Shown here in pieces: positions 1-24,181 of a DNA stretch of 24,181 nt. The stretch covers positions 1 through 24,181 of the forward strand of contig JBBRAE010000037.1 of the NCBI GenBank assembly GCA_038207085.1. Reading direction: 5' to 3'. Source of the DNA: Armatimonadota bacterium. Its GTDB lineage: Bacteria; Armatimonadota; UBA5829; DTLH01. Under the pieces are notes generated by a model that was not told the origin of the DNA, ran no database searches, and saw nothing but the letters and a program-made list of their open reading frames with translations. Numbering within the stretch: the first letter of the stretch is position 1; the number at the start of each line of letters is the position of its first letter. A program made the position numbers and the translations under genes.

Positions 1-43
1 GGTAGGCGGACGCGAAGAGAAACGAATCGGATTTTTGGCTTAG
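1..43 (+). CDS. 3' end of a gene entering the window, probably pseudouridine-5'-phosphate glycosidase (PsuG/IndA)
   Basis: Frame from position 2 reads VGGREEKRIGFLA*, with TAG at 41-43. The longer duplicate at 1292-1408 precedes the same peptide with ALLKNNARVAAKIA, which resembles the PsuG C-terminal helix (NIALxxNNARLAAxIA). Confidence 0.5.
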   Translation, partial: VGGREEKRIGFLA

Positions 44-148
44 ATATATATGGGCGGGCCTGTGTGTGAGCTTGTATAATGCAGAATGACTACCAGCTAC
101 GCCTTTTCGGTATCGGGGTCAATAATAGACATTACAGGAGATTACATA

Positions 149-1159
149 ATGCGACAGAACGACTTTTCACAGATACAGGCGGTGCTCGCAAACGAACGGC
201 CCGACCGACCGACGCTTTTTGAGTTCTTTCTGAACGGCTCGCTCTACCAGAAGCTGAGCGGCACGGCTGAGATGCCGCCGGTGTGGAGTCTTGAGTGGCA
301 CCGGGTAGCTATGTTTGCCTACCAGAAGGCCGGATATGACTATGCGCCAGTTCCTGCCTCGGCTCTTGTCTTCCCACAAAGGGAGCACGATAAACAGGCA
401 AGCCGCTCTATGAGCGAGACTGCCCTGATCTCTGACAGGGCGAGCTTCGAGAGCTACCCCTGGCCGGACGTCGATGCGTTTCCTTCCTACCTGCCCAAGC
501 TTGCAGGGGACGTGCCGGATGGGATGAAGCTGATCGTCTTTGGGCCGGGGGGCGTCCTCGAGAACGTGATGCAGCTAGCCGGGTATGAGCCGCTCTGTTA
601 TATGCTCTTTGATGCCCCTGAGCTTGTCCAGGATCTATTTGATTACGTTGGCTCGCGCCTGCAGCGTTACTACGAGCTTGTCGCAGCAGACACTTGTGTT
701 GGCGCGCTCATTGTAAACGACGACTGGGGCTTCAACACCCAGACTATGCTTCCACCCGAGGACATGCGCCGCTACGTCATCCATTGGCACAAGATAATAG
801 TAGAAACGATACACGCTGCAGGGAAGCCGGCGATCCTTCACTCCTGCGGCAATCTCGCACCCGTGATGGATGACATCATAGACGTGATCGGCTACGACGC
901 CAAGCACTCCTATGAGGATAACATCATCCCTGTTGAGGATGCCTATGACAAGTGGGGCAGCCGCATCGCGATCCTCGGAGGGATGGATCTGGACTTTATG
1001 TGCCGCTCGACTCCTGATGCAGTCACCGCGAGGTGCCGCGCTATGATAAAGAAGACTGAGCGGAGAGGTGGCTACGCTCTTGGCACCGGCAACAGCGTGC
1101 CGGAGTACGTGCCACACGAGAACTACTTTGCCATGATCGAGTCAGCGCTGAATTACTAA
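149..1159 (+). CDS. Uroporphyrinogen decarboxylase (UroD/MtbA-like TIM-barrel) family protein
   Basis: ATG 149 follows the RBS AGGAG. Motifs include ERPDRP at the N-terminus, NDDWGF, LHSCGN, ILGGMD and GYALGTGNSVP. Confidence 0.85.
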   Translation: MRQNDFSQIQAVLANERPDRPTLFEFFLNGSLYQKLSGTAEMPPVWSLEWHRVAMFAYQKAGYDYAPVPASALVFPQREHDKQASRSMSETALISDRASFESYPWPDVDAFPSYLPKLAGDVPDGMKLIVFGPGGVLENVMQLAGYEPLCYMLFDAPELVQDLFDYVGSRLQRYYELVAADTCVGALIVNDDWGFNTQTMLPPEDMRRYVIHWHKIIVETIHAAGKPAILHSCGNLAPVMDDIIDVIGYDAKHSYEDNIIPVEDAYDKWGSRIAILGGMDLDFMCRSTPDAVTARCRAMIKKTERRGGYALGTGNSVPEYVPHENYFAMIESALNY

Positions 1160-1249
1160 CCCGCATTATTCACGAGTAGTGTGAATAATGCTCTGTTAGC
1201 GAAAGCTTTTCGATGCTTCGGCTCGTCCTTTGGAGCCGAAGCCTTCTAA
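1156..1249 (-). mobile_element. Miniature palindromic element, copy 1 (variant: hairpin B plus linker, with a different second hairpin), flanked by CTAA..CTAA
   Basis: GCATTATTCAC-N7-GTGAATAATGC at 1163-1191. The linker TCTGTTAGCGAAAGCTTT is the reverse complement of the linker in the 20451 copy. GCTTCGGCTC-N8-GAGCCGAAGC hairpin at 1215-1242. CTAA at 1156-1159 and 1246-1249. Confidence 0.65.
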
Positions 1250-1291
1250 TCGGCGATAGTGGCCGCTATCACCGTAGCACATATCTATCGC

Positions 1292-1408
1292 TCGAAAACT
1301 GTCGCGTATGTCGCGCTGCTCAAGAACAACGCCCGAGTCGCCGCGAAGATCGCCGCCTCGGTAGGTGGACGCGAAGAGAAACGAATCGGATTTTTGGCTT
1401 CCCCATGA
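1292..1408 (+). pseudogene. Duplicated 3' fragment of the upstream (psuG-like) gene
   Basis: 1360-1400 matches 1-41 at 40/41 nt, and the single difference is synonymous (GGC/GGT). Translates SKTVAYVALLKNNARVAAKIAASVGGREEKRIGFLASP* with no start codon. Confidence 0.7.
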
Positions 1409-1428
1409 CGCGAGCACCTGATCTTTAG

Positions 1429-2019
1429 TCATACCACATCTCCATTGACCAATTCCATCAGTCTACGTCGCTCCCGCTCTCGTTCCTCAGCCACATATGC
1501 TGCTCTCTGTCGTTCATCCGCAATTGTCTGTGCCTCTTGTTCTCGCAGTTGCATTGATCGACACCGCGCGATCCATCGTTTCGAGTCCTTGTAATGCTCT
1601 ACTGCCGAGAAGTACCTAATTGCAGCTTGCCAGTCCTTCCGTGCGGCCTGCTGCTGTCCCGATGTGTTAAGGTAGTCTCTGTGCCTTTCCTTACACACCA
1701 TAACTCCGGTGACTGTGAAAGCGGTCATCGTAACTAGTAGGGCCACACCAAGAGCCCAATGACGAGAGAAGTAGGTAATCATACGCAGAATCGTAGCTAC
1801 CAATATGTCCATTCCTGAAAACGGTGGACCTAGGGCCATGGTGGTATGCTGTGGCGAGGTCCAGCCCCATGGGTCTGGTGTCCCCGAAGGCGGTGGTGGG
1901 TCAGGTGGCTGGCACTGCGCGCACATTCCATTGTCGGTGCATTGGTCACACACAAGGTGACCACAATTTGGACAACGCAAATACGCCAGTGAAGACTTGC
2001 AGATATGGCAGTTGGACAT
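1429..2019 (-). CDS. Hypothetical membrane protein: N-terminal Cys-rich zinc finger, Pro-rich linker, TM segment, TPR-like/coiled-coil C-terminus
   Basis: Four CxxC pairs in the first 37 aa, PPDPPPPS, hydrophobic WALGVALLVTMTAFTVTGVMV, a YKDS-containing helical repeat and a charged tail. Confidence 0.7.
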   Translation of the reverse strand: MSNCHICKSSLAYLRCPNCGHLVCDQCTDNGMCAQCQPPDPPPPSGTPDPWGWTSPQHTTMALGPPFSGMDILVATILRMITYFSRHWALGVALLVTMTAFTVTGVMVCKERHRDYLNTSGQQQAARKDWQAAIRYFSAVEHYKDSKRWIARCRSMQLREQEAQTIADERQRAAYVAEERERERRRLMELVNGDVV

Positions 2020-2073
2020 CCCTATAACCCCGACTCTGACAGTGCGGATAAATCAAGCGGCTCCTGCATACAC

Positions 2074-2105
2074 GACATTATGCTCTACCCCTAGAGCATA
2101 ATGTC
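2074..2105. promoter_or_regulatory. Perfect 14-bp inverted repeat overlapping a possible minus-strand promoter
   Basis: GACATTATGCTCTA-CCCC-TAGAGCATAATGTC. On the minus strand TTGACA (2107-2102) is 19 bp from CATAAT (2082-2077). Confidence 0.5.
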
Positions 2106-2181
2106 AAGTGAGTAAAACGTGACATACACCTTTTACTCGCCTCTCTTGCCGGTCGCAACCGGTCCACTCCAACGCAAGATA

Positions 2182-2206
2182 TGGTATGATATACATGTAT
2201 ATCATA
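2182..2206 (+). promoter_or_regulatory. relBE promoter (extended -10) and palindromic operator
   Basis: TGgTATGAT at 2182-2190. Perfect 22-bp palindrome TATGATATACA/TGTATATCATA at 2185-2206, directly before the RBS AGGAGG. Confidence 0.75.
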
Positions 2207-2219
2207 GGAGGTGCATACG

Positions 2220-2441
2220 ATGAAAAAAATGATGGCTATCCGGTTGCCCGAAGACATAGATCAGCGTCTGTCTGCACTTGCCAATCGTACGGGGAGAACG
2301 AAGACTTTCTACGCCAGGGAAGCCATTCTCAGGTACCTTGAGGATATGGAAGATACCTACGTCGCGCTCAAGCGCCTCGAACATCCAGACCGACGTCTTA
2401 GCATGGAAGAAGCGGAGCGCGAGCTTGGCTTGGAGCATTGA
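2220..2441 (+). CDS. relB: RelB/CopG-like ribbon-helix-helix antitoxin
   Basis: MAIRLPEDIDQRLSALANRTGRTKTFYAREAILRYLEDMED is a typical RHH antitoxin sequence. Strong RBS, and the gene overlaps the toxin start. Confidence 0.88.
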   Translation: MKKMMAIRLPEDIDQRLSALANRTGRTKTFYAREAILRYLEDMEDTYVALKRLEHPDRRLSMEEAERELGLEH

Positions 2442-2768
2442 GTGGGATGAGCGGGCGGTTAAGGATGCCAAGAAGCTGGATGAAAACGCGCGACGCAGGA
2501 TCGTCGGCTATCTTCGGGAGAGAGTCGCAACCGAAGAAGACCCCCGCAGGTTTGGCAAAGCTCTGACTGCGAGCAAGTCCGGTCTGTGGCGTTACCGGGT
2601 AGGAGGCTATCGGACCGTCTGCCGAATAGAAGATGAAAGGCTGATAGCCCGCTTTATTCGTGAAGCGAATAAAGCTCTCGCTAGCAAAGCGTTATTCACG
2701 CTCCTCGTGAATAATGCAGGATAGTGCTTATCCTGGCTGTAGGTCACCGAAAAACGGTGTACGGCTGA
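2425..2768 (+). pseudogene. relE: RelE/StbE toxin interrupted near its 3' end by a 77-bp insertion
   Basis: TTG 2425 starts MAWSIEWDERAVKDAKKLD...GKALT..GLWRYRVGGYR..CRIEDERLI. The present ORF runs into the element and stops at 2724. Deleting 2648-2724 gives ...ERLIVLILAVGHRKTVYG* (TGA 2766-2768). Confidence 0.88.
2644..2724 (+). mobile_element. Miniature palindromic element, copy 2 (73 bp, 2648-2720) with ATAG target duplication
   Basis: CCC-GCTTTATTCG(TGAAG)CGAATAAAGC-linker-GCGTTATTCACG(CTCCT)CGTGAATAATGC-AGG. ATAG at 2644-2647 and 2721-2724. Confidence 0.88.
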
Positions 2769-2946
2769 CCGCCGCAGGCCGGGCATACACTCCAAAGCAA
2801 CACACGCACGTCAATAATGAGCCTCTCATCCCTCCGCGCCTCTTGCCTTCAGCCCGCTATTGCTGCTATTCTATATGTGAGCTGTGCACCACAGCGGCGC
2901 ACGTCACTAAATATGTTCCTAGTGTGACGCATATACATCCAGCTCG

Positions 2947-2975
2947 TTGCTAATTTGCGCAGTATGTGATATACT
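2947..2975 (+). promoter_or_regulatory. Sigma70-type promoter of the ilvE-mcsA-mcsB(-clpC) operon
   Basis: TTGCTA-17 bp-TATACT with an extended -10 TG; RBS AGGAG before ATG 3001. Confidence 0.65.
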
Positions 2976-3000
2976 GTGAACATAACTTAGGAGCTCGCGT

Positions 3001-3873
3001 ATGGGACCAATGGTTTATCTCAACGGCAAACTCGTTCCTGACTCTGAAGCCTCGGTGTCGGTTATCGACCACGGTTTTATGTATGGGGACGGTATTTTTG
3101 AAGGTATTCGCGTATACAACCGCAAGATCTTCAAACTGAAAGAGCACATTGCTCGACTCTTTACAGGAGCGCGCGCTATTGCCATTGAGATTCCGATGGC
3201 AGAGGAGCAGTTCGTCGACGCGGTGTGTGAAGTGGTTCGCACCAACGAACTGGTAGACGGATATATCCGAGTCACAGTCTCGCGTGGACCGGCCCTGGGC
3301 CTCGACCCGAGGAACTGTACCAAGCCCACAATCGTAATTATGACCGGGAGTCTTGCTCTTTATCCCGAGGACATGTACCGCAACGGCCTCCGGGTTGTTA
3401 CGGTTTCGACCCGGGTGCCACCGGCGCAGTCGCTTGAGCCCAGGATCAAGTCGCTTGGCAAGTATATATGCAACATCCAGGCCAAGATCGAGGCGAACCT
3501 AGTGAACGCTGGCGAAGGCCTGATGCTAAACACCGAAGGCTACGTGGCCGAGTGCACCGGAGACAATATTTTCGTCATCAAGGGCGGGGTTGTGAAGACT
3601 CCTCCGGCTTACGCTGGGATCCTTGAAGGGATCACCCGCGCGACCGTTATGGACCTCGCCCGCGAGGCCGGTCTTCCGGTCGTAGAGACGATGATGACCA
3701 TTTTTGACGTTTACAGCGCCGACGAGTGCTTCCTTACAGGGACCGCGGCTGAGGTTATCCCCGTGGTCGATGTGGACTCTCGAAGGATCGGCGACGGCAA
3801 GCCCGGTGAGATCACCAACCAGTTGATCAAGGCGTTCCGAGTCGTTACCGCTTCGGAGGGCGTGCCGGTGTGA
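3001..3873 (+). CDS. ilvE: Branched-chain amino acid aminotransferase (class IV PLP enzyme)
   Basis: DHGFMYGDGIFEGIRVY, PRIKSL (PLP lysine), EGYVAECTGDNIF, ILEGITR, ADECFLTGTAAEVIPV. Confidence 0.93.
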   Translation: MGPMVYLNGKLVPDSEASVSVIDHGFMYGDGIFEGIRVYNRKIFKLKEHIARLFTGARAIAIEIPMAEEQFVDAVCEVVRTNELVDGYIRVTVSRGPALGLDPRNCTKPTIVIMTGSLALYPEDMYRNGLRVVTVSTRVPPAQSLEPRIKSLGKYICNIQAKIEANLVNAGEGLMLNTEGYVAECTGDNIFVIKGGVVKTPPAYAGILEGITRATVMDLAREAGLPVVETMMTIFDVYSADECFLTGTAAEVIPVVDVDSRRIGDGKPGEITNQLIKAFRVVTASEGVPV

Positions 3874-4250
3874 CCGGAGACGAGCAAGTTTGTCAACTTT
3901 GTCAGGCCAGAAAAGCGACCGTCAGCTTCAGTTGTTGGCGGTCGGGCCGTTTTCTAGACCGAACGTTTGTGTGCCTGGAATGTGCGCCGACCTTCGAGCG
4001 GATCTCCTACGGCAACTCGGGCCGACTTGCGAAGTTTGTCGCAAGCGCCGCACTGGTGCGCTCAAAAGCCGCGGGAATCGACCCGCAAAAGGGCTGTCCG
4101 GGCTGCGGCAAGACCGCTGCTATGATCCTGACCGATGCGGTAGCCGGGTGCGAGGTCTGTTACAAGCATTTCGGGGAGCAACTGGCCGAGCCGATAGCCT
4201 CTGTTCAGCCGTGGGGAGCACATGTCGGCAAATCCCCAAGAGGTGGGTAA
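3870..4250 (+). CDS. mcsA: McsA-like zinc-finger protein (no C-terminal UVR coiled coil)
   Basis: CQLCQARKAT, CLECA, CPGCG, GCEVCYKHF...HVGKSP. GTGA overlap with ilvE, and the gene lies upstream of mcsB. Confidence 0.8.
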   Translation: MTGDEQVCQLCQARKATVSFSCWRSGRFLDRTFVCLECAPTFERISYGNSGRLAKFVASAALVRSKAAGIDPQKGCPGCGKTAAMILTDAVAGCEVCYKHFGEQLAEPIASVQPWGAHVGKSPRGG

Positions 4251-4257
4251 GCTAGTG

Positions 4258-5301
4258 ATGTGGAAGCACACCCCACCGGCTTGGACCAGGGCCGACGGAC
4301 CGGAGTCGGACATCGTTCTTTCGACGCGAGCGAGGCTTGCGAGGAACGTTTCGGGGGTTCCTTTCCCCGGAAGAGCCGGCGGGTCGGACCTTGAAAACGT
4401 AGCGGAGCTTGCGAGGCTTTCGGCAAAAGGTCTTGCCCGGAAGTGGCCGAAGATCGAGGTCTATGACGTTGCCGCGATCGACGAAGACAGCCGGATGTTC
4501 CTGGTAGACGCCCATCTCGCGAGCCCGTGGCAAATTACCCCACGTCCTGGGGGTGCAATTCTGCTGGAGCCGAGCGGCACAATTGCCATAATGGTTAATG
4601 AGGAAGATCATTTTCGTATGCAGGCAATTCTGCCTGGCCTGCAGCCGCTTGCGGCGTGGCAGATGGTGGATGAGATAGACGATGAGCTTGCAAAATCTAT
4701 CAGATTCGCGTATTCTGATCGTCTCGGATATCTAACCGCAAGCCTTTCGAACCTGGGCACGGGCCTTAGGATTTCGGCGATGATGCACCTTGCGGGCCTT
4801 GCAAACGTTGGACGCCTTCGAGCGACCCTTCGGGCCGCAATCGAGCTCGGGGTTTCGGTGCGAGGGTTTTTTGGGGAAGGCTCACAGGGGCTTGGTGATC
4901 TTTATCAGGTCTCAAACGAGATGACTCTCGGAGCGCCGGAGCGAGAGCTTGCCGAGCGGGTTCGGGGAGTGGCCGAGCATATTCTGATTGAGGAGCGTCG
5001 GGCGAGAGAAGAGCTTTCTTCCGATGGCCGAGCGAAGATCCTGCGGGCCGCGAGAGCGAACATAAGAAAGATCAGGGGAGCTGAGACGATTTCATCGGGC
5101 GATGCGCTTGCCCTGCTTTCGCCGATCAGGCTTGCCGCCTCGGTTGCACGAATCGACGGGCTGGGCGCCATGCTCCTAAACGAGCTTATGGTCGAAATGA
5201 AAGTGGTCCATAGCGGCGACCCGAGCCGTCAGGCGACAACAGTCGCCGACCGCCATCGAGCGGTGCATCTGCGCAGGCGTCTGCGTGGAATAGATTTTTG
5301 A
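4258..5301 (+). CDS. mcsB: McsB-family protein-arginine kinase / ATP:guanido phosphotransferase
   Basis: DIVLSTRARLARN, IMVNEEDHFRMQ, GYLTASLSNLGTGLRIS, VRGFFGEGS, YQVSNEMTLG; located between mcsA and clpC. Confidence 0.9.
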   Translation: MWKHTPPAWTRADGPESDIVLSTRARLARNVSGVPFPGRAGGSDLENVAELARLSAKGLARKWPKIEVYDVAAIDEDSRMFLVDAHLASPWQITPRPGGAILLEPSGTIAIMVNEEDHFRMQAILPGLQPLAAWQMVDEIDDELAKSIRFAYSDRLGYLTASLSNLGTGLRISAMMHLAGLANVGRLRATLRAAIELGVSVRGFFGEGSQGLGDLYQVSNEMTLGAPERELAERVRGVAEHILIEERRAREELSSDGRAKILRAARANIRKIRGAETISSGDALALLSPIRLAASVARIDGLGAMLLNELMVEMKVVHSGDPSRQATTVADRHRAVHLRRRLRGIDF

Positions 5302-5457
5302 ATGAGAACTAGCATTCCTGCGAACCAACAGTGCAGGTAATTCGTCTAGTATAGTGGAATACACTTACAATATAGAGTTCACCGGAGGCAGGAAGCCTCC
5401 ATAGTGTTCGGAGCCAGCTGGTTCCGAACAGTCCCTAGCAAAGGAGGGAAACGATAA

Positions 5458-7923
5458 ATGTGGCAGAGGTTCACGGAGCGAGCACGGAGAGTGGTGTTCT
5501 TTGCCCAGGAAGAGGCCGGCAGACTCGGCGAGAATTATGTCTCGACTGAGCACCTGCTCCTCGGACTGGTCAGAGAAAACGACAGCGTTGCAGCGAGAAT
5601 CCTTGACCGCATGGGTGTAAGCCTCAGTCGGATCAAGTCCGAGATTGAGCGGCAGGTCTCTCGCGGAGACGGTCGCCTTGGGCAGGACATGCAGCTTACC
5701 CCCAGAGCGAAACGAGTGATCGACCTTGCCTACGATGAGGCGAGACAACTCAATAACAACTATATCGGCACTGAGCACCTTCTCCTTGGACTAATCCGGG
5801 AGGCCGAAGGCTTGGCAGGCCGCGTGCTTGCCAAGCTGGGTGTTGATCTTGAGCGCACCAGGCGCGAGGTCACGAGCCTTCAGGACGGAGATACGGCGCT
5901 CTCGCCTGCCGCTGGTGGGCGCACCAGATCGCGCACCCCTACTTTGGATGAGTTCGGGCGCGACCTGACTGAGCTGGCGCGCAACGAAAAACTGGACCCT
6001 TGCATCGGTCGCAACAGTGAGATTGAGCGTGTGATCCAGATTCTATCGCGGCGCACGAAGAATAACCCGGCCCTCATCGGTGAACCCGGTGTTGGTAAGA
6101 CTGCTATTGCCGAAGGCCTCGCACAGAGGATCATCGCCGGAGACACTCCGGAGACCCTTCGGGACAAGCGGATCGTATCCTTGGACCTTGCGGGGCTGGT
6201 AGCCGGAACCAAGTATCGCGGCGAGTTTGAAGAGCGGATGAAACGCGTTATGGAAGAGGTGCGCAAAGCCTCGGGCGAGGTCATCCTGTTCATCGACGAG
6301 CTTCACACGCTTGTCGGGGCGGGAGCCGCCGAAGGGGCCATCGACGCTTCCAACATAATGAAACCGGCTCTGGCACGAGGCGAACTGCAGTGCATCGGCG
6401 CAACTACGATGGACGAGTTCCGAAAGTACATCGAGCGCGACGCGGCACTGGAGAGAAGGTTCCAGCCGGTAAAGGTTAGCGAGCCATCCGTGGAGGAGGC
6501 GATCGAGATCCTGAAGGGGATTCGCGACCGCTACGAAAGCCACCACGGCGTGGAAATACGAGATGGAGCACTGTTGGCTGCCGCAAGGCTTGCCGACAGA
6601 TACATAACCGACAGGTTCCTGCCGGACAAAGCTATCGACCTGATCGACGAAGCGGCTTCGAGGGTGAGACTGCAGCTTACGCTGCCGCCTCAGAACCTTC
6701 GGGCTGCAAAGCAGGAGCTCGCGAAGATCACCAAAGACCTAAACGGCATTCCCGCAAGCGAGCAGTATGACGACGGCCCACAGCTTGCTGCAAAGCAAAA
6801 AGAGCTGAAAGCCAAGGTCGACGAGCTTGACGCTGAGTGGCAGGAGAGCAGAAGCTCTCTGCCGAACATAGTGGACGAGGACCAGATCGCCCACATTGTC
6901 TACAGTTGGACGGGTATTCCCGTCTCGCGCCTCGTTGAAGGCGAGAGCGCGAAGCTGCTCAAGATGGAAGAGGCGCTTCATGGGCGCTTGATTGGGCAGC
7001 ATGAGGCTGTGGTCGCCGTATCCAAGGCGGTGCGGCGCGCAAGGTCCGGCTTGAAGGACCCGAGACGGCCGATGGGAACGTTTATCTTCCTTGGCCCGAC
7101 CGGCGTCGGAAAGACGGAGCTTGCAAGGGCACTTGCGGCGTTCCTCTTCGACAACGAAGAGGCGCTTATCAGGATCGACATGTCCGAGTATATGGAGCGC
7201 TTTGCGGTCTCAAGACTCGTCGGGGCTCCTCCCGGATACGTCGGGTATGATGAGGGTGGTCAGCTCACCGAAGCTGTAAAGCGAAAGCCTTACTCGGTGG
7301 TGCTGCTTGACGAGATAGAAAAGGCCCATCCCGAGGTCTTCAACATCCTGCTCCAGGTTATGGAGGACGGGCGGTTGACGGACTCTCAGGGCAGGGTCAT
7401 CGACTTCAAGAACACGGTTTTGATCATGACGTCGAATATCGGCGCGCAGTCGATCGCAAGCGGTGAGAATATCGGGTTCCGCCCGGCAGTCAAGCCGCAG
7501 GAGAACGAGCGAGCCTACGACAGCATGAGAAACAGGATCGTGGACGAGATGAAGCGGCTGTTCAGGCCAGAGTTCTTGAACAGGGTAGACGAGACGATCG
7601 TCTTCCATCCGCTGACTCAGGACGAGATCCTGCAGATCGTGGACCTGATGGTCTCAAGAGTTCGGACCCAGCTAACCACGCAGGGCATCGGTCTTGAGGT
7701 CACTCAGGAGGTCAAAGAGACGCTGGCGAAGGAAGGCTTCGACCCGCAGTTTGGCGCACGGCCTCTTCGCCGCGCGATCCAGCGGTATATCGAAGACCCG
7801 CTTTCCGAGGAGATATTGCTCGGACGCTTCAGCGAAGGCGACACAATCCGCGCCGAGCTCGAAGACGGACGAATCTTCTTCACGAAGGCCGAAAACCGCG
7901 AGGTCGCAACGACCAGCATATAA
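5458..7923 (+). CDS. clpC: ATP-dependent Clp protease ATP-binding subunit ClpC
   Basis: Two Clp-N repeats (TEHLLLGL), Walker A motifs GEPGVGKT and GPTGVGKT, short M domain, GYVG pore loop, IGF ClpP-docking loop; RBS AAGGAGG. Confidence 0.96.
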
Positions 7924-7954
7924 GCCGATCCGAAAAGATCGACAACGACTAACC

Positions 7955-7989
7955 AAAGCCCCCGCCGAGATAATCGGCGGGGGCTTTTT
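7955..7989 (+). terminator. Rho-independent terminator after clpC
   Basis: AAAGCCCCCGCCGA-GATAA-TCGGCGGGGGCTTT followed by TT. Confidence 0.88.
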
Positions 7990-8261
7990 GATGCTGCGTA
8001 TGGGAAACAAAAACGCGTTAACTCACAATATCCCCCGGGGTAAATAGAAAACAAAGGCAAGAAACGACACGTCAGGGGGAAGATCCGTGAAAAACCCAAA
8101 TCACGCTTTTTACCGCGAATCGACAAGACGACGAAACGCGCTTTCGGCCAGAACTTCGGCGGGATCATCGGCGAGTCCGACCCGGGGCGATCCTCTGTGA
8201 GCCGTGGGAACTGATAGACGGCTGAGTTCGCAATATTGTTTCCAAGCGAAACCGGCAGGCG

Positions 8262-8290
8262 TTGTCGGCAACCCCCAAATGCTGTATAAT
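8262..8290 (+). promoter_or_regulatory. Sigma70-type promoter of the aldo/keto reductase
   Basis: TTGTCG-17 bp-TATAAT. Confidence 0.6.
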
Positions 8291-8382
8291 TAAACTGCCG
8301 GGCATAATGCACGGGACTTCGAAAAACATCGGCGTTGTTGCCTGGCGACGCCGCAAGGTCCCGCACTGTTTTTGGAGAAAAG

Positions 8383-9357
8383 ATGATTTATCGGCAACTT
8401 GGACAATCTGGAATGGACGTTTCAGTTATCGGCCTTGGCACCTGGGCTATGGGCGGCACCTGGTGGGGAGGTACCGATGAAGAGGACTCCGTCGCCGCTA
8501 TCCGCTATGGCCTCGATAACGGGATAAACCTGATCGACACCGCGCCCGTCTACGGCTATGGCCTCGCGGAGACAATCGTCGGGCAGGCGATCAAGAGTTA
8601 TGACCGCGACAAAGTCTTTATCGCGACCAAAGTCGGCCTTATCTGGCACAAGGCGATGGGAGTCGCGTTTTTTGAGGCTGATGGTAAGAAGGTCTATCGC
8701 AGCCTGAAGCCCGAGAACATCCGATACGAGGTGGAACAGAGCCTGACGCGCCTGGACGTCGACTATATAGACCTCTACCAGACCCACTGGCAGGACCCGA
8801 AGACCTCCATCGCCGACACGATGGCCGAGCTCCTCAAGCTAAAAGACGAGGGCAAGATCCGCGCGATCGGAGTCTCAAATGCAAGCGTCCACCAGATGGA
8901 GCAGTACCTTGGGGTGGGGCGGATCGAGTCCACCCAGCCGCTGTACAACATGCTCGACCGGGCGATCGAGGAAGAAGAGTTGCCGTTCAGCATCGAGCAT
9001 ATGGTCGGGGTCCTGAGCTACTCGACCCTTGGCATGGGGCTTCTGACAGGCAAAATGACCCCTGACCGCCAGTTCCCAGCAGGTGACACGCGGGCGGAGC
9101 GTCCGCAGTTTGCCTTTGAGCCGATCGAAAAGATCAACGCGATGCTCGAAAAGTTTGCGCCTTTCCGGAACAAGTATGGCCTGACCCAGCCCCAGCTGAC
9201 CGCAAGTTGGGCGATCAGCCGCCACGGCGTGACATGCGCCCTGGTAGGCGTGCGAAACGTCGATCAGGCCGCTGAGATCATCCCCGCCGGCAACGTGCTG
9301 ATCGAGGAGTCCGACCTCGAAGCAATGGACCAAATAATCGAGGCTGCTGAGGTCTAA
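8383..9357 (+). CDS. Aldo/keto reductase (AKR11/YhdN-like)
   Basis: ATG 8383 after GGAG. YRQLGQSGMDVSVIGLGTWAMGG, IDTAPVYG, IATKVG, IDLYQTHW, GKIRAIGVSN. Confidence 0.93.
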   Translation: MIYRQLGQSGMDVSVIGLGTWAMGGTWWGGTDEEDSVAAIRYGLDNGINLIDTAPVYGYGLAETIVGQAIKSYDRDKVFIATKVGLIWHKAMGVAFFEADGKKVYRSLKPENIRYEVEQSLTRLDVDYIDLYQTHWQDPKTSIADTMAELLKLKDEGKIRAIGVSNASVHQMEQYLGVGRIESTQPLYNMLDRAIEEEELPFSIEHMVGVLSYSTLGMGLLTGKMTPDRQFPAGDTRAERPQFAFEPIEKINAMLEKFAPFRNKYGLTQPQLTASWAISRHGVTCALVGVRNVDQAAEIIPAGNVLIEESDLEAMDQIIEAAEV

Positions 9358-9380
9358 GTTTTTAGGCTATGGCATAGCAT

Positions 9381-9411
9381 AAAAAAGAACCCCGGACTCC
9401 GGGGTTCTTTT
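9381..9411. terminator. Bidirectional terminator between the convergent AKR genes
   Basis: AAAAAAGAACCCCGG-ACT-CCGGGGTTCTTTT. Confidence 0.85.
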
Positions 9412-9444
9412 GCATTACACATACTTCAAACGAGAGGTCTAACC

Positions 9445-11055
9445 TCAGGCCAGCGTCTGAATATCGGTTGACGATCGCACTCTGACACATCTGAAGTAGT
9501 CGGGGTCGACGAAGTAGAGCGTCGAGATCCCGGTGACGGCGACGAACTTGTTGAGTGCCGGCCGTGTGATCGTGCCGCTGTCGACTCTCACGCCCTTGAC
9601 TGCCCCTCCGCTTGGCACTCCGCAGCCGTCGTCTATGATAAAGTATCCGGCGCCGGACTCAACAACCCTGCCTACGGTCTTGACGAGCATCCCCACATTG
9701 TTCAAGCCCGACCCGCCGAGCACACCGATCTGCCCCTGGCCGTTTACTGAGCCGCGGGCATAGTCGGCTCCACCAAGCGCCGCGTTTGAAAGCGCGACCG
9801 GGTTGACCGTGGCATTTGTCGACACTTGGGTTCTGGAGGTTATCGACACATAGCGCTCGCCGTTGGTGTCGGTTGTGATCATGCCCACGATTCTCTGACG
9901 GCTCTTTAGCACAGGCATCGTAAGCGTGCCTGTGAGCTTGAACTTCATTCCACCCGTGCGGTCGAAAGACTCGGCATAGAAGCAGTCTGAAAAGACCGCA
10001 GTCACCACAACGCCTGCGTTGTTTTCGTCATTGATTGTAACTCCTACGCTGTCTGGCCTGCGCTTGGCGTCGGTTATCCACATATAAGTCTGGTTCAGGC
10101 GCCGCTCCATCTGCCCGCACTCGTACTCTGTCATCGGCACGAAGTTCTTGACGACGTTCGCCAGTTGCCCCACTTGGTAGTAGTTGGCTACTCCAGGGAC
10201 AATCACGTCAACGGTCTGCCCTCTAGGCACAGACAGGGCGTATCGGATCATCGACTGGTAGTCCACCTGCCCCATACCGTACCCTACAGTGACGCTTGGA
10301 TACCCTCCTCCAAGTGGCTTCATACCGATAACGCCTATGTTCTTGCTGCGACACATCGGCACCTGATCAGTCCAGTAAGGAAGAGAGGAGTTCAGACCGT
10401 TGGCAAACCCGAGGAAGCAGTCCCAGTCGTACATCGTAAGCGCCGTTTTGACGTTTGCGGAGTCCGGATGCCCGGTCATACCCATAAAGCGAATGACCCC
10501 CTCATCCCGCAGCTTGCAAAGTGTCCAGTAGGCCCCGTTGGTCTGCCCAAAGGCTGCGAGGTTGTCGTTGTTGTTGACCATGTGAACCTGCAGCAGGTCG
10601 ATATAGCTTGTCTGCAGAGCGAGGAGGCTGTTCTCCACCTCGGGCATGATTATATCGTAGGTGCGGTTGGCAAGCCCCGCTTCAAATTTGGTGGCAAGAA
10701 ACGCCTCACTGCGCCGGGTTGCCATAACCAGTCCGATTCGGAGTTGGCTTCGGTTGTAGTTGTTCGCGGTGTCGAGATAGGAAATGCCGTTGTCTAAGGC
10801 GTTGTGGATAGCGTTTGCCACATAAGGGTCATCGGCATCCGTGCCGTCCTTAATCCAGCAGGCTCCGCCGAGCCCGAGGCGGCTGACTGATACTCCTGTC
10901 CGTCCCAGAACAACCTGTGGCAGCTTCTGGGAGTACGACATGGGGTAGGGCCCTGCCGCTTCAGCTTTCTTGGCTCCGGACAACACCGAAAGACCGACTC
11001 CAGCAGCAACCGTCCCCGATGCTTTCAGGAACTCTCTGCGAGTCAAGTTATTCAT
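9445..11055 (-). CDS. Tat-exported aldo/keto reductase with an extra ~210-aa C-terminal beta-rich domain
   Basis: TRREFLK twin-arginine signal and AEA cleavage site. AKR motifs LGRTGVSVSRLGLG, YLDTANNY, FLATK, IDLLQVH, GMKPLGGG. C-terminal region VVTAVFSDCFY..DR..G / GLNNVGMLVKTVGRV / YFIIDDG..GVRV / VAVTGIS. Confidence 0.87.
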   Translation of the reverse strand: MNNLTRREFLKASGTVAAGVGLSVLSGAKKAEAAGPYPMSYSQKLPQVVLGRTGVSVSRLGLGGACWIKDGTDADDPYVANAIHNALDNGISYLDTANNYNRSQLRIGLVMATRRSEAFLATKFEAGLANRTYDIIMPEVENSLLALQTSYIDLLQVHMVNNNDNLAAFGQTNGAYWTLCKLRDEGVIRFMGMTGHPDSANVKTALTMYDWDCFLGFANGLNSSLPYWTDQVPMCRSKNIGVIGMKPLGGGYPSVTVGYGMGQVDYQSMIRYALSVPRGQTVDVIVPGVANYYQVGQLANVVKNFVPMTEYECGQMERRLNQTYMWITDAKRRPDSVGVTINDENNAGVVVTAVFSDCFYAESFDRTGGMKFKLTGTLTMPVLKSRQRIVGMITTDTNGERYVSITSRTQVSTNATVNPVALSNAALGGADYARGSVNGQGQIGVLGGSGLNNVGMLVKTVGRVVESGAGYFIIDDGCGVPSGGAVKGVRVDSGTITRPALNKFVAVTGISTLYFVDPDYFRCVRVRSSTDIQTLA

Positions 11056-11312
11056 ACTTAGAACCCCCTAACAAAGGTGTACGTGAAGCAGGCGATGCTG
11101 GCTAGGAGTGCCAATGTTGCACCATTTCCAATTTCACAAGAATAGCTTATTTGTCTCAGGATACCATGTTTTCACGGAGCATGCATGCAATTTCAGGAAA
11201 GTTATGCACGTCGGATACGTTTGACAATTTTCAAATGCATTGGTGACCAAATTGATGAGCTGGGGAACAGGCTGCAACGGAGCCTATTGGCCTGAGCCGA
11301 GCACCCTTTAAG

Positions 11313-11341
11313 TTGACCAAAAGTCGCTATTTTGATATAAT
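11313..11341 (+). promoter_or_regulatory. Sigma70 promoter of gyrA
   Basis: TTGACC-17 bp-TATAAT with an extended -10 TG. Confidence 0.8.
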
Positions 11342-11391
11342 AACAGTGCGGCCTTAGGGCCGTAGTCTGTGTACAGCCGTACAGTCAAGTA

Positions 11392-11405
11392 AGAACATCT
11401 GTTCT
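11392..11405. promoter_or_regulatory. Candidate LexA (Cheo-type) box in the gyrA leader
   Basis: AGAAC-ATCT-GTTCT matches GAAC-N4-GTTC. Confidence 0.45.
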
Positions 11406-11426
11406 GCCACGAGAGGAAACTCTGTC

Positions 11427-13877
11427 TTGAGCATAATCGCACGGGAAATTATTCCTATCAATATTGAAGACGAGATGACCCGCTCGTACGTCGGGTATGC
11501 GATGAGCGTCAACATCGCTCGCGCTCTTCCTGACGTGCGCGACGGTCTGAAACCCGCCCAGCGGCGCATCCTCGTTGCAATGCACGACCTGAACCTTGGG
11601 CCAAACGCCCAGCACAGAAAGTCCGCCAAGGTCGCCGGTGACACCTCGGGTAACTACCATCCCCACGGTGAACAGGTCATTTACCCCACCATGGTCAGGA
11701 TGGCGCAGGACTTCAACATGCGCTACCCTTTGATCAACGGTCAGGGAAACATGGGAAGCATCGACGGCGATCCTCCGGCGGCTATGAGATACACCGAAGT
11801 CCGAATGTCGGCGCTTGCTATGGAGCTGATAGAAGACCTCGACAAGAATACCGTGGACTGGCTCCCGAACTACGATCAGACCCGAACCGAGCCGACGATC
11901 TTTCCCGCCAAGTACCCGAACCTGCTCACGAACGGTTCGACCGGCATCGGTGTCGCTATGGCGACAAATATCCCGCCGCACAACCTGTCTGAGCTCTGTG
12001 AAGGCGCGATTTACCTGATCGACCATCCCGGCTCGACCCCTGAGGACCTGATGCAGTTCATCAAGGGCCCGGACTTCCCGACCGCTGGGATGATCCTTGG
12101 CACCAAGGGGATCAAAAAGGCTTTCGAGACCGGCACCGGCTCCATCACGATGCAGGCGCAGGTCCAGATCGAGCCGCTTGACAACAACCGCTCGGCGATC
12201 GTCATCACGGAGCTGCCGTATCAGGTCAACAAGAAGACCCTGATCGAGCACATCGCGGCAATGGTCCGGGCAAAGAAGGTCGACGGCATCAGCGCAATCG
12301 ACGACTTCTCAGACCGCACCGGAATGCGTGTCGTGATCGAGCTCAAGCGCGACGCCCATCCCAAGCGAATCTTGAACTTTCTGCTGAAGCACAGCTCGCT
12401 TAGGACGACGTTCGGCGTCATTATGCTTGCGCTTGTGAACAACTCGCCCAAGGTTCTGAACATCTCTCAGATGCTCCAGCACTTCATCGATCACCGCTTT
12501 GAGATCGTCACCAGGCGCACAGTCTACGAGCTTGAGCGTGCAAGGTATCGCGCGCATATCCTCGAGGGTTTGCGTATCGCGGTCGACTTCCTAGACGAAG
12601 TGATCAAGGTCATCCGGGCATCGAAGAACGGCGAAGCGGCCCGCACCGAGCTTATGAGCCGGTTTGGTCTCAGTCAGCTGCAGGCCGACGCGATCCTCAA
12701 CATGCAGCTTCGCCAGCTGACCGCCCTCGAGCGCCAGAAGATCGAGGACGAGTATAAAGAGCTTATGAAGCGAATCGCCTACTACGAGGACTTGTTGGCC
12801 GACCCGCTAAAGATCCTCGCTGTGATCAAGGGCGAGCTCAAATATATCAAGGACAAGTTCGGCGACGAGCGGCGCACGCGGATCGTCCCGATGGAGGCCG
12901 AGGAGATCGGCGACGAGCAGCTTATCCCCGACGAGGAGACGATCATCACGATCACCCGCGACGGGTATATCAAGCGCGTCCCTATCGACACCTACCGTAG
13001 CCAGAGGCGCGGCGGCAAGGGAATAATCGGCGCGAACACCAAGGAAGAAGACACCGTCCATCAGCTCTTTGTAGCGACGACGCACCACTTCATCCTGTTC
13101 TTTACGAACAAGGGGCGCGTCTACCGTCTGAAGGCCTACGAGGTCCCGCAGACCAGCCGCACGGCGATGGGCACGGCGATCATCAACCTGATCTCAATTG
13201 AGCCAGGCGATGTGATCACCGGTGTTGTCCCTGTAAAGCTGCTCGGCGCGGAGGGGAACCTCCTTATGGGGACCGAGAAGGGCGAAGTCAAGAAGACGGC
13301 GCTGGGTGAGTTCATCAACCTGCGCGCAAACGGCCTTCGCGCCTTCGACCTTGAGGATGGTGACGAGCTGAAGTGGGTCGAGCTTTCAAACGGCAAGGAC
13401 GAGGTCATCCTGGTCACGCGAAACGGCATGTCGATTCGCTTCCATGAAAAAGACCTCAGAAGCGCCGGCAGAAGCTCCGGCGGCGTCCGCGGCATTATGC
13501 TGGGCGACAGCGACCGCGTCGTTGGGATGACTCTCGCGAGGCCTGAGACCGAGCTACTGGTCGCGACCGAACTCGGTTACGGCAAGCGGACCCCGATCGA
13601 GGACTACCGCAAGCAGACCCGCGGCGGCAAGGGTATCATCACGATGAAGCTGACGGAGAAGACCGGCCGCATCGTAGATACCGTAACGGTCGACAAGACG
13701 GACAAGGTCATCACGATCACCGAAAACGGAATTGTGATGAAGTGCCCGGTTGAGCAGATCCGCTGCTGCGGCCGCAGCACCCAGGGCGTCCGCCTGATCA
13801 ACCTGGTCGAGTGGGACAAGGTAGCAAGCATCACCCGGATCCCCAAGACCGAGGACCCCGGCGCAGCCGAAGAGTAA
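11427..13877 (+). CDS. gyrA: DNA gyrase subunit A
   Basis: RALPDVRDGLKP, YHPHG, AAMRYTE catalytic Tyr, GyrA box QRRGGKG, beta-pinwheel repeats; TTG start after GAGAGG. Confidence 0.96.
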   Translation: MSIIAREIIPINIEDEMTRSYVGYAMSVNIARALPDVRDGLKPAQRRILVAMHDLNLGPNAQHRKSAKVAGDTSGNYHPHGEQVIYPTMVRMAQDFNMRYPLINGQGNMGSIDGDPPAAMRYTEVRMSALAMELIEDLDKNTVDWLPNYDQTRTEPTIFPAKYPNLLTNGSTGIGVAMATNIPPHNLSELCEGAIYLIDHPGSTPEDLMQFIKGPDFPTAGMILGTKGIKKAFETGTGSITMQAQVQIEPLDNNRSAIVITELPYQVNKKTLIEHIAAMVRAKKVDGISAIDDFSDRTGMRVVIELKRDAHPKRILNFLLKHSSLRTTFGVIMLALVNNSPKVLNISQMLQHFIDHRFEIVTRRTVYELERARYRAHILEGLRIAVDFLDEVIKVIRASKNGEAARTELMSRFGLSQLQADAILNMQLRQLTALERQKIEDEYKELMKRIAYYEDLLADPLKILAVIKGELKYIKDKFGDERRTRIVPMEAEEIGDEQLIPDEETIITITRDGYIKRVPIDTYRSQRRGGKGIIGANTKEEDTVHQLFVATTHHFILFFTNKGRVYRLKAYEVPQTSRTAMGTAIINLISIEPGDVITGVVPVKLLGAEGNLLMGTEKGEVKKTALGEFINLRANGLRAFDLEDGDELKWVELSNGKDEVILVTRNGMSIRFHEKDLRSAGRSSGGVRGIMLGDSDRVVGMTLARPETELLVATELGYGKRTPIEDYRKQTRGGKGIITMKLTEKTGRIVDTVTVDKTDKVITITENGIVMKCPVEQIRCCGRSTQGVRLINLVEWDKVASITRIPKTEDPGAAEE

Positions 13878-13886
13878 ACGAACAAA

Positions 13887-13916
13887 ATGGGCGGCGAACT
13901 CCCTTTCGCCGCCCAT
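13887..13916. terminator. Stem-loop after gyrA
   Basis: ATGGGCGGCGAA-CTCCCT-TTCGCCGCCCAT. The U-tract is better on the minus strand. Confidence 0.6.
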
Positions 13917-13987
13917 ATCCAAAAAACGCGCATCTTGTTCCTGCAGTGGTATAGTTATAGCGACACCACTCGATCCGAGGTAAACCG

Positions 13988-14191
13988 ATGCGAACCAAAC
14001 ACAAGCAGCCGGAGATAGTTCTTCGAAAAGGCAAGCCGACTGCGGTCATACTCGATATAGATGTATACCGTGAGATGCTCGAGCGCCTCGAAGACTTGGA
14101 GGACATACAGGCCCTTCAGGAGATGCGAAACCAGCCCACGGAGTTCGTCAAACTGGACGACTTCCTGAAGGAACTCGACGAGGGTGTATGA
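13988..14191 (+). CDS. Phd/YefM-like antitoxin
   Basis: PEIVLRKGKPTAVILDIDVYREMLERLEDLED; GAGG RBS and TGgTATAGT upstream; overlaps the start of a relE remnant. Confidence 0.8.
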   Translation: MRTKHKQPEIVLRKGKPTAVILDIDVYREMLERLEDLEDIQALQEMRNQPTEFVKLDDFLKELDEGV

Positions 14192-14303
14192 AGTTTATCT
14201 CTCAAAGGCTGTCGGCGACTATCGCGTGATCTACGAAATCGACGAAGACCAGAAGCGCGTCAATGTCCTGCGCGTCAGTCACAGGCGCGAGGTATATCGC
14301 TAG
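14184..14303 (+). pseudogene. relE: RelE/ParE toxin remnant with a large in-frame internal deletion (39 aa left)
   Basis: GTG start overlapping the antitoxin stop. MYEVYLSKA is joined directly to VGDYRVIYEIDEDQKRVNVLRVSHRREVYR*. Not in the ORF track because it is under 60 aa. Confidence 0.82.
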
Positions 14304-14322
14304 TAGAATCGGAGTTAAGGTT

Positions 14323-14670
14323 ATGGCAATAGTGACCGAAGAGTGCCTGCAAGAAATAGTCGACGAGATTGTCCACGAGGTCGACCCCGAGCGGGTCTAT
14401 GTTTTCGGTTCCTACGCCCGTGGCACAGCCCGCGACGACTCAGACCTCGACCTCCTCATAGTGGAACGCGAACCCTTCAGCCCCAAGCGCAGCCGCCGCC
14501 TTGAAATGGCGCGCCTATCCCGTCTACTTGCCCAGTTTCGAGTCCCCAAGGACGTTTTGGTCTATTCAACCGATGAAGTCGCCCAATGGCAGAGCGCCAA
14601 GAACCACGTCGTCTCCCACGCGCTTAGGGAGGGGAGGCTTCTGTATGAATGTCAAGCCCCGCATGAGTAA
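14323..14670 (+). CDS. Minimal nucleotidyltransferase (MNT/MntA-like antitoxin)
   Basis: VYVFGSYARGTARDDSDLDLLIV (GS..DxD motif) and C-terminal ALREGRLLYE; ATG 14323 after GGAG/AAGG. Confidence 0.88.
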   Translation: MAIVTEECLQEIVDEIVHEVDPERVYVFGSYARGTARDDSDLDLLIVEREPFSPKRSRRLEMARLSRLLAQFRVPKDVLVYSTDEVAQWQSAKNHVVSHALREGRLLYECQAPHE

Positions 14671-14675
14671 AATTG

Positions 14676-16208
14676 CTAAAGAACCGTAATCCAGAAGTCG
14701 TAGCTTGCGTCGGTGGTTTGTCGAGCCTTCACTGTTACTGGTGTGACATAAAGCCTTCCAAGAGTGTCTCGCATGGTGACCCCTTCTACAGCTGAGCCAT
14801 TGATGTGTTTCGACTGCACCACAAGGGTATAATTGCCAGGCACTAAATCGCGGATTTCGAACCGTCCTGATCCATCCGCAAGCGTTCTCTTGAATACTGG
14901 AACTTCCAATCTTCGGGTCGGCTCGATTCTGCTGTCCCACACTACAAAGCGATCAGTCATCCCAATGAAACCACAGTAGTCGGGAATGGTGATTCCTGGC
15001 AATGCAAGCCATACCTCGGCACCGACATCGGGTTTCTGCCCTTGATACTTATTGTAGTAATAACTCAAGTTGCCAGTAATTGAACCAAACTCGCGCCCAC
15101 TGTCGGAGTATGAATCGGAGTATCGCTCCCAAGCCGCCTTTGCAGACGTAATAGTTCGCTCCCACCTCAACGATTCTTCTCGTGCTCTCTTCTTGGCATC
15201 CTCCTGCAACTGCCTCTCCGCAGCTTCTCGTTGCCGACGTTCAGCCTCTTGTTCCTGTCGCCTTGCATCTTCCCTTCGTTGTTGTAGTGCCCGTTCTTCG
15301 GCAGCACGCGCATCCAAAACCACATTCTGCAATGTTACTGTTATAGGCTGCGAATCATAACCATACCCAGTAGTGTCCGAAATGTGAGCTGAGATTGAGT
15401 ATTGTCCAGATGGAGTGTCAAGAGCCAGCCATTTCACCTTGCAGATTCCTGGTTTAATCTCCCCAATTATGGTGCCGTTGCAGACAAACTTACCATCCGT
15501 GATAGCTAACCCTGGATGGATGTTGGCAGCCAATTCAACCTCGGGGTGCGATTGGTCAACTGTGATTTGTGATGAAGCTGCCGGTGTGTCTATGGTCAGG
15601 CGCTTTGGCACTGATACGGTAATGGCATCGGATAAGACTGTGCCGCAATTTGAGGTGCCTCTGAGCTGCAACGAGTAGCTGCCCTCTGGTAGCTTACGTG
15701 CGTCCCATAGCAGGTCATTAGAGGTTCGGCTAACCACAGCTCCGTTCACATAAAGGCGTAAGTCCAAGTTCTTCAGATTTGGCAATGCCTTGTAGTCTAC
15801 ATTTGTCTGCCCCGGAACGTCATCGTTGCATTTTGGGCTCGTGATACGTATTGGTGGTAAGTCCATAAGCTCCACCCATATCTTGCGTGTTCTCTCAATA
15901 CTGGTGGTTCTTTCCACAGCTACTTCAACGATGTGCTGGCCAGCGTACGATCCACCACTGCGCCAAGCGAGCCGATACTTTCCCCATTTATTGGTGCTGT
16001 CGACCGCACGACGGTCGACATTGAGACTTACCTTTGTAACCCTCGTATCAGAGACTTCTCCACATACCCAAATGGTATCTCCGCACTTTGCTACGATTTC
16101 GGATTCGCCACCGACGGTGATCTCTGCTGCCCAAGTGGCATCGCAACATGCCGTATAACACGCAACAATGAGGGTTGTTACAACCAACAATCGACAAGAC
16201 AACATCAA
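14676..16208 (-). CDS. Secreted hypothetical protein: signal peptide, about three bacterial Ig-like domains, coiled coil, prealbumin/carboxypeptidase-regulatory-like C-terminal domain
   Basis: Hydrophobic N-terminus. Repeated Big-type motifs (WDARKLPEGSYSL, LDTPSGQYSISA). E/R/Q/A-rich stretch. TLADGSGRFEIRDLVPGNYTL. Codon usage is visibly less GC-biased than the neighbouring genes. Confidence 0.75.
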   Translation of the reverse strand: MMLSCRLLVVTTLIVACYTACCDATWAAEITVGGESEIVAKCGDTIWVCGEVSDTRVTKVSLNVDRRAVDSTNKWGKYRLAWRSGGSYAGQHIVEVAVERTTSIERTRKIWVELMDLPPIRITSPKCNDDVPGQTNVDYKALPNLKNLDLRLYVNGAVVSRTSNDLLWDARKLPEGSYSLQLRGTSNCGTVLSDAITVSVPKRLTIDTPAASSQITVDQSHPEVELAANIHPGLAITDGKFVCNGTIIGEIKPGICKVKWLALDTPSGQYSISAHISDTTGYGYDSQPITVTLQNVVLDARAAEERALQQRREDARRQEQEAERRQREAAERQLQEDAKKRAREESLRWERTITSAKAAWERYSDSYSDSGREFGSITGNLSYYYNKYQGQKPDVGAEVWLALPGITIPDYCGFIGMTDRFVVWDSRIEPTRRLEVPVFKRTLADGSGRFEIRDLVPGNYTLVVQSKHINGSAVEGVTMRDTLGRLYVTPVTVKARQTTDASYDFWITVL

Positions 16209-16260
16209 GGCTACTCAGTCCTTCCGTTTTTATTATCTCGCGTTCACATTACTAATGTGC

Positions 16261-16290
16261 AGTATATCTGAACGCCTGTCGGCCTGTCAA
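16261..16290 (-). promoter_or_regulatory. Sigma70-type promoter for the secreted protein gene
   Basis: Minus strand TTGACA-18 bp-TATACT. Confidence 0.5.
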
Positions 16291-16391
16291 TGCTACAGTA
16301 GCAAAGAATGGCGGAGCACTACCAGAAGAGTAATCGACGCCCCAAAAGCTAACCCATATCCCCTATCCTCCAAACTGGGTAAAGTAAACCC

Positions 16392-17324
16392 ATGAGATAC
16401 GGATTCGCGGTTAAAGTCTTGGGCGATGGTGGCCTTCCCTCGCATGACACGCGGCGGTGGCAGAGTGGGCCGAGCCTGGGGGTGAGCATCGACTGCCTCT
16501 TTGGGGTGCTCGAATACCTCACAAAAAAGAAGATCGGGATGTACCGGATGAGCTCGGACTTCATCCCCTACGGCACGCACCCGGATATGCCGCAGTTCCA
16601 CGAGCAGATCGACAAATTCCAAACGCGGCTCGCCGAGGTCGGGACCGAGGCTCGTCGGAGGGATATTCGCCTCAGCCTGCACCCCTCCCAGTTCGTCGTC
16701 CTAAACGCGCTTGACCCCGAGGTCGCCCGAAAAGCCGCCGCAGATCTCACACAGCAGTCCCAACTTCTCGACGCGATGGAACTAGGTCCGGAGGCCGTAG
16801 TCGTCACCCACGTCGGAGGCGTTTACGGCGACAAAGACGCGGGCGTCGCGCGGTTCATCGAGCGCTGGAAGGCTCTCCCCGAGCCCGCCCGCCGCCGGGT
16901 CGTAGTAGAAAACGACGAGCGATCGTTCTGCGTTGACGATATTCTGAAGATTCACGGAGAAACCGGCGCAAGGCTCATTTTCGACTACCTCCACCACATG
17001 CTGAACCCCTGCACCCTCGGACTCGCCGATGCCCTTCGAGCATGCCTTGCCACCTGGCCTGAGGGAGTAGCCCCAAAGATCCATTTCAGCTCGCCCCGGA
17101 CCGAAATGCGCCCAATCGAGCGCAAAAATCCCACGACCGGCAAACGCGAGGTCACCTACCAGCCGCCCCTGGTCTCCCAGCACTCCGATTACGTTAACCT
17201 GCTCGAGTTTCTGATGTTCCAGCAGGCGACCGGCCCCATCACCTATGACGTAATGCTCGAAGCCAAAGCAAAAGACCTGGCCGTGCTTGAGCTGCGCAAG
17301 TTTCTGGACTGCAGAACATCCTAA
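16392..17324 (+). CDS. uvsE: UV DNA damage endonuclease UvsE/UVDE
   Basis: YRMSSDFIPYGTHP, RLSLHPSQFVVLN, THVGGVYGDK, VVENDE, FDYLHH, PKIHFSSPR, HSDY, DVMLEAKAKDLA. Confidence 0.93.
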   Translation: MRYGFAVKVLGDGGLPSHDTRRWQSGPSLGVSIDCLFGVLEYLTKKKIGMYRMSSDFIPYGTHPDMPQFHEQIDKFQTRLAEVGTEARRRDIRLSLHPSQFVVLNALDPEVARKAAADLTQQSQLLDAMELGPEAVVVTHVGGVYGDKDAGVARFIERWKALPEPARRRVVVENDERSFCVDDILKIHGETGARLIFDYLHHMLNPCTLGLADALRACLATWPEGVAPKIHFSSPRTEMRPIERKNPTTGKREVTYQPPLVSQHSDYVNLLEFLMFQQATGPITYDVMLEAKAKDLAVLELRKFLDCRTS

Positions 17325-17359
17325 CCCGCTTTATTCGCTTCACGAATAAAGCCGACTAA
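17321..17359 (-). mobile_element. Miniature palindromic element, copy 3 (single hairpin A, 31 bp) flanked by CTAA..CTAA
   Basis: CTAA-CCC-GCTTTATTCG(CTTCA)CGAATAAAGC-CGA-CTAA. The left CTAA contains the uvsE stop codon. Confidence 0.75.
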
Positions 17360-17361
17360 TA

Positions 17362-17436
17362 TGGAGTGCGCCGTCTCGACGGCGCTTTATCTTCGGGCGA
17401 CAGAAAAACAAAGCGGCATCTTGATGCCACACTCCA
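17362..17436. repeat. REPIN-like doublet: two GGAG-initiated REP-like palindromes in inverted orientation
   Basis: TGGAGTGCGCCGTCTCGACGGCGCTTT ... AAAGCGGCATCTTGATGCCACACTCCA. The reverse complement of the second unit is TGGAGTGTGGCATCAAGATGCCGCTTT. Confidence 0.6.
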
Positions 17437-17444
17437 AAATCCAC

Positions 17445-17473
17445 TTGCATTTCTCTAGTATTCGTGGTATTCT
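17445..17473 (+). promoter_or_regulatory. Sigma70 promoter of the archease-lexA operon
   Basis: TTGCAT-17 bp-TATTCT with an extended -10 TG, 11 nt before ATG 17485. Confidence 0.7.
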
Positions 17474-17484
17474 CTGAAGTAGAG

Positions 17485-17907
17485 ATGACCGAACGGACGT
17501 TCCAAATACTTGAACATACTGCGGACAAAGGTGTTGCCGGACAGGGCGAGACCATGGCTGAGGCGTTTGAAAATACCGCCTATGGCATGTTCAGCCTGTT
17601 CGTCGATCCAGGCGCCTACCAGGCGACTGCCCACCGGCAGATGACGGTCGAGGCCGACGACGCGGAGCAACTACTCTGGTCGTGGCTTTCGGATCTGATG
17701 TTCATGTTCGAAGTCGACCGACAGATGCCCGTCGACTTCCACGTTACTGAAATCAGCGACACAAAGCTCGTCGCCGACCTCGCCGTCCGCCCTGTTGCCC
17801 AGGACATAGAGTGGCTGGGCTCAGGGGTCAAAGCGGTCACCTTTCACCAGCTCAAAGTCGAAGAGCTCGACGGAGTCTGGAAAACTCAAGTTTACGTAGA
17901 CGTTTAA
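17485..17907 (+). CDS. Archease (RtcB activator family)
   Basis: EHTAD N-terminal motif, AFENTAYGMF, LLWSWLSDL, VKAVTFH, and C-terminal VYVDV. Confidence 0.92.
   Translation: MTERTFQILEHTADKGVAGQGETMAEAFENTAYGMFSLFVDPGAYQATAHRQMTVEADDAEQLLWSWLSDLMFMFEVDRQMPVDFHVTEISDTKLVADLAVRPVAQDIEWLGSGVKAVTFHQLKVEELDGVWKTQVYVDV
17490..17503. promoter_or_regulatory. LexA (Cheo/SOS) box inside archease codons 2-7
   Basis: CGAAC-GGAC-GTTCC matches the Bacillus consensus CGAACRNRYGTTYC at every position. Confidence 0.65.
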
Positions 17908-17908
17908 T

Positions 17909-17976
17909 AAGGGGTTAGAGGTTAGGGGTTAGGGGTTGGTTTTTCCAGCCCCCATCCCCCAACCCCATCCCCCAAT
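17909..17976. repeat. Short tandem heptamer repeats: G-rich (GGGTTAG)n-like array followed by a C-rich inverted array
   Basis: GGGGTTAGAGGTTAGGGGTTAGGGGTTGG-TTTTT-CCAGCCCCCATCCCCCAACCCCATCCCCCAA. Confidence 0.8.
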
Positions 17977-17979
17977 GGG

Positions 17980-18606
17980 GTGAAACAATTGGAAAAGGAA
18001 CTATCTCCAAGACAGCGGCAGATACTCGACTACATCCTTCAGCACATCGAGATGCACGGGTATCCCCCGACGGTGCGCGAGATCGGTGAGGCGGTGAACC
18101 TTTCATCGAGCTCGACCGTGCACGCCCACCTGAAGAACCTTGAGGAGGCTGGCCTGATCAAACGCGACGCCGTCCTGACCCGGGCGATCAAGATCACCGC
18201 CGGAGTCTCCGACCTGTACAAGCCAAAGAAGATCGTCAGCCTGCCCGTCGTCGGCAGGGTCGCCGCGGGCCGCCCGATGCTTGCGATCGAGGACATCGAA
18301 GAGACGTTCCCGATACCTCACGACTTCTTATCCGGCGCCGACGGATTTATGCTGCGCGTCAAGGGTGAGAGTATGGTCGAGGACGGCATCCACGACGGAG
18401 ATTACGTCGTAGTCCGCCGTCAGCAGAGCGCCGACAACGGCGAAACGGTCGTCGCGATGGTCGAGGGTGAAGCCACCGTCAAACGAATATTTCTTGAGAA
18501 CAACCAAGTTCGCCTCCAGCCCGCAAACTCCGAGATGCAGCCCATGTACTTCCCTTCCGTTGAGATTGTTGGTAAAGTAGTAGGGCTGATAAGAAGAATG
18601 AGCTAG
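17980..18606 (+). CDS. lexA: SOS repressor LexA
   Basis: GYPPTVREIGEAVNLSSSSTVHAHL winged HTH, VAAG cleavage site, VKGESM (Ser) and ATVKR (Lys). The start may instead be TTG 17989. Confidence 0.96.
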   Translation: MKQLEKELSPRQRQILDYILQHIEMHGYPPTVREIGEAVNLSSSSTVHAHLKNLEEAGLIKRDAVLTRAIKITAGVSDLYKPKKIVSLPVVGRVAAGRPMLAIEDIEETFPIPHDFLSGADGFMLRVKGESMVEDGIHDGDYVVVRRQQSADNGETVVAMVEGEATVKRIFLENNQVRLQPANSEMQPMYFPSVEIVGKVVGLIRRMS

Positions 18607-18659
18607 CTGGGCAGGCCTCTGGCCCGTCCCCAATGTCGTATGGAGGAAACCTTACACAG

Positions 18660-19106
18660 ATGCCGAGAGTTGAGAGTTCCATAGTGATAAACGGCCCGAT
18701 CGAGCGGGTCTACGAGTGCGCGAAAGACGTCGAGCGCTTCCCGGAGTTTATGCAGGACGTAAAAGACGTTAAGATCATCGAGCGCGACGGTTCGCGTGTC
18801 ATAAGCGAGTGGTCCGCCTACATCCCCGACTTTATGATGACCGTCAAGTGGACTGAAGAGGACCTCTGGGACGATGTTGCCAGGAAGTGCGACTTCTCGC
18901 TCATCAAAGGCGACTACGCCGCCTACTCAGGCAACTGGACCTTTACCACGGTCGACGGGACAACGCGCTTTGACTCGGTAGTCGACTACGAGTACGATGT
19001 CCCGCTGATCGGCGCGCTCATCAAAGGGCTCGTCTTCAAGAAAGTCCAGGAAAACGTCGAGCAGATTCTGCAATCGGTCAAGGCCAAGGTCGAAAGCGGC
19101 GCATAA
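18660..19106 (+). CDS. SRPBCC/polyketide cyclase-like (START-fold) protein
   Basis: ATG 18660 after GGAGG; VESSIVINGPIERVY..DVERFPEFM..V; GDYAAYSGNWTF. Confidence 0.88.
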   Translation: MPRVESSIVINGPIERVYECAKDVERFPEFMQDVKDVKIIERDGSRVISEWSAYIPDFMMTVKWTEEDLWDDVARKCDFSLIKGDYAAYSGNWTFTTVDGTTRFDSVVDYEYDVPLIGALIKGLVFKKVQENVEQILQSVKAKVESGA

Positions 19107-19109
19107 GCC

Positions 19110-20450
19110 ATGAAATACGATGTCGTCATAATCGGGGCCGGCCCGGCTGGCATATTCGCGGCGCTTGAGCTCGCCAAGACAGATGGGCTCAAGGTCGCGG
19201 TGATCGACAAGGGCCCGGACATCGACCGCCGCACCCGCACAAGCTCGCTTCTCTCCGGCTGGGGAGGGGCGGGGGCGTTCTCCGACGGCAAGCTCACGCT
19301 CTCGACGCACGTCGGCGGCTGGCTCGACCGGCTGATGCCCGAGCACGACCTCCAGGAGCTGATCGAGCAGGTGGACCGCATCTGGATCGACTTCGGGGCT
19401 CCCGAGCGCACCTACGGCACTGATCATGACGACATTGTAGAGATCCAGCGAAGAGCGGCGCTGGCCGAAATGCGCCTTGTCCCCTCCGAGATTCGCCACA
19501 TGGGAACCGAGGTATGCCCGGAGATTTTGACGGGCATGCGCGATGCGCTTCGTGACCGGGTAGATATCATGACCGACTCGGCTGTCGCCCGGATCATCAC
19601 CGAGAACTCGCATGTGACAGGCGTTGAGCTCCTCGACGGGCGGGTGATCGAGACCGACTACCTGATTGTCGCTCCCGGGCGCGAAGGGTCCAACTGGCTT
19701 GTCTCCGAGGCCAAGCGTCTCGGGCTCAAGATGATCACCAACCCCGTAGACATCGGCGTGCGGGTAGAGATCCCCGCGGCTGTGATGTCCGACATCACCG
19801 ACATAGTCTACGAGCCCAAACTTATCTACTACACCCGGGGCTTTGACGACCAGGTCAGAAGCTTCTGCGTCTGCCCGATGGGGGAGGTGGCGATGGAGGA
19901 AAGCGACGGCGTCCGCACCGTAAACGGCCACTCCTACGCCCACAAAAAGACTGAGAACACCAACTTTGCGCTCCTTGTCTCAACCCAGTTCACCGAGCCG
20001 TTTCGTGAGCCGATCACCTACGGCCGATACATCGCGACACTTTCCAACCTGCTCTCGGACGGCGTCATCGTGCAGCGCCTCGGCGACCTGCATGCGGGGC
20101 GGCGCTCGACTGAAGCCAGGATCGCGCGCGGGCTTGTGAAACCTACCCTTGAGAGCGCCGTCCCCGGCGACCTCTCATTCGTGCTTCCCTACAGGTATCT
20201 TTCGGCGATACTTGAGATGCTGCGTGCGATGGACAAGCTTGCCCCGGGCGTAGGGTCGCGCCACACGCTGCTCTATGGGGTCGAGGTGAAGTTCTACTCC
20301 TCGCGCCTCGTGCTCTCCCCCCTGCTTGAGAGCGGGGTGCACAACCTCTTTACCTGCGGCGACGGAGCGGGCGTGACCCGAGGCATCGTGCAGGCATCGG
20401 CTTCGGGGATGATCGCGGCGCGCGAGATCCTGCGCCGAGTCGCCGGTTAG
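19110..20450 (+). CDS. FAD-dependent oxidoreductase (COG2509-like)
   Basis: YDVVIIGAGPAGIFAA, GWGGAGAFSDGKL, DIGVRVE, RSFCVCP, VNGHS, LYGVEVKFYS, GDGAGVTRG. Confidence 0.9.
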   Translation: MKYDVVIIGAGPAGIFAALELAKTDGLKVAVIDKGPDIDRRTRTSSLLSGWGGAGAFSDGKLTLSTHVGGWLDRLMPEHDLQELIEQVDRIWIDFGAPERTYGTDHDDIVEIQRRAALAEMRLVPSEIRHMGTEVCPEILTGMRDALRDRVDIMTDSAVARIITENSHVTGVELLDGRVIETDYLIVAPGREGSNWLVSEAKRLGLKMITNPVDIGVRVEIPAAVMSDITDIVYEPKLIYYTRGFDDQVRSFCVCPMGEVAMEESDGVRTVNGHSYAHKKTENTNFALLVSTQFTEPFREPITYGRYIATLSNLLSDGVIVQRLGDLHAGRRSTEARIARGLVKPTLESAVPGDLSFVLPYRYLSAILEMLRAMDKLAPGVGSRHTLLYGVEVKFYSSRLVLSPLLESGVHNLFTCGDGAGVTRGIVQASASGMIAAREILRRVAG

Positions 20451-20527
20451 CCCGCTTTATTCGTGAAGCGAATAAAGCTTTCGCTAACAGAGCATTATTC
20501 ACGTCACTCGTGAATAATGCCGGTTAG
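20447..20527 (+). mobile_element. Miniature palindromic element, copy 4 (73 bp, 20451-20523) with TTAG target duplication
   Basis: Same length and architecture as 2648-2720. TTAG at 20447-20450 (contains the gene's stop codon) and at 20524-20527. Confidence 0.85.
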
Positions 20528-20639
20528 CACTTCTTCTGACATATTGCCCTCCCAAACTCTCCAGCAATCTCACTTGCTTGCCGACAATTGGGGTATGATA
20601 TAGCATACGGCGCAATGCGCCAGGCGGGAGTTCGGCACC

Positions 20640-21011
20640 ATGCGCTGCAGGGTTATGAATGAGAGCCTTATACTTATAGGCATCGGCCTGCTCGATCTCT
20701 TGATCACTCTCGTGATGCTCGGTGGGCAGGTGGCCCGCGAGGGGAACCCCATTATGGCCTATTGGCTGAGGTTTGGGGTGGGGGCCTTTGTTGCGGCCAA
20801 GCTTGCGACGCTCATCTTTCCCATCGTGGTCGCCGAGTGGGCCAAGTGGCAGTCGCCGCAGTTCACCCGCAATATGATGCGGGCGGCGATTGTGGTGTAT
20901 GTCGGAGCTTATCTGCTGCTGTTTTGGGCCGTGAACATCGTCCCAAGGCTCACCGGACAGGTGGCAGTCGTGCAGAGCGATGGCGTGCGGGTCGCTGAGC
21001 AGTTCAGATAA
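20640..21011 (+). CDS. Small membrane protein, DUF5658-like
   Basis: LDLLIT..AREGNPIM..F...K pattern and three hydrophobic helices; alternative start at 20655. Confidence 0.7.
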   Translation: MRCRVMNESLILIGIGLLDLLITLVMLGGQVAREGNPIMAYWLRFGVGAFVAAKLATLIFPIVVAEWAKWQSPQFTRNMMRAAIVVYVGAYLLLFWAVNIVPRLTGQVAVVQSDGVRVAEQFR

Positions 21012-21139
21012 CGAGATTTTACAGTTTTCAAGCGGCTCTACAGTATGGGGGCCGGATGAACCGAAAAAGACGCGGAAAATCCGGCTTCCTGTTTTTCAGC
21101 TTGAGAGGGCTGTTTACCAAATGCCGCTAAGTGGTCGAG

Positions 21140-21367
21140 TCAGCATTGGGCTCGGACTTCAATGCAGTCCTCGACGTTTCTTACCCCGAGTAAGCCCTGA
21201 GCCAAGTCGAGCGCGAGCTGTTTGTGCTCATCTGTGTCGACGAGGCCTGTGATCTGGATATACCCCTCACTCGCCGTGACGGTTATCGACTGGCCGGAGA
21301 GCCTTTGGTCCTTCATCAGGTGCTCCCTTACAGATTCAAGCAGTGCCCGGTCCTTGTGCGCATCCAA
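21140..21367 (-). CDS. Single BON-domain protein
   Basis: DRALLESVREHL..DQRL....ITVTASEGYIQITGLVDTDEHKQLALDLAQGLLGVRNVEDCIEV. TTG start chosen after AGGAG; the start is uncertain. Confidence 0.8.
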   Translation of the reverse strand: MDAHKDRALLESVREHLMKDQRLSGQSITVTASEGYIQITGLVDTDEHKQLALDLAQGLLGVRNVEDCIEVRAQC

Positions 21368-21392
21368 ATTATTATCATCTCCTGTGTATAGC

Positions 21393-21986
21393 TTACCCAG
21401 TTGGCGGAGGTGGGGATGCGTGGTTGGTTGAGAACTCGAATGGGAATCGCATGGAGGATAGTCGGAAAGCTTGATATCTATGCCCCTGAGCCTTCGAGCC
21501 TCCCTCGGGCACACCCGCGAGATCCTGGGGGAGGGTCATTTGCATCTTGTCGCTGGTCCACCTCGGCGGGACCATGTCGTATCGCCCGCTCTGGTTCAAG
21601 TGATGGGTCACATGCCCAACGCTTCGCGAGAAGAAGTCGGTATGGTTATCAAATGGCAATTTGTCGTCCTGGTACTGATCATAAAGCTCCAGTCGCAGGT
21701 CGGGGTTTTTGCGAAAGTCGAAATCAAAAAGCTCAAGCACGGTGCCATCGGAGGACGCCTCATCGATCCACCGAGTCACCCCGGGATGTGGATGATCGAC
21801 CCTCGCCTCAGGCCATGGCCAGTAAGCCATCTCGGCAGGCGCATCGGCTCGAACCCTCAAGTGAACCGGCAGAGGGCCGACGCGGTGGCGAACGACGAGC
21901 ACCAGGCTTACGAGCAAGACAATCAGTAAGGTAAGGGCTCGTCTCGATCTGGCGCTGTTGTGAATTGGATTCGGCTCCCAGCTCAT
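21393..21986 (-). CDS. Hypothetical membrane-anchored protein, possibly truncated or internally deleted
   Basis: N-terminal TM (ALTLLIVLLVSLVLVV) and a protein-like central region. The upstream ORF extension to 22082 lies in a terminator, so ATG 21986 is preferred. The C-terminal ~35 aa look like read-through. Confidence 0.5.
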   Translation of the reverse strand: MSWEPNPIHNSARSRRALTLLIVLLVSLVLVVRHRVGPLPVHLRVRADAPAEMAYWPWPEARVDHPHPGVTRWIDEASSDGTVLELFDFDFRKNPDLRLELYDQYQDDKLPFDNHTDFFSRSVGHVTHHLNQSGRYDMVPPRWTSDKMQMTLPQDLAGVPEGGSKAQGHRYQAFRLSSMRFPFEFSTNHASPPPPTG

Positions 21987-22057
21987 ACATTGCAGACGGG
22001 CGTACTGCTCGATATGTTCCCGTCCCAGCATTAGCCGCTTGTTCTGGGGTGTCCTGT

Positions 22058-22098
22058 AAAAAAAGGCCGGTCGGAACTCCATTGTTCCGACCGGCCTT
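22058..22098 (-). terminator. Rho-independent terminator after gdhA
   Basis: 15-bp stem AAGGCCGGTCGGAAC/GTTCCGACCGGCCTT with a T7 tract on the minus strand. Confidence 0.9.
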
Positions 22099-22123
22099 CA
22101 CTAACTATGCTGCTGGCTTTTGG

Positions 22124-23392
22124 TTACACCCAGCCCCTGGCTCTCATCGCGTCTGCGACGCGCTTGATGGCCACCATATAGGCAGCGGTGCGCATATCGA
22201 TCTTCTCCCTAACGGAGACTTCGAGGACGTCTGCGAACGCCTTGGTCATCTTCTTGTCGAGCTTGGCCTGCACGTCTTCCTCATCCCAGTAGTAGGCCAT
22301 CACGTTCTGGACCCACTCGAAGTAGCTGACGGTCACGCCGCCTGCGTTGCAGAGGAAGTCGGGGATGACGAATATCCCCTTCTGGTAGAGCACCTCGTCG
22401 GCTGCGGGGGTGGTCGGTCCGTTTGCGAGCTCGGCGATGATCCGCGCGCGGATTCGTGCGACGTTCTCGTCGGTGATGACCTCTTCAAGCGCGGACGGTG
22501 CAAGCACGTCTACGGAAAGCTCCAAAAGCTCCTCATTGCTGATCGATCGCGTGCCGGGGAACCCAACGACGCTTCCGGTCTCCATCTTGTGCTCGATCAT
22601 CGCTTTGGGGTCGATTCCCGCTTCGCAGTAGACTCCGCCTCTGGTGTCGCTGACCGCCACGATGCGGCAGCCCAGAAGCTGGCTGAAGAGCAGTGCGGCA
22701 TACTGACCCGCGTTGCCGAAGCCCTGGATCGCAGCCGTCGCCTTTGACAGGTCGATCCCAAGATGCCTCGCAGCCTCACGAACAGTGTACGCGCCGCCGC
22801 GGGCGGTCGCGTCGCCTCTACCCTCAGAGCCGCCGATGGAGAGTGGTTTGCCGGTGATAACGCCCGGGGAGTAGCAGCCGCTCAGCTTGGAGTATTCGTC
22901 CATCATCCATCCCATGATCTGCGGGGTGGTGTAGACGTCGGGGGCGGGGATGTCTTTATCGGGGCCAATCGCCCGTCCGACCGCGTTGATATAGGAGCGG
23001 CTGAGCCTCTCAAGCTCGCCGAGCGACATCTGCTTCGGGTTGCAGATCACTCCACCTTTGCCGCCGCCGAGTGGGATATCCACCACGGCGCACTTCCAGG
23101 TCATCCACGCTGCAAGCGCGCGGACGGTGTTGATCGTCTCATCGGGATGGAACCTGATTCCACCCTTGTTGGGTCCGCGTGCGTCGTTGTACTGGACCCT
23201 GAAGCCCTTGAATACTTCGACGGAGCCGTCATCCATTCGAATCGGGAGCGATACGTGGAACTCTCTCATCGGCTCACGCAGGATCGCGTGAACTGCTGGG
23301 TCGAGCCCAAGCTTCGCAGCCGCTTTGTCGAGCTGAGCCTGTGAGATCTCGAAGGCGTTAGCCTTGGTCTCGATGGCCGTGCTGATTGCCAT
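22124..23392 (-). CDS. gdhA: Glutamate dehydrogenase (Glu/Leu/Phe/Val family)
   Basis: [73 protein letters not shown] 23392 after GGAGG. Confidence 0.95.
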
Positions 23393-23399
23393 TTCCTCA

Positions 23400-23595
23400 T
23401 CCTCCAATTTTGGATTTTGTTGGTGCGGGCAGGCTGTGGCCGTACGAGACGAGACTTCATCCCGGTGCGCAACGGAAAGAAGGCGACACTGCCTGTTGCA
23501 ACGCTGCATCCCGCCCGACGGCGCTACGTGCGCCGTCCCAAAAAGACTGGCGTGTAAGCGTCACCGGTAAGTGCAACTTCATTGTTGCGACTGCT
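23400..23595 (-). promoter_or_regulatory. Structured ~200-nt 5' leader of gdhA with hexaloop hairpins
   Basis: Minus-strand hairpins GCAAC-AATGAA-GTTGC, GACGGCGC-ACGTA-GCGCCGTC, TGC-AGCGTT-GCA and AGGC-AGTGTC-GCCT. Confidence 0.5.
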
Positions 23596-23601
23596 ATACG
23601 T

Positions 23602-23630
23602 AATATAGCCGTAACAATTGCCTGTGTCAA
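23602..23630 (-). promoter_or_regulatory. Sigma70 promoter of gdhA
   Basis: Minus strand TTGACA-17 bp-TATATT. Confidence 0.8.
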
Positions 23631-23698
23631 GGGGCCTGTTATTTCCAACAGATTACAGATGAGGTATTGTCCGGGGTGCGACAGATATCCTGCGAAGA

Positions 23699-23726
23699 TT
23701 GACACCACCCAACACACGGGTATATT
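23699..23726 (+). promoter_or_regulatory. Divergent sigma70-like promoter
   Basis: TTGACA-16 bp-TATATT. Confidence 0.45.
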
Positions 23727-23938
23727 ACCCACAAGTTGCCTGGTACAGAACATCCCCCCGTTGTTTCGGGGACCCTGTCCCCGAAACCTAAGCATCGTAG
23801 ATAGTAGCCGCTGCCACCGTGACGCCAACACTTCGACTGAAGACTGTCGTGCCGTGTCGCGTTTCAAAGAAACAAATTGACACACAAGCTTCGGCCCAGC
23901 GTACATAGGGTTGAAGCATCAGAAATGGAGTCTATGAC

Positions 23939-24130
23939 GTGGACGAGACAGGCAAAACAAACTCCGAGGTTGCTGAACTTATGACACGGTTGGAGTCTGA
24001 GCTGATTGGCAAAAGGGTAGTGCAGCTCTGGTTCGGGCATGGAGAGGTGGCCTTTGTGGGCTTTGGGGATACCCGCTCTACCGAAACGAACCACGCAAGC
24101 TTCCCAAAGATGCTTCCCGATTGCATCTGA
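23939..24130 (+). CDS. Short hypothetical protein or gene remnant
   Basis: 63-aa ORF with GGAG upstream and a protein-like stretch (LESELIGKRVVQLWFGHGEVAFVGFG); no recognisable family. Confidence 0.3.
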   Translation: MDETGKTNSEVAELMTRLESELIGKRVVQLWFGHGEVAFVGFGDTRSTETNHASFPKMLPDCI

Positions 24131-24181
24131 GATGGCCGAGATAAGCGAGTCAAATAGCCTGTGAATAATATTTAAGCTAGC

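Follow-up and report, generated by a model that had tools for sequence, protein, structure and literature searches.

Directly downstream of a relB antitoxin gene in an Armatimonadota draft genome (assembly GCA_038207085.1, contig JBBRAE010000037.1, 24,181 nucleotides, hereafter called the window), a relE toxin reading frame ends in a peptide that is absent from the 119 RelE homologues listed. This raises the question of what interrupts the gene, where the interrupting DNA comes from and what has become of the toxin. The initial annotation of the window had described a 73-bp palindromic mobile element with a 4-bp target duplication, had proposed that removing 77 bp restores RelE, and had considered the toxin to be probably inactivated. 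Reading of the window sequence confirmed the positions and sequences given there for the 73-bp segment and for the two ATAG tetranucleotides that bracket it (Table 1).

Table 1. Features of the relBE locus and of the element family in the window (positions counted from its first letter), and IS1380-family elements from other genomes with their flanks and ends
Feature	Position or length	Strand	Left flank and end	Right end and flank	Basis or remark
Half element, hairpin-2 module, reversed	1160..1209	-			CTAA on one side, the internal TTAG on the other
Intact relB antitoxin gene (73 aa, ribbon-helix-helix domain)	2220..2441	+			NCBIfam and Pfam
relE 5' part, from the TTG start through codon 74 plus one base of codon 75	2425..2647	+			PF05016, homology
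Left target-duplication copy, ATAG	2644..2647	.			Sequence read and flank comparison between copies
MITE core, 73 bp	2648..2720	+			Left terminal repeat starts at 2648, right one ends at 2720
MITE core hairpins	Hairpin 1, 2651-2675; hairpin 2, 2689-2717	+			Fold
CTAG inside MITE core	2681-2684	+			Sequence
Right target-duplication copy, ATAG	2721..2724	.			TAG at 2722-2724 is the stop of the interrupted 99-aa frame
relE 3' part, beyond translation	2725..2768	+			Collinear with the C-termini of L002-L005 and with the 119-homologue profile
Lone hairpin-1 module	17325..17355	+			CTAA precedes the module
Second full MITE copy in the window	20447..20527 (core 20451-20523)	+			Target duplication TTAG
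IS1380-family element L019	1677 bp		ctag, CCCGAAATATTCAT	ATGAATAGGTCAGG, ctag	Flanks identical
IS1380-family element L020	1655 bp		ctag, CCCGGATTATTCAT	ATGAATAATCCAGG, ctag	Flanks identical
IS1380-family element L025	1734 bp		atag, CCCGAATTATTCAT	ATGAATAATCCGGG, atag	Flanks identical
IS1380-family element L051 (proteobacterial, transposase 37% identical to L019)	1623 bp		ctag, CCCGTCTTATTCAC	GTGAATAAGACGGG, ctag	Flanks identical
IS1380-family element L053 (proteobacterial, transposase 37% identical to L019)	1621 bp		ctag, CCCGCCTTATTCAT	GTGAATTAGACGGG, ctag	Flanks identical
IS1380-family element L027	1726 bp		ctaa	ttag	Flanks not identical
IS1380-family element L024	1695 bp				Both flanks not YTAR-like, not identical

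The antitoxin of this locus matches the RelB-like family NF048017 of NCBIfam with 90.5 bits (cut-off 50) as well as the RHH and TraY domains of Pfam. The first 17 nt of relE overlap with relB, and the cognate antitoxin gene lies directly upstream. The interrupted frame encodes 99 amino acids, of which the final 25 are encoded by the element. The insertion point falls at codon 74/75, after the first base of codon 75, and the last 14 residues of RelE are thereby swapped for the 25 element-encoded ones. Beyond the element, the orphan part of the gene consists of the last two bases of codon 75, a further 13 codons (...AVGHRKTVYG) and a TGA stop codon at 2766-2768. When 77 bp are removed, in any register inside the ATAG repeat, the same reading of 88 amino acids with this stop codon is obtained. 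The genome contains four other RelE-like frames, all of them distant (31-37% identity).

The interrupted protein matches the family profiles of RelE toxins incompletely. With Pfam PF05016 (ParE_toxin) it reaches 40.5 bits (cut-off 23) over profile positions 1-79 of 89 only, and with TIGR02385 (RelE/StbE) 25.9 bits, which is under the cut-off of 27.9, over positions 2-80 of 88; neither match covers the full length of the profile. The closest intact homologue, which is 78% identical, reaches 56 bits with PF05016 (profile 1-89) and 31.2 bits with TIGR02385 (profile 2-88). In a database search, 294 RelE homologues were found at E <= 1e-5, and a profile was built from the 119 of these matches that were listed, leaving out the protein of the window itself. 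The length is 88 amino acids in 99 of these 119 homologues. The excised reading scored 157.6 bits over positions 1-87, a value that refers to this custom profile. The interrupted protein scored 130.4 bits (positions 1-78), and its first 74 residues alone scored 129.7 bits.

The genomic relatives of the locus gave the same picture. A relBE pair is present in four related genomes at 68-70% DNA identity, and the match stops just before the insertion point. At the protein level, RelE residues 1-74 are 62-70% identical to the homologues in loci L002-L005. In tblastn searches of the genomes G007, G037, G018 and G025, the excised reading aligned over residues 1-87 or 1-90 with 63-71% identity, whereas the interrupted protein aligned over residues 1-74 only. 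The peptide encoded by the element (ARFIREANK...), which would speak against an insertion if homologues naturally ended in it, occurs in none of the 119 homologues listed of the 294; the same tail also "matches" non-coding copies of the element in L007 and L008. Judged by these alignments, the uninterrupted gene was a relE gene, collinear with its homologues to the last residues, and the proposed restoration by removal of 77 bp holds.

Since the assembly is a draft in 83 contigs and high-copy repeats break assemblers, a repeat copy might have been joined wrongly into relE, and the word depth of 5,000-10,000 in the element compared to about 13 in its flanks fits such a repeat. However, Logan contigs of run X1, the probable source of the assembly, cover positions 2150-2671 and 2691-3150 without a mismatch. 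They cross both junctions, one reaching 24 nt into the element from relE and one running from 30 nt inside the element to the downstream sequence. No joint that skips the element was present in the contigs of X1 or of X2, a run of the same study whose contigs cover positions 2762-3150 and the repeat only; contigs of this kind drop rare variants. In addition, a mis-join would not be expected to leave a flawless 4-bp duplication or a reading that is collinear codon by codon once the element is taken out. The probability of an assembly artefact is thus close to negligible, and the insertion is real in the dominant population. An uninterrupted allele of the same gene was not found in public contigs, and the related genomes are only 68-70% DNA-identical at this locus.

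What kind of DNA is inserted? When folded as single-stranded DNA, the region 2640-2730 forms the two hairpins given in Table 1 with -22.1 kcal/mol, compared to a mean of -10.4 kcal/mol for 200 shuffled sequences (z = -4.8), none of which was as stable. The left terminal end of the element is CCCGCTTTATTCG, and the reverse complement of its right end is CCTGCATTATTCACG in the relE copy and CCCGCATTATTCACG in the consensus. The element therefore carries terminal inverted repeats of the form CCCGC[T/A]TTATTC. Each terminal repeat pairs with its own inward-facing copy, resulting in two foldback modules and hence two hairpins. This double-foldback construction is unusual. The 73-bp core has no capacity to encode a transposase and lies below the size limit of about 600 bp for miniature transposable elements with inverted repeats (MITEs). 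A scan of positions 2000-3100 against Rfam at E values up to 1 gave no family match. Every sequence criterion that was applied assigns the element to the MITEs.

Copies of the element were sought in the whole draft genome (3.35 Mb, 57% G+C). A short-query BLAST search with the element returned 206 matching pieces, 106 of them full length. When a full copy was defined by two outward-facing ends (12-nt core, at most one mismatch) 60-80 bp apart, 122 full copies were counted, 117 of which are exactly 73 bp long. Besides, most contigs carry units with only one hairpin (10 in total, 26-35 bp) or ends without a partner (87). Half elements that stop at the internal CTAG or CTAA account for some of the unpaired ends; others match the core by chance or belong to full copies in which one end has diverged. 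The relE copy is matched at 72 of 73 positions by 14 other copies and at 71 of 73 by seven more. The family is not confined to this genome: it is present in seven of 301 sampled genomes of the phylum, the source genome included, and further relatives appeared in another search.

The flanks of these copies reveal how the element inserts. Identical 4-bp flanks were found in 102 of the 122 full copies, whereas over 10,000 shuffles of the right flanks identical pairs averaged 30.4 and never exceeded 50. The 4-bp target duplication is thus genuine. Furthermore, the two flanks covary copy by copy inside sequence subfamilies (TTAG/TTAG, CTAG/CTAG, ATAG/ATAG, CTAA/CTAA, CTAT/CTAT and GTAG/GTAG). In a looser set of 151 hits, in which some loci are counted on both strands, 118 identical flanks comprised seven different tetranucleotides: TTAG (62), CTAG (31), CTAA (12), ATAG (6), CTAT (4), GTAG (2) and CTAC (1). 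The element thus inserts with a YTAR-like target preference. The mobile element with its 4-bp duplication, as proposed initially, is borne out by these counts; the copy number and the YTAR preference, together with the link to IS1380 described below, go beyond that first reading.

The two strong hairpins, the high copy number and the presence of RAYT-like genes in the genome also recall REP/REPIN sequences, i.e., palindromes moved as single-stranded DNA by a RAYT, a tyrosine transposase of the IS200/IS605 type. Two Y1_Tnp matches are indeed present in the genome (C5:71048-71383 and C23:43444-43608). REP and IS200/IS605 elements are not known to duplicate their target, which is at odds with the 4-bp flanks here, identical within 102 of the 122 copies and varying between copies. 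Moreover, no terminal repeat of the family (at most two mismatches) lies within 3 kb of the Y1_Tnp genes, apart from weak, chance-like hits, so the element shows no association with such genes. Its terminal inverted repeats instead match those of a DDE-type insertion sequence, namely the ends of IS1380 elements. An origin as a REP/REPIN is therefore highly improbable.

Bacterial MITEs have been described as Correia/NEMIS elements in Neisseria, Nezha in Anabaena and Nostoc, and MaeMITEs in Microcystis. The present element resembles them in being short and non-coding, in its terminal inverted repeats, target duplication, many copies and strong fold, and in that its copies are mostly intergenic with an occasional gene disruption. 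It differs in its smaller size, its two foldback modules and the 4-bp duplication at YTAR. MITEs of Anabaena sp. 90 measure 77-541 bp in the part of the source available, compared to 73 bp here. For Microcystis, a range of 176-429 bp is given in the passages available from PMC2779907.

In order to find a possible parent, the ends of the element were compared with those of full-length insertion sequences. Full-length IS1380-family elements have ends of the form CCCG[G/A/C/T]NTTATTCA[T/C]. Over the first 14 nt, the ends of seven such elements match those of the MITE at 9-12 positions. One of these elements, L019, encodes a full-length transposase with 361 bits to NF033539 and 439 bits to PF13701, the profiles of the IS1380 family. 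Five of the elements, all from other genomes, are flanked by identical tetranucleotides, CTAG in four cases and ATAG in one (Table 1). Related two-hairpin MITEs of 72-73 bp were found with duplications of TTAG (G005), GTAG (G257) and CTAG (G008 and G039), and the 13-nt end of one module of the G039 MITE is the same as L020's right end. Unlike these insertion sequences, the present element carries no transposase gene. In ISfinder, the IS1380 family is characterized by duplications of 4-5 bp and by "CC" ends.

The source genome itself contains remnants of such insertion sequences. Contig C75 breaks off within an IS1380-family transposase, whose N-terminal part reaches 141.7 bits with NF033539 when read through one TGA codon, and the 174-aa piece alone reaches 140.3 bits. 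About 330 bp upstream of this piece lies an IS1380-like left end, CTAG|CCCGAATAATTCG... C43 carries a second left end of this kind, and C55 a fragment of a transposase. All IS1380 copies of the assembly are thus cut or fragmentary: no intact IS1380 transposase gene was found in the 83-contig draft, where no match reaches the family cut-off of 180 bits. With the C75 piece as query, relatives were detected in 18 of the 301 sampled genomes of the phylum, the source genome included. A full-length transposase used as query for related loci returned four loci only.

Among end pairs 100-6000 bp apart in the genome, none encloses a transposase gene. Two of them, of 1196 bp (C6) and 1919 bp (C13), were considered as autonomous copies and rejected. 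Each consists of two separate elements, and the frames enclosed are those of ordinary genes, cysteine-synthase-like and ParB-like. A 468-aa transposase on C48 was likewise dismissed as the mover; it is IS701/IS4-like, far below the cut-offs, and has no matching ends nearby.

A 4-bp duplication with a TTAG/CTAG/CTAA target spectrum would also suit the IS5 family, whose IS5 group duplicates 4 bp at YTAR according to ISfinder. An IS5-type transposase with these ends was not found in the genome: PF13586 gave no match, and the two matches to PF01609 (DDE_Tnp_1) have no such ends nearby. The ends match those of IS1380-family elements that show the same duplication, and we consider descent from an IS5-group element quite improbable. 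Because the ends of the MITE match IS1380 ends and the full-length elements make the same 4-bp duplication, the element is likely a MITE derived from a subgroup of IS1380 that duplicates 4 bp at YTAR. Another member of the family, IS1247, is listed with a 5-bp duplication in Table 2 of PMC3281130. According to the passages available from PMC10813416, IS1380 is the prokaryotic outgroup for piggyBac, which duplicates the tetranucleotide TTAA. A full-text literature search, with ISfinder outside its scope, yielded no description of an IS1380-derived MITE in the text available.

We then considered what the insertion means for the toxin. The 14 residues that are lost form the last beta-strand and the GHRxxVY segment, of which G81, R83 and Y87 do not vary across 28 aligned homologues. 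The profile of this alignment matches the structures 2KHE (3.9e-30), which is annotated as "toxin-like protein" and is the closest solved structure, and E. coli RelE (4V7K, 4V7J and 4FXE; about 1e-10). Aligned to PDB 4V7K, R83 and Y87 of the excised reading fall on R81 and Y87 of E. coli RelE. The equivalents of these two residues are absent from the 99-aa product and are encoded in the orphan 3' part (2725-2765). The passages available from PMC2807027 report that in E. coli RelE the exchanges R81A and Y87A lower mRNA cleavage and that R81A/Y87F nearly abolishes it, with R81 proposed as general acid and Y87 stacking on the second codon base. Since the segment equivalent to R81/Y87 and the preceding beta-strand are missing, the interrupted RelE is very probably inactive, as had been suspected from the outset, while the antitoxin gene is intact. 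The remaining RelE core of 74 residues might still bind RelB or retain residual activity. Apart from the split toxin gene and the loss of the segment aligned with R81/Y87, the locus resembles other RelBE modules in its relB-relE order, its overlapping genes and its ribbon-helix-helix antitoxin.

One could also imagine that the 99-aa protein is a functional variant, for example a non-toxic partner that titrates RelB or acts with it as a co-repressor. In favour of this, no decay is seen in the first 74 residues, the reading continues unbroken across the element up to a clean stop codon, and relB is intact. Yet the tail is found in none of the 119 listed homologues and is the mere translation of a repeat with 122 copies. 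The unexpressed 3' part is undecayed as well, which fits a recent accident better, and we therefore regard a functional variant as very unlikely. A count of residues shows that all 23 positions without variation in the 28-homologue alignment are retained in the excised reading. This conservation and the 14 copies that match the relE copy at 72 of 73 positions suggest that the insertion event is recent.

Is it common for this element to disrupt genes? Among the 102 copies whose duplication is perfect, the longest stop-to-stop frame across the excised site has a median of 112 codons, compared to a median of 314 codons at 3000 random YTAR sites. Frames of at least 300 codons span 13 of the 102 MITE sites, versus 52% of the random YTAR sites. 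The TAG or TAA of the duplication terminates a frame of at least 200 codons in 26 of these 102 copies, compared to 7.6% of random TTAG/CTAG/CTAA sites. An insertion on a stop codon regenerates the stop and is thus harmless. The second full copy in the window provides an example, as it sits exactly on the TAG stop codon of a 447-codon frame (19107-20450). The copy in relE is one of few insertions of the element within a coding frame.

Taken together, a non-autonomous 73-bp MITE, in all likelihood of IS1380 type, has inserted at codon 74/75 of relE and duplicated ATAG. The element would presumably be moved in trans by a DDE transposase of the IS1380 family that recognizes its ends. The transposase would insert the element at YTAR-like tetranucleotides. 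At the ATAG of relE, insertion generated the 4-bp duplication, whose second TAG supplies the stop codon of the interrupted frame. RelE thereby lost its last 14 residues including GHRxxVY, and the toxin is very probably dead, with the relB gene spared.

A more far-reaching reading, which we put forward tentatively and consider rather unlikely, sees the element as a "double foldback" MITE that is still active and belongs to the IS1380/piggyBac superfamily. Its building blocks would be palindromes of 31-35 bp in which a single terminal repeat is joined to an inverted copy of itself. Genomes would exchange these blocks, which might even be mobile by themselves, and gene ends would serve as safe landing sites because the preferred YTAG contains a stop codon. 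If true, blocks of 31-35 bp would be among the smallest transposable units in bacteria, and an insertion in frame within a gene, such as that in relE, would carry its own stop.

The disruption of a toxin gene by this MITE is ordinary mobile-DNA damage that is unusually easy to read; the link to IS1380 and the pattern of landing on stop codons are modestly interesting. The locus provides a clean example in which a MITE kills the toxin gene and spares the antitoxin. Selection would tolerate such a loss of the toxin, since loss of the antitoxin instead would arrest growth. For annotation, masking the 73-bp family together with its 4-bp duplication would recover split genes and account for many hairpins at gene ends. 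For the IS1380 family, over a hundred natural insertion sites define an IS1380-type target (YTAR, 4 bp), and a high-copy repeat family of Armatimonadota is tied to IS1380-type transposases, relatives of piggyBac whose mechanism is little studied.

Copies of the 73-bp miniature element lie on stop codons more often than random sites do. Of the 102 copies in the genome whose duplication is perfect, 26 have a 4-bp target in which TAG or TAA serves as the stop codon of a reading frame of at least 200 codons, whereas the same coincidence was found at only 7.6% of random TTAG, CTAG and CTAA sites. One such copy lies in the window and is listed in the table together with the other features.

Elements and remnants in the window and elsewhere in the genome
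Feature	Location	Strand	Remarks
Partial element copy	window 1160-1209	-	
Partial element copy	window 17325-17355	+	
Full MITE copy with duplication	window 20447-20527 (core 20451-20523)		on the TAG stop of a 447-codon frame (19107-20450); 1 of the 26
IS1380-family element remnant	G000:C75:1-860		left end CTAG/CCCG...; transposase frame with a single TGA, truncated where the contig stops
IS1380-family element remnant, second fragment	G000:C55:2235-2537		79% identity to the C75 remnant

Shorter forms of the element were also observed. Across the genome, half elements stop precisely at the CTAG/CTAA that lies inside the full 73-bp element. In addition, we found ten single-hairpin units of 26-35 bp, built of an end, a loop and the inverted end, with YTAR on the flanks; these flanks were identical as direct repeats in 3/10 and as inverted repeats in another 3/10. 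Half elements and single-hairpin units may either be mobile by themselves or be products of deletion.

Other repeats were seen as well. The genome carries 33 tandem heptamer arrays of at least four units (NTAGCNN, mostly TTAGCTN; e.g., C5:80651, C2:199072 and C45:8825). Among the full-length BLAST matches, several MITE copies lie inside or adjoin NTAGCNN heptamer runs; of the strict arrays, only 1/33 is located 40 bp or less from an element end. At the start of the window, a direct repeat of 41 nt with 98% identity (repeat family D6) occupies positions 1-41 and 1360-1400, at a spacing of 1359 bp.

In contigs of a second run from the same study, window positions 2762-3150 were covered (depth 6.7), and the relBE part (2150-2625) was without cover. 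This could reflect a strain that lacks the toxin-antitoxin module or a mere contig gap.

Two-hairpin elements of 72-73 bp with differing combinations of hairpin modules were found in related genomes (loci L043, L047 and L049 in G039 and G008, L046 in G257, and L007 in G005). One of these modules is identical to an IS1380 end. These observations suggest that foldback units are exchanged as modules.
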